This document shows, one piece after another, positions 1 through 64,000 of a DNA stretch of 64,000 nt. Where the stretch lies: assembly GCA_964508175.1 (NCBI GenBank), contig CAZDRU010000042.1, forward strand, positions 53,261 through 117,260, written 5' to 3'. Both the position numbers and the translations under genes were made by a program. Every line of letters starts with the position of its first letter. The stretch's first letter is position 1. This DNA is from an uncultured Dehalococcoidia bacterium (lineage in GTDB: Bacteria; Chloroflexota; Dehalococcoidia; Lucifugimonadales; CAZDRU01). The notes under the pieces are model-generated. The model was given only the letters and a program-made list of their open reading frames with translations. It searched no databases and was not told the DNA's origin.

Positions 1-2
1 AC

Positions 3-1583
3 GGGGAAATTGCATCGAAATCTATTCATCCAGATTTGGATGCAATTTTAGAAGATACTTATGGAATCATCGTATTCCAAGATCAAGTTCTGCTATTACT
101 ACAAAAAATTGCCGGATATTCTCTAGGGGAAGCAGATATTGTCAGAAAAGCAATGGGTAAAAAAATACCTGAACTGATGCAAAAAGAAAAACAACGATTC
201 CTTTCAGGAGCAATAAAAAACAACTTCTCAAAAGAGTTTGCTAATAACATATTTGCTCTAATCGAACCTTTCGCAGGATATGCTTTCAACAAAGCTCATA
301 GTTTTAGTTATGCTTTAATTGCCTATTGGACAGCATATTTCAAAGCTAATTACCCAATTCACTATATGATGTCAGTCCTCAATTCAAGAATTGGACATCC
401 AGATAAAATTGCAGATGTTATTTCTGAGTGTAAACGATTAAGAATAAAGGTTAAAACTCCAAACATTAATTTGAGTACTGAAGAATTTTCAATCTACAAA
501 AACGAAAAAAATCAATCTGAAATCATTTATGGATTGTCTGCAATAAAACATCTTGGGAATAATGTTAGTAAGACTATTGTTGAATGTAGAGAAAAAACAG
601 AACCATTCAATAACATGGAAGATTGCTTAAAAACAATATCCGTATGTAATTTAAATCGACGTTCTTTAGAAAATCTCATAAAATCTGGATCTTTTGACAA
701 ATTTGGAGACCGTACAATACTAATTGAAAAACTTGATTCTTTAATAGATATTTTACAAAGAGAAGCTAAAATATTATCCTCAGGGCAAGTACCTATGTTT
801 GAATCAAATCAATCAATAGAAGATAATTTCGCAAAAAACATTCATACTCCCTCAGAAAAACAACTATTACTAAAACAATATAGAGAATGGGAAGAAGAGA
901 CTTTGGGGATAGATTTAACTCCTAATAATTCACCTATTATTGATTCAATTGACCGTATTGGACCTGAATTAATAGGGAAACAAATTAAAATTGATGGAGT
1001 ACTAGTTTCTAGTAGAAAAGGCATTTCACAAAAAACAGGAACTCCTTATCTTAATGGGATCTTCAAATTAATTGGAGGTGAAATTTCAGTTAGTACATTT
1101 GGCAAAAACCACTATGATGAATTTTACAATCTTTGGGTTTCAGGAAATAAACTATCATTAGAAGGAGAACTAAAACCCCCGAGAAATAACAATCGATTCG
1201 ACTTTACTTTTACAACTGCATTGGAAACAAAAGAAATTACTTCAGAAGAAAATAAACCATTAGAAAAAATACCCGAAATAATCGAGACAAACAAAAATAA
1301 TTCATCACAAGTAATAGTAGATTTCACTATATCTAACAATGAAACTACAAATACAACAAATTTAAGACAAATTGTAGAATGTGCTAAACAATTCTCAGGA
1401 ACATCACCTCTTAGAATTTATTTTTCGTATAGCGAAGAAAAAAATGGTGATAATATTAATATATCAGCTCGAAAAAACAAAAATAAAGTTGAATTTAGAA
1501 ATATACGAGTAAAATATTGTGACGAGCTTAAGCTAGAACTCGATAAAATAGATTCTGTAGTGAAAATCTATAACAAAGTTTAA
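3..1583 (+). CDS. dnaE: DNA polymerase III alpha subunit, C-terminal part (5' end outside window)
   Basis: Frame +3 is open to the window edge (GEIASKSIHPDLDAILEDTYGIIVFQDQV). DnaE-type motifs EADIVRKAMGKK and FAGYAFNKAHSFSYALIAYWTAYFKANYP, followed by an OB-fold-like region and an Asn/Lys-rich tail. Confidence 0.9.
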   Translation, partial: GEIASKSIHPDLDAILEDTYGIIVFQDQVLLLLQKIAGYSLGEADIVRKAMGKKIPELMQKEKQRFLSGAIKNNFSKEFANNIFALIEPFAGYAFNKAHSFSYALIAYWTAYFKANYPIHYMMSVLNSRIGHPDKIADVISECKRLRIKVKTPNINLSTEEFSIYKNEKNQSEIIYGLSAIKHLGNNVSKTIVECREKTEPFNNMEDCLKTISVCNLNRRSLENLIKSGSFDKFGDRTILIEKLDSLIDILQREAKILSSGQVPMFESNQSIEDNFAKNIHTPSEKQLLLKQYREWEEETLGIDLTPNNSPIIDSIDRIGPELIGKQIKIDGVLVSSRKGISQKTGTPYLNGIFKLIGGEISVSTFGKNHYDEFYNLWVSGNKLSLEGELKPPRNNNRFDFTFTTALETKEITSEENKPLEKIPEIIETNKNNSSQVIVDFTISNNETTNTTNLRQIVECAKQFSGTSPLRIYFSYSEEKNGDNINISARKNKNKVEFRNIRVKYCDELKLELDKIDSVVKIYNKV

Positions 1584-1605
1584 TTAAAAAAATAATTTAT
1601 CTAAA

Positions 1606-4467
1606 ATGCAAACAAACGAACTAAGAAACAAATTCTTGGAGTATTTTTCCAATCGAGACCATTTGATAGTGCCAAGCGGATCTCTTGTTCCCTCGGGGGA
1701 CCCAACTTTATTATTTACTAGCGCGGGAATGGTGCCATTTAAACAATACTTCACAGGAGAAACCATTCCTCCTCATCAAAGATTAACTTCTTGCCAAAAA
1801 AGTTTTAGAACCCCTGACATAGAAGAAGTCGGAGATGAAGGCCATTTAACTTTCTTTGAAATGTTAGGAAATTTTAGTTTTGGAGACTATTTTAAAGAAG
1901 AAGCTATAGAATTTGCATGGGAATTTGTTACAAATATCATTAATTTACCGAAACATAAATTATATGTCACAATTTATGACGATGACCAAGATGCTTATGA
2001 TATATGGAAAAACAAAATAGGGATTCCTAAAAATAAATTGTTTTTTTGTGATAAAAAAGATAACTGGTGGGGGCCTGCTGGGAATGAAGGCCCTTGCGGT
2101 CCATGTAGTGAATTACATTTCGATTGGGGAGAAAAATATGGGTGTGGCAAAAAAATCTATTTCTCGAAAAAAAATCAATCTAATTTTTGTCATCCTAACT
2201 GTGAGAATTGTTCACGTTTTGAAGAAATCTGGAACTTAGTATTCATGGAATTCTATCAAGATAAAATGAAAAATTTATCTCCATTGAAAAATCCATGTAT
2301 CGATACCGGAATGGGATTAGAGAGAGTAGCTGCTATTTTACAAAATAAAAGAAGTATTTATAATATCGATTCATTTGTTCCTATTATAAAAAAAATATGT
2401 GAAGCTACCAAAATACCTTACGAATCAAATAATTTGTCCGTACGTGTGATTGCAGAACATATGAGAGCCGCAAGTTTCCTAATAGGAGATGGAGTAATTC
2501 CATCTAATGAAGGACGAGGATATGTTCTCCGAAGATTACTTCGACGAGCTGTAAGATTTTCCCGAAATATCAACAAAAAAAACCCTTTGAAATTAACAGA
2601 AATAGCTTCATTAATTTTAACAATTTTTAAAAATAGTTATGTAAATCTTGATCGAGAAAAGGATTTTATACTCAGTACAATTCAATTAGAAGAAACCAAA
2701 TTTAGCCAAACATTTGAAAGAGGCAATTTACTTCTAAAAACAATCACTGATTTTAGAAGCATAACTTCAAAAACTATCGCTAAAAAGAAGTTACCCCCTA
2801 CGGAACTTGTCAAATCGGTAATTGATATTGGCAACTCAATGCTAAAACAATTTACAACACAAAATAACGATCAAAAAAAAGGCATCGAACTTTGTATTAC
2901 CGGATTTAAAGAATACAATAATATAAAATCAATTAATCAAAACATTGCCAAAAATGTTTTTGATAATTGGCTAAAAACAATCACTGGAACAGAAGCTTTT
3001 TTTCTACATGACACTTACGGATTTCCTATAGAACTTACTCAAGAAATCAGCAATACTAATGGTTTTAATATTGATTTGGAAAAATTTAATATTCTTCTAT
3101 CTGAACAAAAAGATAAAGCAAGACATTCTTCAAAATTTTCAGGTTCAATGGAAGTTTCTTTTTCATACAAATCTTTAAAACCAGAACAATTAGAATTTAT
3201 AGGACATAATTCTACAAAAACAATTACAAAAATTGCTGGAATATTTACTAACAACAAACCAATTACTGAAGCTAAAGAAGGAAGTGAAATTGAAATAATC
3301 TTAGAATCAACTCCATTCTATCCAGAAGGAGGAGGACAAGTTGGAGATCAAGGTTCGATTATATCAAAAGATGGCCAGTTACAAGTAACTGATACAATAA
3401 TGCCAGAAGCTGGGATTATTATTCAAAAAGCATTAGTAAAACAAGGAATAATCCAATTACATTCTGAAGTTGAAGCGACAGTTAAAGATGACCATCGCAA
3501 AAAAGCTTCAAGAAATCATACCGCTACTCATCTTTTACATGCTAGTTTACGCACTGTCTTAGGAACACATGTAAAACAAGGAGGTTCTTTAATAACCCCT
3601 AATAGAATACGATTTGATTTCAGCCACAATAAACAAGTATCAAAAGAAGAAACGAAAGAAATTCAAAATATAATCAATACAAAAATAATTGAAAATTTAA
3701 ATATACAAAAAAGCATATCAACGTATGTTGAAGCAATAAATAGAGGAGCTCTAGCCTTTTTTGGAGATAAATATGGAGAAGAAGTTCGAATTGTAAAAAT
3801 TGGACTTGGCAATGATGAATTCAGCCACGAAGTTTGTGGAGGAACTCATGTAAGTATGACTGGAGAAGTTGGTTCTCTTTTTATTACAAATGAATATAGT
3901 ATCGGTGGAGGCAATAGAAGAATTGAAGCAATAACAGGACCTGACACAATAGAATTAATGAATATTTATGAATACAAAATATCCCAAATCGCAATGAATT
4001 TAAATGTTCCTATAAATGATGTAGAAGAACGCTTAAATACAATATTAAGTGAACAAAAGAATAATCAAAAACAAATTGATTCATTAAAAACAAAAGACCT
4101 AATTGAATCAGCTCAAAAAATTGCGAACAATAGCATTACCATCAAAAATATCAAATTCATGACTTCTGTTTTAGAATCAATAACTGTTGAAGAAATACGT
4201 AAAACAGGAGATTGGATTCGTAATAATATAGAACGTTCAATTAGCATATTAGGCACGCAAGACGAGAAAAAATCTTTGGTCATTATAATGTTATCAAAAG
4301 AATTAGTAGAAGAAGGAATGGATGCAAATAAATTTGCTAAATGGATCGCTCTAAAACTCGATGGTGGTGGTGGTGGAAAACAAGATATAGCTCAAGCAGG
4401 CGGTAAAAACATCAAAAATTTAGCAGAAGTTTTATCTGCATCAAAAAACATAATAATGGAGCAATAA
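1606..4467 (+). CDS. alaS: Alanine--tRNA ligase (953 aa, longer than usual)
   Basis: Class II AlaRS motifs FTSAGMVPFKQYF, HLTFFEMLGNFSFGDYFK, GPCGPCSELH, WNLVFMEF and DTYGFP. Editing-domain His/Cys motifs HTATHLLH and SHEVCGGTH. C-terminal GGGGGK. Confidence 0.95.
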   Translation: MQTNELRNKFLEYFSNRDHLIVPSGSLVPSGDPTLLFTSAGMVPFKQYFTGETIPPHQRLTSCQKSFRTPDIEEVGDEGHLTFFEMLGNFSFGDYFKEEAIEFAWEFVTNIINLPKHKLYVTIYDDDQDAYDIWKNKIGIPKNKLFFCDKKDNWWGPAGNEGPCGPCSELHFDWGEKYGCGKKIYFSKKNQSNFCHPNCENCSRFEEIWNLVFMEFYQDKMKNLSPLKNPCIDTGMGLERVAAILQNKRSIYNIDSFVPIIKKICEATKIPYESNNLSVRVIAEHMRAASFLIGDGVIPSNEGRGYVLRRLLRRAVRFSRNINKKNPLKLTEIASLILTIFKNSYVNLDREKDFILSTIQLEETKFSQTFERGNLLLKTITDFRSITSKTIAKKKLPPTELVKSVIDIGNSMLKQFTTQNNDQKKGIELCITGFKEYNNIKSINQNIAKNVFDNWLKTITGTEAFFLHDTYGFPIELTQEISNTNGFNIDLEKFNILLSEQKDKARHSSKFSGSMEVSFSYKSLKPEQLEFIGHNSTKTITKIAGIFTNNKPITEAKEGSEIEIILESTPFYPEGGGQVGDQGSIISKDGQLQVTDTIMPEAGIIIQKALVKQGIIQLHSEVEATVKDDHRKKASRNHTATHLLHASLRTVLGTHVKQGGSLITPNRIRFDFSHNKQVSKEETKEIQNIINTKIIENLNIQKSISTYVEAINRGALAFFGDKYGEEVRIVKIGLGNDEFSHEVCGGTHVSMTGEVGSLFITNEYSIGGGNRRIEAITGPDTIELMNIYEYKISQIAMNLNVPINDVEERLNTILSEQKNNQKQIDSLKTKDLIESAQKIANNSITIKNIKFMTSVLESITVEEIRKTGDWIRNNIERSISILGTQDEKKSLVIIMLSKELVEEGMDANKFAKWIALKLDGGGGGKQDIAQAGGKNIKNLAEVLSASKNIIMEQ

Positions 4468-4471
4468 AACC

Positions 4472-4900
4472 CTGAAAATTTTATCTCTTGACATTGGAAC
4501 TGTACGAATAGGGGTTGCAATTAGTGACGAATTAGCTACTTTTGCATTTCCTTTAATATGTATAAATCGCAATATTAATAACGAATTTGAAGAATTATTA
4601 AAAATAATTGAAGAAAATAATATTTTAACTGTTGTCATTGGAATTCCATATTCGATGGATGGAAAAATAAGAGAACAAGGAGAAAAAAGCTTAGAATACA
4701 TTTCTTTGCTCAAAAAGAAAATGCCAAATCTTATAATCGAAACATGGGATGAACGTTTATCAACAGTACAAGCAAAAAAAATACTACATAGTCAAGGCAA
4801 AAAACAAAGAAAGAAAATTGCTAAAAAAGGATCAGACGATTCTATTGCTGCGGCAATAATACTACAAGCATATCTAGACTCACAATCACATCAAAATTGA
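4472..4900 (+). CDS. ruvX: RuvX/YqgF-family putative pre-16S rRNA nuclease, apparently using a non-canonical start (CTG 4472 or ATT 4478)
   Basis: The frame is open from 4457 and encodes (L/M)KILSLDIGTVRIGVAISD...VVIGIPYSMDG...WDERLSTVQA, the YqgF signature. The ORF track starts only at M4655 because no ATG/GTG/TTG lies upstream. GGAG at 4458-4461. Confidence 0.75.
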   Translation: MKILSLDIGTVRIGVAISDELATFAFPLICINRNINNEFEELLKIIEENNILTVVIGIPYSMDGKIREQGEKSLEYISLLKKKMPNLIIETWDERLSTVQAKKILHSQGKKQRKKIAKKGSDDSIAAAIILQAYLDSQSHQN

Positions 4901-4910
4901 TATATTATTA

Positions 4911-5762
4911 ATGATTAAAACAGAAAACATACTTGGTATCATCGGACATCCGATTAAGCATTCAATTTCACCTGCAATACATTCAGTTGCTATCAATCAT
5001 TGGAATTTACCTCTAGAATACAAAAAATGGGACTTATTACCTGAACAATTAGGACATTTTATTGAAACAATAAAATCTAAAAAAACTATTGGAATAAATG
5101 TAACAGTACCTTATAAAACAACAATAATGGATTATCTCGATCATATAGACCCATGGGCAAATACAGCAGGTGCAATCAATACAATTAGAAAAAAAGACGA
5201 TAAATTAATTGGATACAATACTGATGGGATTGGATTTATGGAAAGCTTAGAAAAAGATTTTCAACTTGAGATTAATAATAAAAACATTATGGTGTGTGGA
5301 TCTGGAGGTTCTGCGAAAGCAATAACCTTATCGCTTACAAATAAAAAGATCAACCTAATAGCATTCTGTAGTAGAAACTTAGAAAAAACTCAATACTTAT
5401 TAAATATATGTAAACAAAACAAAATAAAAACGACATGGATTCCACTCAATAATAACCAAGCAGGACAAGAATTAAATAATTTTGATCTTATTATAAATTG
5501 CACTCCTGTTGGCATGAAAAATACTGAATTAGAAAAGGAAACACTTTTTAACGAAAATCATTTTACCAACAAACAATTTGTTTTTGATTTAGTCTACAAT
5601 CCATTAAAAACAGAATTATTGAAACAAGCTGAAAAAGCTGGAGCATTAACATGTGATGGCTTAGGTATGTTAGTACGACAAGCAGCTCATTCTTTCAAAA
5701 TTTGGACAGGAAAAGACGCTCCTATTAATAAAATGATGACTAAAGCACGAACTATTCTGTAA
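4911..5762 (+). CDS. aroE: Shikimate dehydrogenase
   Basis: ILGIIGHPIKHSISPAIHS N-terminal substrate domain, NTDGIGF, GSGGSAKA Rossmann motif. Confidence 0.9.
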   Translation: MIKTENILGIIGHPIKHSISPAIHSVAINHWNLPLEYKKWDLLPEQLGHFIETIKSKKTIGINVTVPYKTTIMDYLDHIDPWANTAGAINTIRKKDDKLIGYNTDGIGFMESLEKDFQLEINNKNIMVCGSGGSAKAITLSLTNKKINLIAFCSRNLEKTQYLLNICKQNKIKTTWIPLNNNQAGQELNNFDLIINCTPVGMKNTELEKETLFNENHFTNKQFVFDLVYNPLKTELLKQAEKAGALTCDGLGMLVRQAAHSFKIWTGKDAPINKMMTKARTIL

Positions 5763-5796
5763 AATATAATAATATCTTATAGGAGTAAAATTAATA

Positions 5797-6969
5797 ATGT
5801 TACGATTTTTAACATCTGGCGAATCTCATGGCAAAGGATTAAACGCTATTTTAGAAGGCATGCCAGCAGGATTAAAAATATCTGAAAATGATATAAAATT
5901 TCATCTTTCTCGAAGACAAGAAGGTTATGGAAGGGGAGGAAGAATGAAAATTGAAAAAGATTATGCAGAAATAATTTCTGGAGTTAGACATGGATTAACA
6001 TTAGGAAGCCCTATTGGTTTATTTATCAAAAACTTAGATCATGAAAATTGGCTAACTAAAATGAGTATAGAAAAAATTGATGAAGAAATCGAAAGAATTA
6101 CAAAACTGAGACCAGGACATGCAGATTTTGCCGGTAGTATGAAATATGATTTCGACGATGTTAGAAATGTATTAGAAAGATCTAGTGCAAGAGAAACAAC
6201 TGCAAGAGTAGCAGTAGGTTCTATTGCACGAAAATTATTAGAAGAATTTAATATCAAATTACATAGTCATGTAATATCCATCGGAGGCATAGAAACAAAA
6301 CAAACAAATGAACCCATTAATTGGGAAAATGTAGCAAATTCTCCCGTAAAATGTGCTGACCCCGAAATATCTAAAGCCATGATGAAAAAGATTGATGAAG
6401 CGAAAAAAAGAGGTGATACTGTAGGAGGAATAGTAGAAATTATAGTTACTGAAGTTCCTGTTGGATTAGGCTCGTATGTACATTGGGATCGAAAAGTAGA
6501 TGCCCGAATTGCAGAAGCAATAATGTCTATCAATGCGGTAAAAGCGGTATCAATTGGAGATGGATGGGAAAGTGTTAACGAATTTGGTTCTGATGTACAT
6601 GATGTTATAAATCCGATTGATCCTAATTCTGAAAAAAAATTCTGGGATCGTCAGACAAATAACTCTGGAGGAACTGAAGGAGGAATGACTACTGGAATGC
6701 CTTTAAAGATCAAATTTGCTATAAAACCAATATCAACTTTAGCAAAACCTTTACCTTCAGTTAATTTAGACACAGGAGAACTAGTTGAAGCCCATTATGA
6801 AAGAAGTGATGTTTGCCAAGTACCTCCTGCTGGAGTAATAGGAGAATCAATGGTGGCATTTGTATTAGCTGATCTTTTTTTGGAAAAATTCGGTTCAGAT
6901 AATATAAACCATATAAAAACAAATTATACCGAATATGTAAAAACGATTAAGCCTCGAAATTTTCGTTAG
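5797..6969 (+). CDS. aroC: Chorismate synthase
   Basis: MLRFLTSGESHGKGL, RRQEGYGRGGRM, RPGHADFAG, ERSSARETTARVA. Confidence 0.95.
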   Translation: MLRFLTSGESHGKGLNAILEGMPAGLKISENDIKFHLSRRQEGYGRGGRMKIEKDYAEIISGVRHGLTLGSPIGLFIKNLDHENWLTKMSIEKIDEEIERITKLRPGHADFAGSMKYDFDDVRNVLERSSARETTARVAVGSIARKLLEEFNIKLHSHVISIGGIETKQTNEPINWENVANSPVKCADPEISKAMMKKIDEAKKRGDTVGGIVEIIVTEVPVGLGSYVHWDRKVDARIAEAIMSINAVKAVSIGDGWESVNEFGSDVHDVINPIDPNSEKKFWDRQTNNSGGTEGGMTTGMPLKIKFAIKPISTLAKPLPSVNLDTGELVEAHYERSDVCQVPPAGVIGESMVAFVLADLFLEKFGSDNINHIKTNYTEYVKTIKPRNFR

Positions 6970-7000
6970 TAATAATTTATTTTTTCTAAGCGTAATAAAA

Positions 7001-8629
7001 ATGACAGTACAAAAAATTTATCTAGTAGGATTTTCATATACCGGCAAAACTACAATAGGTCGTTTATTGGCAAAACAACTAGGCTGGTTATTCTATGATT
7101 TAGATGAAATGATAGTAAAATTCCACAAAAAATCTATTCCTGAAATATTTAACAATGAAGGAGAAAAAAAATTTCGACTCCTCGAAACAAACGCTTTAAA
7201 AAGAATTTCTAAAGATAAAAACATAGTGGTAGCAACGGGAGGAGGAGCAATAACACAAAAAAATAATCGTGAAATTATGCAAAACGGGTTTACTGTTTGT
7301 CTTGAAGCAAAACCAAAAACAATTTTAACTCGATCTAAAAATAGTCTGGAAACCAAACGTCCATTATTAGAAATTAATCAAAAAAATAGTGAAGTTAAAA
7401 TTAAAACATTAAAAAAGGAACGGCAATTTTTTTATTCATTATCAGATTGTACTGTTCATACAGATAGTTTAGAACCAGAAAAAATAGCAAACGAAATAGA
7501 ACGGTTATTAGATGTATACACTCCAATAATTCAACAATCTAATAATACAATACCAGTACGTCATAAACATGGAAGTTACAATATTGATGTAGTATCGAAT
7601 AATATCCCGAGATTAATAAATAAATTGCAATCGATGAACCATTCAAAAATATTCATCATTACTGATACAAATGTTTGGAATGCTTTAGGCAAAAAAATTC
7701 AAAACGCTTTTGATAGCGCAAATATTCCCTTCCATCTTTTCGAAGTTAAACCTGGAGAAAAAACAAAAAATTTACAAACTGTAGAATATCTTTATGATGG
7801 ACTCATAAAAGCACAAGCTGAAAGAAATGATACTCTTATTGCCTTCGGAGGAGGAGTAATAGGCGATCTTGCGGGATTCGTCGCAGCAACATTTATGAGA
7901 GGAATTCGTTTTGTAAATGTGCCTACTAGCCTTACTGCAATGGTAGATTCATCTATTGGAGGAAAAGTAGGAATTAACTTAAATATTGCGAAAAACATGG
8001 TAGGATCATTTTATCAACCTTATTTTGTTTTCAACGATATTTCATTCCTTCAAACTCTTGGCGAAAGAGAAATTTCTGAAGGATGGGCAGAAGCAATAAA
8101 ACACGCTATTATTTTAGATCCTTCATTATTTAAAATATTTCAAAATAATATATCAAAAGTAAAAAATTTAGACGAAATATTAATTAAAGACTTAATTATA
8201 AAAAGCATACAAATTAAAGCTAAAATTGTCTCTGAAGACGAATTTGAAAAAAGAAATAGGAGAATTCTGTTAAATTTTGGACATACTATCGGACACGCTT
8301 TAGAAGCTGAAGGAAATTTTGGAACTTATTTACATGGAGAAGCAGTATCAATAGGAATGATAGGAGCTTTATTAATTTCTAAAAAACTTGGATTAGTATC
8401 AAAAGAAATATTGCAATCAATTTCCGAACTCTTGGAATCATATAATTTGCCAATAAAAATTAAAAATTTGAAAACTCAAAATATATTCAATAGATTAAAA
8501 CATGATAAAAAAATGGAAAAAGGATCTCTTAAATGGGTTCTATTAAAGGATCTAGGAAAAACAATTATTAAACAAAATATTCCCGAAACAATTATTATTG
8601 ATTCAATAGAAAAACTAGTACAAAAATAA
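7001..8629 (+). CDS. aroK/aroB: Bifunctional shikimate kinase / 3-dehydroquinate synthase fusion
   Basis: N-terminal P-loop GFSYTGKTTIG with a shikimate-kinase-like ~170 aa. C-terminal DHQ synthase motifs GGGVIGDLAGFVAATFMRGIRFVNVPTSLTAMVDSSIGGKVGIN, GHTIGHALE, HGEAVSIGM. Confidence 0.9.
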   Translation: MTVQKIYLVGFSYTGKTTIGRLLAKQLGWLFYDLDEMIVKFHKKSIPEIFNNEGEKKFRLLETNALKRISKDKNIVVATGGGAITQKNNREIMQNGFTVCLEAKPKTILTRSKNSLETKRPLLEINQKNSEVKIKTLKKERQFFYSLSDCTVHTDSLEPEKIANEIERLLDVYTPIIQQSNNTIPVRHKHGSYNIDVVSNNIPRLINKLQSMNHSKIFIITDTNVWNALGKKIQNAFDSANIPFHLFEVKPGEKTKNLQTVEYLYDGLIKAQAERNDTLIAFGGGVIGDLAGFVAATFMRGIRFVNVPTSLTAMVDSSIGGKVGINLNIAKNMVGSFYQPYFVFNDISFLQTLGEREISEGWAEAIKHAIILDPSLFKIFQNNISKVKNLDEILIKDLIIKSIQIKAKIVSEDEFEKRNRRILLNFGHTIGHALEAEGNFGTYLHGEAVSIGMIGALLISKKLGLVSKEILQSISELLESYNLPIKIKNLKTQNIFNRLKHDKKMEKGSLKWVLLKDLGKTIIKQNIPETIIIDSIEKLVQK

Positions 8630-8642
8630 ATCAGAATACGTA

Positions 8643-9410
8643 TTAATTTTTATCTGCAAAATTAATTACTGATGGAACAATCGCAGAAATTGCTGCCAAT
8701 ATCACTATTCCTAAAGCAAGTAATCGAAAATATTTTTCATTGATAAGGTTAACTAATTTCATTGATATTAAGAAACCCGCAATAAGCGCTGGCAATAATT
8801 TCAAATCAAGTATCATCGTATTTTGAGTAACTGTTCCTGAACTTAAAAGAGCAATCAACCCAAAAACATGCAGAATTAAAAGAAAACATGCAACAATTCT
8901 ACGAAATTCAAGCTTAGGAATTTTCATAGCAGTCAAATATAAAATAACTAATGGCCCGGATAAACTTGTGCTTGTCACTAACACGCCACTTGCAAATCCA
9001 ACAATGATATCCTTAAATATACCTCGTTTAATCTTAATGTTTTTAGGCAAGAAAACTATAATGCTAGCAAAAAAAAGAATAATAATACCTATAAGTATTT
9101 TTAATATATCTGGGTCACTATTCAATAAAACAAAAATTCCTACAGGTATTCCTACTAATCCACTTAAACCTAAAATTAATACCTTATTAAAAACAGGACG
9201 TTCTCGATTCCAAAATATAACGCCAATATTCACTATAGTAGTCAATGGAAGCAAAATTGCGACAGCTTTTTGAGGTTCAAAAAAAAGAAGTATTAAAGGT
9301 GTTGCTATTAGATTAAAGCCAAATGCAGTGGTACCTTTTATAATAGAACTTATGAAAACAACACTAAGAAAAAATATTAATACCGATAAAGGCAAATCAT
9401 TAATATTCAA
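8643..9410 (-). CDS. TauE/SafE-family (sulfite-exporter-like) anion permease, TTG start
   Basis: 255 aa with 7-8 hydrophobic helices. N-terminal helix IKGTTAFGFNLIATPLILLF resembles the TauE family. GAGGA lies 8 nt upstream of the TTG. Confidence 0.5.
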   Translation of the reverse strand: MNINDLPLSVLIFFLSVVFISSIIKGTTAFGFNLIATPLILLFFEPQKAVAILLPLTTIVNIGVIFWNRERPVFNKVLILGLSGLVGIPVGIFVLLNSDPDILKILIGIIILFFASIIVFLPKNIKIKRGIFKDIIVGFASGVLVTSTSLSGPLVILYLTAMKIPKLEFRRIVACFLLILHVFGLIALLSSGTVTQNTMILDLKLLPALIAGFLISMKLVNLINEKYFRLLALGIVILAAISAIVPSVINFADKN

Positions 9411-9515
9411 AATAATATCCTCATAATACTTAGTTTCATTTTAAATGAAAAGATATTTATAATAAATTCAAAACATTGATATTTTATCTTTGGATAACTC
9501 ATATTGAATAATAAT

Positions 9516-10667
9516 ATGGAAAAACATTTCGAAATAACCAAGAAAAACGGGAAAATTAGAACCGGAATATTACATACTTCTCATGGAAGTATAGAAACCC
9601 CTGCTTTCGCTCCAACTGCTACTATAGGTGTTATGAAAAGCCTTCTACCTACAGAAGTCATTGAATGTAATGTCCCAATGTTACTAGCTAATCTATATCA
9701 TCTTTATTTACGTCCTGGAATTAATTTAATTGAAAATTTTGGAGGCTTACATAAATTCATGAAATGGGAACGCCCAATTTTAACAGATAGTGGAGGATTT
9801 CAAGCATTCAGCTTATCAAATCTTGTAAAACTAAATAATAGTGGAATTACTTTTCGTTCTCATATTGATGGAACAAGTCATTTATTCACACCTAAAAAAG
9901 CATATGAATATCAAAAAAGATTAGGTTCTGATATTATAATGTGCCTTGATCACTGTGTCTCATTTCAAACGAATAAAACAGAATTAGAAATGGCTGTCGA
10001 TAGAACAAGTAAATGGGCACAAATCACTCGCGATTTACATTCATCAACAACACAAAAACTATTTGGAATAATACAAGGAGGAACTTCTAAAGAACTCCGT
10101 ATTAAATCAACAAAAGTTATGTTGGATTTAAATTTTGATGGATATGCAATAGGAGGATTAGCTGTAGGAGAACCTAAAAAAACTATGTATTCAATGTTAG
10201 ATCATATAATTCCTGCTTTGCCCGAAAAAAAACCACGCTATCTAATGGGAGTAGGAGCTCCAGATAATCTCGTTGAAGGAGTTGCAAGAGGAATAGATTT
10301 ATTCGATTGTGCACTTCCTTCTCGAGTAGCTCGAACAGGTGCAATTTTTACCTGGGAAAAGAGAATTAATATTCTGAAAAAAGAATTCAAAGATCTAGAT
10401 GTTCCATTAATAGATAATTGTAAATGTATTGCATGCAAAAATTTTCCTATTGCATACATCCATCACTTATTTAAAATAAATGATCCTCTGGGATTGCGAT
10501 TAGCAACTATACATAATCTAGTGTTTATTCAAGAATTAATGAATAAAATAAGAAAATCTATTCATGAAGAAAATTTTCTTGAATTTAAAAAAGAATTTCT
10601 AAAAAATTACACTCCCCCAAATGAAGAAGCTCGACTAAGTTTTATACAAAAGAAAAAATTATTATAA
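9516..10667 (+). CDS. tgt: Queuine tRNA-ribosyltransferase
   Basis: TPAFAPTAT, LTDSGGFQ, YAIGGLAVGE, zinc motif CKCIACKNF...H. The ATG at 9516 is preferred over the TTG at 9504. Confidence 0.95.
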   Translation: MEKHFEITKKNGKIRTGILHTSHGSIETPAFAPTATIGVMKSLLPTEVIECNVPMLLANLYHLYLRPGINLIENFGGLHKFMKWERPILTDSGGFQAFSLSNLVKLNNSGITFRSHIDGTSHLFTPKKAYEYQKRLGSDIIMCLDHCVSFQTNKTELEMAVDRTSKWAQITRDLHSSTTQKLFGIIQGGTSKELRIKSTKVMLDLNFDGYAIGGLAVGEPKKTMYSMLDHIIPALPEKKPRYLMGVGAPDNLVEGVARGIDLFDCALPSRVARTGAIFTWEKRINILKKEFKDLDVPLIDNCKCIACKNFPIAYIHHLFKINDPLGLRLATIHNLVFIQELMNKIRKSIHEENFLEFKKEFLKNYTPPNEEARLSFIQKKKLL

Positions 10668-10682
10668 AAAATCTAATCAGTA

Positions 10683-10958
10683 TCATCCACCAGCAACAGC
10701 TGGAACAATACTTACTTCATCTCGAGATTCTGTAACAGTTTCTAATCCATTAAGAAAACGAATATCTTCTCCATTAAGATATATATTAATAAATTCTTTT
10801 AATTTACCTTCATCATCTAATAATCGATTTTTGAAACCTTCAAACTGCTTATCTAAATTATCAATAAGTTCTCCAATCGAAGCTGCTTCTATTTCTGCTT
10901 TATCTTGTCCCTGAGTTATTTTACGCAATGGCGTAGGTATTCTCACAAGAATAGTCAT
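10683..10958 (-). CDS. CysO/MoaD/ThiS-family sulfur-carrier protein ending in Gly-Gly
   Basis: 91 aa. IPTPLRKITQGQ, FINIYLNGEDIRF, C-terminus SIVPAVAGG followed directly by the stop. Closely resembles my recollection of M. tuberculosis CysO. Confidence 0.85.
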   Translation of the reverse strand: MTILVRIPTPLRKITQGQDKAEIEAASIGELIDNLDKQFEGFKNRLLDDEGKLKEFINIYLNGEDIRFLNGLETVTESRDEVSIVPAVAGG

Positions 10959-10991
10959 AAAAGAATTCCCTCCTCATTTTTAATACTAACT

Positions 10992-11234
10992 TTATCCTGC
11001 AATAACATCTCCCTGAATAGGCTCTACTATGACTCCCTCTTCCTTCATCCAATTTAAGCCTTTCTCTATTTCGGCTTCCGTTCCTTCTAATTCAAGAACA
11101 ACCCAACCTAAAGAATCATGAATTTCTGCCCTTCTAATATTAGTAACAATATCAAAAGATTTTCCTAAATAATATATTACCGGTTTTTGAATTAATTTGG
11201 TAGAAAATGTAAATTTAACTTTTCTGGCAACCAT
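10992..11234 (-). CDS. Stand-alone NIL-domain protein
   Basis: 80 aa. The pattern VKFTFSTKLIQKPVIYYL...NIRRAEI...GWVVLELEGTEAEIEKGLNWMKEEGVIVE matches the NIL (MetN C-terminal-like) ferredoxin-fold domain. Confidence 0.7.
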   Translation of the reverse strand: MVARKVKFTFSTKLIQKPVIYYLGKSFDIVTNIRRAEIHDSLGWVVLELEGTEAEIEKGLNWMKEEGVIVEPIQGDVIAG

Positions 11235-11244
11235 AATTCCTCCT

Positions 11245-12474
11245 CTACGTTAATTTACTATATATATTTTCAAATTCCGAAAATGTAGGAGAGATTTCTA
11301 TAGGGTTTACTACAGACTCAACTACTTCTTGTGTTTTCAATCCATTCCCCGTTATAAAAGCAATAACGCTTTCAGATTTTTTAATGCGTTTTTCTTTAAC
11401 TAAATTTTGCAATGACGAAATAACTACTCCTCCAGCTGTTTCAGTAAAAATTCCTTCAGTTTCTGCTAAGAGTTTTATCCCTTCACTTATTTCAGATTCT
11501 GGGACAGCAATAGCACTTCCATCAGATTCTTTAATAAGTTTTAAAGCATAAATTCCATCAGCAGGATTGCCGATAGCAAGAGAATGTGCAACCGTATTCG
11601 GTTTTACTGGAATAATTTGAGGAGATTTTTCATTCCATGCTGATACTATTGGAGAACATCCTTCAGGCTGAGCAAGATGCATATGAGTATTTACTTTACC
11701 ATTCAATAAACCGAGATCATAAAATTCCTCAAAACCTTTCCAAATTTTAGTATATAAAGCACCAGAAGCAGCTGGAACAACTGCATGATCTGGAGTTTGC
11801 CAACCAAATTGTTCTGCAGCTTCAAAGCCCAAAGTTTTACTTCCTTCTGCATAATAAGGTCTCATATTTATATTCACAAATGCCCATTTATAATTATCGG
11901 CAATTTCACTACATAATCTATTTACATCATCATAAGTTCCATTAACTGAAACTAACGTAGCCCCATATATAGCTGCCCCAATAATTTTCCCTTTTTCTAA
12001 ATTTGATGGAATAAAAACAACGCCTCTCATTCCTCCTCTAGATGCGTGTGCACCAACAGAACCAGCTAGATTTCCTGTAGAAGCACAGGCTAATGTATCA
12101 ATGTTGAATTCTTTAGCTTTTGTTGCAGCCACAGAAACCACTCTGTCTTTAAATGAATAAGAAGGATTAACACTATCATTTTTTAAATATAAATTATCTA
12201 ATCCAAGAATTTTTCCTAAATTCTTAGCATGTAACAATGGGGTAAAACCTGCCTGAAGATCAACTACATGTTCATAAGAACTAGGCAATAGATCTTTATA
12301 TCTCCAAATACTTAGCGGACCTTCAATAATTCTTTGACGAGAAATTATCTCTTTGATTTTCTTAAAATCATATTCAACATCGAGAGGGCCAAAACAATAA
12401 TCACAAACATTTATTGGACTTATTGGAAACTCTGAACGGCATTCACGACAAATAAGAAATTTTGTAAAAGTCAT
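11245..12474 (-). CDS. Threonine-synthase-like fold-type II PLP enzyme with N-terminal zinc ribbon
   Basis: CRECRSEF...CDYCFGPL ribbon. PLP-lysine motif NPSYSFKDR. GNLAGSVGAHA. Glycine-rich loop region. 409 aa. Confidence 0.85.
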   Translation of the reverse strand: MTFTKFLICRECRSEFPISPINVCDYCFGPLDVEYDFKKIKEIISRQRIIEGPLSIWRYKDLLPSSYEHVVDLQAGFTPLLHAKNLGKILGLDNLYLKNDSVNPSYSFKDRVVSVAATKAKEFNIDTLACASTGNLAGSVGAHASRGGMRGVVFIPSNLEKGKIIGAAIYGATLVSVNGTYDDVNRLCSEIADNYKWAFVNINMRPYYAEGSKTLGFEAAEQFGWQTPDHAVVPAASGALYTKIWKGFEEFYDLGLLNGKVNTHMHLAQPEGCSPIVSAWNEKSPQIIPVKPNTVAHSLAIGNPADGIYALKLIKESDGSAIAVPESEISEGIKLLAETEGIFTETAGGVVISSLQNLVKEKRIKKSESVIAFITGNGLKTQEVVESVVNPIEISPTFSEFENIYSKLT

Positions 12475-12684
12475 TTATTTTGTATTTTTACCTTAAGAAT
12501 AAAACTATCTGAAACTGTAATGAATATGAAATAATCGTAACAATGATACTTTTAGGTTGTCAATAGCAACTAAATGTCAATTAATTAATAATTTTTGAAA
12601 ATATCTATTAACATTTTTGTTGTTTTGAAATAATATATGTTGGTTTGCATAATATATTTGAACATTTATGAATAAAATAAAAAC

Positions 12685-13710
12685 ATGGGAAAATTAATCA
12701 ATTTAAACCGGAAATTAAATTTTGATGAAGTGCTAATAATTCCATCCGCTTCAGATATTAATTCACGAAATGATATTAATTTAATCAATTCATATAAATT
12801 GCCTATTTCGGGAATCAATTGGACTGGAATACCTATAATTGCTTCAAATATGGACTATGTTGGAACTTTGGATATGGCAAATATTCTCCAAGAAAAAAAA
12901 TTACTTACTGCCCTAACCAAATTTCATAAACAATCAGATTTAATTAATGCTTTAAATAATAAAGTTGATATAAACTATGCCTTACCCACATTTGGAATAG
13001 ACACTCCCAAAAATATCATAAATTTTATATCTAATTTAATAATAGAAAGTAACACCGAAAATTTAATAGTTGTCTTTGATATAGCTAACGGGTATATCAA
13101 AACATTTCATAAACTCATTAAAGAAATTCGAAAAGAACTGCCAAAACTTGGAATATTTGCAGGCAATATAGTAACAGGAGAAGGAGTAAAACTCTTAGCT
13201 GATGCAGGAGTCGATGCAGTAAAAATTGGAATTGGTTCTGGTTCAGTATGTACAACTTCCTCCATTACGGGAATTGGATATCCCCAATTATCTGCAATAT
13301 TAGATTGTTCAGAAACAATAAAAAAAGAAGGAATTTTATCTATTTCTGATGGAGGCATTAAAGTAATCGGTGATATAGCTAAAGCTTATGTAGCAGGAGC
13401 AGATTTTGTAATGATTGGAGGATTACTAGCTGGACATACTGAAGGAAACGCACCAACAGTAATAAAAAACAATGTTTTATTTCACAAATACCATGGAATG
13501 AGCTCACAAGATGCAATGGAATTACATTACGAAACTGTTCCTAAATATAGAACTGCTGAAGGAGTATCTAAATTAATAAAAGATAAAGGAAATGTTTCAA
13601 CAACTATCGAGGCTATATTAGGAGGTTTACGATCAACCTGTTCCTATGTAAATGCAAAAAATATCAGAGAACTTTCAGAAAAAGGAAATTTCATTAGAAT
13701 CACCTCTTAA
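12685..13710 (+). CDS. guaC: GMP reductase
   Basis: LNFDEVLIIPSASDINSRNDI...WTGIPIIASNMDYVGT, GIGSGSVCTT, GGIKVIGDIAKA. Length and N-terminus resemble E. coli GuaC, with no CBS insertion. Confidence 0.85.
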   Translation: MGKLINLNRKLNFDEVLIIPSASDINSRNDINLINSYKLPISGINWTGIPIIASNMDYVGTLDMANILQEKKLLTALTKFHKQSDLINALNNKVDINYALPTFGIDTPKNIINFISNLIIESNTENLIVVFDIANGYIKTFHKLIKEIRKELPKLGIFAGNIVTGEGVKLLADAGVDAVKIGIGSGSVCTTSSITGIGYPQLSAILDCSETIKKEGILSISDGGIKVIGDIAKAYVAGADFVMIGGLLAGHTEGNAPTVIKNNVLFHKYHGMSSQDAMELHYETVPKYRTAEGVSKLIKDKGNVSTTIEAILGGLRSTCSYVNAKNIRELSEKGNFIRITS

Positions 13711-14280
13711 TCAAGTTAAATATCCTATAGAATTTAATCCACGCATTCTCCCTTTATTATCCATACCAAATCCAACTAACCATCTATTTTCTTCGATTCT
13801 AAAACAAAAATAATCTGCTTCCAATTCGACTGTCTCTTGAAATAATCTTCCTTGCCTACGTGCTCTTTTATCAACAAGAACTGCAATTTCAATATCTCTT
13901 TTTGTAAAATTTCTTAGAAATTCTTTAAGCCTAGTCAAAGTTACTCCTGTATCTAATAAATCGTCTAAAATTACGCATGGAGCAGATTGAACAAACTTAC
14001 TTTTAAAATCTTTTGTCGTAACAATTTCTGGTTCTTTAGCATCATAGTCATCTCCATAAGCAGAGGCAAGAACAGGAGTAATAACCCATTTGTCGGGAGA
14101 ACGCATTTCAAGTTCAGTAATAAGTTTACTTGAAAAAATCAATCCTCCTGTAAGAACAGGAACCAAATTTACTGTAGATTCTTTCTCCCATCTTTTAATT
14201 AAATTTAAAGCTAGTTCAGAAATTTTTTGATCAATAACTCGTGAATCCCACAATATATTAAAAGTTGAATCATCTAACAT
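13711..14280 (-). CDS. Hypoxanthine/guanine phosphoribosyltransferase-like protein
   Basis: PRPP-binding motif VILDDLLDTGVTL. C-terminal WLVGFGMDNKGRMRGL resembles the Hpt VGYGLDY..YR motif. Confidence 0.7.
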   Translation of the reverse strand: MLDDSTFNILWDSRVIDQKISELALNLIKRWEKESTVNLVPVLTGGLIFSSKLITELEMRSPDKWVITPVLASAYGDDYDAKEPEIVTTKDFKSKFVQSAPCVILDDLLDTGVTLTRLKEFLRNFTKRDIEIAVLVDKRARRQGRLFQETVELEADYFCFRIEENRWLVGFGMDNKGRMRGLNSIGYLT

Positions 14281-14285
14281 AATTT

Positions 14286-15230
14286 TTATCCTTCCTTCTT
14301 AAAAGTTTTTCCAAGTGATTGAGGTTGATTACCAAAAATTAATGATTGTATATAAAGAGGCATCCATTTATATTGTTTCTTATTAAAAAATTGGATACTA
14401 ATTAATATAAGTATCATTAAAGGAAATGGAATCAAAGGTATAACCTGAGATAACCCAACTGTTACTGACTGAAGATTTAACGCTAAAACTCCCAATGCCC
14501 CAAATGCATAAACACCAATAGCACTTCTAATAGGATTCCATCCTCCAAATATTACAATTGCCAATACTATCCATCCATAATTAGCGGTATGTCCGTCTGA
14601 CCAACCATATTTCGCATGAAGTGAAAATGCTGCCCCTCCAATCCCTATTAAAACTCCCCCAATAATTGTGTAAAGTAAGCGTATTTGATAAACATTTAAT
14701 CCTCGAGAATTTGCAGATAAAGGATTTTCTCCTACAGATCTTAATTCTAATCCCCATCGAGTTCTAAATAAAAAAAGCCACACTAATGGGATACTCAATA
14801 AAGAACTGATAACTAAAGGGTTCTGATTAAAAAAAACAGTTCCAATAATTGGAATATCACTTAATAATGGGATTTCCAAATCAGTAAAATAAGGGCCTGG
14901 TAATCTAACGAATTTTTGACCAAGATAACTACTAAATTTCGATAAAAATATAGTAAGAACAAAGCCAATAGCTATTTGATTCAAATACAATTTCAAATCA
15001 CATACTGCAATAATTGCTGCAATACCCCCTCCAACTAAACCAGCACTTAACACGCCTATCAAAGGACTACCTAATAAATATGCTACCGCAAATCCAGTTA
15101 ATGCTGTAATTAATAATGTTCCTTCTAGTGATAAATTAATAATTCCAACTCTTTCAGAAATAGTCTCTCCTAAAACAGCAAATATTAATGGAGTACTAAA
15201 AGAAATTAATGTTGCTAAAGTTGTTTCCAT
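14286..15230 (-). CDS. ABC transporter permease (BMP/nucleoside-type, second permease)
   Basis: 314 aa polytopic protein of the branched-chain/ribose-type permease family. Lies in an operon with the BMP lipoprotein and a double-NBD ATPase. Confidence 0.8.
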   Translation of the reverse strand: METTLATLISFSTPLIFAVLGETISERVGIINLSLEGTLLITALTGFAVAYLLGSPLIGVLSAGLVGGGIAAIIAVCDLKLYLNQIAIGFVLTIFLSKFSSYLGQKFVRLPGPYFTDLEIPLLSDIPIIGTVFFNQNPLVISSLLSIPLVWLFLFRTRWGLELRSVGENPLSANSRGLNVYQIRLLYTIIGGVLIGIGGAAFSLHAKYGWSDGHTANYGWIVLAIVIFGGWNPIRSAIGVYAFGALGVLALNLQSVTVGLSQVIPLIPFPLMILILISIQFFNKKQYKWMPLYIQSLIFGNQPQSLGKTFKKEG

Positions 15231-15231
15231 T

Positions 15232-16275
15232 TTATTTAAATTTACTCCATATTTTTAATCCAATAAATTGTTCAATTTTTAAAGATTTAATAATCAACCA
15301 AACTAATACAAAAGAAGCTTGAATTATTCCAGATAAACTAGAATGTAACCCAAGTTTAAGTTGCAATTGAGATCCACCTACTAATAAAGCTCCAAATATA
15401 AAACTAACTAGAAGAACAATAGAAGGATTTCTAGCAGCAAGTAAAACAATAAGTATACTCAAAAACCCATAACCTCCAGAAATAGAAGGAACCAATTTAT
15501 GATAAATACCAGAAGCAAGCACAACACCTGCCAAGCCTCCTAAACCTCCAGAAAATGCAAAAGAATAAAAAATATATTTCTGTTCACTAATATTATATTT
15601 CAAACCTGCAAGTGGATTAATTCCAAAAGATCGTAATCGAAGACCAAAAATAGTTTTTTTCAAAACAATTAATACTATAATAAATGCAAATAAAGATAAT
15701 ACTATTGGAATTAACGGAAAATCATATGAGGTAAACAAAGGCAACCATGATTCAACAGGAAAAATATCTGTGCCACTTGTTGAAGCAATACCTTCACGTT
15801 TCCATGGGCCAATAACAAGATACACTACTAATCCAGCCATAACGAAATCTAATGCAAGTCCAGCAAAAATTTCATGAACATTAGTTTTTGCTTTTAAAAC
15901 TGCACATAAAACACCAACAATTGATCCCATAACTGCACCTGAAAAAACTTCGACTACCGGAGAAAATGATTGATCTCCAATAGCTGATCTTGCAACAAAA
16001 CTAGCACCAATAGCCCCAGCAATAATTTGACCTTCTATCCCAATATTCCATAAGCCACCAGAAAAAGTTATAACCAATCCAAAAGAAGCTAAAGCTATAA
16101 CTGAAGTAATTACTATTGTTCGAAAAATTTTATCAGTAGTACCAAATGAACCCTCTAAAAGAGTTATAAACACTTCAAAAGGTGATGTTCCTAAAACCCA
16201 TAATAAACAACTCACAATAATCATTGTTAAAAAGAAAGGAATGATTCCTTGAATTATAATTTTTTTCGCTTTCAT
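15232..16275 (-). CDS. ABC transporter permease (BMP/nucleoside-type, first permease)
   Basis: 347 aa polytopic protein. Overlaps the ATPase gene by 4 nt. Confidence 0.8.
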   Translation of the reverse strand: MKAKKIIIQGIIPFFLTMIIVSCLLWVLGTSPFEVFITLLEGSFGTTDKIFRTIVITSVIALASFGLVITFSGGLWNIGIEGQIIAGAIGASFVARSAIGDQSFSPVVEVFSGAVMGSIVGVLCAVLKAKTNVHEIFAGLALDFVMAGLVVYLVIGPWKREGIASTSGTDIFPVESWLPLFTSYDFPLIPIVLSLFAFIIVLIVLKKTIFGLRLRSFGINPLAGLKYNISEQKYIFYSFAFSGGLGGLAGVVLASGIYHKLVPSISGGYGFLSILIVLLAARNPSIVLLVSFIFGALLVGGSQLQLKLGLHSSLSGIIQASFVLVWLIIKSLKIEQFIGLKIWSKFK

Positions 16276-17795
16276 TTTTGTGTAAATACTTTCTTATTAC
16301 CAGAAATAAGATTCATAATTTTTGTCTTTGACATTTCACTAACAGAAGCATGTCCAATAACTTCATCCCCATAAAAACAAAGAATATAATCAGCATTATT
16401 ATAAATTTCATCAACATCTACTGAAGAAAATACCGTTAATAATCTAGAACTTTTCATTAATGTTAATTCATTCCAAATATAACTAGCAGAACGCAAATCT
16501 AAGCCCCGAGTCGGTTGTTCAAGTAAAAGTATATTTGTTTTATCAGGAATGAGTCCAAGCATCAATCTCTGTTGATTTCCTCCAGAAAGATCTTTAGTTA
16601 AAGAATGTAGATTTCCTTTAATTTTAAACTTCCTAATCAAAGAATTAGCTTTCTTTTTAACAATATTCCAATTAATTATTGTAGTATTATTCAAAGTTAA
16701 AGCTACATGATCTATTATCATTAAATCAGGGAAAAGGCCTCGTTCCAATCTATCTGCAGGAACATAACAAAACTGTGAATTATTATTAATAATCTCTCCA
16801 GTTTTCTTTCTAATTATTATATTATTTTCTAATGACTGTTTTGCATAATTAGAAGCAAAAAATTTCTGAACAAACTTATCAGCTCCAGAACCTTGTAATC
16901 CTACTATTCCTATAAGCGAATGTGGAGGGCATTCTATATGTATTGGATCAGAATTATTTGAATCAATTTTTTGAAAAAATTCTAAATTAATTATCTCATC
17001 TTGTATTTCTTTAGAATCAAAAACTTTTCTTTTTTTAACGATATCATTTTTATTTACTTTTTTGTCTTTCTTAATAACTTCCTTATTTTCCTCTCCAAAC
17101 ATCAATTTCACAATTTTTTCCGAATTACAAGGAAGTTTAATTGTATCAACCACTATACCGTTCCTCATAATAGTAGCTCTATCACAAATTTCTATTATTT
17201 CTTCTAATTTATGTGAAACTAACACAATCGTATAACCCTTATCAGCAAGTTTTCTTAAATTAGAAAATACGAGCAAACGTTGATCGATAGAAAATCCAGC
17301 AGTTGGTTCATCTAAAATAATCATACGGACGCCATTAAAAAGAAGTCTAATTAACTCTAATTGTTGTCTTTCTCCAATAGAAAGATTTTTTACTAATTGA
17401 TTATGACTAACAGAAAACCCAAATTCTGCCGAATATTCGACTAATTTTTCCTTAACAAATTTTATATTAAGAAAATAATTCCTATCAGGATTACCCACAA
17501 AAAAACTATCTAAAACTGTAAAGTTACCAAAATCCAAAGGGTCTTGAGCTAAAATGCCAATCCCATAATTATTTGATGACTTTGTCGAACCTAATACTAA
17601 ATTTTCTCCATCAATTAAAATGTTTCCTGCATCAGGCTTTAATTGTCCTGCAAGAATTTTTATTAACGTCGATTTACCTGCTCCATTTTCTCCTATTAAT
17701 CCATGAATTGAACCTTTAGGAATTTTGACAGAAACATCTGAATTAGCTAAAAGCTTACCAAATTTTTTTGTTATATTTATAAATTGAATAGACAT
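16272..17795 (-). CDS. ABC transporter ATP-binding protein with two fused NBDs (RbsA/NupA-like)
   Basis: Walker A GENGAGKST, signature LSIGERQQ, Walker B MIILDEPT. The second NBD has LSGGNQQR and a Lys-rich linker. Confidence 0.9.
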   Translation of the reverse strand: MSIQFINITKKFGKLLANSDVSVKIPKGSIHGLIGENGAGKSTLIKILAGQLKPDAGNILIDGENLVLGSTKSSNNYGIGILAQDPLDFGNFTVLDSFFVGNPDRNYFLNIKFVKEKLVEYSAEFGFSVSHNQLVKNLSIGERQQLELIRLLFNGVRMIILDEPTAGFSIDQRLLVFSNLRKLADKGYTIVLVSHKLEEIIEICDRATIMRNGIVVDTIKLPCNSEKIVKLMFGEENKEVIKKDKKVNKNDIVKKRKVFDSKEIQDEIINLEFFQKIDSNNSDPIHIECPPHSLIGIVGLQGSGADKFVQKFFASNYAKQSLENNIIIRKKTGEIINNNSQFCYVPADRLERGLFPDLMIIDHVALTLNNTTIINWNIVKKKANSLIRKFKIKGNLHSLTKDLSGGNQQRLMLGLIPDKTNILLLEQPTRGLDLRSASYIWNELTLMKSSRLLTVFSSVDVDEIYNNADYILCFYGDEVIGHASVSEMSKTKIMNLISGNKKVFTQK

Positions 17796-17803
17796 TTCAC
17801 AAC

Positions 17804-17843
17804 AAAATTGGCGATTTCCTTTTCACGAGAAATCGCCAATTTT
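17804..17843 (-). terminator. Perfect 15-bp hairpin between the BMP lipoprotein gene and the ABC ATPase gene (intra-operon attenuator/terminator or mRNA stabiliser)
   Basis: AAAATTGGCGATTTC (17804-17818), 10-nt loop, GAAATCGCCAATTTT (17829-17843). On the minus-strand transcript the stem is followed by UUUUGUUGUG. Confidence 0.5.
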
Positions 17844-17893
17844 AAACATCCTAAAATATAAATAAATATTTTATATTTTTATGTAATTTGAAA

Positions 17894-19114
17894 TTATTCT
17901 GCAGAACTATTTCCTTCCATTCCTTCAAGCAATTGCGGGGTATACCAAATTTCTTTATTGCTTGCAGTTTCCCCACTACCTAAATATTCTGTTCCATCTT
18001 GATAATTTAAAGGACCAGTAAATAATTTAATCTTACCTTTACCTAAATCATTGATAAAAGCATCAATGTGCTTTCTTTCAACTTGAGTCAAACCTTCACC
18101 TGGAATAAACCCAATAGCTGACTTATCTTTGTTATTAATATCTGACCAATCTGGGCCAACCCAAGTCCAAGAACTTTCATAAGAATTATTTTTTACAGAC
18201 TCGGCGATATCAACATAACTTGGACCCCAATTAAAATAAGGAACTCCTAAACATACTTTGGGAGCTTGTTCACAAGATCCTTCATAATCATATGGAATAG
18301 CCCAAACATTATCACCTTTTTGTCCACGTTGACCTGCAACAACAATTGCTTCTGTAGTATCGATCCCAGAAATTACAACATCTATGCCATCATCAAAAAA
18401 TCCATTGGTAACTTTTGTAGGGTCGATGGTCAATCCAGGAATATGGAACCAAAAACCTATCCAAGTTACTTTGAAAGAAAGATCTTTAATGTTTTTACCT
18501 TTATTCACTGTCCAACAATGTTTCGCTCCTAAATATGCTGCGTTAGCTAAACGTCTAGTCTCATCATTAATAAGAGGACCTAGAAAACCAATCTGCCCTG
18601 TTTCTGTTTTCAATGCTGCTGCACATCCAGCAATCATTTTTCCATATTCCATTTTTCCCATGACATTACTTAGTAAAGTTAAATCAGAACGATAGGCTTT
18701 TCCATCTTTCCAAGCACTATCCCCAGAAACATGGACGATAGGAACACTAGGATGTTTTGCTGCTGCTGTTAATATTCCATCTTTCATATCATCAGAAGTA
18801 GCAATAATTAATTTTGCTCCACTTGCTACCATATCATCAACTACCTGTTCGACTGTAATTTCAGGAGAATCTGCTGGATTTATTTTATCCATTACTATCA
18901 TCGGTTCGGTCTTTAATTTTTGTTCCAAATAGTGACCACCTTCATAATGAGCTTGAGACCATCCTTTATCATTTTTAGGTCCTACTAAAATCATCCCAAA
19001 TTTAAAAGGCTCTGTATTCTCAGGTTCAGAAGTACAACCAAAAAACACTGTCATACTCATTACAATCAACACCATACTTGTTATTAAAAAGGTTTTTTTT
19101 CGAATTGCGTTCAT
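17894..19114 (-). CDS. BMP-family (basic membrane protein / PnrA-like) substrate-binding lipoprotein
   Basis: Signal peptide with lipobox-like FFGC. FKFGMILVGPKNDKGWSQAHYEG is typical of the Bmp/Med/PnrA family. Confidence 0.85.
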   Translation of the reverse strand: MNAIRKKTFLITSMVLIVMSMTVFFGCTSEPENTEPFKFGMILVGPKNDKGWSQAHYEGGHYLEQKLKTEPMIVMDKINPADSPEITVEQVVDDMVASGAKLIIATSDDMKDGILTAAAKHPSVPIVHVSGDSAWKDGKAYRSDLTLLSNVMGKMEYGKMIAGCAAALKTETGQIGFLGPLINDETRRLANAAYLGAKHCWTVNKGKNIKDLSFKVTWIGFWFHIPGLTIDPTKVTNGFFDDGIDVVISGIDTTEAIVVAGQRGQKGDNVWAIPYDYEGSCEQAPKVCLGVPYFNWGPSYVDIAESVKNNSYESSWTWVGPDWSDINNKDKSAIGFIPGEGLTQVERKHIDAFINDLGKGKIKLFTGPLNYQDGTEYLGSGETASNKEIWYTPQLLEGMEGNSSAE

Positions 19115-19259
19115 TACGATCTCCCTAAATTTATTTAACTTTTTTATTGATAAAAAAGCATCTACTCTAATTACTTGAAATTACCATAACTTTCGAAACA
19201 AAATTAGTCAAGAATCAAAAATTTAAATTTCAATAACAACAAATCGTGGTTGACAACAA

Positions 19260-19288
19260 TTGCATAATAAACTTGACAATGCTATTAT
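19260..19288 (+). promoter_or_regulatory. Candidate promoter for hspR-clpC, embedded in duplicated ATTGCATAA / ATAAACTT motifs
   Basis: TTGCAT (19260-19265), 17-nt spacer, TATTAT (19283-19288). TTGACA hexamers also occur at 19250 and 19273. Confidence 0.35.
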
Positions 19289-19347
19289 AAACTTTATTGC
19301 ATAAACACAGTAAGGATACTTAATAATTAATATTGAAGGAGCATGTC

Positions 19348-19698
19348 ATGACGTTTCAATTTGAAGCTTTTGAACAAGAACCTTGTTACGTTATTAGTGT
19401 TGCTGCAAAAATAATTGGGGTACACGAACAAACACTTCGTTATTATGAACGATTAGGAATTTGTATTCCATCAAGAACCACTGGTCGCCATAGATTATAT
19501 TCCGCTAAAGATCTGGAAAAATTACGAAAAATCAAAACACTCATAGAAGACATGGGAGTAAATCTTGCAGGAGCCCAACTTGCTCTTCAATTAATGCAAC
19601 AAGTAATTGAGCTTAGAAAAGAAATCGAAAATCTTAAACTTCTAGTAGAACATTATCGAAAAGATGTAGAAAGCAATGGAGGGACCGATGGTTATTAA
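19348..19698 (+). CDS. hspR: MerR-family heat-shock regulator (HspR-like)
   Basis: YVISVAAKIIGVHEQTLRYYERLGI...RTTGRHRLYSAKDLEKLRKIK followed by a coiled-coil tail. AAGGAG lies 6 nt upstream of ATG 19348. Confidence 0.75.
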   Translation: MTFQFEAFEQEPCYVISVAAKIIGVHEQTLRYYERLGICIPSRTTGRHRLYSAKDLEKLRKIKTLIEDMGVNLAGAQLALQLMQQVIELRKEIENLKLLVEHYRKDVESNGGTDGY

Positions 19699-22117
19699 AC
19701 CAGATGATTTTACAGAACAAGCACAAGAAGTTTTAGCTCGATCTCAAGAATTATTACGTCAATATTCCCATTCTCAATGGGATGTAGAACATATATTTTT
19801 GGCATTACTATCAATTAAAGATGGTCTTCCAAAACAAATTTTTGACACACTTGAAATACCAATAGAAGAATTTGAAATAAAACTTCAAGAAAATCTACAA
19901 AAAAGTCCTAGATCGACTAATCAAATCACACAAGTATATATTACCGATCGAGCTTCTCGGTTGATAGATAATGCACGGAAAGAAGCTGAACGACTAAAAG
20001 ACGAATTTATTGGCTCCGAACACTTGTTAATTGCTGCAGTTTCTGAAAAAACTGCAGATTTAATAGATTTATTTAATAAATTTTCCTTAGATAAAGAAAC
20101 AGTCTACAAGGCTTTAATGGCAATCAGAGGAAACCAAAGGGTAACTGACCCAAGAGCGGAAAGCAAATATCAATCACTAGAAAAATTTAGTATAGATTTA
20201 ACAAAATTAGCAAATGAGGGAAAACTTGATCCAGTCATTGGTCGAGATTCAGAAATTCGAAGACTTGTTCAAATTTTAACTCGAAGGAAAAAAAACAATC
20301 CAGTAATTATAGGTGAGGCAGGTGTAGGAAAAACAGCTATCGCTGAAGCTTTAGCACAAAATATTGTTAACGACGATGTCCCAGATGTCCTTAAAAACCA
20401 TAGAGTAATGGCACTCGATTTAGGAGCAATGGTTGCAGGAAGTAAAATGAGAGGCGAATTTGAAGAAAGATTAAAAGCAGTTATGGATGAAGTGAAAGAA
20501 GCAAAGGGAGAAATAATATTATTCATAGACGAAATTCATACTGTAGTAGGAGCAGGAGGAGCAGAAGGAGCAATCGATGCAGCAAATTTATTAAAACCTG
20601 CATTAGCTAGAGGAGAATTACAATGTATTGGAGCAACAACCCTCAGTGAATATAACAAATACATAGAAAAAGATGCTGCTCTAGAACGAAGATTTCAACC
20701 TGTTTTTCTAGAAGAACCTAATATAGAAAACACAATTAATATCTTAAAAGCACTTCGTCCAAAATATGAAGCACACCATAAAGTCACTATCGAAGACACT
20801 GCATTAATTGCAGCCTCTAAACTTAGCAATCGATATGTTACTGACAGATATTTACCCGATAAAGCAATTGATTTAATAGACGAAGCGTCAAGTAAAGTAA
20901 GAATGGATACAGAAAGTCTCCCCATAAATATCAAATCCGTTGATAAAAAAATTCAAAAATTACTTAATCAAGAAGAATCAATTGCTCAAAAAGGGGATTA
21001 TAAAAATGCTGCTGAATTAAAAATTAAACGTTTAACATTAGAAGAAGATGCAAAAGTTGCTAAAAAAGAATGGTTCAAAGGGAAAAAAATCGACAAAATA
21101 ATTGACGATAAAGACATTGCAGAAGTAATTTCTAATTGGACAGGAATTCCAATATCACGTCTTTTAGAAGAAGAAACAGAACGACTGCTAAAAATGGAAA
21201 CTGAACTTCATAAAAGAATTGTCGGTCAAGAAGAAGCTGTCTCAGCTATAAGTGAAGCTATAAGAAGAGCTAGATCAGGGTTAAATGATCCCAAAAGACC
21301 AATAGGAAGCTTTATCTTTTTAGGTCCCACTGGTGTAGGAAAGACAGAATTAGCAAAAGCATTAGCAGAATATCTATTTGATGAAGAATCAAATTTAATA
21401 CGCATTGATATGTCTGAATATATGGAACGCCATGCTATTTCAAGACTAATTGGGGCCCCTCCAGGTTATGTAGGATTTGAAGAAGCAGGACAATTAACTC
21501 GCCTAGTAAGACAAAGACCATATAGAGTTATCTTATTTGATGAAATTGAAAAAGCTCATCCTGAAATATTTAATATCCTTCTTCAAATACTAGATGATGG
21601 AAGACTAACAGATGGTCATGGAAGAATTGTCGATTTCAGTAATACTATCATTATCATGACTAGTAATCTTGGTTCTTCAGATTTAAATAAACAACCTGTA
21701 GGATTCCAATCTGATGGAAGAAAAATAATCGATCAAGAATATTTAAAAAATTCCGTTCAAAAAGCATTAAATAATACTTTCAAACCAGAATTTTTAAACA
21801 GAATTGATGAAATAGTGGTTTTTGATTCACTCAACAAAAAACAACGAGAGACTATCGTTGAAATTATGTGTAGAGAAGTTAGTCATCGATTAAAAGAAAA
21901 TAATATTCAACTTCATTTAACAAAAGATGCTAAAAATTGGTTAGCTAAAGAAGGATATGATTCATTATTTGGAGCAAGGCCGTTAAGAAGAGCGATCCAA
22001 AAATTCATAGAAACTCCTATAGCAAAAGGAATTATTTCAGGCAAATTTATTGATGGAAATACAATTAAAATAAGTGTAAAAAAGAAATTGTTATCTATAG
22101 AAAAATCTAGAGACTAA
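19688..22117 (+). CDS. clpC: Clp ATPase of the ClpC type (short M-domain with UVR-like motif, VGF ClpP loop). Alternative start 19676.
   Basis: Two Clp_N repeats, two AAA+ modules ([16 protein letters not shown]), UVR-like [14 protein letters not shown], only ~115 aa between IDLIDEA and IVGQEEAV, and a VGF tripeptide in D2. Confidence 0.85.
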
Positions 22118-22185
22118 AAATTATATTTCTCAGATCCCCGAACATCAATTTTCATGTATAATTTAATTGATTAAAGGAGAATATA

Positions 22186-23397
22186 ATGTCAAATCAAAAA
22201 CAAAAAATTCTGTGTGTTCTATATGATGATCCAATCAATGGACATCCTAAAGAATATGCACGCGAAAACATACCTACACTAAAAGAATATCCAGGTGGAC
22301 AATCAATGCCATCACCTAGCAAAATCGATTTTACGCCAGGTGAATTACTCGGAACAATTTCTGGGGGTTTAGGATTAAATAAATTTCTTGAAGAACAAGG
22401 TCATGAATTTGTTGTTACCTCGGATAAAGATAAAACTGATTCTGTATTTGACAAAGAACTTGTTAATGCTGATATTGTCATATCACAACCCTTCTGGCCC
22501 GCTTACCTAACACGAGAAAGAATAGAAAAAGCTTCAAAATTAAAACTAGCAATAACTGCTGGAATTGGTTCAGACCATGTAGATCTAGAAGCTGCGATTG
22601 AGAAAAAAATCACTGTTTGCGAAGTTACTTATTGTAATAGCATTAGCGTAGCAGAACATGCAGTAATGCAAATTCTTGCATTAGTACGTAATTACATACC
22701 TCAATATAAATGGATAGTTGATGGTGGATGGAATATTGGAGATGCAGCATCAAGATCATATGATATTGAAGGAATGAATGTAGGAGTTGTGGCTGCTGGA
22801 CGTATCGGCTTAGCAGTATTAAAACGAATGAAACCTTTCGATGTAAAATTACACTATACTGACAGACATAGATTATCTCCTGAGATAGAAAAAGAACTAA
22901 ATCTTACATTCCATGAAAGTGTAGAATCTCTAGTAAAAAATTGTGATGTAATAAGCATCCATTGTCCTTTGCATCCTGAAACTGAACATTTATTTAATGA
23001 AAATTTGATTTCTAAAATGAAACGTGGTTCTTATATAGTGAATACTGCACGAGGGAAAATATGTGAAACGAGTGCAATTGTACGAGCATTAGAAACAGGG
23101 CAATTAGCAGGATATGCAGGAGATGTCTGGTTTCCACAACCAGCTCCTAACAATCATCCTTGGCGAACTATGCCAAATCATGCAATGACACCACATACTT
23201 CTGGTACATCACTTTCAGCACAAGCAAGATATGCTGCTGGAGTAAGAGAAATTTTAGAATCTTGGTTTAATAACAAACCTATAAGAAATGAATATCTTAT
23301 TGTTGAAGATGGTTCATTGGCAGGTGCAGGTGCACATTCATATAGCAAAGGAAATACAACTAAAGGTTCAGACGAAGCATCAAAATACAAATCATAA
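22186..23397 (+). CDS. fdh: NAD-dependent formate dehydrogenase
   Basis: KILCVLYDDP...GELLG..SGGLGL..FLE..GHEFVVTSDKD, PFWPAYLT, AGIGSDHVDL, GRIG Rossmann motif, MTPHTSGTSLSAQARYAAG. Resembles classical Pseudomonas/yeast-type FDH. Confidence 0.9.
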   Translation: MSNQKQKILCVLYDDPINGHPKEYARENIPTLKEYPGGQSMPSPSKIDFTPGELLGTISGGLGLNKFLEEQGHEFVVTSDKDKTDSVFDKELVNADIVISQPFWPAYLTRERIEKASKLKLAITAGIGSDHVDLEAAIEKKITVCEVTYCNSISVAEHAVMQILALVRNYIPQYKWIVDGGWNIGDAASRSYDIEGMNVGVVAAGRIGLAVLKRMKPFDVKLHYTDRHRLSPEIEKELNLTFHESVESLVKNCDVISIHCPLHPETEHLFNENLISKMKRGSYIVNTARGKICETSAIVRALETGQLAGYAGDVWFPQPAPNNHPWRTMPNHAMTPHTSGTSLSAQARYAAGVREILESWFNNKPIRNEYLIVEDGSLAGAGAHSYSKGNTTKGSDEASKYKS

Positions 23398-23433
23398 TTA
23401 TATATTTTGATTAAATGAAACAAAAAATTTGCA

Positions 23434-23487
23434 AACTCTGAGGAAAGTGAAAAAAATCAGAAAAACCTAACTACCCTTCTCAGAGTT
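23434..23487 (+). other. 9-bp perfect inverted repeat (11 bp with G-U/A-U extension) with a 36-nt spacer, downstream of fdh
   Basis: AACTCTGAG (23434-23442) and CTCAGAGTT (23479-23487). No U-tract follows it. Confidence 0.3.
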
Positions 23488-23559
23488 CACAAATAACTAT
23501 TACTTGATAGAATTTCTTTATAAATATTTTTCAGGAATTCAAGATAATTGTTATTTAAA

Positions 23560-24099
23560 ATGTTTAAAAATAATAAAATATGGCCAATAATTTATTTAAT
23601 TATTTTCGCTATATTAATGGTTGGCTTCTTTCAATTAAGACAATTTATTCCTCCGGGTTTATCTTATTTTACGATTACATTAACAAATTTCATTGGTAGT
23701 GCAACTGTTTTCTTTCCGCTATCAGGAATGGCAATGCTTTGTACTAGTATTAGTGAAATTGGATTAAATCCTTTCATAATTTCTGGTTTATCAGGTGCCG
23801 CTGAAAGTCTAGGAGAAATATTCGGATACGGAGCTGGAACGGCAGGAAGAAAAATTCTTTTTAAAGAATCATTTTATAATAAACTTGAAAACTTAATGCA
23901 AGGGAAAAAATTGCCTGTATTTATCTTCCTCTTCGCTCTTATACCAAATCCATTCTTTGATATTATCGGCATTATATCAGGGACTTTGCGATATCCATTA
24001 AAAAAATTTTTACCTATTATTTTTATAGGGAAATTTCTTAAATTTCTAATTATATCTTATACTTGTATTGGAGGTTATTCGTTTTTAGCAAATAATTAG
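23560..24099 (+). CDS. Small polytopic membrane protein, possibly VTT/DedA-TVP38-like
   Basis: About 5 hydrophobic helices. The GEIFGYGAGTAGRK and IPNPFFDIIGIISG patterns are reminiscent of the VTT domain. ATG 23560 is preferred over TTG 23548. Confidence 0.4.
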   Translation: MFKNNKIWPIIYLIIFAILMVGFFQLRQFIPPGLSYFTITLTNFIGSATVFFPLSGMAMLCTSISEIGLNPFIISGLSGAAESLGEIFGYGAGTAGRKILFKESFYNKLENLMQGKKLPVFIFLFALIPNPFFDIIGIISGTLRYPLKKFLPIIFIGKFLKFLIISYTCIGGYSFLANN

Positions 24100-24243
24100 A
24101 AATTAATCATTAGTAAGATTTAATTAAAAACCGGCAAACAACTTTTTTTATTTCAGTTTTTATTCAGTAATCATTCATTAATAATTAAATCAAATTTTAA
24201 ACATTAAAAAATTATTTCTAATATACGCTAAAAATAAAATGAT

Positions 24244-25167
24244 ATGTTAGGAAAAGACACCTTCCTGCAATTACTTTTAATTGCTATTGCTGGAGGATTC
24301 ACAGCAACTATATTCTTCTGGTTATCTTTTATTGTAATAAGTTTCAAAATAACAAAATATCGTAATCTTGCTCCCATTACAGTGATACTAATACTCACTG
24401 GTTCTATAATTGGAACAGTATTATCGTTTATATTATTTATAAGTTTTTGGGAAAACACTTTAACTCAACAAATTTCTGTTTTTATTGTTAGTATTATATT
24501 AACTAGTTTTGGCATGAGTATTGGACTACTTACAAGTAAACGCATTGAGAAAAACCAAGGAAATCAATTAGATACAGGTCGTAGTTGCGTTGTAGATACA
24601 AGCGCAATAATTGATGGACGTATAGCAGATTTACTTGATACAGGCTTTGTTCGTTATCATTTTTATATCCCAACATTCATTCTTGACGAACTTCGACATA
24701 TAGCTGATTCGGCCGACCCATTAAGAAGAACGAGAGGAAAACGTGGATTAGAAGTACTAGTTCTATTACAAAAAAATAATTTTATTAAAACAACAATTCT
24801 AGAAGCAGAAATTCAACAAAATGAAGATGTAGATCGTACACTCATCAATTTAGCAAAAAAAATTGATGCTGCAATTTTAACTACAGACTTTAATCTTAAT
24901 AGAATAGCTACATTACAAAATATATTAGTATTGAATATAAATGAAGTAGCAAATTCTGTAAAAACTGTCTTACTGCCAGGTGAAGAATTTACAGTCCAAG
25001 TTGTTCAACCAGGCAAAGAATCTGATCAAGGATTAGCATACTTAGATGATGGAACAATGATTGTAGTTGAAAATGGAATTCAATTTTTAAATACATCAAT
25101 AAAAATCATTGTGAGTAGAGTAATTCAAACTGCTACAGGAAAAATAATATTTGCAAAACTTCCTTAA
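24244..25167 (+). CDS. yacL: Membrane-anchored PIN + TRAM domain protein (YacL-like)
   Basis: Four N-terminal TM helices, PIN motif VVDTSAIIDGRI...ILTTDFNL, C-terminal TRAM-like GEEFTVQVVQPGKESDQGLAYLDDGTMIVV. Sits upstream of ispD-ispF as in Bacillus. Confidence 0.8.
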   Translation: MLGKDTFLQLLLIAIAGGFTATIFFWLSFIVISFKITKYRNLAPITVILILTGSIIGTVLSFILFISFWENTLTQQISVFIVSIILTSFGMSIGLLTSKRIEKNQGNQLDTGRSCVVDTSAIIDGRIADLLDTGFVRYHFYIPTFILDELRHIADSADPLRRTRGKRGLEVLVLLQKNNFIKTTILEAEIQQNEDVDRTLINLAKKIDAAILTTDFNLNRIATLQNILVLNINEVANSVKTVLLPGEEFTVQVVQPGKESDQGLAYLDDGTMIVVENGIQFLNTSIKIIVSRVIQTATGKIIFAKLP

Positions 25168-25188
25168 ATTTAAAAAAAAGTTGTCCCA

Positions 25189-25866
25189 ATGTCTATTAGT
25201 CTTATAATAACTGCAGCAGGTAAGAGCTCCAGAATGAATGGAGAGGATAAAGTCTTTGCGATTTTATATGAAAAACCAATTATTTTACACACATTAAATT
25301 GCTTTAAACCATACGATCTTTTTAATCAAATCATCTTGGTAGTAAATAAAAATAAACTCACTAAAACAAAAAATATTATTCAAAATTTAAACATAAAAAT
25401 CCCTATTACAATTTGTGCAGGCGGTTCAACACGTCAAGAATCAGTTAAATTAGGAATGGAAAAAATAAAAAAAGCTGATTTTGTGATAATTCATGATGGA
25501 GCACGACCAATAGTAGAAAAAAGTCTAATTAAAAATGGAATGAAATATGTTAAAAAAAATGGAGCTGCTATACCAACCATTCCTATAACTGAAACGATAA
25601 AATTAGTGGGAAAAACCAATTCGATCAAAACACTACCAAGACATAACATTCATCTTGCTCAAACACCTCAATTTTTCAAATTTGATATTCTTGAAAAAGC
25701 GCAACACATGATGCAAGACGTATTTACTGACGAATCATCATTAGTAGAAAAAATTAATATCAATCCTATAATATTCCCCGGTTCAAGAAAAAATATTAAA
25801 ATTACTGAAAAAGAAGACTTAGAACTAGTAAAATATTATCTAAAAAAGGACAAGATACTTGACTAA
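25189..25866 (+). CDS. ispD: 2-C-methyl-D-erythritol 4-phosphate cytidylyltransferase
   Basis: IITAAGKSSRM, GGSTRQESV, IHDGARP, AQTPQFF. Confidence 0.9.
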   Translation: MSISLIITAAGKSSRMNGEDKVFAILYEKPIILHTLNCFKPYDLFNQIILVVNKNKLTKTKNIIQNLNIKIPITICAGGSTRQESVKLGMEKIKKADFVIIHDGARPIVEKSLIKNGMKYVKKNGAAIPTIPITETIKLVGKTNSIKTLPRHNIHLAQTPQFFKFDILEKAQHMMQDVFTDESSLVEKININPIIFPGSRKNIKITEKEDLELVKYYLKKDKILD

Positions 25867-26341
25867 ATTACGTACAGGAATAGGATTTGATTGTCATCCT
25901 CTAATTGAAAATAAAAAGTTAATCTTGGGAGGTGTAGAAATTCCTTTTGGAAAAGGATTAGAAGGACATAGTGACGGAGATGTATTAACTCACGCTATTA
26001 TTGATGCGATATTAGGCAGTGCTAGTTTAGGAGATAAAGGAAAATTATTCCCAAGCACAAACAATAAATTTAAATCTATTATTAGTTTAAAACTACTTGC
26101 ATTAGCAGCGGAGAAATTAGTAACTGCAAAATGTAGCATAGTAAATATTGATGCTATAATAATAGCTCAATCACCATCGTTATCAAATTTTTACCAAAAT
26201 ATTAAAGAAAATATATCAAAAACATTAAATTTAGACATAAACGATGTAAGCATTAAAGCAACAACTACCGATCATATGGGATTTACGGGTAAAAACGAAG
26301 GTATTTGTTCACTTGCATCTGTATTAATAAAAAGAAACTAA
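25859..26341 (+). CDS. ispF: 2-C-methyl-D-erythritol 2,4-cyclodiphosphate synthase (TTG start, overlaps ispD by 8 nt)
   Basis: RTGIGFDCHP, GHSDGDVLTHAIIDAILG, ATTTDHMGFTG. Confidence 0.95.
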   Translation: MTKLRTGIGFDCHPLIENKKLILGGVEIPFGKGLEGHSDGDVLTHAIIDAILGSASLGDKGKLFPSTNNKFKSIISLKLLALAAEKLVTAKCSIVNIDAIIIAQSPSLSNFYQNIKENISKTLNLDINDVSIKATTTDHMGFTGKNEGICSLASVLIKRN

Positions 26342-27708
26342 TGAAATTTTTCAACACACTTACTAACTCAATTGAAAATTTGACTCCAAAAAACAAAACT
26401 GTCAATTTATATATTTGTGGTATTACCCCATATTCTTCTACTCATCTGGGACATGCAATGAGTTATGTTATTTTTGATGTACTACGACGATTTTTAGAAC
26501 ATTCAGGATATAAAGTACGTCATATTCAAAACTTTACAGATGTAGATGACAAAATTATAGCTGCTGCAAATTCTAAAAATATAACAATTAATGAACTCGC
26601 AGAAAAATATATCTCTGAATATTTCACATTAATGGAAGCTTTAAATATTCAAAGAGCTCATTTTTACCCAAAAGCTACTGAAGAAATCCCAGAAATCATT
26701 AAATTCATTTCAGTTTTAATAGAAAAAGGGTTTGCCTACGAATCTGAAGGAAACGTGTTTTTCAAAGTATCTAAATTTAAAGAATATGGCAAATTAAGTA
26801 ATAGAAAAATCGAAGATATGTTAATCGGAGCTCGAATTGAAGTCGATCATAATAAAATAGATCCCCTTGATTTTGTCTTATGGAAAGCAAGTAAAAATAA
26901 TGAACCTTATTGGGAAAGTCCTTGGAGCAATGGCAGACCAGGATGGCACATTGAATGTAGTGCAATGTGTTTAAAATACTGTCCTGATGGTCCTGATATA
27001 CATGGAGGAGGTCAAGACCTAATATTTCCTCATCATGAAAATGAAATTACTCAAAGTGAAGCTTTTGGTATTAAACCACCATTCGCCTCCATATGGATAC
27101 ATAATGGATTACTACAATTACAAAATGAAAAAATGAGTAAATCAACAGGCAATTTAATAACACTAGATGAAGCTTTAAAAAAATATGGACCCAACGCTTT
27201 AAGATATTTCTTTTTAAGCTCTCACTATAGGTCACCTCTTTCATTTAATGAAGAATTTTTAGCTCAAAGTAAAACTGGAATTCAAAGAATAGAAAATGCT
27301 CTTCACCTTGAATCAAATGGTGATAATAACAATATAGAAATAAAACATTTTGAAAATGAATTTTTCGAACATATGAAAGAAGATTTAAATACTCCTAGAG
27401 CATTGTCTGTAATTTTCGAACTTGTTAAAGAAATTAACAAACAAAAAACAGCAAATAATAATATACTCAACCATCAAAAATTATTGTCAACCATGTGTGC
27501 AATCCTAGGATTTACATTCGATAAAAACAATTCGAATATTTCTAACGATGAAACAATAGATTCACTAATACAAGTTTTAATTGAAATTAGAACAGAATTG
27601 CGTTCAAAAAAAGATTTTGAACTAGCAGATACTATTAGAAAAAAATTATCAAAAATAGGTTTTAATTTAGAAGATACAAAAGAAAAAACTATCTGGTCAA
27701 AAGATTAA
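26341..27708 (+). CDS. cysS: Cysteine--tRNA ligase
   Basis: HIGH-type motif STHLGHAMS, KMSKS, GWHIECSAM, HGGGQDLIFPHHENE. ATG 26341 forms a TAATG junction with ispF. Confidence 0.95.
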   Translation: MKFFNTLTNSIENLTPKNKTVNLYICGITPYSSTHLGHAMSYVIFDVLRRFLEHSGYKVRHIQNFTDVDDKIIAAANSKNITINELAEKYISEYFTLMEALNIQRAHFYPKATEEIPEIIKFISVLIEKGFAYESEGNVFFKVSKFKEYGKLSNRKIEDMLIGARIEVDHNKIDPLDFVLWKASKNNEPYWESPWSNGRPGWHIECSAMCLKYCPDGPDIHGGGQDLIFPHHENEITQSEAFGIKPPFASIWIHNGLLQLQNEKMSKSTGNLITLDEALKKYGPNALRYFFLSSHYRSPLSFNEEFLAQSKTGIQRIENALHLESNGDNNNIEIKHFENEFFEHMKEDLNTPRALSVIFELVKEINKQKTANNNILNHQKLLSTMCAILGFTFDKNNSNISNDETIDSLIQVLIEIRTELRSKKDFELADTIRKKLSKIGFNLEDTKEKTIWSKD

Positions 27709-27725
27709 TCAGTTTTCTTGAAAAT

Positions 27726-28751
27726 TTATACAAATAATTTATTTACTACTTTCTCTACTCGTTCAGCATTAGGTATATAAAGACTCTCTAAATGCTGTGG
27801 GTATGGAACAGGAGTATGCGGTGCATTTACTCGCAAAGGTGGAGCATCTAAATAATCAAATGCTTCTTCAGTCATTACAGCAGCAATTTCTGAAGCAACA
27901 CTGCATCTTGGAGTATCTTCATCAACAATAACTAATCGACTTGTTTTTTTCACAGATTCTAAAATTAAATCATAATCAATTGGAGACACACTTAATAAAT
28001 CAATAACTTCAGCATTAATATCTGATTTCAACAAATTATTTGCAGCCTCCATTGCTATAGAAGTCATACGAGCCATTCCAACAATAGTAACATCTGTTCC
28101 TTCCTTAAGAATTCTTCCTTTACCAATCGGCAAAGTATATGATTCTTCAGGAACTTCTCCTTTTTCTGGATACAATAATTTATGTTCACAAAAAATAACA
28201 GGGTCATCATCACGTATTGCAGATAACAAAAGTCCTTTTGCAGTATAAGGATCAGAAGGTAATACACATTTCAATCCAGGAAAATGTGAAAAAACCGAAT
28301 AAAATGATTGGGAATGCTGTGCTGCTGAACGAGTTCCTGCGCCAATTCTAGTAAGTAGTGTAATAGGAACTTTAATTTGACTACCATACATATAACGCAT
28401 TTTTGCAGCATTACTTAAAATAGGATCTGCAGCAACTCCAAAAAAATCAGAAAACATTAACTCTGCTATAGGACGACTACCCACAGTAGCTGCACCAACA
28501 GCTGCACCAATAAATCCAGCCTCAGATATTGGAGTATCTAAAACTCTTTTTCTGCCAAATTTTTGAATTAAACCTCTGGTAGTTCTAAAAGCTCCTCCCC
28601 AAGCATCTTCAATACCTAAATGTTCCCTACCTGCCCCTCCAGCTATTTCTTCTCCTATAATAAATATCGAAGGATCTGCTTCCATTTCTTGAAGTAAAGC
28701 TTCATTTATAGCTTCTCGATATTCTAACTGTCTACCATTTGATATTGCCAT
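27726..28751 (-). CDS. 2-oxoacid (pyruvate/acetoin-type) dehydrogenase E1 component beta subunit
   Basis: REAINEAL..EM..DP..F.IGEE, VLDTPISEAGFIGAAVGAA, transketolase-like C-terminal domain. Confidence 0.85.
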   Translation of the reverse strand: MAISNGRQLEYREAINEALLQEMEADPSIFIIGEEIAGGAGREHLGIEDAWGGAFRTTRGLIQKFGRKRVLDTPISEAGFIGAAVGAATVGSRPIAELMFSDFFGVAADPILSNAAKMRYMYGSQIKVPITLLTRIGAGTRSAAQHSQSFYSVFSHFPGLKCVLPSDPYTAKGLLLSAIRDDDPVIFCEHKLLYPEKGEVPEESYTLPIGKGRILKEGTDVTIVGMARMTSIAMEAANNLLKSDINAEVIDLLSVSPIDYDLILESVKKTSRLVIVDEDTPRCSVASEIAAVMTEEAFDYLDAPPLRVNAPHTPVPYPQHLESLYIPNAERVEKVVNKLFV

Positions 28752-28774
28752 TTTATTACTTCCTTTTTATATAA

Positions 28775-29782
28775 CTATATTTCTAAATGAGTTCCTCTTG
28801 TAAGCAACTCTTGAGGATAATCAACATAAACATTTGTTAATAATTCACCTTTTTCCGGCAAAGAACTATCATCAGCTAATTTAACAGCATCTTCAATTAA
28901 ATCTGCCACTTCAGTATCTATTGAATTCATATCATCAGATTTTAATAATTTATTTTTTTCCATGTTTTTTCGAAATAGTATTAACGGATCTCTTGCTCTC
29001 CATTCTTGTTCTTCTTCTTTCGTTCTATAAGTAAGTGGATTATCCATAGCGGTATGCCCATAATAGCGATAAGTTAAAAATTCTAATAAAGTTGGCCCTT
29101 GCCCAGCTCTTGCTCTTCCTACAGCTTCTCCAGCAGAATCATAAACTTTCAAAACATCCATTCCATCAACAGTTTCACCAGGCATTGAATATGCTGCCGC
29201 TCTATCACTAATTTTTTCTACAGATGTTGCATAATCAACAGGAGTAGATTCTGCATATATATTATTTTCACAAACAAAAATTACAGGCAATTTCCATATA
29301 GCTGCTAAATTCATACTCTCATGTAATACACCTTGATTTGCTCCTCCGTCTCCAAAGAAAGCTACTGCTACAAGATCTTTACCTTGGATATATGCAGATA
29401 GAGCAGCTCCAACAGCTAAAGGAACTCCTCCAGCAACAATTCCATTCGCTCCTAACATTCCTCTACTCATATCAGCAATATGCATAGAACCACCTTTCCC
29501 TTCATTTGTTCCTATGGATTTGCCAAACAATTCAGCCATCATTAATTTAGGGTCAACACCCTTAGCAATACAATGACCATGCCCTCTATGAGTACTTGCT
29601 ATATAATCTTCTTGTCTTAAATGCGCACAAACACCTGTCGAAACAGCTTCTTCACCTGCTGAAGAATGTACAGAACCAGTCAAAGCTCTTTGTGCTACTT
29701 CTCCAACTCCTCGGATTTCGAATTCCCTTATTGTTTTCATTGTCCTATAAATATCTAGTAATTTTTCTTTCGTTATTTCCAT
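28775..29782 (-). CDS. 2-oxoacid (pyruvate/acetoin-type) dehydrogenase E1 component alpha subunit
   Basis: TPP-binding motif FFGDGGANQGVLHESMNLAAIWKLPVIFVCENN. YRYYGHTAMD. Confidence 0.85.
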   Translation of the reverse strand: MEITKEKLLDIYRTMKTIREFEIRGVGEVAQRALTGSVHSSAGEEAVSTGVCAHLRQEDYIASTHRGHGHCIAKGVDPKLMMAELFGKSIGTNEGKGGSMHIADMSRGMLGANGIVAGGVPLAVGAALSAYIQGKDLVAVAFFGDGGANQGVLHESMNLAAIWKLPVIFVCENNIYAESTPVDYATSVEKISDRAAAYSMPGETVDGMDVLKVYDSAGEAVGRARAGQGPTLLEFLTYRYYGHTAMDNPLTYRTKEEEQEWRARDPLILFRKNMEKNKLLKSDDMNSIDTEVADLIEDAVKLADDSSLPEKGELLTNVYVDYPQELLTRGTHLEI

Positions 29783-29820
29783 AATTTACTCCAAAATATG
29801 CATAACTATTAGTCAAAGAG

Positions 29821-29850
29821 ATCTTAACCACGCTAGTTGACTTGTGTCAA
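29821..29850 (-). promoter_or_regulatory. Candidate promoter for the E1 alpha/beta genes
   Basis: On the minus strand: TTGACA (rc of 29845-29850), 18-nt spacer, TAAGAT (rc of 29821-29826). It sits inside an 8-bp inverted repeat, AAAGAGAT (29815-29822) / ATCTCTTT (29859-29866). Confidence 0.3.
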
Positions 29851-29905
29851 ATTGAAATATCTCTTTTAATGTAATTGATTATATTCAACGTTAGAATTTC
29901 AATCC

Positions 29906-30127
29906 CTAATAAGAAAAACGAGCACTTAAGGTAGCAAGTACAATAAATACTATACTAAGCCCAATAGTAAATTGAAATAACGTTTTTTCGAAACCTCTTC
30001 TTGTTCGAGGGGTTCCTGTAGCTCCTCCAAAAATACCACCACCACCTTCTTTAACTTGTAACAAAATAACTAATATAAGTAAGGCAGCAACAATTACTTG
30101 TGGTATGAGAAATATTGTATTATTCAT
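29906..30127 (-). CDS. secG: Preprotein translocase subunit SecG
   Basis: 73 aa, two TM helices, LLQVKEGGGGIFGG motif. Confidence 0.8.
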   Translation of the reverse strand: MNNTIFLIPQVIVAALLILVILLQVKEGGGGIFGGATGTPRTRRGFEKTLFQFTIGLSIVFIVLATLSARFSY

Positions 30128-30144
30128 AAATAATTAAATTCCAT

Positions 30145-31620
30145 TCATTTGTTTTTTAATTTCTTTATTAAAATATCACTTACAGTCCCAGGATTAGCCT
30201 GGCCTCTAGTAAGTTTCATAACTTGTCCAATTAAATATTTTATTGCAGTTTCTTTCCCTGAAACATAATCATCAATTGCTTGTTTATTTGTCATAAGTAC
30301 TTCATCAATCGTTGAACTAAGAACATCAGAATCATCAATTTGTTTATATTTTCGTTTCTCTACTATTAATTCTGGGTCTTCTTGTAATTCAAAAGATTCA
30401 CTAAGAACTCGTTTAACTAACTTTGAATTCAATATGCCTCTATTATTTAATTGTACTATTTTTGCAAGATATTGTGGAGGCATAGGAGAATTTTCTATAG
30501 AAATATTTTTTTCATTTAACAAACGAGAAAGGTCTCCTAATATAAGATTTGCTACTGTTTTTGCTGTTTTCTGAAGATCTTGGTCATCAACATTACAATA
30601 TTTTAAACACTCCTCAAAATAAAAAACGTTCTGTTTTTTATTTGTTAATAAAGCAACATCATATTCATTAAGAGAATATTCCTTAACAAAACGTTCTGCA
30701 ATTTCATAATGTAATTCAGGTAAATTTGTTTTTATTTTATTAACAACCTCATCTTCAATACTTAACAAAGGTAAATCTGGCTCAGGCAAATATCTATAAT
30801 CATGAGCATCTTCTTTAGTTCTTTGACTAAATGTAATTCCCTTAGTATCAAGCCAACCTCTAGTCTCTTGAACAACAACATTCTTATTATTAAGAACTTC
30901 TTGCTGTCTTTCAAATTCAAATACTAAAGAATCATGGACTGACTTGAAACTATTAAGATTCTTTATTTCAACTTTAGGCATCAAATATTTTTCTCCTCTA
31001 GGTCTAATACTTATATTAGCATCACAACGGAAGCTACCTTCTTCCATATTTCCTGTACTAACTTCAAGATATTGAAGAATAATTCTTAAATTCATTAAAT
31101 ATTCTATTGCTTCTTCGGGAGTTCGAAGATCAGGATGACTAACAATTTCCATCAAAGGAATACCAGAACGATTCAAATCTATCAAAGAATAGGAAGTTTC
31201 TTGTGAAGATTGAGTAACATGTTGTAATTTCGCAACATCTTCTTCAAGGTGTACTCTTAATATTCGAATTTTTCTTTTTTGCTTATTTATAAGAAGATCT
31301 ATATAGCCTTCACTTGCAATTGGTTGATCATATTGAGAAATTTGATATCCCTTCATTAAATCTGGATAAACATAATTTTTCCTATCAAATTTAGTTTCTT
31401 TATTAATAGAACAATTAAGTGCAAACCCTGTTTTAATTGCACTAAATACAGCGCTTTTGTTTATTATCGGCAAACTTCCAGGAAACCCTTCACATACTGG
31501 ACAAACTTTACTATTAGGAATTGCTTCTTGATAATCATTTGGACAACTACAAAACATCTTACTTTCAGTAAGAATTTGTGAGTGCACCTCTAATCCAATA
31601 ACCGCTTCGTATTCAATCAT
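30145..31620 (-). CDS. gatB: Asp/Glu-tRNA amidotransferase subunit B
   Basis: YEAVIGLEVHSQI, CPVCEGFPGSLP, FDRKNYVYPDL, C-terminal YqeY-like domain. Confidence 0.95.
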   Translation of the reverse strand: MIEYEAVIGLEVHSQILTESKMFCSCPNDYQEAIPNSKVCPVCEGFPGSLPIINKSAVFSAIKTGFALNCSINKETKFDRKNYVYPDLMKGYQISQYDQPIASEGYIDLLINKQKRKIRILRVHLEEDVAKLQHVTQSSQETSYSLIDLNRSGIPLMEIVSHPDLRTPEEAIEYLMNLRIILQYLEVSTGNMEEGSFRCDANISIRPRGEKYLMPKVEIKNLNSFKSVHDSLVFEFERQQEVLNNKNVVVQETRGWLDTKGITFSQRTKEDAHDYRYLPEPDLPLLSIEDEVVNKIKTNLPELHYEIAERFVKEYSLNEYDVALLTNKKQNVFYFEECLKYCNVDDQDLQKTAKTVANLILGDLSRLLNEKNISIENSPMPPQYLAKIVQLNNRGILNSKLVKRVLSESFELQEDPELIVEKRKYKQIDDSDVLSSTIDEVLMTNKQAIDDYVSGKETAIKYLIGQVMKLTRGQANPGTVSDILIKKLKNK

Positions 31621-31778
31621 CTTGTTATTTTATTCTACCCTTAGGAAAGTTTCCACCAAAATACATGATATAACATCATGAAAATCTCATATGTAAGACA
31701 ACTAAAAAAAGAGTTCCACTAAAAAAAATTAATCTTAAGACTAGACTTTACTATAAAAAAAGTTAATGATTATTATTA

Positions 31779-32186
31779 ATGGCAAAGAATTTATTTTTCG
31801 AAATCAAAAAACTGATTTTTCTCACAATAGGATTAATATGTTTAGGACTAGGAATATTGGGATATATACTGCCAGGATTACCGGGTACTATATTTTTAAT
31901 TATATCCGTTGCTTGTTTTATTAGATCATCTGAAAAACTATATAAGTTTGTCATAAATAATCGCATATTTGGGAAATTGATTCGAGATTATAGAGAATCA
32001 AAAGCAATGCCTAAAAAAGCGAAAATAATCTCAATATCGATGATTTGGATATTTTCTTTATTTTCGGTTTTTTGCATTCCTTTTATACCATTTTGCGCTC
32101 CTTATGGATGGGAATTTAAAATCCCAATTTTACTACTTGCACTGATAGGAACTATCTATATAAGTAAAATTAAAAGTATATCTTAA
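31779..32186 (+). CDS. DUF454 (YbaN-like) inner-membrane protein
   Basis: GLGILGYILPGLPGTIFLIISVACFIRSSEKLYKFV pattern. 135 aa with 3-4 TM helices. Confidence 0.6.
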   Translation: MAKNLFFEIKKLIFLTIGLICLGLGILGYILPGLPGTIFLIISVACFIRSSEKLYKFVINNRIFGKLIRDYRESKAMPKKAKIISISMIWIFSLFSVFCIPFIPFCAPYGWEFKIPILLLALIGTIYISKIKSIS

Positions 32187-32197
32187 AAAAATGTTTA

Positions 32198-32641
32198 TTA
32201 TTCAATATAACCAATTTTTAAAACAGGCCATATTCGCATAGGAAATCTTCCAACTATTTGTTCGAATAATATAGGTCCAAAATGCCTACTATCAGTACTA
32301 TATTTATGAAAATCTCCACAAACAAAATATTGGTTGCTTGTTAATTTCCATGATTTTTTGATTTCCTTATTTGAATAATAATCATTAATTGGCAATTCCG
32401 AAGACTTAATTCCGTCAATAAAAATTTGGCCATTTTTTACCTGGACATTATCACCAGGCAAACCAACAATTCTTTTTATAAGCAAAGATCTGCTAGAATT
32501 TTTTCTTTTCAATATTACTATTTCGTTTCGATTCAATTCGTCTTTAGTATAGTTATACGTACTAAATAAAAGAACATCTCCATTTTTTATAACTGGAAAC
32601 ATACTCGAACCACGAACAATAATAATTTTCATACGTATCAA
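32198..32641 (-). CDS. sodX: S26-family signal-peptidase-like protease, probable NiSOD maturation protease
   Basis: Ser motif RGSSMFPVI, Lys motif LIKRIVGLPGD, no TM anchor. Immediately downstream of sodN. Confidence 0.65.
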   Translation of the reverse strand: MIRMKIIIVRGSSMFPVIKNGDVLLFSTYNYTKDELNRNEIVILKRKNSSRSLLIKRIVGLPGDNVQVKNGQIFIDGIKSSELPINDYYSNKEIKKSWKLTSNQYFVCGDFHKYSTDSRHFGPILFEQIVGRFPMRIWPVLKIGYIE

Positions 32642-32676
32642 TAAAAAAAACGTCTTTTAAATCAAATTTTCATGAA

Positions 32677-33156
32677 TTAAGCAGTATAAATTAAGGAGCC
32701 TCCTCCAGTTTGATTTGAATCATTTTCAACTGTTTTAACTCCTTTGGTGTCCCAGAATATCTTAGAAATTTCTTTTACTGAAACAAGTAGATCTTCTGCA
32801 GCTGCTTTATTAATTTCTTGACGAACTTTGGAGGCTGCTTTCATGGCATTCCAAAAATGCGTGTGGAGATCCGGATGTTTTTCTAAATGTTCTGGTTTAA
32901 AATAATCTCCCCAAATAATTCTTAATTCTTGCTTACATAATTCAGCAGATTCTTCTTTAACTGCAATATATCTTGATAATTTAGCATCCTTACCTGCTGA
33001 ATCAAGATCTTCAATTAATTGATTCATTCTAACTGTTGTCAATGCTGCTATTTGAGCTAAATGTGGATCATAAATCCCACAGGGAATATCACAGTGTGCA
33101 TAAGCAAATTCTGGAATAACTTTTTTAATAGCTTTTTTAATATTTGTTATATTCAT
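32677..33156 (-). CDS. sodN: Nickel superoxide dismutase precursor
   Basis: 20-aa leader MNITNIKKAIKKVIPEFAYA followed by the Ni-hook HCDIPCGIYDP. Four-helix-bundle-sized body (159 aa). Confidence 0.9.
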   Translation of the reverse strand: MNITNIKKAIKKVIPEFAYAHCDIPCGIYDPHLAQIAALTTVRMNQLIEDLDSAGKDAKLSRYIAVKEESAELCKQELRIIWGDYFKPEHLEKHPDLHTHFWNAMKAASKVRQEINKAAAEDLLVSVKEISKIFWDTKGVKTVENDSNQTGGGSLIYTA

Positions 33157-33264
33157 AACTTACCTCTCATATCTAATTTTTCTTCAGAGTACACGAAGGG
33201 GATTTTTTTTACAAGTTAATTAATAAAAATATGAATTTTTGTTAAAAAATAGTAGTAAACAAGA

Positions 33265-33294
33265 TTGATAACAAAAAAGTCCAAGTGCTATCAT
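33265..33294 (+). promoter_or_regulatory. Candidate promoter for the aquaporin gene
   Basis: TTGATA (33265-33270), 18-nt spacer, TATCAT (33289-33294). Confidence 0.35.
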
Positions 33295-33346
33295 GAAACT
33301 AAATTATTCGAAAAATTATATACCAAATTTTGGAGGTAACTGTTAA

Positions 33347-34048
33347 ATGAATGAATTTAAAAACATCGCTACATTAAAAGAATGTGTTGCAGAATTTATT
33401 GCTGTACTTCTTTTTGTTTTTCTCGGAGCAGGTGTAGTCGTATCTAGTGGCATATTATCATCAGATGCCTTAACTCCTGCAAGATTAATTGCAATTGCAC
33501 TAGGAAATGGATTTACTATATGTATCCTTGTATATGCAACTGCACATATATCCGGAGGACATATCAATCCAGCAGTTACTATCGCAACAGTCATAACTGG
33601 AAAAACTTCTTTTGTAAAAGGAATTATGTTCATAATTGCTCAAGTTCTAGGGGCAATAGTTGGAGCTTATATGCTAGGATCTGCAGTTCCAGAAGCTGTA
33701 CAAGGGTCTCTAGGATCTCATTCTTTAGCACAAGGAATAACCGTTCCTGCAGGATTACTCACTGAAATAATTTTAACCTTTGTATTAGTTTTTGTAATAT
33801 TTGCAACAGCAACAGATAATAGAGCAATAAATAAAATGGCTCCATTGGCAATCGGCTTAGCGGTAGTTGTTGCACATCTAGTTGGAGTCCCTATAACAGG
33901 AACTGGACTTAACCCTGCAAGAAGCATAGGACCTGCAATAGTATCAGGAACATGGATAAATCACTGGATTTATTGGGTAGGTCCAATTATAGGTGGGATG
34001 TTAGCAGGTCTCGTTTACGAAGCAATATTTGCTCAAAAAAAGAAATAA
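33347..34048 (+). CDS. MIP-family channel (aquaporin/aquaglyceroporin)
   Basis: Two NPA boxes (GGHINPAVT, GTGLNPARS), six TM helices, GGAGG RBS 10 nt upstream. Confidence 0.9.
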   Translation: MNEFKNIATLKECVAEFIAVLLFVFLGAGVVVSSGILSSDALTPARLIAIALGNGFTICILVYATAHISGGHINPAVTIATVITGKTSFVKGIMFIIAQVLGAIVGAYMLGSAVPEAVQGSLGSHSLAQGITVPAGLLTEIILTFVLVFVIFATATDNRAINKMAPLAIGLAVVVAHLVGVPITGTGLNPARSIGPAIVSGTWINHWIYWVGPIIGGMLAGLVYEAIFAQKKK

Positions 34049-34064
34049 ATTCTCCATAAATTTA

Positions 34065-34433
34065 TTAATATTTATATTCTTCTCGCACAGGTGAAAAGAT
34101 ATCTAATGCCTGGCAAGAATCCCCGTGTGGTTTAGCATAATGAACTGCATCACCTGGGATAATATATATATCACCTTTTTTCAGAATACGTTTTTCTCCA
34201 TTAATACCTAATTCCATTTCTCCTTCCAAAACAATTCCAGCTTGTTCATTAGGATGAGTATGTTCGGGAACTAAAGAATCTTTATTTAAATCTACAATAG
34301 ACAACATTACTTTATCTCCCCAAAAAGTACGAAGATTCACTCCTGGAAATCGTTCTTTTGTTTCTCGTTCAGAAGGCACATGATAATAATCAGACAAGAC
34401 ATCCCCCTTTTTAATAAAAAAATAATCAAACAA
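34065..34433 (-). CDS. Cupin-domain protein
   Basis: Cupin motifs PEHTHPNEQAGIVLEGEMEL and GDIYIIPGDAVHYAKP. Confidence 0.6.
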   Translation of the reverse strand: MFDYFFIKKGDVLSDYYHVPSERETKERFPGVNLRTFWGDKVMLSIVDLNKDSLVPEHTHPNEQAGIVLEGEMELGINGEKRILKKGDIYIIPGDAVHYAKPHGDSCQALDIFSPVREEYKY

Positions 34434-34547
34434 TTATAAGTATATTGTTTGATTTCTTACAATACTAAAAATTTATTTCGAAGAAATAGTAATCTCCTTA
34501 GTTGCGTTGTTCAAGAAGAAAAGAGATAATTCACAAAAAGGATATTT

Positions 34548-35951
34548 ATGCTTGTCAAAACTAAATACATATTTGTCTTTTATGCTTTCCTCATAATAAT
34601 TACAACTATTATTCCTTTAACTCTATTTAAAATTACTTATGCCGACACTAATATTACTATCGATTCTATTAGCGTAAAAAGCGATTTCCCCAAAAACATT
34701 ATTTTTGAAATAAACGCTCAGGCCTCTGAAGAGATTAATACAATCAAAATTGAATACAAAGCAGTTGAAGGACGTAGTACATCTTACGGATATGCTGACT
34801 TCGAAAACGGAGAAAAAGTTGAAGCAATATATAATTTACCAACTTCAAGCGGTCAAGGATTTATTCCACCAGGAACCAAAATAACTTATCAAATTGAAAT
34901 TATTACGTCTTCTGGCAAAATTCTCAAAAGCAAAAAATCAGAATTTACTTATTTTGACAATCGATTTGAATGGTCCACTTTAAAAAATGAGTGGGCAATA
35001 GTTCATTATTATGGACCAACTAAATCTCGTGCAGAGATTATTTTAAAAACCACAACTAATACAATAACAGATATGAGCACACTCCTAGGAATCAGTGACA
35101 TCCAACCTATAACTGTAGTTGCCTATAATAACGTTCGACATATGTCATCAGCTTTACCTAAAAGAGCTGCTGCAGTTGCACAAGATTTAGTCACTGAAGG
35201 AACTGCATGGCCAGATAAACGAACAGTACTTGTTATGGCTTTTGGAGAAACTTTTGCCGGAATAACTGCTCATGAAGTAATGCATGTGCTCGTTCACGAC
35301 GCAGCAAAACATGTTTATGCAGCAATTCCTACTTGGTTAAATGAAGGCCTTGCTGAATATGCAAATTTTGAATCCTCTTCAAGTTATGCACAATCTCTTG
35401 CTTATGCAATTTTTACAAGAAAACTAAAACCAATTTGGTACCTTCAAACATTTTCTGGAACCCCTGACGAAATTCTGATTGCATATGGACATTCAAAAAG
35501 TGTTGTGAGTTTTTTGATCAAAACATTTGGCGAAAAAAAACTAGCTATTTTAATGAAAGAATTGCAAAAAAATCCTGACATAGATCAAGCCCTACAAACA
35601 ACCTATGGATTCAATCAACACGGATTAGATAGTCAATGGCGTAAATCGATAGGTTTAGAACCTTTACCAAATCCAAAAGAACTAGAAAAAATTCAAGAAA
35701 AACGAAGGACTGAATTAAAAGAAATTACTAAGGAAAAAGATAACGAAGAATCTCTCGAAACACAATCAAATCCTCAAATAAATGAAACAGATTCACAAGA
35801 AATAATAACAGAACCAATTTCTTCAAATTGTACTATACTAAAGCCAAGAAATACTACAAATGAGAATACGAGAGAAATAGGAAGTATTAGTTTTGTTCTG
35901 TTTCCAATACTATTTCTGGCGGTAAATAAATTTAGAAACCGCAAAAAATAA
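34548..35951 (+). CDS. Secreted, C-terminally anchored MA-clan zinc metallopeptidase-like protein
   Basis: N-terminal signal (…KITYA|DT), HExxH (AHEVMHVLVH) followed by WLNEGLAEYAN (Peptidase_MA-like third ligand). Acidic/polar linker, terminal TM helix with a basic tail (ISFVLFPILFLAVNKFRNRKK). Confidence 0.55.
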   Translation: MLVKTKYIFVFYAFLIIITTIIPLTLFKITYADTNITIDSISVKSDFPKNIIFEINAQASEEINTIKIEYKAVEGRSTSYGYADFENGEKVEAIYNLPTSSGQGFIPPGTKITYQIEIITSSGKILKSKKSEFTYFDNRFEWSTLKNEWAIVHYYGPTKSRAEIILKTTTNTITDMSTLLGISDIQPITVVAYNNVRHMSSALPKRAAAVAQDLVTEGTAWPDKRTVLVMAFGETFAGITAHEVMHVLVHDAAKHVYAAIPTWLNEGLAEYANFESSSSYAQSLAYAIFTRKLKPIWYLQTFSGTPDEILIAYGHSKSVVSFLIKTFGEKKLAILMKELQKNPDIDQALQTTYGFNQHGLDSQWRKSIGLEPLPNPKELEKIQEKRRTELKEITKEKDNEESLETQSNPQINETDSQEIITEPISSNCTILKPRNTTNENTREIGSISFVLFPILFLAVNKFRNRKK

Positions 35952-35976
35952 CTGCTAATAATGGGAGAAAATAATA

Positions 35977-37509
35977 ATGAGTAATGTTATAAATCCACTA
36001 GTAAGTCAACTATTTTTAGACAATCATGTTATTGAAGAAACTTCAAGAGTAAAAAAAATAATTCATAGTCCCCATAAATATTACAACAATCCTCTCTATA
36101 AAGCAGGAGCATCTTGGGAAGGGACTAGTATACACTATCTTGGCGGTGTCCATTTTGACAAAAAAGAAGGCATCCTAAAAGCATGGTATGCCGTTCTTAG
36201 TCCCTCTAAACATCCTGAAATTAAACATGCTGTTTGTATGATTACTTCGACAGACGGTATTCATTGGGAAAGACCAGAACTCGATGTATACAAAACTAGT
36301 GATGGACAATGGACCAATATAGTACTTCTTATTACACATGGTGGTGGAACAGGAGCTCCAACTATCATTTATGAACCTGAAAACACTGAAGAACCATGGA
36401 CTATGGTTCTTAGCACTACCGACGGAGAAGGTAATTGGGACTATAAAGGCTATATACTTCGTTCACCTGATGGAATTCACTGGAGATGGACTGTAAGTCA
36501 TCCAAACGGCATTAATCATAAAATGCACGACCGTTCAGCTGCGGTTAAATCTGATAATAAACAATTCCCATATACTATTATAAGTAGAGGAAGTGAAGAT
36601 CTCAGAAAATGGAAATTTGTCAGAAGTGCTCATCGTGTTGGTATTAACGAAAATGAAAAAGATGGCGATCCTACACGTGTCGTTATTCCAGATTTTCTAG
36701 ATAATCCTGAAGCTCAAGTTTATCATTGCAGTGCCTTTAAATATAACGATTTATATATTGGCACCATATATTGGTTCTGGGAATTTGATAATCCAATCGG
36801 GAACATGGAACTCATTACCAGTAGAGATACAATACACTGGGAACGAGTTGAACCCCGAACAATTTTCCTTGATCATACTCCTGAAGGAGCTAAGGTAGGG
36901 GCATTTGATAGTTATCGTGTTGAATTATCTCTTTCTGCACCGCTTGGATATAAAGAAGGAACTTTCATGAATCTTAATGAAAGTTCACTTAACTATTCCC
37001 AATTTTCTGACGCAAGTCCAAAACAAGACTCTTTGTGGTTTTACTATCTTGGTGGGCCAATTTGTCATCCTGGCCCTGATACTACTGGCCACGTAACTTC
37101 TATGTTACAACTTGGTCTTGCTGAACTCAGAGTCGATGGTTTCTGTGGATTGAGAGCTACAAAATTCCCTGGCTACATTTTTACCAAACCCATGATTTGG
37201 CCTGGTGGAGAATTAGAATTAAATCTCTCTGATCTTGGCGGCGGAGGAAATGGAAATATTAAAACTGAAGTTCTGACTGATACAATGGAAGTTATTGATG
37301 GATTTACAGCTGAAAACTCAAACAATTTAAGCAGAAGTGGTATTCAAACATGGAACGGAAAAAGTCTGAATGAATTACGTGGCAAAAATATCCGTTTTAA
37401 ATTTTGTCTTTCCAATGCTGAGCTTTTTAGTTTTAAGTCACACGGAGGAAAACCACTTATAGAAAAAAAACCAAACCCCAAAATAGAACATATGCAACTA
37501 TTCAATTAA
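35977..37509 (+). CDS. Asp-box/BNR-like beta-propeller protein, possibly glycosidase-like. Function unknown.
   Basis: Three S/T-x-D-(G/T)-I-H-W-(E/R) repeats (STDGIHWERP, SPDGIHWRWT, SRDTIHWERV). No signal peptide. GGGAG RBS 25 nt after the upstream gene. Confidence 0.35.
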   Translation: MSNVINPLVSQLFLDNHVIEETSRVKKIIHSPHKYYNNPLYKAGASWEGTSIHYLGGVHFDKKEGILKAWYAVLSPSKHPEIKHAVCMITSTDGIHWERPELDVYKTSDGQWTNIVLLITHGGGTGAPTIIYEPENTEEPWTMVLSTTDGEGNWDYKGYILRSPDGIHWRWTVSHPNGINHKMHDRSAAVKSDNKQFPYTIISRGSEDLRKWKFVRSAHRVGINENEKDGDPTRVVIPDFLDNPEAQVYHCSAFKYNDLYIGTIYWFWEFDNPIGNMELITSRDTIHWERVEPRTIFLDHTPEGAKVGAFDSYRVELSLSAPLGYKEGTFMNLNESSLNYSQFSDASPKQDSLWFYYLGGPICHPGPDTTGHVTSMLQLGLAELRVDGFCGLRATKFPGYIFTKPMIWPGGELELNLSDLGGGGNGNIKTEVLTDTMEVIDGFTAENSNNLSRSGIQTWNGKSLNELRGKNIRFKFCLSNAELFSFKSHGGKPLIEKKPNPKIEHMQLFN

Positions 37510-37604
37510 AGCTTACTGGATTCGAAACATACCAACTTAATATCAATTCGTTAAAATATAAACTAAGAATTAATTTGGCTTTGAATTTTTCAATTATTTC
37601 TATT

Positions 37605-38423
37605 TTAGGTTTTTTTTCTCAATAATGTTGAAAGTGCAGTAGTTGTAATAAGTCCAGCATCAACGGGCAAAAGTATTCCAGTAACCCAACGAGATTCCTC
37701 AGAAGCTAAAAACAATGATGCCAGTGCTACATCCCACGCAGTTCCTTCCGTACCTAAAGGAGCTGCACGTTTACGAAGGTCACGTTGTTCAGAAGTCATC
37801 TTACCCGAAACCATAGGTGTATATATTAATCCTGTAGCTATAGCATTAACTCTAATATTATATTTCCCATGTTGAACAGCCATATTTTGAGTTAAGCTAA
37901 CTATTGCGCCTTTAGAAGTTGAGTAAGGAATACTATCATAAATGCCTAAACCCCTGATACCATTTACAGAAGAAATATTAATAATACTACCTCCATTAGA
38001 AAGCATCATTTTGGGTATAGCATATTTACTCGTCAAAACCATGCTTTTAAGATTAGTATCTATAACATTATCCCAATTTTCTTCCTCTACGGAGACAACA
38101 TTTCCAGATCCTAATATGCCTACGTTATTAACAAGAATATCCAGTTTCCCAAAAGAAGATATTGCTAAATCCACCATCTTCTTTACATGAGATATTTGAG
38201 TAACGTCTGTTTGACAAATTACTGATTAACCGCCAAAAGAAGTAATCATCTCAGCCGTATTCTTAGCATAATCAATGTTCTTATCAGCTAATAACACTTT
38301 ACAACCATGTTTAGCAAAAATAATTGATATAGCGCTTCCAACACCATCACCTTTCTTAGTAGAACCTGCACCAGTTATTATAGCTACTTTATTTTTAAGC
38401 CTTAGATCCATAATCAACTTCAA
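37605..38423 (-). pseudogene. Short-chain dehydrogenase/reductase interrupted by a single in-frame TAA (38226-38228)
   Basis: N-terminal fragment has the Rossmann motif AIITGAGS...GVGSAI. Reading through the TAA in the same frame gives ...FGG*SVICQTDVTQISHVKKMVDLAISSFGKLDILVNNVGI, then SSVNG and YSTSKGAI (catalytic S/YxxxK). I checked the frame codon by codon. Confidence 0.7.
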
Positions 38424-38463
38424 TTGATATATTATCTCATAATTTAATATATTTATTAGTAAA

Positions 38464-39432
38464 TTATTGTATAAGTAACAGTTTTCCCATCGTATCTCGA
38501 TTAGCTAAAAGCTGTTGAGCTTCTGCTGCCTCTGACAACGGTAATTTTTTATGAATACGGACCGACAACTTTCCTTCAGAAACCCAGTCAAAGATCGTAT
38601 CCGCACGAGGAATAATTTCTTCCCTGGAAAGAGTATGATGTTCTAAAGAAGGCCTTGCAAGACAGATAGATCCTTTCTTAGTTAATAATAATGGATCTAT
38701 AGGAGGAACTTTCCCGCTAGATTGTCCATAAAGCACTAAATACCCACGGGGTATTAAACAATTTATACTTGAATCAAAAGTAGTTTTTCCAACAGCATCA
38801 TAAACAACATTGACTCCTTTGTTAACAGTTAAACGTTTTACTTCTGATTCAAAATCTTGTTTGTTATATAAAATAATCTCATCCGCTCCAACTAATTTAG
38901 CAACTTCAGCTTTTTGTTCTGTAGATACAGTTCCTATGACATATGCCCCTAAACTTTTAATCATTTGAATAAGTAATAAACCAACTCCACCTGCAGCGGC
39001 ATGAACTAAACAAACATCACCCGCTTTAACAACATAAGTACTATGAGTAAGATAATGTGCAGTCATTCCTTGAAGCATAACTGCTGCTGCTATTGACAAA
39101 TCAACTGAAGAAGGAACTTTCACTAAACGCCAAGAGGGAACTACTGCATATTCAGCATAAGATCCCAAACAACCAGTATATGCTACATTATCTCCAATCT
39201 TAACTTCAGTTACTTCTCTACCTATTGCGGTAACTATACCAGCTCCTTCGAGTCCAGCTGTAACTGGCAAAGGAATGGGATATAATCCTTCACGTTGATA
39301 AATATCAATGAAATTAACGCCAGATGCTTTAAGTTTTACTAATACTTCTCTTTCAGAAAATTCTGGTATAACAATATCTTCATAAGATAAAACTTCAGGC
39401 CCTCCATTATGATGAAATCTAATTGCTTTCAT
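38464..39432 (-). CDS. qor: NADPH:quinone oxidoreductase (zeta-crystallin/MDR family)
   Basis: GGPEVLSYEDI, KASGVNFIDIYQREGLYP, AAAGGVGLLLIQ. Confidence 0.8.
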   Translation of the reverse strand: MKAIRFHHNGGPEVLSYEDIVIPEFSEREVLVKLKASGVNFIDIYQREGLYPIPLPVTAGLEGAGIVTAIGREVTEVKIGDNVAYTGCLGSYAEYAVVPSWRLVKVPSSVDLSIAAAVMLQGMTAHYLTHSTYVVKAGDVCLVHAAAGGVGLLLIQMIKSLGAYVIGTVSTEQKAEVAKLVGADEIILYNKQDFESEVKRLTVNKGVNVVYDAVGKTTFDSSINCLIPRGYLVLYGQSSGKVPPIDPLLLTKKGSICLARPSLEHHTLSREEIIPRADTIFDWVSEGKLSVRIHKKLPLSEAAEAQQLLANRDTMGKLLLIQ

Positions 39433-39468
39433 AATCTATTCTCCTTTCTAGCTAAAACTATAATGAAT

Positions 39469-40428
39469 TTACTGGGATTTATCAGCAATGATATTTCCTA
39501 AATATCCCGAACGATAATCTGAAAAAGCTTTTTCTAATTCTGAATAATTATTCATCACAAAAGGACCATACCAAGCAACTGGTTCTTGTATAGGTAATCC
39601 TCCTAATATTAATATTTCCAAATTATTAGACCTACTATCCTGGATTCGATTAGCTCCAATTTTGATAAAATCCCCCTGACCAAATAATATTGCTTGTCCA
39701 GACAAAATTGGTATTGTTTCATTCCCTACATATCCACTCCCACTAAGAATATAACCCAAAGCATTAAATGATTTTTCCCATGGAATTTCCATCACAGAAT
39801 CAGGATGAACACTAGCATGAATAATAGATACAGGAGTATACGTATTTCCCGGACCAGAAAAACCTCCTATATCCCCAGCAATAATTCTAATTAAAGCGCC
39901 TGTATTATACGTTGTAAGTAATTTAAGATTACTCCCATGTATATCTTGATACCTAGGATGAATTAATTTCATAGAAGAAGGAAGATTTACCCATATTTGG
40001 ACTCCATGAAAGAGTCCTCCTTTTAAAACTGCTTCTTCAGTAGGAGCTTCAATATGTAGTATTCCAGAACCAGCAGTCATCCATTGTGTATCCCCATTCC
40101 CAATAATTCCACCACCACCATTTGAGTCTTTATGTTTAAACTGACCATCTATTAAATAAGTAACTGTCTCAAAACCTCTATGAGGATGCCACGGTGTTCC
40201 TTTTGCTTCTCCAACTTCCCATTCAACTTCTCCCATCTGATCCATCATTATAAAAGGATCAATATCAGTTAATGAAAATTCTGAAAATGCACGACGGACT
40301 GGAAATCCTTCTCCCTCAAAACCTTTCGGAGCCATGGTTATATTTTTAACAGGTCTTAGAATAGCAGAATCTATCGGTTGTTGAATTTTATCTAAAGACA
40401 GTAAATTATTAACAGTAATTGCTGGCAT
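39469..40428 (-). CDS. Pirin-family protein
   Basis: WHPHRGFETVTYLIDGQFKHKDS, MTAGSGILHIE, bicupin length (319 aa). Confidence 0.85.
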   Translation of the reverse strand: MPAITVNNLLSLDKIQQPIDSAILRPVKNITMAPKGFEGEGFPVRRAFSEFSLTDIDPFIMMDQMGEVEWEVGEAKGTPWHPHRGFETVTYLIDGQFKHKDSNGGGGIIGNGDTQWMTAGSGILHIEAPTEEAVLKGGLFHGVQIWVNLPSSMKLIHPRYQDIHGSNLKLLTTYNTGALIRIIAGDIGGFSGPGNTYTPVSIIHASVHPDSVMEIPWEKSFNALGYILSGSGYVGNETIPILSGQAILFGQGDFIKIGANRIQDSRSNNLEILILGGLPIQEPVAWYGPFVMNNYSELEKAFSDYRSGYLGNIIADKSQ

Positions 40429-40466
40429 AATTGAAAACCTTACCTTAATTCTTATTACTTAGCATT

Positions 40467-41051
40467 TCAAGTCAAAAATCGAGCTTTAGATACAAAATAA
40501 TTATCTCTAATAAAAAATCTTAATTTTCTTTTCAAATCTTTTTTAACTCCAACTCTATAAGTCGATTGAATCTCTATTTTTTCAGTATTATTTAATATAA
40601 ACAATTTGCCATTTTTATCAGTTATTTTAGTATTATTAAAATCTTTTGTTATCATCAATGATTGAGTCAATTTCCCTGGCCCATTAGTTAAATTTATTCC
40701 TTTGTTTTTTCTATGTTTCTCCATAGTTGTAATCCCTGTTAATGGTTCTATAGCTCTAATAAGAACTGCAGATGCTATATTCATTGGCATAGTTACAATA
40801 TTTAAAAGCCAATTAGCATGCACCATATAGATAAAAATCGTTCCAGGTTCATCCCACATTAATTTTGCAAAATTGTTATAGCCTTTGTAAGCTCTAGACG
40901 CAGGATCATTTGTAGAATAATAAGCTTCAGTTTCAACAATTTTACCTGCTAAAACTTCATTACCTATATTTCTAACAATAATTTTCCCTAAAAGTTGTTT
41001 TGCAATAAAAGCTGCATCTTGTGAATAAAATTTTTTATTTAAAATACACAT
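40467..41051 (-). CDS. mpg: DNA-3-methyladenine glycosylase (MPG/AAG family)
   Basis: FYSQDAAFIAKQLLGK, VETEAYYSTNDPASRAYKG, PGTIFIYMVHANWLLNIV. Confidence 0.85.
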   Translation of the reverse strand: MCILNKKFYSQDAAFIAKQLLGKIIVRNIGNEVLAGKIVETEAYYSTNDPASRAYKGYNNFAKLMWDEPGTIFIYMVHANWLLNIVTMPMNIASAVLIRAIEPLTGITTMEKHRKNKGINLTNGPGKLTQSLMITKDFNNTKITDKNGKLFILNNTEKIEIQSTYRVGVKKDLKRKLRFFIRDNYFVSKARFLT

Positions 41052-41213
41052 AAAAATATCGTTTTTTTGTTTTTGGAAAGAATTATTATTAACAAGAAAA
41101 TACTACACAGAAGAATTGAATTTCACAAATCTTGAAATTAAGTTCTTTTACTTGAATATTTTTATAGATTTATAGTATCTTTTATCTAAAATTATTTAAA
41201 AAGAGATTTTAGT

Positions 41214-42230
41214 ATGACAACTACACTTACAAAGGTACTAATTGTTGGATGCGGAGCTATGGCTCGAGAACATATTAAACGCATCCTTCCTAACTTTAAA
41301 AATACTGTGATTCCTATAATATGTGAACCTTCAAATGAAGCCTATTTAGAAACTATAAAAATATTTAAAGAAAATAATCGTCCAGAACCTATAAACGAAC
41401 CTGACTTAAAGAAAGCACTAATAAAGTATGCTAATAAATTAGACGTAGCTTTTATTATCACGCCTCATTCAATGCACTATTCTCAAGCGAAAATGTGTAT
41501 GGAAGCTGGACTTGATATACTAATTGAAAAACCTATGGTAATGAACCCTAAAGAAGCAATTGAACTGATAAAAACACGAGATCACACGAAGAAATTAGCA
41601 GCAGTAGCATTTCAAGGAAGCATGTCTCCTCAGATTAGAACTGCTATGCAATTATTAGAATCTGGAAAATTAGGTCGAATTACAAATATTTCTGGAATAG
41701 TATGGCAAAATTGGGCAAAATCTCAAGCTGGACAATGGAGATCAAATCCTGAAATTTCGGGAGGCGGATTTCTTTTCGACACAGGAGCTCACCTTTTAAA
41801 TACTGTAGCAAATTTAGCTGGTGAAGATTTCACTCGAATTTCTGCAATATTACATAAAGGAGAATATAAAGTAGAGATATCTGGTGTAATCATGGCACAA
41901 CTTAAATCTGGGATATTAGTAACATTAAACGGTTGTGGCGAATCTATAATTTCCTGTGCTGCAGATATACGTGTATTTTGTACAAAAGCCATTTTAAGAA
42001 CAGATTCATGGGGGAAATTCTTAGATATTCAATGGCATCGAGAAACTGGATGGGAAAAAGTAAATGTTCCCGAATCTAGCGGGGTTTGGGAAGAATTTCT
42101 TTCTGTGAGAGAAGGTAAAATAGCAAATCCTTCACCATTAGAACTAGGATTACGAACTGCAAAAATGTGGGAAAACATTAAAAAATCTGCAGCAAATAAT
42201 GGAAATCCTATCGAAATAAAAAACAATTAA
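41214..42230 (+). CDS. Gfo/Idh/MocA-family NAD(P)-dependent oxidoreductase
   Basis: N-terminal Rossmann VLIVGCGAMAREH. EKPM motif (ILIEKPMV). Confidence 0.7.
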   Translation: MTTTLTKVLIVGCGAMAREHIKRILPNFKNTVIPIICEPSNEAYLETIKIFKENNRPEPINEPDLKKALIKYANKLDVAFIITPHSMHYSQAKMCMEAGLDILIEKPMVMNPKEAIELIKTRDHTKKLAAVAFQGSMSPQIRTAMQLLESGKLGRITNISGIVWQNWAKSQAGQWRSNPEISGGGFLFDTGAHLLNTVANLAGEDFTRISAILHKGEYKVEISGVIMAQLKSGILVTLNGCGESIISCAADIRVFCTKAILRTDSWGKFLDIQWHRETGWEKVNVPESSGVWEEFLSVREGKIANPSPLELGLRTAKMWENIKKSAANNGNPIEIKNN

Positions 42231-42268
42231 TACATAATATTCACATTAAATAAAAATAGGAGAAAACT

Positions 42269-42991
42269 ATGATTAAATTACCTAAAGTTACTGTATGGAA
42301 CGAATTTCAACAAGAAAAAACAGATAAACCTGTCGCTCGAGTTTACCCTGAAGGAATACATTCAGTTATTGCAAAATATCTAAAAAGTGAAGGATTTCCT
42401 GTACAAACAGCAACATTAGACGAAAAAGAACATGGATTAACCGAAAAAACATTATCAGAAACAGATGTTTTAATTTGGTGGGGACATAGATCTCATCAAG
42501 ACGTAAGTGATGATATCGTAAATCGGATTTATCAAAGAGTATTAGATGGAATGGGACTTATAGCACTACATTCCAGTCATTTATCAAAAATTTTCGTCAA
42601 ATTAATGGGAACAAGTTGTTTATTAGGATCTTGGCGAGAAGATGGGAAAAAAGAATCTATATGGGTAATTGAACCTAATCATCCAATTGCAAATGGACTA
42701 GGACCTTCATTTGAAATACCTCAAACAGAAATGTACAGTGAAAGATTTGACGTGCCAAATCCAGATACATTGGTATTTATTAGTTCTTTTGAAGAAGGGG
42801 AAGTATTTCGAAGTGGATGTTGTTATAACAGAGGTCTTGGTAAAATATTCTATTTTAGACCAGGACATGAAACTTATCCGATATTTTTTCAAAAAGAAGT
42901 ACAACAAGTTATAAAAAATGCTGTACTTTGGGCAACTCCTCAAACAGAAATCAAAGCAACTGAAGAATGGACAACTCGCATAAAAAAATAA
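42269..42991 (+). CDS. ThuA-like (trehalose-utilization, class-I glutamine-amidotransferase-like fold) protein
   Basis: VTVWNEFQQEK...YPEGIHSVIA, DVLIWWGHRSHQDV, GLIALHSSHLSKIF, IEPNHPIANGL. Confidence 0.75.
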   Translation: MIKLPKVTVWNEFQQEKTDKPVARVYPEGIHSVIAKYLKSEGFPVQTATLDEKEHGLTEKTLSETDVLIWWGHRSHQDVSDDIVNRIYQRVLDGMGLIALHSSHLSKIFVKLMGTSCLLGSWREDGKKESIWVIEPNHPIANGLGPSFEIPQTEMYSERFDVPNPDTLVFISSFEEGEVFRSGCCYNRGLGKIFYFRPGHETYPIFFQKEVQQVIKNAVLWATPQTEIKATEEWTTRIKK

Positions 42992-43035
42992 TTCTATTTG
43001 ATTAATAACATTTTTTTATAATTAGGAGTTATAAA

Positions 43036-44193
43036 ATGAAACGAAAACTCAGGATGGGAATGGTAGGAGGAGGAAGAGATGCCTTTATAGGGCCAATTCA
43101 TCGAATATCTGCCTCAATGGATAATAAAATTGAATTAGTATGTGGAGCTTTTAGCAGTTCAGCAAAAAAATCACAATTAAGTGGCAAAGATTTATTATTG
43201 CCAGCTAATCGAATTTATAACAACTACGAAGAAATGTTTGTTAAAGAAAGTAAATTGCCCCAAAATAAAAAAATGGATTTTGTATCAATTGTTACTCCAA
43301 ATAATATGCATTATCCAATTGCAATGAGTGCTCTTGATCACGAATTTCATGTAGTCTGTGATAAACCTATGACAATAAATATCAAAGAAGCGGAAAATTT
43401 AAGGAAAAAAGTTCAATCTACAAACAAATTATTCTGTCTGACTCATAACTATACTGGCACTCCAATGGTAAAAGAAGCACGTGAAATGATAATTAATAAT
43501 CAACTGGGACCTATCAGACGAGTAGTTGCAGAATATCCTCAAGGATGGTTATCTGAAAATATCGAACAAGAAGGGCAAAAACAAGCATCATGGCGAACAA
43601 ATCCTGAAATTGCAGGATTATCCTCTTGCATGGGAGATATTGGAACACATTGTGAAAATTTAATTGAATATATAACTGGACTTGAAATCACTGAACTATG
43701 TGCTGATCTTAATACATTTGTAAAAGGACGTGGGTTAGATGATGACGGAAGTATTCTTTTGAAATTAGGTAAAAACACACGTGGAATACTATGGGCTAGT
43801 CAAATCGCCATAGGAGAAGAAAATGGTTTGAATATTCGAGTATATGGTGAAAAAGGCTCCCTAGAATGGCATCAAAAAGAACCAAATACCCTTTTAGTTC
43901 ATTGGCTAAATAAACCAACTGAATTAAAAAGAACAGCAACTCCCTTTGTAGGAAAAACTTCGATTTCCAATACACGTCTTCCTGCAGGACATCCAGAAGG
44001 ATATATTGAGGCATTTGCAAATATTTATAATAATTTCGCTAATGCTTTATCAAATGAAATACTCAAAAAAACGAATAAATCAACGAAGTATGATTATCCA
44101 AGTGTAGACGACGGTGTTCGTGGAATGTTATTCCTAGATGCAGTGATTAGAAGCAATAAAAACGAAAAAAAATGGACTAAAATAACTAAATAA
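43036..44193 (+). CDS. Gfo/Idh/MocA-family oxidoreductase (ThuB-like size class)
   Basis: MGMVGGGRDAFIGPIHR, VVCDKPMT, WRTNPEIAG. Confidence 0.75.
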   Translation: MKRKLRMGMVGGGRDAFIGPIHRISASMDNKIELVCGAFSSSAKKSQLSGKDLLLPANRIYNNYEEMFVKESKLPQNKKMDFVSIVTPNNMHYPIAMSALDHEFHVVCDKPMTINIKEAENLRKKVQSTNKLFCLTHNYTGTPMVKEAREMIINNQLGPIRRVVAEYPQGWLSENIEQEGQKQASWRTNPEIAGLSSCMGDIGTHCENLIEYITGLEITELCADLNTFVKGRGLDDDGSILLKLGKNTRGILWASQIAIGEENGLNIRVYGEKGSLEWHQKEPNTLLVHWLNKPTELKRTATPFVGKTSISNTRLPAGHPEGYIEAFANIYNNFANALSNEILKKTNKSTKYDYPSVDDGVRGMLFLDAVIRSNKNEKKWTKITK

Positions 44194-44216
44194 TAATTAA
44201 AAAAACGGAGGCAAAA

Positions 44217-45209
44217 ATGATTAGGCCAGTTACTTTATTTACCGGACAATTTGCAGATATACCTATCAAAGAACTTGCCCCTAAAGCTGCTAAATGGGGA
44301 TACGAAGGATTAGAACTAGCTTGTTGGGGAGATCATTTAAATGTAGATCTTGCAGCTAAAGATATGAACTATGTAAAAACCCATTTAAAAATGTTAAAAA
44401 GTTATGGACTAAACGTTTTTTCAATCAGTAATCACTTGGCAGGTCAATTAGTGTGTGATCCAAACGATGATTCTCGTTCAGATATGTTCGCACCTAAAGA
44501 ATATCATGGACAACCAGAAGGCAAACGAAAATGGGCTATTCAAACAATGCTAAATACAGCAAAGGCTGCTAAAAATTTAGGAGTTGAAATAGTAAACGGT
44601 TTCACTGGCTCATCCATTTGGCATATGATTTATAGTTTTCCTCCAGTAAGTGACGAAATAATTGAAAATGGTTTCGAATATTTCGCTAAAATGTGGAATC
44701 CTATTTTTGATGAATTTGACAAAAATGGAATAAAATTTGCTTTAGAAGTGCATCCGACCGAAATCGCATTTGATATTATAACTGCAAAACGAGCTCTTAA
44801 AGCTGTAAATTATCGGAAAACTTTTGGATTTAATTTTGATCCCAGCCATTTATATTGGCAAATGTTGAACCCTGCAAAATTTTTACAAATTTTTTCAGAT
44901 CGAATATATCACACACATATGAAAGATGCAGCTATAACTTTAGATGGAGAATCAGGCATTTTAGGATCTCATTTAAATTTCGGAACTCATGGACGTGGTT
45001 GGGATTTTCGTAGTCTTGGACGTGGAGATATTAACTTCGAAGAAATTATACGAACTTTAAACCGAATTAATTATAAAGGTCCTTTGTCTGTAGAATGGGA
45101 AGATGCAGCTATGGATCGAGAATTTGGAGCAACAGAAGGATGTAAATTTGTTAAAGATTTACAATTTAATGCTTCTGATCGAGTTTTTGATGAAGCTTTT
45201 GGAGAATAA
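44217..45209 (+). CDS. Xylose-isomerase-like TIM-barrel protein (sugar phosphate isomerase/epimerase superfamily)
   Basis: WGYEGLELACWGDH, FALEVHPTEIAFD, HTHMKD, SVEWED metal-ligand-like pattern. Confidence 0.75.
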   Translation: MIRPVTLFTGQFADIPIKELAPKAAKWGYEGLELACWGDHLNVDLAAKDMNYVKTHLKMLKSYGLNVFSISNHLAGQLVCDPNDDSRSDMFAPKEYHGQPEGKRKWAIQTMLNTAKAAKNLGVEIVNGFTGSSIWHMIYSFPPVSDEIIENGFEYFAKMWNPIFDEFDKNGIKFALEVHPTEIAFDIITAKRALKAVNYRKTFGFNFDPSHLYWQMLNPAKFLQIFSDRIYHTHMKDAAITLDGESGILGSHLNFGTHGRGWDFRSLGRGDINFEEIIRTLNRINYKGPLSVEWEDAAMDREFGATEGCKFVKDLQFNASDRVFDEAFGE

Positions 45210-45211
45210 AA

Positions 45212-45673
45212 ATGCACTTTAAAAAATTAAACATTATTTCTATTTTTTTTACTTCGCTACTCTTAATAATTTTATTAGCCTGTACAGATTCAAACACTAA
45301 AACAGAAACTCATTCTATTAATTTAAACATTAAAAACGGCACATTAGTCGAAGAAATAACGATTAAAGCAAATCAAAAAGATACTATTATCTTTAATATA
45401 AGAAGCGACCAACGAGGAATTGTTCACTTACATGGATATAATATCGAAATGCCTGCAGAAAAAAACATCCTAAACACCTCAACGATAGAAGCAACTACAA
45501 CAGGCAAATTTGCTATTGCTTTTCACTTTTCAAATCATCATGATGATCATAAAGAAAGTGATCATGATGATGATCATAAAGACGCTGAACATAAAGATGA
45601 TGATCATCATGATGATGATCACGAAAAAACAACAGAAACTCATTTAGGATATCTGGAAATATGGCCTAACTAA
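45212..45673 (+). CDS. Lipoprotein with a cupredoxin-like beta-sandwich and a His/Asp/Lys-rich tail. Function unknown.
   Basis: Lipobox LLAC. The pattern ITIKANQKDTIIFNIRSDQRGIVHLHGYNIE...GKFAIAFHF resembles cupredoxin-fold domains but lacks Cys. Tail HHDDHKESDHDDDHKDAEHKDDDHHDDDHEK. ATG lies 2 nt after the upstream stop. Confidence 0.6.
   Translation: MHFKKLNIISIFFTSLLLIILLACTDSNTKTETHSINLNIKNGTLVEEITIKANQKDTIIFNIRSDQRGIVHLHGYNIEMPAEKNILNTSTIEATTTGKFAIAFHFSNHHDDHKESDHDDDHKDAEHKDDDHHDDDHEKTTETHLGYLEIWPN
45536..45622 (+). repeat. Coding low-complexity His/Asp/Lys repeat (CAT/GAT/AAA-rich)
   Basis: DNA reads catcatgatgatcataaa...gatcatgatgatgatcataaa...gatgatgatcatcatgatgatgatcac, which encodes HHDDHK.SDHDDDHK..HKDDDHHDDDH. 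Confidence 0.8.
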
Positions 45674-45682
45674 AAGCAAAAA

Positions 45683-47158
45683 ATGATTCTCAAACATATA
45701 TTAGTCAATAAATTTTTTCGAGTTGGTTTTTTAATATCAATATTTTTATTAATCTTTACTATATTAGATATACAACTTATTTCTGCACATGGATTTGGTG
45801 AACGTTATGATTTGCCGGTTCCTTTAAATTTATATTTACTAGGATCCGCTATAACAATTTTACTCTCTTTCTTAATCATCGCTGCTTTCTTCAAAGTTAA
45901 CACACAAAAAAAACCATTAGCCATTTATATCCCAATCCCCAAAACAGTTTTCTTTTCTTTAAAATCAATATTAAGCACTATATTTTTATTAATCTTTTTT
46001 CTTTTTATCATATCTGGATTTATTGGAAATCCACTTCCATTAAGAAATGTCGCACCAATACTGTTGTGGATAATGCTTTGGATTGGAACAATGTTTGTTT
46101 CAAGTATGATTTTTAATCTTTGGCCCACTATAAATCCATGGAAAACAATGTTTGAAATATTAGAAAAAATAATTAAGAAAACACTAACTAAAAAGAATAT
46201 TTCAAGCTTAAATTTCGAATATCCCAAAAAACTTGGAATGTGGCCCGGTGTAATATTACTATTCTTGTTTGTCTGGATAGAAAATGTTCATCCAGCTTCA
46301 TCTTCTCCCAGATTACTAGCAATGCTTGCTACTCTTTACTCTTTATTAACTTTGACTGGAATGTTTTATTTTGGCAAAAATATTTGGTTAAAAAATGCAG
46401 AATTTTTTTCAATATTTTTCCATTTTGTATCACGATTCTCTCCTTTACATATTAGTGAAAATTTACCTAAAAACACTCCGAAAAATAAACTAATTATTGA
46501 AATAACATTATATGGTTCGAAAGTAATTAGTAGCACAATCAACTCTTTCAGTAAATTATGTTTTATACTCCTCATGTTATCTGCTATAACCTTTGATGGA
46601 TTAAAAGAAACACCTATATGGAATACAATTGATTCCTTTGCATATCAAATACATCCACAATTAACACCTGCTCCAATAAAATCTTTAGGTTTATTAGGTA
46701 CATTTTTAGGTTTCACCTCAATGTATTTTGTCTTTTCATGGATAATGAAACAATTTGCTCAAACTTCTCTCAACCCCGAAGATATTGCTAAACTTTTTGC
46801 GACTTCTTTACTTCCTATTGCTATTGGGTATCATATTGCTCATTATTTCACTTATTTAATAATTCAAGGACAAATCTTAATATTATTAATATCTGATCCT
46901 TTTGGTTTTGACTGGAATCTTTTTGGAACTGCTGACTATACAATAAATATTTCTATTTTGAACGCTAAATTTGCATGGTTTCTAGGAATTAGTGCAATTG
47001 TAATAGGACATATTTTTGCTGTAATTATTGCGCATGTAATAGCATTAAATAATTTCAACAAAAACCAAGCTTTAAAAAGTCAATATCCGATGTTAATTTT
47101 AATGATTCTTTACACAATTTTTAGTTTATGGATAATAGCACAGCCAATAGTTGCTTAA
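45683..47158 (+). CDS. Polytopic (~12 TM) membrane protein of unrecognised family
   Basis: Signal-like N-terminus ending ...QLISA|HGFGERYDLPVPLNLY. Paired His motifs in late helices (IGYHIAHYFTY, VIGHIFAVIIAHV). Starts 9 nt after the lipoprotein gene. Confidence 0.7.
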   Translation: MILKHILVNKFFRVGFLISIFLLIFTILDIQLISAHGFGERYDLPVPLNLYLLGSAITILLSFLIIAAFFKVNTQKKPLAIYIPIPKTVFFSLKSILSTIFLLIFFLFIISGFIGNPLPLRNVAPILLWIMLWIGTMFVSSMIFNLWPTINPWKTMFEILEKIIKKTLTKKNISSLNFEYPKKLGMWPGVILLFLFVWIENVHPASSSPRLLAMLATLYSLLTLTGMFYFGKNIWLKNAEFFSIFFHFVSRFSPLHISENLPKNTPKNKLIIEITLYGSKVISSTINSFSKLCFILLMLSAITFDGLKETPIWNTIDSFAYQIHPQLTPAPIKSLGLLGTFLGFTSMYFVFSWIMKQFAQTSLNPEDIAKLFATSLLPIAIGYHIAHYFTYLIIQGQILILLISDPFGFDWNLFGTADYTINISILNAKFAWFLGISAIVIGHIFAVIIAHVIALNNFNKNQALKSQYPMLILMILYTIFSLWIIAQPIVA

Positions 47159-47164
47159 AAATCC

Positions 47165-47193
47165 TTGACATGTGTACTTGATTTACCTAGAAT
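47165..47193 (+). promoter_or_regulatory. Near-consensus sigma70-type promoter for rplU-rpmA-rpmE
   Basis: TTGACA (47165-47170), 17-nt spacer, TAGAAT (47188-47193). It lies 18 nt upstream of the rplU ATG. Confidence 0.5.
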
Positions 47194-47210
47194 TTTTTAT
47201 TGGAGTAAAA

Positions 47211-47552
47211 ATGGAATACGCTATAATCAAAACTGGAGGCAAACAATATCAAGTAATACCAGGTGAAACTGTTGATGTTGAAAAATTGCCAGTAGAACAA
47301 GGTTCTTTAATTGAATTAGACAACGTTCTTGCTATTTCGAAGAAAGGGAAAATTCGTTTTGGTTCCCCTACACTCAAAGGAGCAAAAGTCGTTGCTGAAG
47401 TTACAGATCAAGCAAAGGATGACAAAATTACTGTATTTAAATTCAAACCAAAAACACGATACAGCGTTAAAAAAGGACATCGAAGAGCTTTTACACGGCT
47501 TAAGATACGAGAAATTTTATCGCGATCTACTAGGAGTAAAGATGGCTCATAA
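47211..47552 (+). CDS. rplU: 50S ribosomal protein L21
   Basis: [15 protein letters not shown]...[17 protein letters not shown] 47211 with a GGAG RBS. The upstream extension in the ORF track is rejected. Confidence 0.95.
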
Positions 47553-47802
47553 AAAAGCAGGTGGTAGTAGTAGAAATGGTCGAGATTCGAATTCGAAACG
47601 ATTAGGTGTGAAAAAATATAGTGGAGAATTTGTTTTATCAGGAAATATTATTGTTCGACAAAGAGGTTCAAAAATAACCGCGGGAACAAATGTTAAAATT
47701 GGCAAAGATCATACTTTGTTCTCTCTTATTGATGGCTCAATTCAATATGAATGGGGGAAAAAGGGAAAACGACAAGTTAGTGTTTACCCATTTAATACAT
47801 AA
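47542..47802 (+). CDS. rpmA: 50S ribosomal protein L27
   Basis: [26 protein letters not shown]..., [13 protein letters not shown]. Overlaps rplU by 11 nt. Confidence 0.95.
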
Positions 47803-48005
47803 TGAAATCTAAAATTCATCCAAAATATTATCATAATGCAGAAGTTACTTGTTCTTGTGGACAAAAATTTACTACCGGTTCAACACAACAAGAATTAAAA
47901 GTAGAAATATGTAGTAAATGCCACCCTTTCTTCACTGGTGAACAACGAATAGTTGATACAGAAGGTAGAGTCGAAAGACTAAAACGACGTTTCCGATTAG
48001 AATAA
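47802..48005 (+). CDS. rpmE: 50S ribosomal protein L31 (Zn-ribbon type A)
   Basis: [14 protein letters not shown]...[15 protein letters not shown] junction with rpmA. Confidence 0.95.
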
Positions 48006-48029
48006 ATTCTTTGTTGAAAATAAAGAATT
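48005..48029 (+). terminator. Weak AT-rich hairpin after rpmE
   Basis: AATTCTTT (48005-48012), 9-nt loop, AAAGAATT (48022-48029). Only one G:C pair and no clear U-tract. Confidence 0.2.
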
Positions 48030-48093
48030 ATTCACCAGATAAACTAAAACTTTTAACAGTCTTTAATGCATATATTCTTAATTATCAAATTTC

Positions 48094-49011
48094 ATGAATA
48101 AAAAAAACACAGTATATGGAGGACAAGCACTTATAGAAGGAGTAATGATCCGAGGCCCTGCATATTATGCAATAGCTGTTAGAAGACAAAATAGTAGTAT
48201 CTTTATTCAATCTAAAAAAGTTTCTGATTTCTTCCAAAAATTCTCAACAAAATTTCCCATAATACGGGGGATTATTGTATTAATTGATATGCTTATCACT
48301 GGCTTCTCTGCCCTAAATCGTTCTGCTCAAATTGCTCTTGAAGACATTACAAATGAAAAAGAAAAAACTAAATCTCAACAAATATTTACTTTTCTTTCTT
48401 TCGCTATAGGTTTAGGATTTGGAATCATATTATTTTTAATAATTCCTTTAGGAGCTTCAAAATTACTCAAATTTATATTCGACAATCAAATTTTCATACA
48501 TCTTATGGAAGGAGTAATTAGATTATTAATACTGTTTATATATCTTTTAGTAATTGGGAAAATGCCTGATATAAAACGAGTATTCCAATATCATGGAGCA
48601 GAACATATGGTAGTTCATAGCCATGAAAACAACCTGGAATTAACCGTAGAAAACGCTCGGAAATTTTCTACTCAACATCCAAGATGTGGCACATCTTTTC
48701 TTGTTATAGTTATGATAATGACAATATTAGTTTTTACTTTCCTGCCCTTGATCCTGCCTTTGATACACCAATCGAATAACTTTATTATTGAGTTAATTTA
48801 TAGGATACTATTAGTTCCAATCATCGGAGGAATTAGTTATGAATTTATTCGTTTGTTTGGTAAAAATGCAAATAATTCTGTAGTTAAAATATTATTGATT
48901 CCTGGTCTATGGTTACAAAATTTAACAACTAATCCACCAGAAGATGACCAAATAGAAGTAGCGTTAGCATCAATGAATTCTGTTTTAGAAGCAGAACAAG
49001 GAAATTCATAA
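48094..49011 (+). CDS. DUF1385-family membrane protein
   Basis: VYGGQALIEGVMIRGP, YHGAEHMVVH, QHPRCGTSF. Confidence 0.7.
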   Translation: MNKKNTVYGGQALIEGVMIRGPAYYAIAVRRQNSSIFIQSKKVSDFFQKFSTKFPIIRGIIVLIDMLITGFSALNRSAQIALEDITNEKEKTKSQQIFTFLSFAIGLGFGIILFLIIPLGASKLLKFIFDNQIFIHLMEGVIRLLILFIYLLVIGKMPDIKRVFQYHGAEHMVVHSHENNLELTVENARKFSTQHPRCGTSFLVIVMIMTILVFTFLPLILPLIHQSNNFIIELIYRILLVPIIGGISYEFIRLFGKNANNSVVKILLIPGLWLQNLTTNPPEDDQIEVALASMNSVLEAEQGNS

Positions 49012-49056
49012 TATTAATCTTGAAAATTGAATTATTTAATATAAGCGAGGCAAAAA

Positions 49057-50022
49057 ATGTCTTTTTGGGTTAAAGGTAATATACATACTCATACAACGGA
49101 ATCTGATGGAGATGCTGACCCTAAATCTGTAATGAAATGGTATAAAGATCATGAATATGATTTTCTTGTTATTACGGACCATAATCATCGAACTATTATC
49201 GATTTTGATAATAACAATCCTCAGTCAGAAAAAGAACTAGTTTTAATTCCAGGAGAAGAAGTAACAGCTCACGTATTAGAAGATTTTGCAAAAAACATAC
49301 TGAATTATGGAGTAGACGGGAAAATTCCAATTCATATCAATGGGATAGATATAAAAAAAGTCGTTGAACCAATCCACACAAAAGATATAGTAACTACATT
49401 ACAAGCAAATATTGATGCAATCAAAAATGCAGGTGGACTTGTTTCACTAAACCATCCAAATTACAAATGGGCTTTCGATCATACTCAAATATCTAAACTT
49501 AAGAATGTTGATTTATTAGAAATATTTAATGGTCATCCTGCTGTAAATGTATATGGAGCTGTTGGAAAATATTCGTGCGAGCAAATTTGGGATAACGTCT
49601 TATCAAATGGCCAAAAAATTTTTGGAGTTGCTACTGACGATTCTCATCATTACCACGATTTTGCATATAATAAATCAAATCCCGGACGTGGTTGGATTGT
49701 AGCTAAAGTAAAAGAATTGTCAAAAAATAATATCGTCTCTGCAATTAAATCTGGTGATTTTTATGCCTCAACTGGCATAGAAATGGAAAACATTATTATT
49801 AATAATAATGTTATGGAACTCGAAATCAAACCAGAAATAGGATGGACACACAACTCAAACATGCAATATCGCATAGATTTCATAACTCAAAATGGACAGG
49901 TAATAAAACAAATTAATGACATAAAAGCAAAATGTAATCTCGAAAATCATTCAGGATATGTTAGAGCAACAATCTCATCTTCATCAGGTCCAAAAGCTTG
50001 GATCCAACCTGTATATATTTAA
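49057..50022 (+). CDS. PHP-domain-like (CehA/McbA-type) metal-dependent hydrolase
   Basis: GNIHTHTTESDGD, FLVITDHNH, NHPNY, ATDDSHH. Confidence 0.55.
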   Translation: MSFWVKGNIHTHTTESDGDADPKSVMKWYKDHEYDFLVITDHNHRTIIDFDNNNPQSEKELVLIPGEEVTAHVLEDFAKNILNYGVDGKIPIHINGIDIKKVVEPIHTKDIVTTLQANIDAIKNAGGLVSLNHPNYKWAFDHTQISKLKNVDLLEIFNGHPAVNVYGAVGKYSCEQIWDNVLSNGQKIFGVATDDSHHYHDFAYNKSNPGRGWIVAKVKELSKNNIVSAIKSGDFYASTGIEMENIIINNNVMELEIKPEIGWTHNSNMQYRIDFITQNGQVIKQINDIKAKCNLENHSGYVRATISSSSGPKAWIQPVYI

Positions 50023-50041
50023 AAAATCACAAGGAATCTCA

Positions 50042-50974
50042 TTGAACCTTCATTTTAAAATAGCGACATTCTATGAATTTAAAACAGTAGATAATTTGCA
50101 ATATTTATCAAAATCTTTAAAAACTTTCTGCAAAAAAAACAAATTATTAGGAACGATAATTATAGCTCCAGAAGGAATTAACGGAACAATTGCAGGATTA
50201 TCCAAGGCAATAAATGACTTTACAAATTATGCAAGAACTTTAAATTTTCAGAACTTAAATATAAAATATTCGAAAACACTCAACATGCCTTTCTATAGAA
50301 ATAAAATTAAAATTAAAAAAGAAATAGTATCATTCTTAAAAAAACCAATTAACCCAAACAAACCTAAAGCCAAGTCTATTTCCTCTAAAGAATGGAACGA
50401 ATTAATAAAACAACCTAACGTAATCACTATAGACGTTCGCAACGAATATGAAAGTAAATTAGGGTCATTCAAAAATTCGATCTCCCCTAAAACTAAATCC
50501 TTTATTGAATTTAAAAAATATATTGAAACTAAACTAAGCGACTATAAAAAGAAAAAAGTTGCTTTGTATTGCACCGGTGGAATACGTTGTGAAAAAGCAT
50601 CATATTACATGAAAAAATTGGGATTTGAAGAAGTTTTTCAATTAAATGGGGGAATATTAAAATATTTGGAAGATATTTCTGACAATGAATCTTTATGGGT
50701 TGGAGAATGTTTTGTATTTGATAATCGAGTAACAGTAACATCAGATTTAAATAAAGGCAACTATGACCTATGTCATGGCTGTAAGGAACCAATTTCTTAT
50801 ATAGACCAAATTTCTGATAAATTTGAAAAAGATGTATCTTGCCCTAACTGTTACGAAATATCTAGTGAAAACAAAAAGAATAATTCTCGAGAAAGAGCAA
50901 AGCAAATACAATTAGCTAAAAAACGAAAAACTTCTAATGTCTATTTACCAAAATCAATTAAAGATTATAGATAA
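50042..50974 (+). CDS. trhO: Rhodanese-domain protein of the UPF0176/TrhO (tRNA U34 hydroxylase) family, TTG start proposed
   Basis: (M)NLHFKIATFYEF, GTIIIAPEGINGTIAG, rhodanese active-site loop YCTGGIRCEKA, C-terminal CHGC...CPNC. AAGGA lies 7 nt upstream of TTG 50042, which removes the 65-nt overlap implied by ATG 49958. Confidence 0.75.
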   Translation: MNLHFKIATFYEFKTVDNLQYLSKSLKTFCKKNKLLGTIIIAPEGINGTIAGLSKAINDFTNYARTLNFQNLNIKYSKTLNMPFYRNKIKIKKEIVSFLKKPINPNKPKAKSISSKEWNELIKQPNVITIDVRNEYESKLGSFKNSISPKTKSFIEFKKYIETKLSDYKKKKVALYCTGGIRCEKASYYMKKLGFEEVFQLNGGILKYLEDISDNESLWVGECFVFDNRVTVTSDLNKGNYDLCHGCKEPISYIDQISDKFEKDVSCPNCYEISSENKKNNSRERAKQIQLAKKRKTSNVYLPKSIKDYR

Positions 50975-50975
50975 A

Positions 50976-51608
50976 CTATTTTTTCTCCATACGATTACCT
51001 AATTCTTTCCATACTTCATTCAAAGGAATATCAAGTGCTTTCAAAAAAACCACAAGATGATATAGCAAATCTGCCATTTCTTGAATAGTTTCATTTTTAT
51101 CTCGATTATTTCCAGCTAAAGCTACCTCTCCAGATTCCTCTATTATTTTTTGAGCTATTCTTGAAATCCCATCATCAAGTAATTTGCTAGTATAACTATC
51201 TTTAGGTTTATTTTTTGCTTTTTCCGCTATGATACTAGCTAATTTTTCCAATACAAATGAATCCTCTGTTCGTTTTTCTAAAATATTATTAGTTGTTTTC
51301 ACATTAACTTTGGTAAAAAAACATGATCTGTTTCCTGTATGACAACTGGGGCCTTCTGGCAATACTTGCAATAATATAGCATCTTTATCGCAATCAACAG
51401 ATAAAGTTACAACATTAAGATGATTTCCAGACTCTTCTCCTTTAAGCCATAATTTATTTCTGCTACGGCTAAAAAACCAAGCTCTTTGGGAATCTAAAGT
51501 TTTTTGATAAGCTTCTGCATTCATATATGCAACCATTAATATTTCTTTAGTTTCATAATGTTGTGCAATAGCTACACATAATTTATTGTTTTCAAAATCT
51601 AATGACAT
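50976..51608 (-). CDS. hisIE: Bifunctional phosphoribosyl-AMP cyclohydrolase / phosphoribosyl-ATP pyrophosphatase
   Basis: HisI: MVAYMNAEA...FFSRSRNKLW.KGE.SGN...DCD.DA.L..V...GPSCHTG..SCF. HisE: YTSKLL..G...IAQKI.EE..E. Confidence 0.9.
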   Translation of the reverse strand: MSLDFENNKLCVAIAQHYETKEILMVAYMNAEAYQKTLDSQRAWFFSRSRNKLWLKGEESGNHLNVVTLSVDCDKDAILLQVLPEGPSCHTGNRSCFFTKVNVKTTNNILEKRTEDSFVLEKLASIIAEKAKNKPKDSYTSKLLDDGISRIAQKIIEESGEVALAGNNRDKNETIQEMADLLYHLVVFLKALDIPLNEVWKELGNRMEKK

Positions 51609-51617
51609 AAATTCACA

Positions 51618-52331
51618 CTATAAATCTTCTAATATATTTTCTAATTCTGAAATATTACTCACACTATACATAGGTTGTATTGGAAAATTTTTTAGAGGTT
51701 CATTAAATCTATTCACCCAAACAGTTTTCATTCCTATTCTCCCAGCTCCAAGTATATCATCAAATTTATTATCTCCAATAAACAGACATTCTTCAGGTTT
51801 AAGTTTAAGTTCATCAAGCAAATATTTAAATACTTTTGGATGAGGTTTATATAATTTCAGTTGTTCTGATGTTTTTACTATCGGAAAAACTAATTTATTT
51901 CTTTCAAGAATCGGAAATAAATATTCATCATCTGCATTTGATAAAATTCCTGTATGCCATTTTTTTTGAAGTTTACTAATAACACTTTTTACTTCAGGAT
52001 ATAAAGGAGTCTTTTGTAATTCTTTAATAAGCAAATCTACAGAACGTTCTGCATTAGCAAGGCAATTCAGATGAAAATAAGTCATCCTGAAACAGTTAAG
52101 CCAAACTTCTTTATAACTCTCAAATAGAAGTTCTTTTTCTTTTTCATCAATATAAGCCCTCTTTTTCCTGAAAATTAATTCTCTTCTTTTCCATTCAGCC
52201 CATAAATTTAAAGGATCAATATTAAGTGATTGTTTAACTACAATAACTTCAAAAATGCGAATCCATCTATCGCTTGTATTAGGCACAAGTGTTTCAAATA
52301 AATCAAAAATTAAAGCTTTGACATTTATCAT
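51618..52331 (-). CDS. HAD-superfamily hydrolase with dehalogenase-type motif I
   Basis: Motif I ALIFDLFETL (the Asp+2 position is Phe), motif II GILSNAD, motif III KPHPKVF, motif IV IGDNKFDD. Zero-nt spacer to hisF and 9 nt to hisIE. Confidence 0.7.
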   Translation of the reverse strand: MINVKALIFDLFETLVPNTSDRWIRIFEVIVVKQSLNIDPLNLWAEWKRRELIFRKKRAYIDEKEKELLFESYKEVWLNCFRMTYFHLNCLANAERSVDLLIKELQKTPLYPEVKSVISKLQKKWHTGILSNADDEYLFPILERNKLVFPIVKTSEQLKLYKPHPKVFKYLLDELKLKPEECLFIGDNKFDDILGAGRIGMKTVWVNRFNEPLKNFPIQPMYSVSNISELENILEDL

Positions 52332-53135
52332 TTAAATTCTCACTCCAACACCTTTAGAAGATAAATATTCTTTTGCTTCTTTAATCGAATACTTTCCAAA
52401 GTGAAATATGCTTGCCGCGAGTACAGCATCTGCTTTTCCTAATGTTAATCCATCATGTAAATCTTCAAGAGACCCAGCTCCCCCACTAGCAATTACGGGA
52501 ACCTCAACTGAAGTAGAAATTTCTTTATTTAAATCCAAATCATATCCACTTTTAGTCCCATCCATATCCATACTTGTTAGTAATAATTCCCCAGATCCCA
52601 TTTTCACAACTTTTTTTGCCCATTTTACTGCATCAATACCAGTAGAAACCCTACCTCCGTAAGTATAAACTTCCCATATTGAATTAGAATCTATGCCTAA
52701 TTCATCATTCACTTTATTATTTGTTTTTGACGTAATTCGCTTTGCATCAATAGCAATAACTATACACTGATTTCCAAACATCTCAGCACTTTCTTTAATA
52801 ATATTCGGGTTTTCTACAGCCGCAGTATTGAGTGAAACTTTATCCGCTCCTGCTCTCAAAATAGCCTTAATATCATCTAAATTTCTAATTCCGCCTCCGA
52901 CAGTTAATGGAATAAAAACTTGCTTAGAAACATTTTTGACTACGTCTATCATAGTATTACGGTTTTCAGCACTAGCAGTAATATCAAGGAAAACCAGTTC
53001 ATCAGCTCCTTCATTATTATAAACTTCCGCCATGCGTACTGGGTCACCAGCATCTGTTAAATTAACAAAGCTAATACCTTTCACAACTCTTCCTTGATCA
53101 ACATCAAGACAGGGTATTAATCTTTTAGTTAACAA
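52332..53135 (-). CDS. hisF: Imidazole glycerol phosphate synthase cyclase subunit
   Basis: [45 protein letters not shown]. Confidence 0.95.
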
Positions 53136-53163
53136 TTTATTATTCCATTCATTTTAAATTAAT

Positions 53164-53892
53164 CTAATTTGTTTTTTGGTTAATTAATTTTATTAATGTA
53201 TCAAGTTCTAATACTTTATCTAAAAGAGCCTTGCCAAGAATAGCACTTTCAGCACCAATTTCCCTTAATTGAATCAATTGTTCTGCTTTTGCTATTCCAC
53301 CAGAAGCTTGTATAGCAGAATTACTAGTTAAAACTAATTCTTTAATACTTTTAAAATTTGGAGAAGTTAACGTTCCATCACGTTCAACATCGGTATACAA
53401 AAAACGTTGCACATCAAATACTTGCATCAATCTAATTAATTCTAAAGGAGTATGATTGCTCTTTTCCGTCCATCCATTAACCGTAACTTTATGATCTTTA
53501 GCATCTATGGCTACTATTATATTTTCTGGACTATATTGAATACAGATTTCTTCAACAATTTCAGGATTTGTAACTGCAATAGTACCTAAAACTATACGAT
53601 CAATCCCTATATCCATAATTCTTTGCGCACGCTCTAAAGATCTAATGCCACCACCAAACTGAATATTAATCTGATAACGTTTTTTTAAAGATTCAATGAT
53701 TTCAAGATTATTGCTTTGTTCTCCAATTGCTCCATCAAGATCAACAATATGTATCCATTTCGCACCAGAACTAATCCACGATTCAATTAGAGTTTCTGGA
53801 GCTATTTGATAAACTGTTTCTGCTGAATAATCACCTTGATATAATCGCACGCATTTTCCATTTCGAAAATCTATTGCAGGAATTATTTCCAT
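53164..53892 (-). CDS. hisA: ProFAR isomerase
   Basis: MEIIPAIDFRNGKCVRLYQGDY, HIVDLDGA, QFGGGIRS, ASGGI. Confidence 0.9.
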   Translation of the reverse strand: MEIIPAIDFRNGKCVRLYQGDYSAETVYQIAPETLIESWISSGAKWIHIVDLDGAIGEQSNNLEIIESLKKRYQINIQFGGGIRSLERAQRIMDIGIDRIVLGTIAVTNPEIVEEICIQYSPENIIVAIDAKDHKVTVNGWTEKSNHTPLELIRLMQVFDVQRFLYTDVERDGTLTSPNFKSIKELVLTSNSAIQASGGIAKAEQLIQLREIGAESAILGKALLDKVLELDTLIKLINQKTN

Positions 53893-53907
53893 AAAATTCT
53901 CCGATAT

Positions 53908-54531
53908 TTAAAAGGTTGAATTTTCTATTAATTCAATAAAGTTTTTGTAAATTAATAAACCAGTGGATCCACTTTTTTCTGGATGAAATTGAGTGCCAAC
54001 TACATTATTAGAATGTAAAACACTACAGAATTTTCCATCATATTCAGTAGTTGCTAAAACATTATCAATCATTTTTGGTTCAACAAAATAACTATGAACA
54101 AAATAAAAATAACTTCCATTTGGAATATCATTAAAAAGTGGGTGTTTATTTTTCAGAAAAACTTTGTTCCATCCCATATGGGGTACTTTTAATTTAGTAT
54201 TAAATCGTTTTGTTTGTCCAGGAACAATACCCAAACACTCAGTCGATCCTTCTTGAGAAATATCCATAAGTAATTGGTATCCCAGGCAAATTGCTAAAAA
54301 GGGGATGCCTTTATTTATTGACTCAATAATAGCATTAACAAGTCCCCGTTCATGCAAATTATACATAGCAGAAATTGCTGAACCAACCCCTGGTAATATT
54401 AATGCATCTGCTTTTTTAATATCATTCAATTCACTAGAAACAGTAACATCAGTTGACCAATATTTAAATGCGTTTACTACGCTCATGAGATTACCGCTCC
54501 CATGATCCACTACTACGATATTTCTACTCAT
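53908..54531 (-). CDS. hisH: Imidazole glycerol phosphate synthase glutaminase subunit
   Basis: VVDHGSGNL.SV, LPGVGS, ICLGYQLL (Cys nucleophile), HMGWN, FYFVHSY, GTQFHPEKS. Confidence 0.95.
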   Translation of the reverse strand: MSRNIVVVDHGSGNLMSVVNAFKYWSTDVTVSSELNDIKKADALILPGVGSAISAMYNLHERGLVNAIIESINKGIPFLAICLGYQLLMDISQEGSTECLGIVPGQTKRFNTKLKVPHMGWNKVFLKNKHPLFNDIPNGSYFYFVHSYFVEPKMIDNVLATTEYDGKFCSVLHSNNVVGTQFHPEKSGSTGLLIYKNFIELIENSTF

Positions 54532-54542
54532 ATCCTTCCCTA

Positions 54543-55100
54543 CTAGGATTTATAAATTTCAACTTTTCGATTCTTATCTACATATCTACCAAGTATCCAT
54601 AAAAGATCAGATAACCGATTAAGATACTTAATTACTTCTTCATTAGACAAAGCATGATTAGCATGAAGCTCTAAAACACTTCGTTCTGACCTTCGAACTA
54701 TTGTTCTAGCAACATCTAAAATTGAAGAAACAACTGAAGTTCCTGCAATAACAAATGCTTCTTTTATTTCAATATTTTCTTCAATTTTATCTATATTATT
54801 TTCAAGTTCTTTAACCATTTCTGATGTAACAGGAGGGAAATTAGAAACATATTTTTCATACATATCAGGATCTGTAGCTAATTCACCACCAATTTGAAAA
54901 AGTTCTTTTTGAATTTTACCTAAAATCTCTATTACATCTTTTTCGTTACATTGTGCACGTGCCATACCTATAAAAGCTCCAGCTTCATCAACATCACCAT
55001 AAGCACGACATCTAAGACTATTTTTAGAAACTCTACCTCCATACAATAAAGATGTTTCTCCAAAATCTCCTTTTTTTGTATATATTTTTTTCTTCTTCAA
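54543..55100 (-). CDS. PduO-type ATP:cob(I)alamin adenosyltransferase
   Basis: IYTKKGDFGETSL..G.RVSK, YGDVDEAGAFIGMA, LNRLSDLLW. Confidence 0.8.
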   Translation of the reverse strand: MKKKKIYTKKGDFGETSLLYGGRVSKNSLRCRAYGDVDEAGAFIGMARAQCNEKDVIEILGKIQKELFQIGGELATDPDMYEKYVSNFPPVTSEMVKELENNIDKIEENIEIKEAFVIAGTSVVSSILDVARTIVRRSERSVLELHANHALSNEEVIKYLNRLSDLLWILGRYVDKNRKVEIYKS

Positions 55101-55205
55101 AATAATTCTTCAATCCTTTTAGTTTTTCGTGCTCTACAAACGTGATTGTAGCATAACGTAATTTGCTTCTCTATTAATCAAATATAATAATAATGTTGTC
55201 TCTTA

Positions 55206-56039
55206 TTATTTTTCATTTCTAATTGAACTTTTCCAGTTATATTTAAGCCACTCATAACTTAACACTCCACCTGCAATTGCGACATTAAGACTTTCAGACT
55301 TTCCAAGCATAGGCAAAGTAACAAAATCATCAATATATTCGTTTAAAGTTTGATCTAAACCTCTTGATTCATTTCCAAGTAAAATAGCAAGAGAACCATC
55401 AAAAATATTTGTTTTCCACGGAATTTCACCTTTAACAGGATCTGTTCCTATGATCTTAAATTTTTTCTTAATTTCATTTAAACACTCAAATATATCATCT
55501 CTAATAATCAAAGGAACTGAAAATATCGAACCCATACTAGCTGATACTACTTTTATATCAAATGGATCAACACATGGACTTAACAAAATGACTGAAAAAG
55601 CTCCTACACTATCAGCTACTCTAATTAATGTCCCAAGATTTCCAGGGTCCTGTAATCGGTCTAAAATTAAAACTAATTTATTTAAATTTTCATTCTCATT
55701 TTGTTTCATATAATTATCAAAAGAATACTGAACCATATCAAATACTGCTAAAAAACATGTTGGAGTTTCTAATTGACTCATTTTTGTCATCACTTTTTTG
55801 TCAACATAAATAATATCTATTTTCATATTATTAAAAACGCTAAGTAATGCTTCTGATTCACTTGTTTTTAATAACTCTTCAGCGAAAAAAATCTGACAAG
55901 GCATTTTTTTAGATTGCATGGCTAATTCAATGATTTTTTGACCTTCAGCTATAAATAATTGGCGTTGCCATCGATATTTACGTTGAGATAATTTTGTCGT
56001 TTCTACAACTATACGATTTGTAGTAGAAGTAATAATCAT
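55206..56039 (-). CDS. SpoU/TrmH-family RNA 2'-O-methyltransferase
   Basis: DRLQDPGNLGTLIRVADSVG, LLGNESRGL, LPMLGKSESLNVAIAGGV (SPOUT knot motifs). Confidence 0.75.
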   Translation of the reverse strand: MIITSTTNRIVVETTKLSQRKYRWQRQLFIAEGQKIIELAMQSKKMPCQIFFAEELLKTSESEALLSVFNNMKIDIIYVDKKVMTKMSQLETPTCFLAVFDMVQYSFDNYMKQNENENLNKLVLILDRLQDPGNLGTLIRVADSVGAFSVILLSPCVDPFDIKVVSASMGSIFSVPLIIRDDIFECLNEIKKKFKIIGTDPVKGEIPWKTNIFDGSLAILLGNESRGLDQTLNEYIDDFVTLPMLGKSESLNVAIAGGVLSYEWLKYNWKSSIRNEK

Positions 56040-56177
56040 TCAAAAATCACCCATAATTAAATTCTATTAATTTGATCATAAAAATATAATAACGAATTAT
56101 ATCTCATATGATTAAACAGAAAGTATAATATAAAAGAGAACTTTTAAATTTAAGAACAAAATAAGGAAATATCAACC

Positions 56178-58751
56178 ATGAACGAAAAACCAGAATTACG
56201 TTTGTCAAACAACATCGAACCTACAAATTATGACATTACTCTTGAACCTGATCTTACTAATGCATCTTTTACAGGAAATGCTTCGATAAACTTAAAAGTT
56301 AATAAACAAACAAACAAGATAAATTTTCATGCCAATGATTTGGATGTTAAAAATATAGAACTCCAATTAAAAAATAAAAAAATCACACCAAAAGATATTA
56401 CCTTTCAAAAAGATTTAGAAGAAATAACCCTTATCTTTGATGAACTAATAAACCCTGGGACGATAAAACTTTCTTTATCTTTCTCGGGGAAATTAAATGA
56501 TCAACTACGTGGATTTTACCGTAGTACTTATACAAAAGAAAATGGCGAAAAGGAATTTTTAGCAACAACACAATTTGAAGCAACAGATGCACGAAGAGCT
56601 TTTCCTTGTTGGGATGAACCAAATTTTAAAGCAACATTCAAAATAAAATTAATCGTCTCTTCAGAATATGAAGCTTTATCCAATATGGCATTAGAAAAAA
56701 AAGCAGATCTAGGAAATGGGAAAATAAGTTTTACATTTAAACAAAGTCCTGTAATGTCTACATATCTTTTAGCATTTATAGTTGGAAAGATGTCATGTAT
56801 TCAAGCAAAAGCTCCAAGTGGAACACTTGTAAGAATTTGGGCTACAACAGGAAAAGAATCCCAGGGGAAATTTGCATTGGAAAATGCAATAAATATTCTG
56901 GAAGTTATGAATAATTATTTCGGAATAAATTATCCTCTTGAGAAATTAGATCATATAGCGATACCAGATTTCGCTGCTGGCGCAATGGAAAATTGGGGAG
57001 CCATAACATATAGAGAAACTTTATTGCTTTTCGATCCACAAAAATCTTCTTCTGTCACAAAACAGAGAATTTTAGAAGTGATGTCTCATGAAACTGCTCA
57101 TATGTGGTTCGGAGATTTGGTTACCATGCATTGGTGGGATGATTTATGGCTTAATGAAAGCTTTGCTACATGGATGGGGGATAAAGTCGTAAGCGAGTTA
57201 TATCCCGAATGGGACATATGGACTCAATTTTTCTCTCATGACACAAACACTGCATTAGCATTAGATGGACTAAGAAATTCACATCCTATTGAAGCTCATG
57301 TAAATAGTGGAGCGGAAATCAGAGAATTATTTGATGCAATTAGTTATAGTAAAGGTGGATCCGTTCTTAGAATGTTAGAACAACTAATTGGTATAAACAA
57401 ATTTAAAAACGGAATTCAAGAATACATCAAAAAACACGAATATGATAATGCATCAACAAAAGATTTATGGACAGCATTAGAAAAATATTCATCTCTACCT
57501 ATAACTAAAATCGTTTCAACTTGGACTCAACAAACAGGATATCCTTTAGTAACTTTTGAAGAAATTAAAAAAAATCAAACTCCTGGACTAGAAATCAGAC
57601 AAAAACGTTTTACTTATGATAATTTACTAAAAAAATCTACTGACAATGAAATTTGGCAAATCCCTATTAGTATCAAAACTAGTAATAATTCTAATACGAT
57701 TAATTTTATGTTATCTGAAAAGAAAGAATTCAAAGAATTAAATTCTTTAGAAAAACAAACCTGGTTGAAAATGAATTATAATCAAACCGGATTTTACCGA
57801 GTAAGATACTCTCAAAAACAAATAAACTCTATTAAATCTGCAATTAAAAATCACGACATACCAGCAATAGACAGATTAGGAATTCAAAACGACTCTTATG
57901 CTCTTTGTAAAGCTGGTTTTGTAAAAGCTAATCTATATCTAGACCTTTTAAAATCGTATCGTAATGAAATAAATGCCATTGTCTGGGAAGATATTGCGTC
58001 AAATTTAATTAGCTTTGAACGATTAATATGGGATCAAGATTATCTTAATGAATTTGATAAATTCTGCATGAATATTTATAGTGAAATATCAAAAAAAATA
58101 AACTGGGAAAAAGAAAAAGACGAAAATCATTTAAAAACACTTTTACGCAACACAATATTGACTCAATTAGGTCATCATGGAGATAAAAAAACTATTGAAA
58201 CAGCGAATATTTTATTTAAGCAATTTTTATCAAAAGAAAATTCCATAAATCCAGATTTGCATGCTATTATCTTCCGATTAATCGCACAAGATTCAAATGA
58301 AGAAAACTACGAAACTTTATGGGAATTATATCAAAAAGAATCACTACACGAACAAAAACTTAGATTACTACTTGGAATGTCACAATTTAATTCTAAGAAG
58401 TTAATTACTTTAACTCTTGAACGTTCACTTGGGAATCTCATAAGAAGCCAAGACACTCCATTAGTTTTAATGTCTATAGGAGCATCTAGTAAAATAGGAC
58501 GAGATTTAACGTGGGCATTTATTAAAGAAAATTGGGAAGAACTAGATAGACGTTATGGAGATGGAGGATTTTCAATTGTAAGAATTATTTCATTAACAAG
58601 CACATTTACATCTACCGATAAATACAATGAAGTAAAAGATTTCTTTGTCAAAAATCCCGCTCCTTCAGCAGAAAGAGCGATACAACAATCTCTCGAACGA
58701 ATATCAAACAATGCAAAATGGCTTGATATTAATCATTCAAATATTTTTTAA
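56178..58751 (+). CDS. pepN: M1-family aminopeptidase N
   Basis: GAMENWG exopeptidase motif, HETAHMWFGDLVT...WLNESFA zinc site, long ERAP1-like C-terminal domain. Confidence 0.9.
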   Translation: MNEKPELRLSNNIEPTNYDITLEPDLTNASFTGNASINLKVNKQTNKINFHANDLDVKNIELQLKNKKITPKDITFQKDLEEITLIFDELINPGTIKLSLSFSGKLNDQLRGFYRSTYTKENGEKEFLATTQFEATDARRAFPCWDEPNFKATFKIKLIVSSEYEALSNMALEKKADLGNGKISFTFKQSPVMSTYLLAFIVGKMSCIQAKAPSGTLVRIWATTGKESQGKFALENAINILEVMNNYFGINYPLEKLDHIAIPDFAAGAMENWGAITYRETLLLFDPQKSSSVTKQRILEVMSHETAHMWFGDLVTMHWWDDLWLNESFATWMGDKVVSELYPEWDIWTQFFSHDTNTALALDGLRNSHPIEAHVNSGAEIRELFDAISYSKGGSVLRMLEQLIGINKFKNGIQEYIKKHEYDNASTKDLWTALEKYSSLPITKIVSTWTQQTGYPLVTFEEIKKNQTPGLEIRQKRFTYDNLLKKSTDNEIWQIPISIKTSNNSNTINFMLSEKKEFKELNSLEKQTWLKMNYNQTGFYRVRYSQKQINSIKSAIKNHDIPAIDRLGIQNDSYALCKAGFVKANLYLDLLKSYRNEINAIVWEDIASNLISFERLIWDQDYLNEFDKFCMNIYSEISKKINWEKEKDENHLKTLLRNTILTQLGHHGDKKTIETANILFKQFLSKENSINPDLHAIIFRLIAQDSNEENYETLWELYQKESLHEQKLRLLLGMSQFNSKKLITLTLERSLGNLIRSQDTPLVLMSIGASSKIGRDLTWAFIKENWEELDRRYGDGGFSIVRIISLTSTFTSTDKYNEVKDFFVKNPAPSAERAIQQSLERISNNAKWLDINHSNIF

Positions 58752-58760
58752 TAAAATTTA

Positions 58761-59834
58761 TTAAATATGTTTGACTTTTATTTGTTTTTTTAAATCGTTT
58801 GATTCGTAAATTGCATCCAAAATATAAAAATTATTTAATATATCATCAGCAGACACTGGTGGAGGATTCTCATTTTGTCCTGCTGTTAAAAACTTCCGTA
58901 TAAAATCAAGTCCATACAAACCTCCATAGCCAGATGGAACCATATCAACAGGAGAATAAGAATAACAAATCTGTTTCGAGTGATTCCATGGAGATTTTGT
59001 GCTTTCCAGAAAAACTGCAGATTTGTCACCTTTTCGTTCAATCCAAATTCCACCTTCAGTTCCTCTAATAGCTATTGGAATTTGTGTTGATACACCTTCT
59101 TCTCCCTTTTCTATGGGAATTAAAAATCCAGCATGTAAAGTTGCTATCATTCCATTCGAAAGTTCCATTGATACGGATGCTACATCTTCTACCGTTATAT
59201 CTTCTCCACTTAACGTCCTACATATCGCAGTAACATTATCAACTTCTTCACTAGTAAGATAACGAAGTATATCTAGTTGATGACATCCTAACCAACTAAG
59301 AATTCCTCCACCTGCCAATTTTTTTTGAAAATACCAACCTTTAGGATTTCTTGAATTAACAGTTGAAGTAATAATCTCAAGTTGTGCTGATTGTAATCTT
59401 CCAATTGCACCAGCTTCAATTAAACTTTTTATCTTTTGACTTTCTGGTTTCCATCTATTTGTGTAATGCATACTAAGAATTAAATTATTGTCTTTAGCAT
59501 ATTTTGCAACTGGTTCAAAAGCTTTCGCATTTAAAGCACCTGGTTTATCTGCAATAACATGTTTGCCGGATTGTAACACTTCTAAAATCAATGAAGGACA
59601 TTCATGATTTTCTGCAAGTACTTGAGCATGTTTAATATTATCGTTATTTAATACAGAATTAATATCAGTCGAAACAGCTTTGATTTTGTCTCCTTTCTGA
59701 TATTGATTTAATAAATCTGGATCTTTATCTACTAAAAATATATTATCGATTTCGTCCATTAGTTGTAATGTCTCTAAATGCCCCCTAAAATGCCCATGTT
59801 TTATTCCTATTATCCCAATGTCGAATTTCATCAT
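58761..59834 (-). CDS. Gfo/Idh/MocA-family oxidoreductase
   Basis: IGIIGIKHGH, VIADKPGA, dimerisation-domain-sized C-terminus. Confidence 0.7.
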   Translation of the reverse strand: MMKFDIGIIGIKHGHFRGHLETLQLMDEIDNIFLVDKDPDLLNQYQKGDKIKAVSTDINSVLNNDNIKHAQVLAENHECPSLILEVLQSGKHVIADKPGALNAKAFEPVAKYAKDNNLILSMHYTNRWKPESQKIKSLIEAGAIGRLQSAQLEIITSTVNSRNPKGWYFQKKLAGGGILSWLGCHQLDILRYLTSEEVDNVTAICRTLSGEDITVEDVASVSMELSNGMIATLHAGFLIPIEKGEEGVSTQIPIAIRGTEGGIWIERKGDKSAVFLESTKSPWNHSKQICYSYSPVDMVPSGYGGLYGLDFIRKFLTAGQNENPPPVSADDILNNFYILDAIYESNDLKKQIKVKHI

Positions 59835-59866
59835 ATTATTCTCCTTATGTTATTAATTATTGTTAA

Positions 59867-60052
59867 CTATTTCCCGAATCTAAAACCGAATACAAATGCG
59901 TTACGCATAAAAAAACGTAGATAGATTTTACGTCCAACAAGATTTGATATGTTCTTACCTTTCCATGTTACAGGATGATCAAAATCATCAAGAAATAGAT
60001 GTGTTTGTTCTTGAAAATTATCTGGCTTACTTAAATAATAGTCATTAATCAT
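59867..60052 (-). other. 61-codon ORF resembling only the C-terminal strands of the 35977-37509 protein. Possible gene remnant.
   Basis: VTWKGKNISNLVGRKIYLRFFMRNAFVFGFRF aligns by eye with QTWNGKSLNELRGKNIRFKFCLSNAELFSFKS (12 identities in 32 plus conservative matches). There is no homologous coding sequence upstream of it. Confidence 0.3.
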
Positions 60053-60216
60053 ATTTAATTATTCCATCTTTAATTTTCATGATATTATTTTTGTATATAT
60101 AAAAATAATATCAAAAGAATCAAACTATCTTAGAATAAATACTATTAAAGATCAAAATATCATAGTATTTGGATTGTTTTATATTTTCATTATGCTACTA
60201 CTAAGGAGTTTATGAG

Positions 60217-61194
60217 ATGCAAATTCTTATTACTGGAATAACAGGAAGAATCGGTGCAAATATTGCAGCAGCCCTAGTCAAAAAAGGACATCAAGTAAAA
60301 GGACTTGTTTGGCCTAGAGATCCAAGAATATCCAAACTTAAAACATTGGGAATTACTCTTATAGAAGGAAGCTTAACAAAACAAAAAGATGTTGAAAAAA
60401 CAGTCAAAGATAGCGAAATAATTTATCATCTCGGAGCAGCTTTTCAAGGAGGAGGTCCATTTACGAATGAAGAATATTTTGACATCAACGTAAAAGGCAC
60501 TTTCTATATGCTTGAAGCTGCTAAAGAAAATAAATCATTAAAACAATTTATATTTGCAAGCAGTGATGCTCTATACGATAAATATTTGCCAGAAGGAATG
60601 AAAAATCCAATAAAAGAAGACACAATGGCTAGAAAACCTGCCGGTTGGTATCCACTATCAAAATCTATAGGCGAAGAAATGTGTAATAGTTATATTTTTG
60701 AAAACAATTTGCCAATTACTATACTTAGATTCGCAAAAGTAGAAGGTGCAGGTGAAATAATTGATTTTCCACAATTTTATTTGAGTAACTTTAAAAATGA
60801 CCTTAATTTAAAACATCTTTGGAACGGCAAAGAAAAACTGATTATTTTACGTACTAAAAATGGCCTCTCTTTCAAAAAACATATTGCAGAAGTGCGAGAT
60901 ATTACGGATGGATGTCTATGTGCTTTTAATAACTCAAAATCATTTGGAGAAACATTTCAACTGGCTGGACCAAAACCATTTTCATGGGAAGAAACTATTC
61001 CATATTTATCAAAAAAACTTAATTTACCTTTTGTTGAAGGAACTCCAGAAGGACCTCCTACTTTTTATGAATTTGACATATCAAAATCAAAAAATATTCT
61101 AGGATTTAATCCCAAATATGATATCAAAGAAATGATTGAGGAAGCCCTAAAATTCAAGAGTGGAAAATCTTCTAATATCCTACCAACGGATTAA
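60217..61194 (+). CDS. NAD-dependent epimerase/dehydratase (extended SDR)
   Basis: ILITGITGRIG, SSDALY, YPLSK (YxxxK). AAGGAG RBS 8 nt upstream. Confidence 0.75.
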   Translation: MQILITGITGRIGANIAAALVKKGHQVKGLVWPRDPRISKLKTLGITLIEGSLTKQKDVEKTVKDSEIIYHLGAAFQGGGPFTNEEYFDINVKGTFYMLEAAKENKSLKQFIFASSDALYDKYLPEGMKNPIKEDTMARKPAGWYPLSKSIGEEMCNSYIFENNLPITILRFAKVEGAGEIIDFPQFYLSNFKNDLNLKHLWNGKEKLIILRTKNGLSFKKHIAEVRDITDGCLCAFNNSKSFGETFQLAGPKPFSWEETIPYLSKKLNLPFVEGTPEGPPTFYEFDISKSKNILGFNPKYDIKEMIEEALKFKSGKSSNILPTD

Positions 61195-61211
61195 GTCAAA
61201 AATAAGTTTAA

Positions 61212-62021
61212 TCACCCCAGATTTGAACGCTTGAAGTGTCTAAAAAACGTCTCTGGCACTCTACGAGCATCTTCTAATACATCTGCCTTCAGATCTGCTA
61301 TGACCATTTCTTGTTTATTAGTGTATTTACCAGTAGCAATCACATCACCTTTGGGGTCACACACGAATGTAACGCCTGAAAATTTAATACCGTTAGAATT
61401 ATCACCAACTTGATTACATACTGCTACAAATAGAGTATTGTCATATGCTCTCGCAGGCATATATTTTAACCAACGTTTTTTCTTTTCAGAAGCAGTTTCC
61501 ATCGCTCCTGAAGCATGTGGCATGAAAATTAGTTCTGCACCTCGATCTGCAAGCATAGCCGTGAGCTCTGGAAAATGAGAATCATAGCATATTTCTATCC
61601 CAAATTTCACTTTGGGATGATCAAATACTGGCAGCATATCTCCTTGACTCCATGTACATATTTCGGTAGTTGGCACATGCGTTTTTCGGTATATGCCAGC
61701 AACACCATTTGGAGAACATACCACTTGTGTATTGTAAACAATTCCATCGCCACCTCGTTCTAAAATACCTGACAAAAACCATATATTATAGTCTCTCGAT
61801 AACCGTTCCAAACGATCGGTAATTTTACTAGGAATAGGTTGTGGTTGTGGATTATACGAATCACCAGGATTATATCCACTTATAGATAATTCGGGAAAAC
61901 AAACTATGTCTACACTGTTCGATGCGGCTTGCTTTAGAAAAGATTCCATTATGGTGATATTACTGGAGGTATCTCCAACTGCGCATTGCATCTGTACCAT
62001 TCCTATACGTAAATCTTTCAA
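61212..62021 (-). CDS. Carbon-nitrogen hydrolase (nitrilase superfamily)
   Basis: Glu-Lys-Cys triad context: CFPELSISGY, YRKTHV, GIEICYDSHFPE. Confidence 0.8.
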   Translation of the reverse strand: MKDLRIGMVQMQCAVGDTSSNITIMESFLKQAASNSVDIVCFPELSISGYNPGDSYNPQPQPIPSKITDRLERLSRDYNIWFLSGILERGGDGIVYNTQVVCSPNGVAGIYRKTHVPTTEICTWSQGDMLPVFDHPKVKFGIEICYDSHFPELTAMLADRGAELIFMPHASGAMETASEKKKRWLKYMPARAYDNTLFVAVCNQVGDNSNGIKFSGVTFVCDPKGDVIATGKYTNKQEMVIADLKADVLEDARRVPETFFRHFKRSNLG

Positions 62022-62175
62022 AGCAACCTCCTTAAAAAATAAAACATATTTCCGATTCTATTATTCAAAAATCTAAATACATCTATCTCTACGAATTATT
62101 TTTATCAAATATAAAAATTTAGACTATATAACAAATTACACTTTTCTAATTATCTATAATAAAATGCAATCGATT

Positions 62176-62940
62176 TTATCTTAAAGAATTCACTTTAGAA
62201 ATATAGGTTTTGGCATTTTCCAATAACCATGGACCCCAATTAACCCCTATAAAGTTAACTCCTATTTTTTCAAGATATTCTATGGTATTAACATCACCAA
62301 GCATTCCAGCATTTCTGCCAGATTCACGAATTTGATAAATTGTGCTTTCTATAACTTTTTTTACTTCTGGGTGATTTTGTTGTCCAACATATCCCATTGT
62401 TTGAGCTAAATCACCAGGAGCAACAAAAAAAACATCTATATCATTGACAGTTAAAATTTCCTTGAGATTATTAACTGCCGTAACTTCCTCAATCAATACG
62501 GTAAGAAAAATTTGATCGTTAACTTCTTCATAGTATTTCAAAGGATCAAGTCCATATGATTGTCTGCTTGCATAAACTCCGCGTTCGCCTATTGGACCAA
62601 ATTTCGCACCTTTAACAACTTTTTCTGCATCATTTTTCGTATTAACATGTGGAACACAAATACCTGTTGCACCCTGATCTAATGTTCTACCTATTAATGT
62701 AGTATCATTTTTATTGACCCTAACTATTGATGTCATACCCCACAAATCCGCAGCTCTCGTAACATTTTGTATATCACCCCACGTAAATGGACCATGTTCA
62801 CATTCAATCCAAGCTGCATCAAACCCTATAGGACCTAAAAAATCAATCATATCTGCAGAATTATTTGGACCCATTATCACAGATGCGATACCACCACTAT
62901 TTAATGTTGCTTTAGCTTTATTTATTTTTAAGTTATTCAT
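62176..62940 (-). CDS. HpcH/HpaI-family (class II, 2-keto-3-deoxy-acid) aldolase
   Basis: GFDAAWIECEHGPF, IVRVN, VLIEE, FVAPGDLA. Confidence 0.8.
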   Translation of the reverse strand: MNNLKINKAKATLNSGGIASVIMGPNNSADMIDFLGPIGFDAAWIECEHGPFTWGDIQNVTRAADLWGMTSIVRVNKNDTTLIGRTLDQGATGICVPHVNTKNDAEKVVKGAKFGPIGERGVYASRQSYGLDPLKYYEEVNDQIFLTVLIEEVTAVNNLKEILTVNDIDVFFVAPGDLAQTMGYVGQQNHPEVKKVIESTIYQIRESGRNAGMLGDVNTIEYLEKIGVNFIGVNWGPWLLENAKTYISKVNSLR

Positions 62941-62952
62941 AATTATTTACTA

Positions 62953-63924
62953 TTAAAATCCTTCTTTTTTATTACATAGATTAATTAATTGTTGATTATT
63001 AATATATTTTTTTAAATTAGTAATAAACACATCTTGTCGCCCCTCATACAAACTTGGGATTTCAGCAGAAATATGTGGAGAAATAACTACATTTGGCAAT
63101 GTCCAAAATGGATTGTCTTTACCAACTGGCTCTTCAACAAATGCATCAAATGCTGCTCCTGCAAGTTTACCTTGTTTTAAAGCATCATATAAAGCGGTCT
63201 CTTCTACAATCCCTCCACGAGAAATTACAATCAGATTTGCACTAGTTTTCATTTTTTGCAAATCTGATTGTCCAATTATTCCACGTGTTTTTTCAGTATA
63301 AGGTGCTGCTATAACAAGCCAATCAGATTCTTTAAGCATAGTATCCATACCTTCTAAGCCAAGCACTTCTATAGGAAGTGAATTGTCATTTTTAGGATAT
63401 GCATCTACTGCAATTACCCGCATATCAAAAGCTAAAGCTCTCTTCGCTACAGCTTTTCCTATATCTCCAAATCCAAAAATACCCATGGATTGTCCTTGTA
63501 AATCGGTAAATACGCCTCGATATTTACCCGAATCCCAAATCTGCTTTTGCTGATCTTCAAATTGGGGATACATTTTATGAGCCAAACATAACATGAAAAG
63601 AACAACATGATTAGCCATTGGAGAAACATGTGGGCCTCTAGCATTCGTAACTACAATATCACTGTCTACGAGTTCTGGTATTTCAGTTAATTCATTAATT
63701 CCAGCTCCGGGACAATGAACCCATTTCAATTTATGTGGATTTAAAAAAATTTCACGTTGAGGCCACCCAAAAAAAATTTCAGCATCTACTGAAGCTTCTA
63801 TCGCCTCATCTAATTTACTAGCAACTTTAAATTCTACATCTGGAAATTCTGTTTGTAATTTAACAATGAACTCTTCGGTTACTAAATTACCCCCGCCTTT
63901 TCTACTCTCTAAAACAACTTTCAT
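62953..63924 (-). CDS. D-isomer-specific 2-hydroxyacid dehydrogenase
   Basis: GIFGFGDIGKAVAKRA NAD motif, ISRGGIV, ISPHIS (catalytic His). Confidence 0.8.
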   Translation of the reverse strand: MKVVLESRKGGGNLVTEEFIVKLQTEFPDVEFKVASKLDEAIEASVDAEIFFGWPQREIFLNPHKLKWVHCPGAGINELTEIPELVDSDIVVTNARGPHVSPMANHVVLFMLCLAHKMYPQFEDQQKQIWDSGKYRGVFTDLQGQSMGIFGFGDIGKAVAKRALAFDMRVIAVDAYPKNDNSLPIEVLGLEGMDTMLKESDWLVIAAPYTEKTRGIIGQSDLQKMKTSANLIVISRGGIVEETALYDALKQGKLAGAAFDAFVEEPVGKDNPFWTLPNVVISPHISAEIPSLYEGRQDVFITNLKKYINNQQLINLCNKKEGF

Positions 63925-64000
63925 GAAAACATCTCCAATTAATTATTATATTTATCCACCCACTTTAATCCGTTATTTCAAATGTTTCAACTTTAAATAT

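What the first reader, a model, noticed from the sequence alone, without database searches (positions are those of the whole stretch)
10683..12474. CysO-like sulfur carrier + stand-alone NIL domain + Zn-ribbon ThrC-like PLP enzyme: candidate protein-thiocarboxylate route to homocysteine
Three minus-strand genes are packed with 10- and 33-nt gaps.
- The 91-aa protein is strongly CysO/MoaD-like. It ends ...SIVPAVAGG directly at the stop, so it is ready for C-terminal thiocarboxylation without trimming.
- The 409-aa protein is a threonine-synthase-type fold-II PLP enzyme (SFKDR lysine motif) with an N-terminal CxxC...CxxC ribbon.
- Between them lies an 80-aa free-standing NIL domain. This fold binds methionine in the MetN regulatory domain. 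It also occurs in the methanogen protein required for sulfide-dependent homocysteine synthesis.

Threonine synthase acts on O-phosphohomoserine. In M. tuberculosis, CysM and CysO make cysteine from O-phosphoserine plus CysO-thiocarboxylate. By analogy, this trio could make homocysteine from O-phosphohomoserine. I recall a ThrC-homologue/sulfur-carrier pair of this sort (MetM/MetO) being described in Streptomyces. A dedicated NIL partner is not explained by that scheme, so its role (methionine sensing or sulfur relay) is open.
Basis: partly seen in the sequence, partly recalled or inferred. Interest (0 to 1): 0.6.

Follow-up and report, generated by a model that had tools for sequence, protein, structure and literature searches.

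The report
MetM/MetO homocysteine operon with NIL partner
These three genes are a member of the recently described MetM/MetO route that makes the methionine precursor homocysteine from O-phosphohomoserine using a sulfur-carrying protein, and they carry a small extra NIL protein, probably a methionine sensor, that I found described in no paper I could search.

Summary
Three minus-strand genes, separated by 10 and 33 nt, encode:
- a ThrC-type PLP enzyme with an N-terminal zinc ribbon (409 aa);
- a free-standing NIL domain (80 aa);
- a CysO-like sulfur carrier ending ...AVAGG-stop (91 aa).

It is the MetM/MetO thiocarboxylate route from O-phosphohomoserine to homocysteine (Hasebe 2024; in GapMind 2026).
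- The 409-aa protein falls in a clade whose members nearly always sit beside a MetO gene.
- That clade is separate from canonical ThrC (33-40% identity).
- Two relatives' loci also encode a canonical ThrC.
- 14 of 48 homologous loci carry a SAM riboswitch directly upstream.

The NIL gene is the part not described in any paper I could search.
- It occurs in 36 of 80 species-level MetM loci.
- It takes four forms: M-N-O (Chloroflexota), M-O-N (Nitrospirota, with E1 and JAMM genes), a MetO~NIL fusion with the GG internal (four phyla), and M-N without MetO.
- 75 of 75 testable metagenomic NIL genes follow a MetM gene.
- It has no conserved Cys.
- It models onto the methionine-binding MetN C2 domain and keeps the Asn and Ala that match MetN N295 and A299.

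Most likely it is a methionine-sensing regulatory subunit. This is inferred, not shown.

Verdict: a new variant of a known kind, of moderate interest.

The parts
11245..12474 (-). metM homologue: a ThrC-type fold-II PLP enzyme (409 aa) with an N-terminal CxxC...CxxC zinc ribbon and PLP lysine K109 (SFKDR). Predicted MetO-thiocarboxylate-dependent homocysteine synthase acting on O-phosphohomoserine.
   Evidence: - PALP E 2.4e-67; TIGR00260 270 bits, NF006050 291.6 bits against a cut-off of 303.
- In a neighbour-joining tree it sits in the MetO-linked clade, apart from canonical ThrC.
- About 25 clade-specific invariant differences from ThrC.
- Homologues carry SAM riboswitches upstream.
10992..11234 (-). 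Free-standing NIL-domain protein (80 aa, no Cys). Conserved motifs: VKFTF, VTNIRRA, GWVVLELEG. Proposed methionine-sensing regulatory subunit of the MetM system.
   Evidence: - Pfam NIL 52.8 bits.
- 30 invariant columns among 25 homologues.
- AF2 model pLDDT 84.9; best fold match is the MetN C2 domain, 3tuz, TM 0.82, rmsd 1.1 A.
- N32 and A36 align with MetN N295 and A299.
- 75 of 75 testable metagenomic homologues lie directly after a MetM gene.
10683..10958 (-). metO homologue: a CysO/MoaD-type beta-grasp sulfur-carrier protein (91 aa) ending ...AVAGG at the stop, so no C-terminal trimming is needed.
   Evidence: - ThiS PF02597 53.3 bits.
- CysO 3dwg E 2e-18 and 4n6e E 7e-19.
- 74 of 140 homologues also end GG-stop.
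12475..12684 (-). 210-nt upstream intergenic region (shared with the divergent GMP-reductase-like gene). It has a promoter-like TTGACA-18-TACGAT site at 12563-12534 and no riboswitch.
   Evidence: - No Rfam match at gathering threshold in the window.
- Only chance-level matches at E <= 10 in 12400-12760.
- The promoter-like site comes from a consensus scan only.

Best explanation
The three genes form an operon for homocysteine synthesis by the MetM/MetO route.

Proposed steps:
1. MetO (91 aa) is adenylated at its free C-terminal Gly-Gly and converted to a thiocarboxylate. The enzyme is an E1 of the ThiF/MoeZ type, encoded elsewhere in this genome.
2. MetM (409 aa, PLP on K109) eliminates phosphate from O-phospho-L-homoserine.
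3. MetM adds the MetO thiocarboxylate sulfur at C-gamma, instead of adding water at C-beta as ThrC does.
4. Release of the carrier yields L-homocysteine, which is then methylated to methionine.

The 80-aa NIL protein is an accessory third subunit. Most likely it is an ACT-like ligand sensor that binds L-methionine, as the homologous MetN C2 domain does, and feeds back on MetM activity.

Basis:
- Shown elsewhere: the MetM/MetO chemistry in S. albulus, known to me only through secondary summaries.
- Shown here: homology, clade membership, conserved gene linkage, riboswitch association, the NIL fold and conservation of the Asn.
- Inferred: activity of this particular enzyme, the identity of the E1, and the whole NIL mechanism.

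My confidence is about 0.85 for the pathway assignment and about 0.45 for NIL as a methionine-sensing regulator.
For: Pathway:
- MetM/MetO is described as a thiocarboxylate route from O-phosphohomoserine to homocysteine, and MetM is said to be commonly misannotated as ThrC.
- S. albulus metM has a SAM riboswitch, and a cyanobacterial homologue is 51.6% identical to it.
- The window protein is 52-59% identical to homologues in Cyanobacteria, Actinomycetota, Nitrospirota and Aquificaceae, and 33-40% identical to solved ThrCs.
- The tree separates the two clades.
- L037 and L078 carry a canonical ThrC (61-65% identical to solved ThrCs) within a few kb of the MetM homologue.
- A MetO homologue lies next to MetM in about 70 of 80 genome loci.
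- Nitrospirota loci read ThiF-MetM-MetO-NIL-ThiF-JAMM.
- L171 reads Rrf2-MetM-ThiS~NIL-rhodanese-rhodanese/ThiF-JAB.
- A ThiF-PALP fusion exists, P0343.
- A SAM-I riboswitch lies directly upstream of the metM homologue in 14 of 48 loci, from four named phyla.

NIL:
- It is present in 36 of 80 genome loci, in four arrangements.
- 75 of 75 testable metagenomic NIL genes follow a MetM gene.
- The MetO~NIL fusion is a common architecture: the 120 best hits are all 170-179 aa with both domains.
- Its fold matches the MetN C2 domain; the top hit is the SeMet-bound form.
- N32 is present in over 90% of sequences and A36 is invariant. They align with MetN N295 and A299.
- The N295A mutation abolishes L-Met binding in MetN (PMC6233128).
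- The NIL domain of the methanogen homocysteine synthase subunit MA1822 is treated as a methionine-binding regulatory domain (PMC12068725).
- NIL has no conserved Cys.
- NIL-less loci L014 and L017 nest within the NIL-containing Dehalococcoidia clade, so NIL is dispensable for catalysis.
- NIL persists beside MetM in loci that lack MetO.
Against: - No enzyme assay exists for this clade outside Streptomyces. The Microcystis homologue did not behave as a full MetM in vivo.
- The S. albulus MetM sequence itself was not available, so orthology is inferred through intermediates.
- No E1, JAMM, homoserine kinase or methionine synthase gene lies in the 64-kb window.
- The window has no SAM riboswitch.
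- By NCBI's HMM the protein passes the thrC equivalog cut-off.
- For NIL there are no binding data.
- N32 is replaced by S or D in three Nitrospirota sequences.
- Fusion to MetO, rather than to MetM, fits a carrier-docking role as well as a regulatory one.
- Six loci have both NIL and a SAM riboswitch, so NIL is not simply a substitute for riboswitch control.
Confidence: 0.8

Rival explanations
1. NIL is a structural docking or assembly partner for the sulfur carrier. It would be comparable to MoaE for MoaD: it holds or presents MetO (or its thiocarboxylate) to MetM or to the E1, rather than sensing methionine.
For: - MetO~NIL single-chain fusions occur in four phyla and in 120 of the 120 best database hits.
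- NIL directly follows MetO in Nitrospirota.
- JAMM genes lie next to or near three of the four fusion loci and in L171. This parallels MoaD-MoaE fusions that must be cleaved after GG; those papers were listed but not read in detail.
Against: - NIL stays beside MetM in loci that lack MetO altogether.
- The characterised Streptomyces system and all 25 cyanobacterial loci work or exist without NIL.
- NIL was lost within NIL-containing Dehalococcoidia with little change in MetM.
- The AF2 model of the fusion shows two independent domains: pTM 0.51, with a disordered linker at the GG. This evidence is weak because the alignment is shallow.
Confidence: 0.2
2. The 409-aa protein is an ordinary threonine synthase, and the two small genes serve another thiocarboxylate pathway such as Moco, thiamin or tRNA thiolation.
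For: - TIGR00260 thrC scores 270 bits against a cut-off of 167.
- Database names for homologues read 'threonine synthase'.
Against: - It belongs to a clade separate from solved ThrCs.
- The ThrC-invariant motif NPxR(I/L)EGQKT is replaced by N(M/L)RPYYAEGSKT, along with about 25 other clade-specific changes.
- Canonical ThrC genes coexist with it in L037 and L078.
- SAM riboswitches, not threonine controls, lie upstream of 14 homologues.
- GapMind states that MetM is often misannotated as ThrC.
Confidence: 0.04
3. The trio makes cysteine, like CysM/CysO of M. tuberculosis, from O-phosphoserine plus the carrier thiocarboxylate.
For: The carrier's best solved relatives are CysO proteins.
Against: - The PLP enzyme is ThrC-like, not CysK/CysM-like: cysteine synthase A scores 30 bits against 270 for thrC.
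- Regulation is by SAM riboswitch.
- The characterised homologue makes homocysteine.
Confidence: 0.04
4. NIL is a sulfur-relay (persulfide) carrier feeding MetO or MetM.
For: - NIL occurs in the methanogen sulfide-dependent homocysteine system.
- Cysteine desulfurase and MOSC genes lie next to M-N loci.
Against: The window protein has no cysteine, and no cysteine is conserved in the family.
Confidence: 0.02

Closest known systems
MetM/MetO of Streptomyces albulus (Hasebe et al. 2024, Appl Environ Microbiol 90:e01247-24). I know it only through GapMind 2026 and PMC12172450.
   Same: - A ThrC-homologous PLP enzyme sits beside a MoaD/CysO-type carrier.
- The substrate logic is the same: O-phosphohomoserine plus carrier thiocarboxylate gives homocysteine.
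- Actinobacterial members of the same clade are 54% identical to the window protein and carry SAM riboswitches, as reported for S. albulus.
   Different: - A conserved NIL gene is inserted between metM and metO.
- The window has no riboswitch.
- MetO ends at GG, so no Mec/JAMM trimming is needed.
- The E1 is not linked.
- No biochemistry exists for this lineage.
C2 (NIL) regulatory domain of the methionine importer ATPase MetN (PDB 3dhw, 3tuz, 6cvl)
   Same: - Same Pfam family and the same beta-alpha-beta-beta-alpha-beta fold (TM 0.82, rmsd 1.1 A).
- The Asn that hydrogen-bonds L-Met (N295) and the interface Ala (A299) are conserved.
   Different: - It is free-standing, not fused to an ABC ATPase.
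- Sequence identity is only about 20%.
- The partner is a biosynthetic enzyme, not a transporter.
- The ligand is untested.
NIL-ferredoxin subunit MA1822 of the L-aspartate-semialdehyde sulfurtransferase (DUF39/COG1900 homocysteine pathway of methanogens and Desulfovibrio)
   Same: A NIL domain is recruited to a non-canonical homocysteine synthase, with a presumed methionine-responsive role.
   Different: - There is no ferredoxin domain and no Cys.
- The catalytic partner is unrelated: a PLP ThrC-like enzyme rather than COG1900.
- The substrate differs: O-phosphohomoserine rather than aspartate semialdehyde.
CysM/CysO/Mec/MoeZ of M. tuberculosis and HcyS/HcyF/HcyD/MetY of Wolinella succinogenes
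   Same: - A protein thiocarboxylate is the sulfur donor to a PLP enzyme.
- E1 and JAMM partners are found in related loci.
   Different: - The PLP enzyme is ThrC-type, not CysM- or MetY-type.
- NIL has no counterpart in those systems.
Cleaved sulfur-carrier fusions (MoaD-MoaE/MoaX; ubiquitin-like precursors processed by JAMM/Rpn11)
   Same: In related loci MetO is made as a MetO~NIL chain with an internal GG, and a JAB/JAMM gene lies nearby.
   Different: - The window's genes are separate.
- Cleavage of MetO~NIL is inferred, not shown.
- NIL is not an enzyme subunit of known activity.

Membership tests
MetM/MetO thiocarboxylate-dependent homocysteine synthesis | MetM: a ThrC-homologous fold-II PLP enzyme with the PLP lysine | tested here: met
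   PALP E 2.4e-67; SFKDR with K109; ThrC structures match at E 3e-61 or weaker.
MetM/MetO thiocarboxylate-dependent homocysteine synthesis | MetM groups with characterised MetM rather than with canonical ThrC | tested here: inconclusive
   The tree puts it in the MetO-linked clade with actinobacterial (54% identity) and cyanobacterial (52%) members, apart from solved ThrCs (33-40%). The S. albulus sequence itself was not available. The link is indirect: Microcystis is 51.6% identical to S. albulus MetM.
MetM/MetO thiocarboxylate-dependent homocysteine synthesis | MetO: an adjacent MoaD/ThiS-type carrier with C-terminal Gly-Gly | tested here: met
   PF02597 53.3 bits; CysO at E 2e-18; ends AVAGG-stop; lies 286 nt downstream of metM with NIL in between.
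MetM/MetO thiocarboxylate-dependent homocysteine synthesis | An E1 (MoeZ/ThiF) loads sulfur on MetO | not testable with these tools
   None lies in the 64-kb window, and the rest of the genome is not available. E1 genes are adjacent in Nitrospirota, L025, L040, L086 and L171.
MetM/MetO thiocarboxylate-dependent homocysteine synthesis | Methionine-related regulation (SAM riboswitch, as in S. albulus) | tested here: not met
   There is no riboswitch in the window. However, 14 of 48 homologous loci have RF00162 directly upstream. This feature supports the family's function but does not define membership.
MetM/MetO thiocarboxylate-dependent homocysteine synthesis | Homocysteine is formed from O-phosphohomoserine plus MetO-COSH | not testable with these tools
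   Needs an enzyme assay.
Canonical threonine synthase (ThrC, TIGR00260) | Scores above the equivalog cut-off and clusters with characterised ThrC | tested here: not met
   The HMM score passes (270 against 167.1). But the tree places it outside the ThrC clade, and the ThrC-invariant NPxRxEGQKT motif is changed. NF006050 scores 291.6, below its cut-off of 303.
NIL domain (PF09383) / MetN C2 regulatory domain | Pfam match, ferredoxin-like fold, conserved Asn of the N-I-x motif | tested here: met
   52.8 bits against 24; TM 0.82 to 3tuz; N32 aligns with N295.
NIL domain (PF09383) / MetN C2 regulatory domain | Fused to a MetN ABC ATPase | tested here: not met
   It is an 80-aa stand-alone ORF; TIGR02314 MetN scores 19.5 bits against a cut-off of 499.7.
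NIL domain (PF09383) / MetN C2 regulatory domain | Binds L-methionine | not testable with these tools
   Needs ITC or a crystal soak.
NIL-ferredoxin subunit of L-ASST (MA1822 type) | NIL fused to a 4Fe-4S ferredoxin domain and partnered with COG1900/DUF39 | tested here: not met
   The 80-aa protein has no Cys. No Fer4 or DUF39 gene lies in the window.
CysM/CysO cysteine synthesis | CysK/CysM-type PLP partner using O-phosphoserine | tested here: not met
   Cysteine synthase A NF007989 scores 30 bits against a cut-off of 387; the best models are thrC.

The most novel reading that the evidence does not exclude
The free-standing NIL protein is a dedicated methionine-sensing subunit. It gates a protein-thiocarboxylate homocysteine synthase at the protein level. 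In several phyla it is made as a ubiquitin-like MetO~NIL polyprotein that a JAMM protease must cut at the internal Gly-Gly, which would couple carrier maturation to regulator release. On this reading, two unrelated homocysteine synthases (the COG1900 L-ASST and the ThrC-like MetM) and the methionine importer have each independently recruited the same sensor module.
Probability: 0.35. Interest if true: 0.6.

Novelty: new variant of a known kind. Interest (0 to 1): 0.5.

Why it matters
- The MetM/MetO route fills methionine-pathway 'gaps' in many uncultured lineages, including marine Dehalococcoidia/SAR202, Nitrospirota and Aquificaceae. Its enzyme is routinely mislabelled as threonine synthase, which distorts auxotrophy predictions.
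- Recognising NIL as a recurrent third component gives a concrete and cheap hypothesis for how this route is controlled.
- It may also show what the NIL domain does in the methanogen homocysteine synthase, a role that is still unresolved.
- The MetO~NIL fusions add a bacterial example of a sulfur carrier made as a precursor with a functional C-terminal passenger.

Tried and rejected
- Riboswitch: I looked for a SAM riboswitch or any other Rfam element upstream of the window operon and found none.
- Primary paper: I tried to read Hasebe et al. 2024 by DOI and by PMC id; it is not held. What I say about S. albulus is therefore second-hand.
- MoaD-related 1v8c: I suspected the 168-aa T. thermophilus protein of carrying a C-terminal NIL domain. 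A NIL profile search of the PDB found only MetN C2 domains.
- P0004: I suspected this 481-aa homologue of being a MetM-NIL fusion. It is only an over-extended N-terminus.
- L093 and L099: these apparent MetM-NIL fusions are out-of-frame stop-free ORFs in high-GC DNA.
- Longer ThrC-like representatives carry LeuA_dimer, PadR or ThiF domains, not NIL.
- Earlier surveys: two Aravind-group surveys of ThiS/MoaD neighbourhoods mention neither ThrC nor NIL.
The scan actually run therefore samples mainly the Chloroflexota-type NIL.
- NIL versus riboswitch: I tested whether the two are alternatives. Riboswitches occur in 6 of 32 NIL-containing loci and 8 of 16 NIL-less loci (Fisher p = 0.04).
- Fusion model: the AF2 model of the MetO~NIL fusion gave no confident domain interface, pTM 0.51.
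Full report
**1. Observation**

- 11245-12474, 409 aa;
- 10992-11234, 80 aa;
- 10683-10958, 91 aa.

They are separated by 10 and 33 nt. AGGAGG-type ribosome-binding sites precede the second and third genes.

Pfam assigns them to PALP (E 2.4e-67), NIL (52.8 bits) and ThiS/MoaD (53.3 bits). NCBIfam's best models for the large protein are threonine synthases: TIGR00260 at 270 bits, and NF006050 at 291.6 bits, just under its cut-off of 303.

- the SFKDR lysine motif;
- the CxxC...CxxC ribbon;
- the carrier's ...AVAGG-stop terminus.

The carrier's best solved relatives are CysO proteins: 3dwg at E 2e-18 and 4n6e at E 7e-19.

The window is about 31% G+C. Its closest named relatives are Dehalococcoidia and SAR202 MAGs. 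The same locus occurs on many marine metagenome contigs.

**2. What the enzyme-carrier pair is**

[quoted passage not shown] 2024)'. Its components are MetO, Mec, MoeZ and MetM. [quoted passage not shown]
- PMC12172450 adds that S. albulus metM has a SAM riboswitch and that a Microcystis homologue, adjacent to a MetO-like gene, is 51.6% identical to MetM.
- I could not obtain the primary paper.

A profile of the window protein and diverse relatives retrieved 80 species-level genome loci, 52-66% identical to it.

Neighbour analysis:
- A MetO homologue lies immediately downstream in about 70 of the 80 loci, across at least nine phyla.
- The lineages include Chloroflexota, Nitrospirota, Cyanobacteria, Actinomycetota, Planctomycetota, Omnitrophota, Sumerlaeota and Syntrophaceae.
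- In Nitrospirota the cluster reads ThiF(E1)-MetM-MetO-NIL-ThiF-JAMM.
- A locus found through a fusion protein reads Rrf2-MetM-ThiS~NIL-rhodanese-rhodanese/ThiF-JAB.
- One database protein is a ThiF-PALP fusion.

Relationship to canonical ThrC:
- A distance tree puts the window protein inside the MetO-linked clade. The four solved ThrCs lie in a separate clade.
- That ThrC clade also holds second, ThrC-like genes found within a few kb of the MetM homologue in L037 and L078. These are 61-65% identical to solved ThrCs and only 31-34% identical to the window protein.
- About 25 positions are invariant in the MetM clade and differ from ThrC invariants. For example, ThrC's NPxR(I/L)EGQKT becomes N(M/L)RPYYAEGSKT.
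- From memory only: the Arg in that ThrC motif contacts the substrate phosphate.

Regulation:
- A SAM-I riboswitch (RF00162, 62-92 bits) lies directly upstream of the metM homologue in 14 of 48 loci scanned.
- These loci come from Chloroflexota, Actinomycetota, Sumerlaeota and Dormibacterota.
- This is independent evidence that the clade serves methionine, not threonine, synthesis.
- The window itself has no riboswitch.

**3. The NIL gene**

The 80-aa protein belongs to a tightly conserved family. Thirty of 80 columns are invariant among 25 homologues, with motifs VKFTF, VTNIRRA and GWVVLELEG.

*Distribution among the 80 MetM loci*

| Group | Arrangement | Loci |
|---|---|---|
| Chloroflexota | MetM-NIL-MetO (as in the window) | 20 |
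| Chloroflexota | MetM-NIL, no MetO | 2 |
| Chloroflexota | no NIL | 11 |
| Nitrospirota (9) plus one unclassified genome | MetM-MetO-NIL | 10 |
| Syntrophaceae, Omnitrophota, Planctomycetia, Sumerlaeota | MetO and NIL in one ORF | 4 |
| Cyanobacteria | no NIL | 25 |
| Actinomycetota | no NIL | 3 |

The remaining five loci have no detected NIL: L038 (Aquificaceae), L071 (unclassified, cyanobacteria-like) and L083 (Dormibacterota), plus two that are cut off just downstream of the MetM gene (L056, L073), so NIL presence could not be tested there.

NIL is therefore present in 36 of the 80 loci.

*The fusions*
- The order is MetO, then ...AIAGG, then a variable linker, then NIL, so the Gly-Gly is internal.
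- The fusion is a common natural architecture. The 120 best database hits to one fusion are all 170-179 aa and carry both Pfam domains.
- JAB/JAMM genes lie next to or near three of the four fusion loci and in L171.
- An AF2 model shows two folded domains joined by a low-confidence linker at the GG (pTM 0.51).
- By analogy with other sulfur-carrier precursors, this fits cleavage after GG. Cleavage is inferred, not shown.

*The NIL-centred view*
- I scanned metagenomes with the NIL profile.
- All 75 NIL genes with enough upstream sequence follow a MetM gene.
- MetO follows directly in 62 of 71 testable cases, and a little further downstream in one more.
- In the remaining cases NIL is followed by sulfur-mobilisation genes: a NifS-like desulfurase, a MOSC protein, or MnmA.
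- This family of NIL proteins is therefore dedicated to MetM. It is not a general methionine-binding protein.

*What NIL probably does*
- The AF2 model (pLDDT 84.9, beta-alpha-beta-beta-alpha-beta) matches the MetN C2 domain best. The top hit is the selenomethionine-bound 3tuz (TM 0.82, rmsd 1.1 A). ACT domains of serine-inhibited PGDH come next.
- In profile alignment, N32 and A36 of the VTNIRRA motif align with MetN N295 and A299.
- In MetN, N295 hydrogen-bonds L-Met bound to the other C2 domain, N295A abolishes Met binding, and A299 lies on the interface strand that shifts register (PMC6233128).
- A36 is invariant. N32 is present in over 90% of sequences across all four arrangements, but is S or D in three Nitrospirota sequences.
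- No cysteine is conserved, which argues against a persulfide relay.
- NIL-less Dehalococcoidia loci nest among NIL-containing ones with short branches, and the characterised Streptomyces system has no NIL component listed. NIL is therefore accessory, not catalytic.
- A recent paper treats the NIL domain of the methanogen homocysteine-synthase subunit MA1822 as a methionine-binding allosteric module (PMC12068725).

The best-supported reading is that NIL is a methionine-responsive regulatory subunit of MetM-type homocysteine synthase, at about 0.45. The main rival is a MetO-docking or assembly role, suggested by the fusions, at about 0.2.

NIL and SAM riboswitches are not mutually exclusive: six loci have both. 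The apparent negative association (6 of 32 against 8 of 16, p = 0.04) is not phylogenetically controlled.

**4. What could not be established**

- The window holds no E1, JAMM, homoserine kinase, methionine synthase, conventional homocysteine-pathway gene or second thrC. The rest of the genome is unknown.
- No biochemistry exists for this lineage. The only tested cyanobacterial homologue did not clearly act as MetM in vivo.
- The S. albulus sequence was not compared directly.

**5. Novelty and score**

- The enzyme-carrier pair is a new member of a known pathway.
- 'NIL domain' appears in only six held papers, and none connects it to MetM/MetO. GapMind's description of the pathway does not mention it.
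- A caveat: the primary MetM/MetO paper could not be read.
- I rate the finding a new variant of a known kind, with interest 0.5. It would not astonish a specialist. It does give a clear, quickly testable hypothesis about regulation of a newly found methionine route and about the unresolved role of NIL in homocysteine synthases.

Noticed in passing
L141:854-2026, L164:4244-5410, L165:4207-5415; also L102, L121, L128, L135, L051: MetM-NIL loci that lack MetO carry other sulfur-mobilisation genes right after NIL. These are a NifS-like cysteine desulfurase (followed by an AIR-synthase-like protein and a MOSC protein), a BadF/BcrA-type ATPase plus MOSC, or MnmA plus MOSC. They were recognised by eye from sequence motifs, not by profile search. 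This may be an alternative sulfur supply to MetM.
   Followed up: partly
L033 (MetO ORF 7307-8347), L167, L168: Some MetO homologues continue after the Gly-Gly into long non-NIL extensions: 164 aa in L033 and 116 aa in L167/L168. About half of all MetO homologues have 1-7 extra residues after GG, and the other half (like the window's) end at GG.
   Followed up: no
P0332, P0372, P0384; P0322, P0325, P0368, P0382; P0343: More distant zinc-ribbon ThrC-like proteins (34-39% identity) are fused C-terminally to a LeuA allosteric domain or to a PadR winged helix. One protein, 47% identical to the window protein, is a ThiF(E1)-PALP fusion.
   Followed up: partly
L037:2564-3691 and L078:2138-3265; L037:7116-7542: Canonical ThrC genes (61-65% identical to solved ThrCs) lie within a few kb of the MetM homologue in a Chloroflexi genome and a Nitrospirota genome. 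In L037 a T-box leader follows the metO gene.
   Followed up: partly
window 9504-10667 (tgt) and 8643-9410 (TauE/SafE): A tRNA-guanine transglycosylase gene, convergent with the operon, is conserved next to it in at least 14 Dehalococcoidia loci. A TauE/SafE-family membrane-protein gene is conserved nearby in about 9. This is probably synteny rather than a functional link.
   Followed up: partly
window 7001-8629: A single 542-aa ORF fuses shikimate kinase to 3-dehydroquinate synthase. It lies within an aroE-aroC-aroK/aroB cluster.
   Followed up: no
window 32677-33156 and 32198-32641: A nickel superoxide dismutase (Sod_Ni) gene sits beside an S26-type peptidase gene, presumably its maturation protease.
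   Followed up: no
window 35977-37509, 45683-47158, 24244-25167: Three sizeable ORFs (510, 491 and 307 aa) have no Pfam match at E <= 0.001.
   Followed up: no
window 12534-12600: The region upstream of the operon contains two TTGACA hexamers 11 nt apart (ttgacatttagttgctattgacaacc). One forms a promoter-like site with TACGAT. This could be a promoter plus an operator, but it is untested.
   Followed up: no

What the first reader, a model, noticed from the sequence alone, without database searches (positions are those of the whole stretch)
45212..47158. Unrecognised two-gene membrane module: cupredoxin-like His/Asp-rich lipoprotein plus a 12-TM protein with a predicted N-terminal His, fused onto the end of the sugar-oxidoreductase operon
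What the sequence shows:
- The 153-aa protein has a lipobox (LLAC). It has a beta-sandwich segment whose pattern (ITIKANQKDTIIFNIRSDQRGIVHLHGYNIE...GKFAIAFHF) resembles cupredoxin-fold domains but has no Cys.
- It ends in a 30-residue tail that is almost entirely His/Asp/Lys (HHDDHKESDHDDDHKDAEHKDDDHHDDDHEK), like the metal-storage or chaperone tails of Ni/Zn/Cu proteins.
- Nine nt later, a 491-aa protein with about 12 TM helices begins. Its signal-like N-terminus would expose His as residue 1 if it is cleaved after ...LISA.
- The late helices of this protein carry paired histidines (IGYHIAHYFTY, GHIFAVIIAHV).

What follows from known families: an N-terminal His is a hallmark of CopC/YcnI-type Cu sites and of HupE/UreJ Ni permeases.

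Inference: I cannot assign either protein to a family. The lipoprotein ATG lies only 2 nt after the TIM-barrel gene stop, so the pair is probably co-transcribed with the Gfo/ThuA operon. Two readings are possible. One is a new metal (Ni/Cu/Zn) acquisition pair, which is attractive because this genome uses NiSOD. The other is a new uptake system for the operon's substrate.
Basis: partly seen in the sequence, partly recalled or inferred. Interest (0 to 1): 0.65.

Follow-up and report, generated by a model that had tools for sequence, protein, structure and literature searches.

The report
Uncharacterised copper-linked cupredoxin plus membrane-protein pair
Two adjacent genes encode a cysteine-free, histidine-rich cupredoxin-fold lipoprotein and a 10-helix membrane protein whose mature first residue is an almost invariant histidine; this pair recurs across many bacterial phyla, belongs to no described family, and most likely moves copper across or to the membrane.

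Summary
The 153-aa protein is a lipoprotein with an 8-strand cupredoxin fold, no cysteine and invariant H72-x-H74 and H105. Its His/Asp stretch is an internal loop, not a tail. The 491-aa protein has about 10 TM helices after a cleavable signal peptide, not 12. Its mature end, HGFGERYDLPxP, is conserved in 119/119 full-length homologues.

The membrane protein matches no Pfam, NCBIfam or PDB entry by sequence. A confident model (pLDDT 85) has no Foldseek match in the PDB. The family has about 6,700 clusters at 50% identity.

The pairing holds across phyla: at least 51 of 63 membrane-gene loci, and 4 of 4 loci found from the partner. The sugar-operon adjacency occurs only in this lineage.

Recurrent neighbours point to copper: YtkA/CtaK-like chaperone (about 29 loci), CopA-type ATPase (7), CopC/CopD (6), SCO1 and cytochrome oxidase (2), DUF2946-like (5). 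Where the cupredoxin is absent, a CopC-CopD fusion often takes its place.

Best reading: a new copper capture and transfer module, analogous but not homologous to CopC/CopD, probably an importer (confidence 0.5). No nickel gene recurred among the neighbours; sugar uptake is rejected.

The parts
45212..45673 (+). Gene for the 153-aa Cys-less cupredoxin-fold lipoprotein (the 'partner')
   Evidence: ORF. Weak Pfam Cupredoxin_1 hit. AF2 model with 8 strands. Foldseek hits cupredoxin structures. More than 4,222 homologues.
45212..45283 (+). Signal peptide with lipobox (MHFKK...ILLAC, C24)
   Evidence: Read directly from the sequence. Chloroflexota homologues have a lipobox (..AACGGG). Proteobacterial homologues have an ordinary signal peptide.
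45425..45439 (+). Invariant H72-L-H74-G-Y motif at the end of strand 4
   Evidence: Invariant in alignments A2 and A3. It aligns with the first HxHG copper motif of two-domain laccases at profile E about 4e-3.
45524..45526 (+). H105, a conserved His at the end of strand 7
   Evidence: Invariant in A3 and nearly invariant in A2. Strand 7 spans residues 98-107 in the model.
45533..45625 (+). His/Asp/Lys-rich variable loop (aa 108-138), encoded by an imperfect tandem array
   Evidence: Model pLDDT below 50 here. Length is variable in all homologues. TRF array at 45540-45621 with period 15/27. Repeat copy number differs among otherwise identical relatives of 134-172 aa. Long homologues carry whole extra domains in this loop.
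45626..45670 (+). Conserved last strand (..THLGYLEIWPN)
   Evidence: L145, E149 and P152 are conserved. Strand 140-151 in the model.
45683..47158 (+). Gene for the 491-aa polytopic membrane protein (about 10 TM helices, N-terminus and C-terminus outside)
   Evidence: ORF. AF2 pLDDT 85.1, pTM 0.84. Topology from hydropathy and the positive-inside rule. No family or fold match. 6,735 cluster representatives.
45683..45787 (+). Predicted cleavable signal peptide (aa 1-35, ...LISA)
   Evidence: A small-x-Ala site precedes the His in essentially all homologues: AYA, VYA, AFA and similar. A35 is conserved in 238 of 258 sequences.
45788..45826 (+). Mature N-terminal motif H36-GFGERYDLPVPL
   Evidence: HG[FYI]G.RYDLPxP is found in 119 of 119 full-length homologues. 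H36 is conserved in 249 of 252 non-gap sequences.
46280..46282 (+). E200, a conserved acidic residue at the outer end of TM4
   Evidence: Conserved in 251 of 258. Position from the topology.
46595..46597 (+). D305 (FDG motif) at the outer end of TM6
   Evidence: Conserved in 255 of 258. Position.
46841..46843 (+). H387 in TM8
   Evidence: Conserved in 253 of 258.
46892..46906 (+). SDPFG motif in the outside loop between TM8 and TM9
   Evidence: S404, D405, P406 and G408 are 94% or more conserved.
47009..47035 (+). H443 ... H451 in TM9 (GHIFAVIIAH)
   Evidence: Conserved in 249 and 250 of 258.
47090..47104 (+). M470-xxx-M474 in the inner half of TM10
   Evidence: M474 is conserved in 246 of 258. 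M470 is conserved in 201 of 258, with Leu in 34.
41214..45209 (+). Upstream Gfo/Idh/MocA - ThuA - Gfo/Idh/MocA - xylose-isomerase-like TIM-barrel genes. This is context only and not part of the module.
   Evidence: Pfam assignments. The adjacency is found only in L001 among 81 loci.
47165..47193 (+). Promoter-like site (TTGACA-17-TAGAAT) between the pair and rplU. It marks the downstream end of the transcription unit.
   Evidence: 11 of 12 consensus positions matched.

Best explanation
The two genes encode a copper capture and transfer module that works at the outer face of the cytoplasmic membrane and across it.

Proposed mechanism:
1. The lipoprotein is a Cys-less cupredoxin. Three conserved histidines (H72, H74, H105) sit where cupredoxins normally bind copper. 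The usual ligand loop is replaced by a long, expandable His/Asp 'antenna' that gathers scarce copper.
2. The lipoprotein hands the metal to the 10-TM partner. The partner's mature N-terminus begins with a near-invariant histidine (HGFGERYD), giving a free amine plus imidazole as in CopC and YcnI histidine braces.
3. Copper then passes along conserved acidic, His and Met residues: E200, D305 and D405 at the outer face, H387 and H443 in mid-membrane, and H451, M470 and M474 in the inner half. The direction is most likely inward.
4. In most homologues, but not this one, the metal would arrive at a six-cysteine cytoplasmic loop.

The likely physiological role is copper supply for cuproenzymes, above all heme-copper oxidases.

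Shown: the anatomy, the conservation, the pairing, the lack of any known family or fold, and the copper gene neighbourhood.

Inferred: copper as the metal, the hand-over between the two proteins, the transport path and the direction.
For: Pairing:
- A partner with the H-x-H-G-Y-D motif lies directly upstream of the membrane gene in at least 51 of 63 loci that have upstream sequence. These loci span Chloroflexota, Alphaproteobacteria, Gammaproteobacteria, Nitrospinota, Methylomirabilota and Trueperaceae.
- Starting from the partner instead, 4 of 4 loci have the membrane gene next.

Partner protein:
- It has the cupredoxin fold.
- The invariant HxH and H105 flank the strand 7-8 loop, which is the canonical copper-ligand loop.
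- The HxHG motif aligns to the first copper motif of two-domain laccases.
- It is a lipoprotein in Chloroflexota and a soluble periplasmic protein in Proteobacteria, as binding proteins are.

Membrane protein:
- The signal-peptidase site followed by His is found in 119 of 119 full-length homologues.
- H36, E200, D305, H387, D405, H443, H451 and M474 are 95% or more conserved over 258 sequences.
- The N-out/C-out 10-TM topology fits the positive-inside rule. It also fits the C-terminal fusions to an SBP-family-5-like, necessarily extracytoplasmic, domain (PDB 7fi3 E 2e-17). Tethered binding domains are typical of importers.

Copper context, within about 6 kb in 81 loci:
- YtkA/CtaK-like membrane-anchored protein directly upstream of the partner in about 29 Chloroflexota loci. 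CtaK/YtkA is a CuA-assembly copper chaperone (PMC13344008).
- HMA-domain P1B ATPase in 7 loci.
- CopC and CopD in 6 loci.
- SCO1 plus coxII/I/III in L015, and ctaB plus cox genes in L074.
- DUF2946-like proteins in 5 loci.
- In L046, L049, L070 and L081 the cupredoxin is missing, and a CopC-CopD-YtkA-cytochrome c fusion sits directly upstream of the membrane gene instead.
Against:
- Known copper genes are present in only about a quarter of the loci.
- An unbiased Pfam count of the 146 nearest neighbours is dominated by lineage-specific genes such as EamA, ABC transporters, UbiD, MFS and Lit.
- The loci are phylogenetically non-independent, so the counts overstate the support.
- The window itself contains no other copper gene within 64 kb.
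- Alphaproteobacterial and Methylomirabilota loci associate the pair with a LivHMGF-type ABC importer and SBP5-like proteins of unknown substrate. The transported species could therefore be a chelate, or something other than copper.
- The direction of transport is inferred only.
- The cytoplasmic Cys-rich loop is absent from the window protein and from about a third of the family.
Confidence: 0.5

Rival explanations
1. The pair is a redox-coupled metal system in the manner of FtrABCD or EfeUOB. The cupredoxin oxidises or reduces a metal ion (Fe2+/Fe3+ or Cu+/Cu2+) outside the cell. The membrane protein combines the permease with a transmembrane electron path, using His-ligated cofactor(s) in TM8 and TM9 and a cytoplasmic Cys cluster. 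This would make it a ferroxidase-permease or a cupric/ferric reductase.
For: - Foldseek matches Brucella FtrB (8vuk, TM 0.66 over the target) and the EfeO cupredoxin domain.
- FtrB is a Cys-less cupredoxin ferroxidase that works with a permease and a polyferredoxin (PMC11966278).
- JGI names some homologues 'polyferredoxin'.
- A Cx2Cx3Cx6Cx2Cx2C insert is present in 82 of 120 homologues, in a cytoplasmic loop.
- Cytochrome c domains lie next door in several loci.
- The HxHG motif is shared with multicopper oxidases.
Against: - There is no FTR1-type REXXE permease motif and no Pfam match.
- The Cys insert is missing in the window protein and in a third of the family.
- No P19, EfeB or other iron gene recurred among the neighbours.
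- The FtrB copper ligands (D118, H121) differ from the HxH...H pattern here.
Confidence: 0.15
2. The pair handles copper but does not import it. It either exports or detoxifies copper, or acts as an insertase or chaperone that loads copper into membrane or periplasmic cuproenzymes such as cytochrome oxidase, without net uptake.
For: - CopA-type exporters lie in 7 loci.
- SCO1 and cox clusters lie beside the pair in L015 and L074.
- YtkA/CtaK-like chaperones lie directly upstream in about 29 loci.
- CtaK acts in CuA assembly (PMC13344008).
Against: - The lipoprotein versus periplasmic form of the partner, and the C-terminal fusion of the membrane protein to an SBP-like domain, resemble importers.
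- The adjacent ABC systems are importer types, namely LivHM permeases and Opp/Dpp-type ATPases.
- A streamlined oceanic genome is more likely to need copper than to expel it. This last point is inference.
Confidence: 0.17
3. The pair is a nickel (or zinc) uptake system, HupE/UreJ-like, supplying the NiSOD encoded in the same window.
For: - NiSOD (HCDIPCG motif) and its peptidase lie at 32198-33156 in the window.
- HupE/UreJ permeases also expose an N-terminal His after signal-peptide cleavage (from established knowledge).
- His/Asp-rich stretches also occur in Ni and Zn proteins. There are weak ZnuA and ZrgA hits over the loop only.
Against: - Pfam and NCBIfam gave no match to any family, HupE/UreJ included, for the 491-aa protein.
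- No urease, hydrogenase, NikR, Zur or ZnuABC gene recurred among the neighbours. This rests on the neighbour clustering and the unbiased Pfam count; no Ni- or Zn-specific seed search was run.
- The metal genes that do recur are copper genes.
- The ZnuA and ZrgA hits are compositional (E 0.04-0.06).
Confidence: 0.06
4. The pair is an uptake system for the substrate of the upstream Gfo/ThuA/TIM-barrel sugar-oxidoreductase operon.
For: The 2-nt gap, and the absence of a terminator or promoter between the TIM-barrel gene and the lipoprotein gene, suggest co-transcription in this lineage. The close relative L001 has the same arrangement.
Against: - ThuA and TIM-barrel homologues lie next to the pair only in L001 out of 81 loci.
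- Elsewhere the pair sits in unrelated contexts.
- The conserved residues are His, Met and acidic residues, which is typical of metal sites. The partner is a cupredoxin, not a sugar-binding fold.
Confidence: 0.03

Closest known systems
CopC/CopD and B. subtilis YcnJ/YcnI (with YtkA/CtaK) copper acquisition systems
   Same: - An extracytoplasmic copper-binding beta-sandwich protein works with a polytopic His-containing membrane protein.
- Both have an N-terminal His exposed by signal-peptide cleavage.
- Both associate with YtkA-like chaperones and with heme-copper oxidase biogenesis.
- In four loci a CopC-CopD fusion occupies the position of the cupredoxin partner.
   Different: - There is no sequence or profile relationship to CopD (hhalign probability 0.3%) and no Pfam CopC or CopD match.
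- The N-terminal His is on the membrane protein itself, not on the soluble domain.
- The soluble partner is a cupredoxin, not a CopC or DUF1775 fold.
- It has 10 TM helices rather than about 8, and no Foldseek match in the PDB.
FtrABCD / EfeUOB cupredoxin-dependent ferrous iron transporters
   Same: A Cys-less 'Cup'-type periplasmic cupredoxin is encoded next to a membrane permease. Foldseek links the partner to FtrB and to the EfeO cupredoxin domain.
   Different: - The membrane protein is not an FTR1/EfeU family member and has no REXXE motifs.
- There is no P19, EfeB or M75 partner.
- The conserved ligands differ: HxH...H here, D118/H121 in FtrB (PMC11966278).
- The neighbours are copper genes, not iron genes.
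Domain 1 of multicopper oxidases (two-domain laccases, SLAC type)
   Same: The cupredoxin fold is shared, and the H-x-H-G motif sits in the same place (profile alignment E about 4e-3). JGI labels some homologues 'FtsP/CotA-like multicopper oxidase'.
   Different: - It is a single domain of about 110 residues.
- It lacks the other three copper motifs and the type-1 Cys.
- It cannot form a trinuclear cluster alone.
HupE/UreJ nickel permeases
   Same: Both are polytopic membrane proteins with a cleavable signal peptide that exposes a conserved N-terminal His.
   Different: There is no sequence match. The helix number differs. The partner protein and the gene context also differ.
CuB site of particulate methane monooxygenase subunit PmoB
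   Same: Both combine an N-terminal His (amine plus imidazole) with an HxH pair on a cupredoxin domain. This resemblance is recalled from established knowledge and was not tested here.
   Different: Here the two halves lie on two different polypeptides. There is no homology to PmoA, PmoB or PmoC, and no Foldseek match to pMMO structures.

Membership tests
Cupredoxin fold (Pfam Cupredoxin_1 PF13473 / 'Cup' domains such as FtrB and EfeO-N) | Eight-stranded Greek-key beta-sandwich | tested here: met
   The AF2 model has 8 strands with pLDDT 79.9. Foldseek gives probability 1.00 to CuA domains, FtrB 8vuk, Cupredoxin_1 4hcf/4hci and EfeO 7wgu.
Cupredoxin fold (Pfam Cupredoxin_1 PF13473 / 'Cup' domains such as FtrB and EfeO-N) | Score above Pfam's curated gathering threshold | tested here: not met
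   The window protein scores 22 bits against a cutoff of 27. A longer homologue (L013) reaches 35.9 bits, and P0126 carries a precomputed PF13473 hit.
Type-1 (blue) copper proteins | Ligand set His ... Cys-x(n)-His-x(n)-Met in the strand 7-8 loop | tested here: not met
   The mature protein has no Cys. The loop is replaced by H105 plus a His/Asp-rich insert.
Multicopper oxidases | Four copper motifs (HxHG, HxH, HxxHxH, HCHxxxHxxxxM) over two or more cupredoxin domains | tested here: not met
   Only the first motif, HxHG, is present (H72-L-H74-G75). The protein is a single domain.
CopD (PF05425) | Sequence or profile similarity to CopD | tested here: not met
   No Pfam hit for the window protein or for any of 33 homologues. 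hhalign against CopD proteins from the fetched loci gives probability 0.3%.
CopC / YcnI histidine-brace copper proteins | Mature N-terminal His created by signal-peptide cleavage | tested here: met
   The site AxA|H is found in 119 of 119 full-length homologues. Actual cleavage cannot be tested with these tools.
CopC / YcnI histidine-brace copper proteins | Soluble beta-sandwich domain carrying the brace | tested here: not met
   The N-terminal motif is a 12-residue segment that leads straight into TM1.
HupE/UreJ | Match to the HupE_UreJ family model | tested here: not met
   Pfam and NCBIfam returned no family at E up to 1 for the 491-aa protein.
FTR1/EfeU iron permeases | Family model match and REXXE motifs in TM helices | tested here: not met
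   No Pfam match. No conserved REXXE motif in alignment A1.
Known transporter folds (MFS, APC, RND, NRAMP, ZIP and others) | Structural similarity to a solved member | tested here: not met
YtkA/CtaK-like (the third, upstream gene in Chloroflexota loci; absent from the window) | Match to Pfam YtkA PF13115 | tested here: inconclusive
   8 of 20 members hit YtkA below the cutoff, best E 4.9e-5. A profile hit to PDB 9ll2 'Copper resistance protein' has E 0.016.

The most novel reading that the evidence does not exclude
The mature N-terminal histidine of the membrane protein and the HxH...H site of its Cys-less cupredoxin partner together form a composite histidine-brace copper centre, like the PmoB CuB site but split over two polypeptides. 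This centre would sit on a membrane fold that has no Foldseek match among PDB structures. The pair would then be the founding member of a new class, either of copper permease or of copper-dependent membrane redox enzyme. It is widespread in marine SAR202-type Chloroflexota, Nitrospinota, Methylomirabilota and soil Alphaproteobacteria.
Probability: 0.2. Interest if true: 0.85.

Novelty: new variant of a known kind. Interest (0 to 1): 0.65.

Why it matters
How bacteria acquire copper and route it to cuproenzymes is still poorly understood. Only a few importer candidates are known: CopCD/YcnJ, CcoA and some TonB-dependent receptors.

This pair defines a large family of about 6,700 clusters at 50% identity. 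It is unannotated, has no Pfam or NCBIfam model, and no solved relative was found by sequence or Foldseek search. The family carries the hallmarks of a copper site and is embedded in copper gene neighbourhoods. It occurs in abundant, mostly uncultured ocean and soil lineages that depend on copper enzymes.

If confirmed, it would add a new non-homologous route of copper trafficking. It would also give a name to thousands of 'hypothetical' genes, and would offer a new membrane fold and a new use of the N-terminal-histidine motif. Carriers in culture (Bradyrhizobium spp., Photobacterium sagamiensis) make the idea directly testable.

Tried and rejected
- Sequence searches of the 491-aa protein, alone and as a profile, against Pfam, NCBIfam and PDB found nothing.
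- Profile-profile comparison of the N-terminal and C-terminal halves found no internal repeat.
- Profile-profile comparison with CopD found no relation.
- I tested the association with ThuA, Gfo and TIM-barrel genes across 81 loci. It is lineage-specific, so I rejected the sugar-uptake reading.
- I searched the window for CopA, CopCD, SCO, Cox, YtkA-like, DUF2946-like, c1 and Lit homologues and found none.
- An Rfam scan of 40400-47800 returned only a spurious MIR172 hit on the GAT/CAT repeat.
- Literature searches for this family found no description.
- Single-linkage clustering of all ORFs was too noisy because of antisense ORFs in high-GC loci. I replaced it with greedy gene calls and seed searches.
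- The c1 protein (about 390 aa, GHELPVYPSYYPHEI) could not be assigned to any family.
- Three-dimensional clustering of the conserved His, Met and acidic residues could not be checked because model coordinates are not exposed.
Full report
**1. The observation**

They are 9 nt apart, and the first starts 2 nt after the stop of a xylose-isomerase-like TIM-barrel gene. The genes upstream are Gfo/Idh/MocA, ThuA, Gfo/Idh/MocA and the TIM barrel. Downstream lie rplU and rpmA, behind a strong promoter-like site, TTGACA-17-TAGAAT, at 47165-47193. No terminator or good promoter lies between the TIM-barrel gene and the pair. Co-transcription with the sugar genes is therefore plausible in this lineage.

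**2. The 153-aa protein**

- It starts with a signal peptide and a lipobox (ILLAC, C24) and has no other cysteine.
- Pfam gives only a sub-threshold Cupredoxin_1 hit (E 1.8e-4, 22 bits against a cutoff of 27).
- The word-indexed search with the single sequence found only 8 close relatives.
- After I collected the upstream neighbours of the membrane gene from other genomes and searched with their alignment, the family grew to more than 4,222 proteins. A few of these are labelled by JGI as 'FtsP/CotA-like multicopper oxidase with cupredoxin domain'.
- The AF2 model (56-sequence alignment, pLDDT 79.9) is an 8-strand sandwich.
- Foldseek matches it to CuA domains, Brucella FtrB, the copper-bound B. 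anthracis Cupredoxin_1 protein, the N2O-reductase CuA domain and the EfeO cupredoxin domain, at E 6e-5 to 1e-3.
- The invariant residues are Q55, D57, H72, L73, H74, G75, Y76, A94, G98, F100, H105, L145 and P152.
- A profile search of PDB sequences aligns 'LHLHGYD' with the 'LHVHGLD' HxHG copper motif of domain 1 of two-domain laccases (E about 4e-3).

The His/Asp/Lys stretch is not a tail. It is the loop between strand 7 (ending at H105) and a conserved last strand (LGYLEIWPN). This is the position of the Cys-His-Met ligand loop in classical cupredoxins. I infer this from the strand order and from established knowledge of the fold.

The loop varies in length in every homologue. It is encoded here by an imperfect tandem array at 45540-45621. 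Its repeat copy number differs among otherwise identical environmental relatives of 134 to 172 aa. In long Dehalococcoidia forms the same loop hosts entire extra domains.

**3. The 491-aa protein**

- No Pfam, NCBIfam or PDB sequence match exists for it, for a 33-sequence profile, or for any of the 33 members scanned singly.
- The word-indexed search found more than 2,198 homologues, almost all 'hypothetical'.
- An exhaustive profile search of 1.84 billion 50%-identity representatives found 6,735 hits at E<=1e-3 and 1,704 at E<=1e-30.
- The AF2 model is confident (pLDDT 85.1, pTM 0.84).
- No internal repeat and no relation to CopD could be detected by profile-profile comparison.

Hydropathy plus the positive-inside rule on the alignment give this topology: a cleaved signal peptide, N-terminus outside, ten TM helices, C-terminus outside. 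The C-out assignment has independent support. In Alphaproteobacteria and Methylomirabilota the protein carries a C-terminal extension of about 400 aa that is related to family-5 solute-binding proteins, which must lie outside the cytoplasm (PDB 7fi3 E 2e-17; SBP_bac_5 weak in 9 of 13).

The sequence small-x-Ala | H-G-[FYI]-G-x-R-Y-D-L-P-x-P follows the signal peptide in 119 of 119 full-length homologues. H36 is present in 249 of 252 aligned sequences.

Other residues conserved at 95% or more are listed below by position.
- Outer face: N122, E200, D305 and D405 (in the SDPFG motif).
- Membrane: H387 (TM8), and H443 and H451 (TM9).
- Inner half of TM10: M474. M470 is conserved in 78%, which gives an MxxxM motif.

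Two thirds of the family (82 of 120) carry a Cx2Cx3Cx6Cx2Cx2C insert in the large cytoplasmic loop. The window protein lacks it.

**4. Is the pairing conserved?**

Yes. A scan of one genome per species confirmed 544 relatives, and I kept 80 loci. They come from Dehalococcoidia/SAR202, other Chloroflexota, Methylomirabilota/Rokubacteria, Nitrospinota, Trueperaceae, Xanthobacteraceae including four Bradyrhizobium isolates, Rhodospirillaceae, Sneathiella, Gammaproteobacteria and Photobacterium sagamiensis.

- In at least 51 of the 63 loci with enough upstream sequence, an ORF with the H-x-H-G-Y-[DN] motif lies in the locus upstream of the membrane gene. Where inspected, it ends 70-125 nt before the HGFG motif of the membrane gene. 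One further locus (L017) has a variant motif.
- Starting from the partner instead, 4 of 4 loci have the membrane gene immediately downstream.
- The partner is a lipoprotein in Chloroflexota and has an ordinary signal peptide in Proteobacteria. Binding proteins of importers show the same pattern.

**5. What else travels with the pair?**

The ThuA and TIM-barrel genes are next to the pair only in the near-identical contig L001. The sugar operon is therefore a lineage-specific neighbour.

Recurrent neighbours, by lineage:
- (a) In about 29 Chloroflexota loci, a membrane-anchored protein of 170-200 aa lies directly upstream of the partner. It is YtkA-like (8 of 20 members hit Pfam YtkA, best E 4.9e-5; PDB 'Copper resistance protein' 9ll2 E 0.016). 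YtkA/CtaK is a copper chaperone for CuA assembly, and it is also the C-terminal domain of the copper importer YcnJ (PMC13344008).
- (b) Unassigned His-rich small proteins occur in 14 and 5 loci.
- (c) HMA-domain P1B ATPases occur in 7 loci.
- (d) CopC and CopD occur in 6 loci. In L046, L049, L070 and L081 there is no cupredoxin, and a CopC-CopD-YtkA-cytochrome c fusion sits directly upstream of the membrane gene. This looks like a functional replacement of one periplasmic copper-binding domain by another.
- (e) SCO1 plus coxII/I/III lie about 1 kb downstream in L015, and ctaB plus cox genes lie next to the pair in L074.
- (f) DUF2946-like proteins occur in 5 Nitrospinota loci. DUF2946 is linked to copper in the literature (PMC9426467, PMC8456105).
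- (g) In Alphaproteobacteria and Methylomirabilota, 19 loci have a LivHMGF-type ABC importer, SBP5-like proteins and an unassigned protein of about 390 aa beginning GHELPVYPSYYPHEI.

Caveats:
- Known copper genes are within 6 kb in only about 20 of 81 loci.
- The loci are not phylogenetically independent.
- An unbiased Pfam tally of the 146 nearest neighbours is led by lineage-specific families: EamA, ABC_tran, UbiD, MFS and Lit.
- The window itself has no other copper gene.

**6. Mechanism**

Shown:
- An extracytoplasmic Cys-less cupredoxin has three conserved histidines at the canonical metal site and an expandable His/Asp loop.
- It is conserved next to a membrane protein with no match to any described family or solved fold. 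That protein has a near-invariant mature N-terminal His and a set of conserved acidic, His and Met residues spread from the outer face to the inner leaflet.
- Importer-like features are present: a lipoprotein/periplasmic partner and tethered SBP-like domains.
- The gene neighbourhood is copper-related.

Inferred:
- The lipoprotein captures copper and passes it to the N-terminal His of the membrane protein. A free amine plus imidazole makes this analogous to the CopC and YcnI braces.
- The membrane protein conducts copper inward along E200/D305/D405, then H387/H443, then H451/M474/M470.
- In most homologues the metal reaches a cytoplasmic Cys cluster.
- The physiological role is copper supply for cuproenzymes, especially heme-copper oxidases.

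I put this at about 0.5.

Rivals:
- A redox-coupled FtrABCD/EfeUOB-like system or a metalloreductase (0.15).
- Copper export or cuproenzyme loading without import (0.17).
- Ni or Zn uptake (0.06).
- Uptake of the sugar operon's substrate (0.03).

**7. Comparison with known systems**

Functionally the closest system is CopC/CopD together with YcnJ/YcnI/CtaK. Structurally the partner is closest to 'Cup'-type cupredoxins (FtrB, EfeO-N, Cupredoxin_1) and to domain 1 of multicopper oxidases.

Membership fails for each family tested:
- There is no type-1 ligand set.
- Only one of the four MCO motifs is present.
- The window protein scores below the Pfam threshold for Cupredoxin_1.
- There is no relation to CopD, HupE/UreJ or FTR1.
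- No solved transporter fold matches.

So this works like a CopCD-type system but belongs to none of these families.

**8. Verdict**

It is a new, conserved two-gene metal module, but the candidate metal is copper rather than nickel, and the sugar-operon link is incidental.

I rate it a new variant of a known kind, namely a binding protein plus a permease for a transition metal. It is built from a membrane family that has no described relative and a new use of the N-terminal-His motif. Interest is 0.65. The family is large, phylogenetically broad and entirely unannotated. It bears directly on the open question of bacterial copper acquisition, and culturable carriers exist.

Noticed in passing
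window 45540-45621: The His/Asp loop is encoded by an imperfect tandem array (period 15/27). Environmental relatives that are otherwise identical differ only in the copy number of the HHDDHKESD and DDDHKDAEHK units, giving proteins of 134-172 aa. This suggests slippage-driven tuning of a metal-binding loop within populations.
   Followed up: partly
window 32198-33156 (-): A nickel superoxide dismutase gene (N-terminal ...AHCDIPCGIYDP motif) lies at 32677-33156, with an adjacent small peptidase-like gene at 32198-32641. It is 12 kb away and unlinked to the pair.
   Followed up: no
window 47165-47193 (+): A near-consensus sigma-70-type promoter (TTGACA-17-TAGAAT) lies in the 52-nt gap between the membrane gene and rplU. 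The ribosomal protein genes therefore have their own start.
   Followed up: no
L039, L032, L083, L084, L085 and other alphaproteobacterial and Methylomirabilota loci: A larger conserved operon is present. In order: an SBP5-like protein of about 750 aa, LivH, LivM, LivG, LivF, an unassigned protein of about 390 aa whose mature end is GHELPVYPSYYPHEI (His at position 2), the cupredoxin, and a 10-TM protein fused to an SBP5-like domain. The substrate is unknown and could be a metal chelate.
   Followed up: partly
L013, L030, L040, L043, L059, L077 (about 210-250-aa partners) and L012, L016, L020, L026, L058, L064, L075: Long forms of the partner carry whole extra domains inserted in the same strand 7-8 loop. 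One type has a Cys-less plastocyanin-like motif (PYHNHMxHExxGxIxV). Another has a 'HWHLxVNGxxVGMY' domain.
   Followed up: partly
L046:2385-2798, L070:2356-2784, L016:4003-4470, L061:4850-5350: Two families of small secreted His-rich proteins occur in 14 and 5 Chloroflexota loci near the pair (..DHHYAGRQPGHSHVG.. and ..HAGESHVHRHH..). They have no Pfam match.
   Followed up: partly
L063:4254-5441(-), L048:4695-5873(-), L029:4280-5470(-): In Photobacterium sagamiensis, Sneathiella sp. and an unclassified proteobacterium, a beta-propeller protein of about 395 aa is divergently transcribed from the module. It has weak SBP56 and YNCE hits.
   Followed up: partly
L008, L011, L012, L013, L016, L020, L026, L030, L058: A Lit (lipoprotein intramolecular transacylase) gene lies within the fetched flank of the pair, downstream on the opposite strand in the loci inspected, in 9 Chloroflexota loci. 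A Lit paralogue is copper-induced in Firmicutes. That link is from memory and was not checked.
   Followed up: no
window 45516-45628 (-): Rfam reports a sub-threshold MIR172 hit (29 bits against a gathering score of 70). It is an artefact of the palindromic GATCATCATGATGATC repeat that encodes the His/Asp loop.
   Followed up: yes
window 45925-46227 (-): A 100-aa antisense ORF lies inside the membrane-protein gene. It is almost certainly spurious, because the sense frame is conserved across phyla.
   Followed up: no
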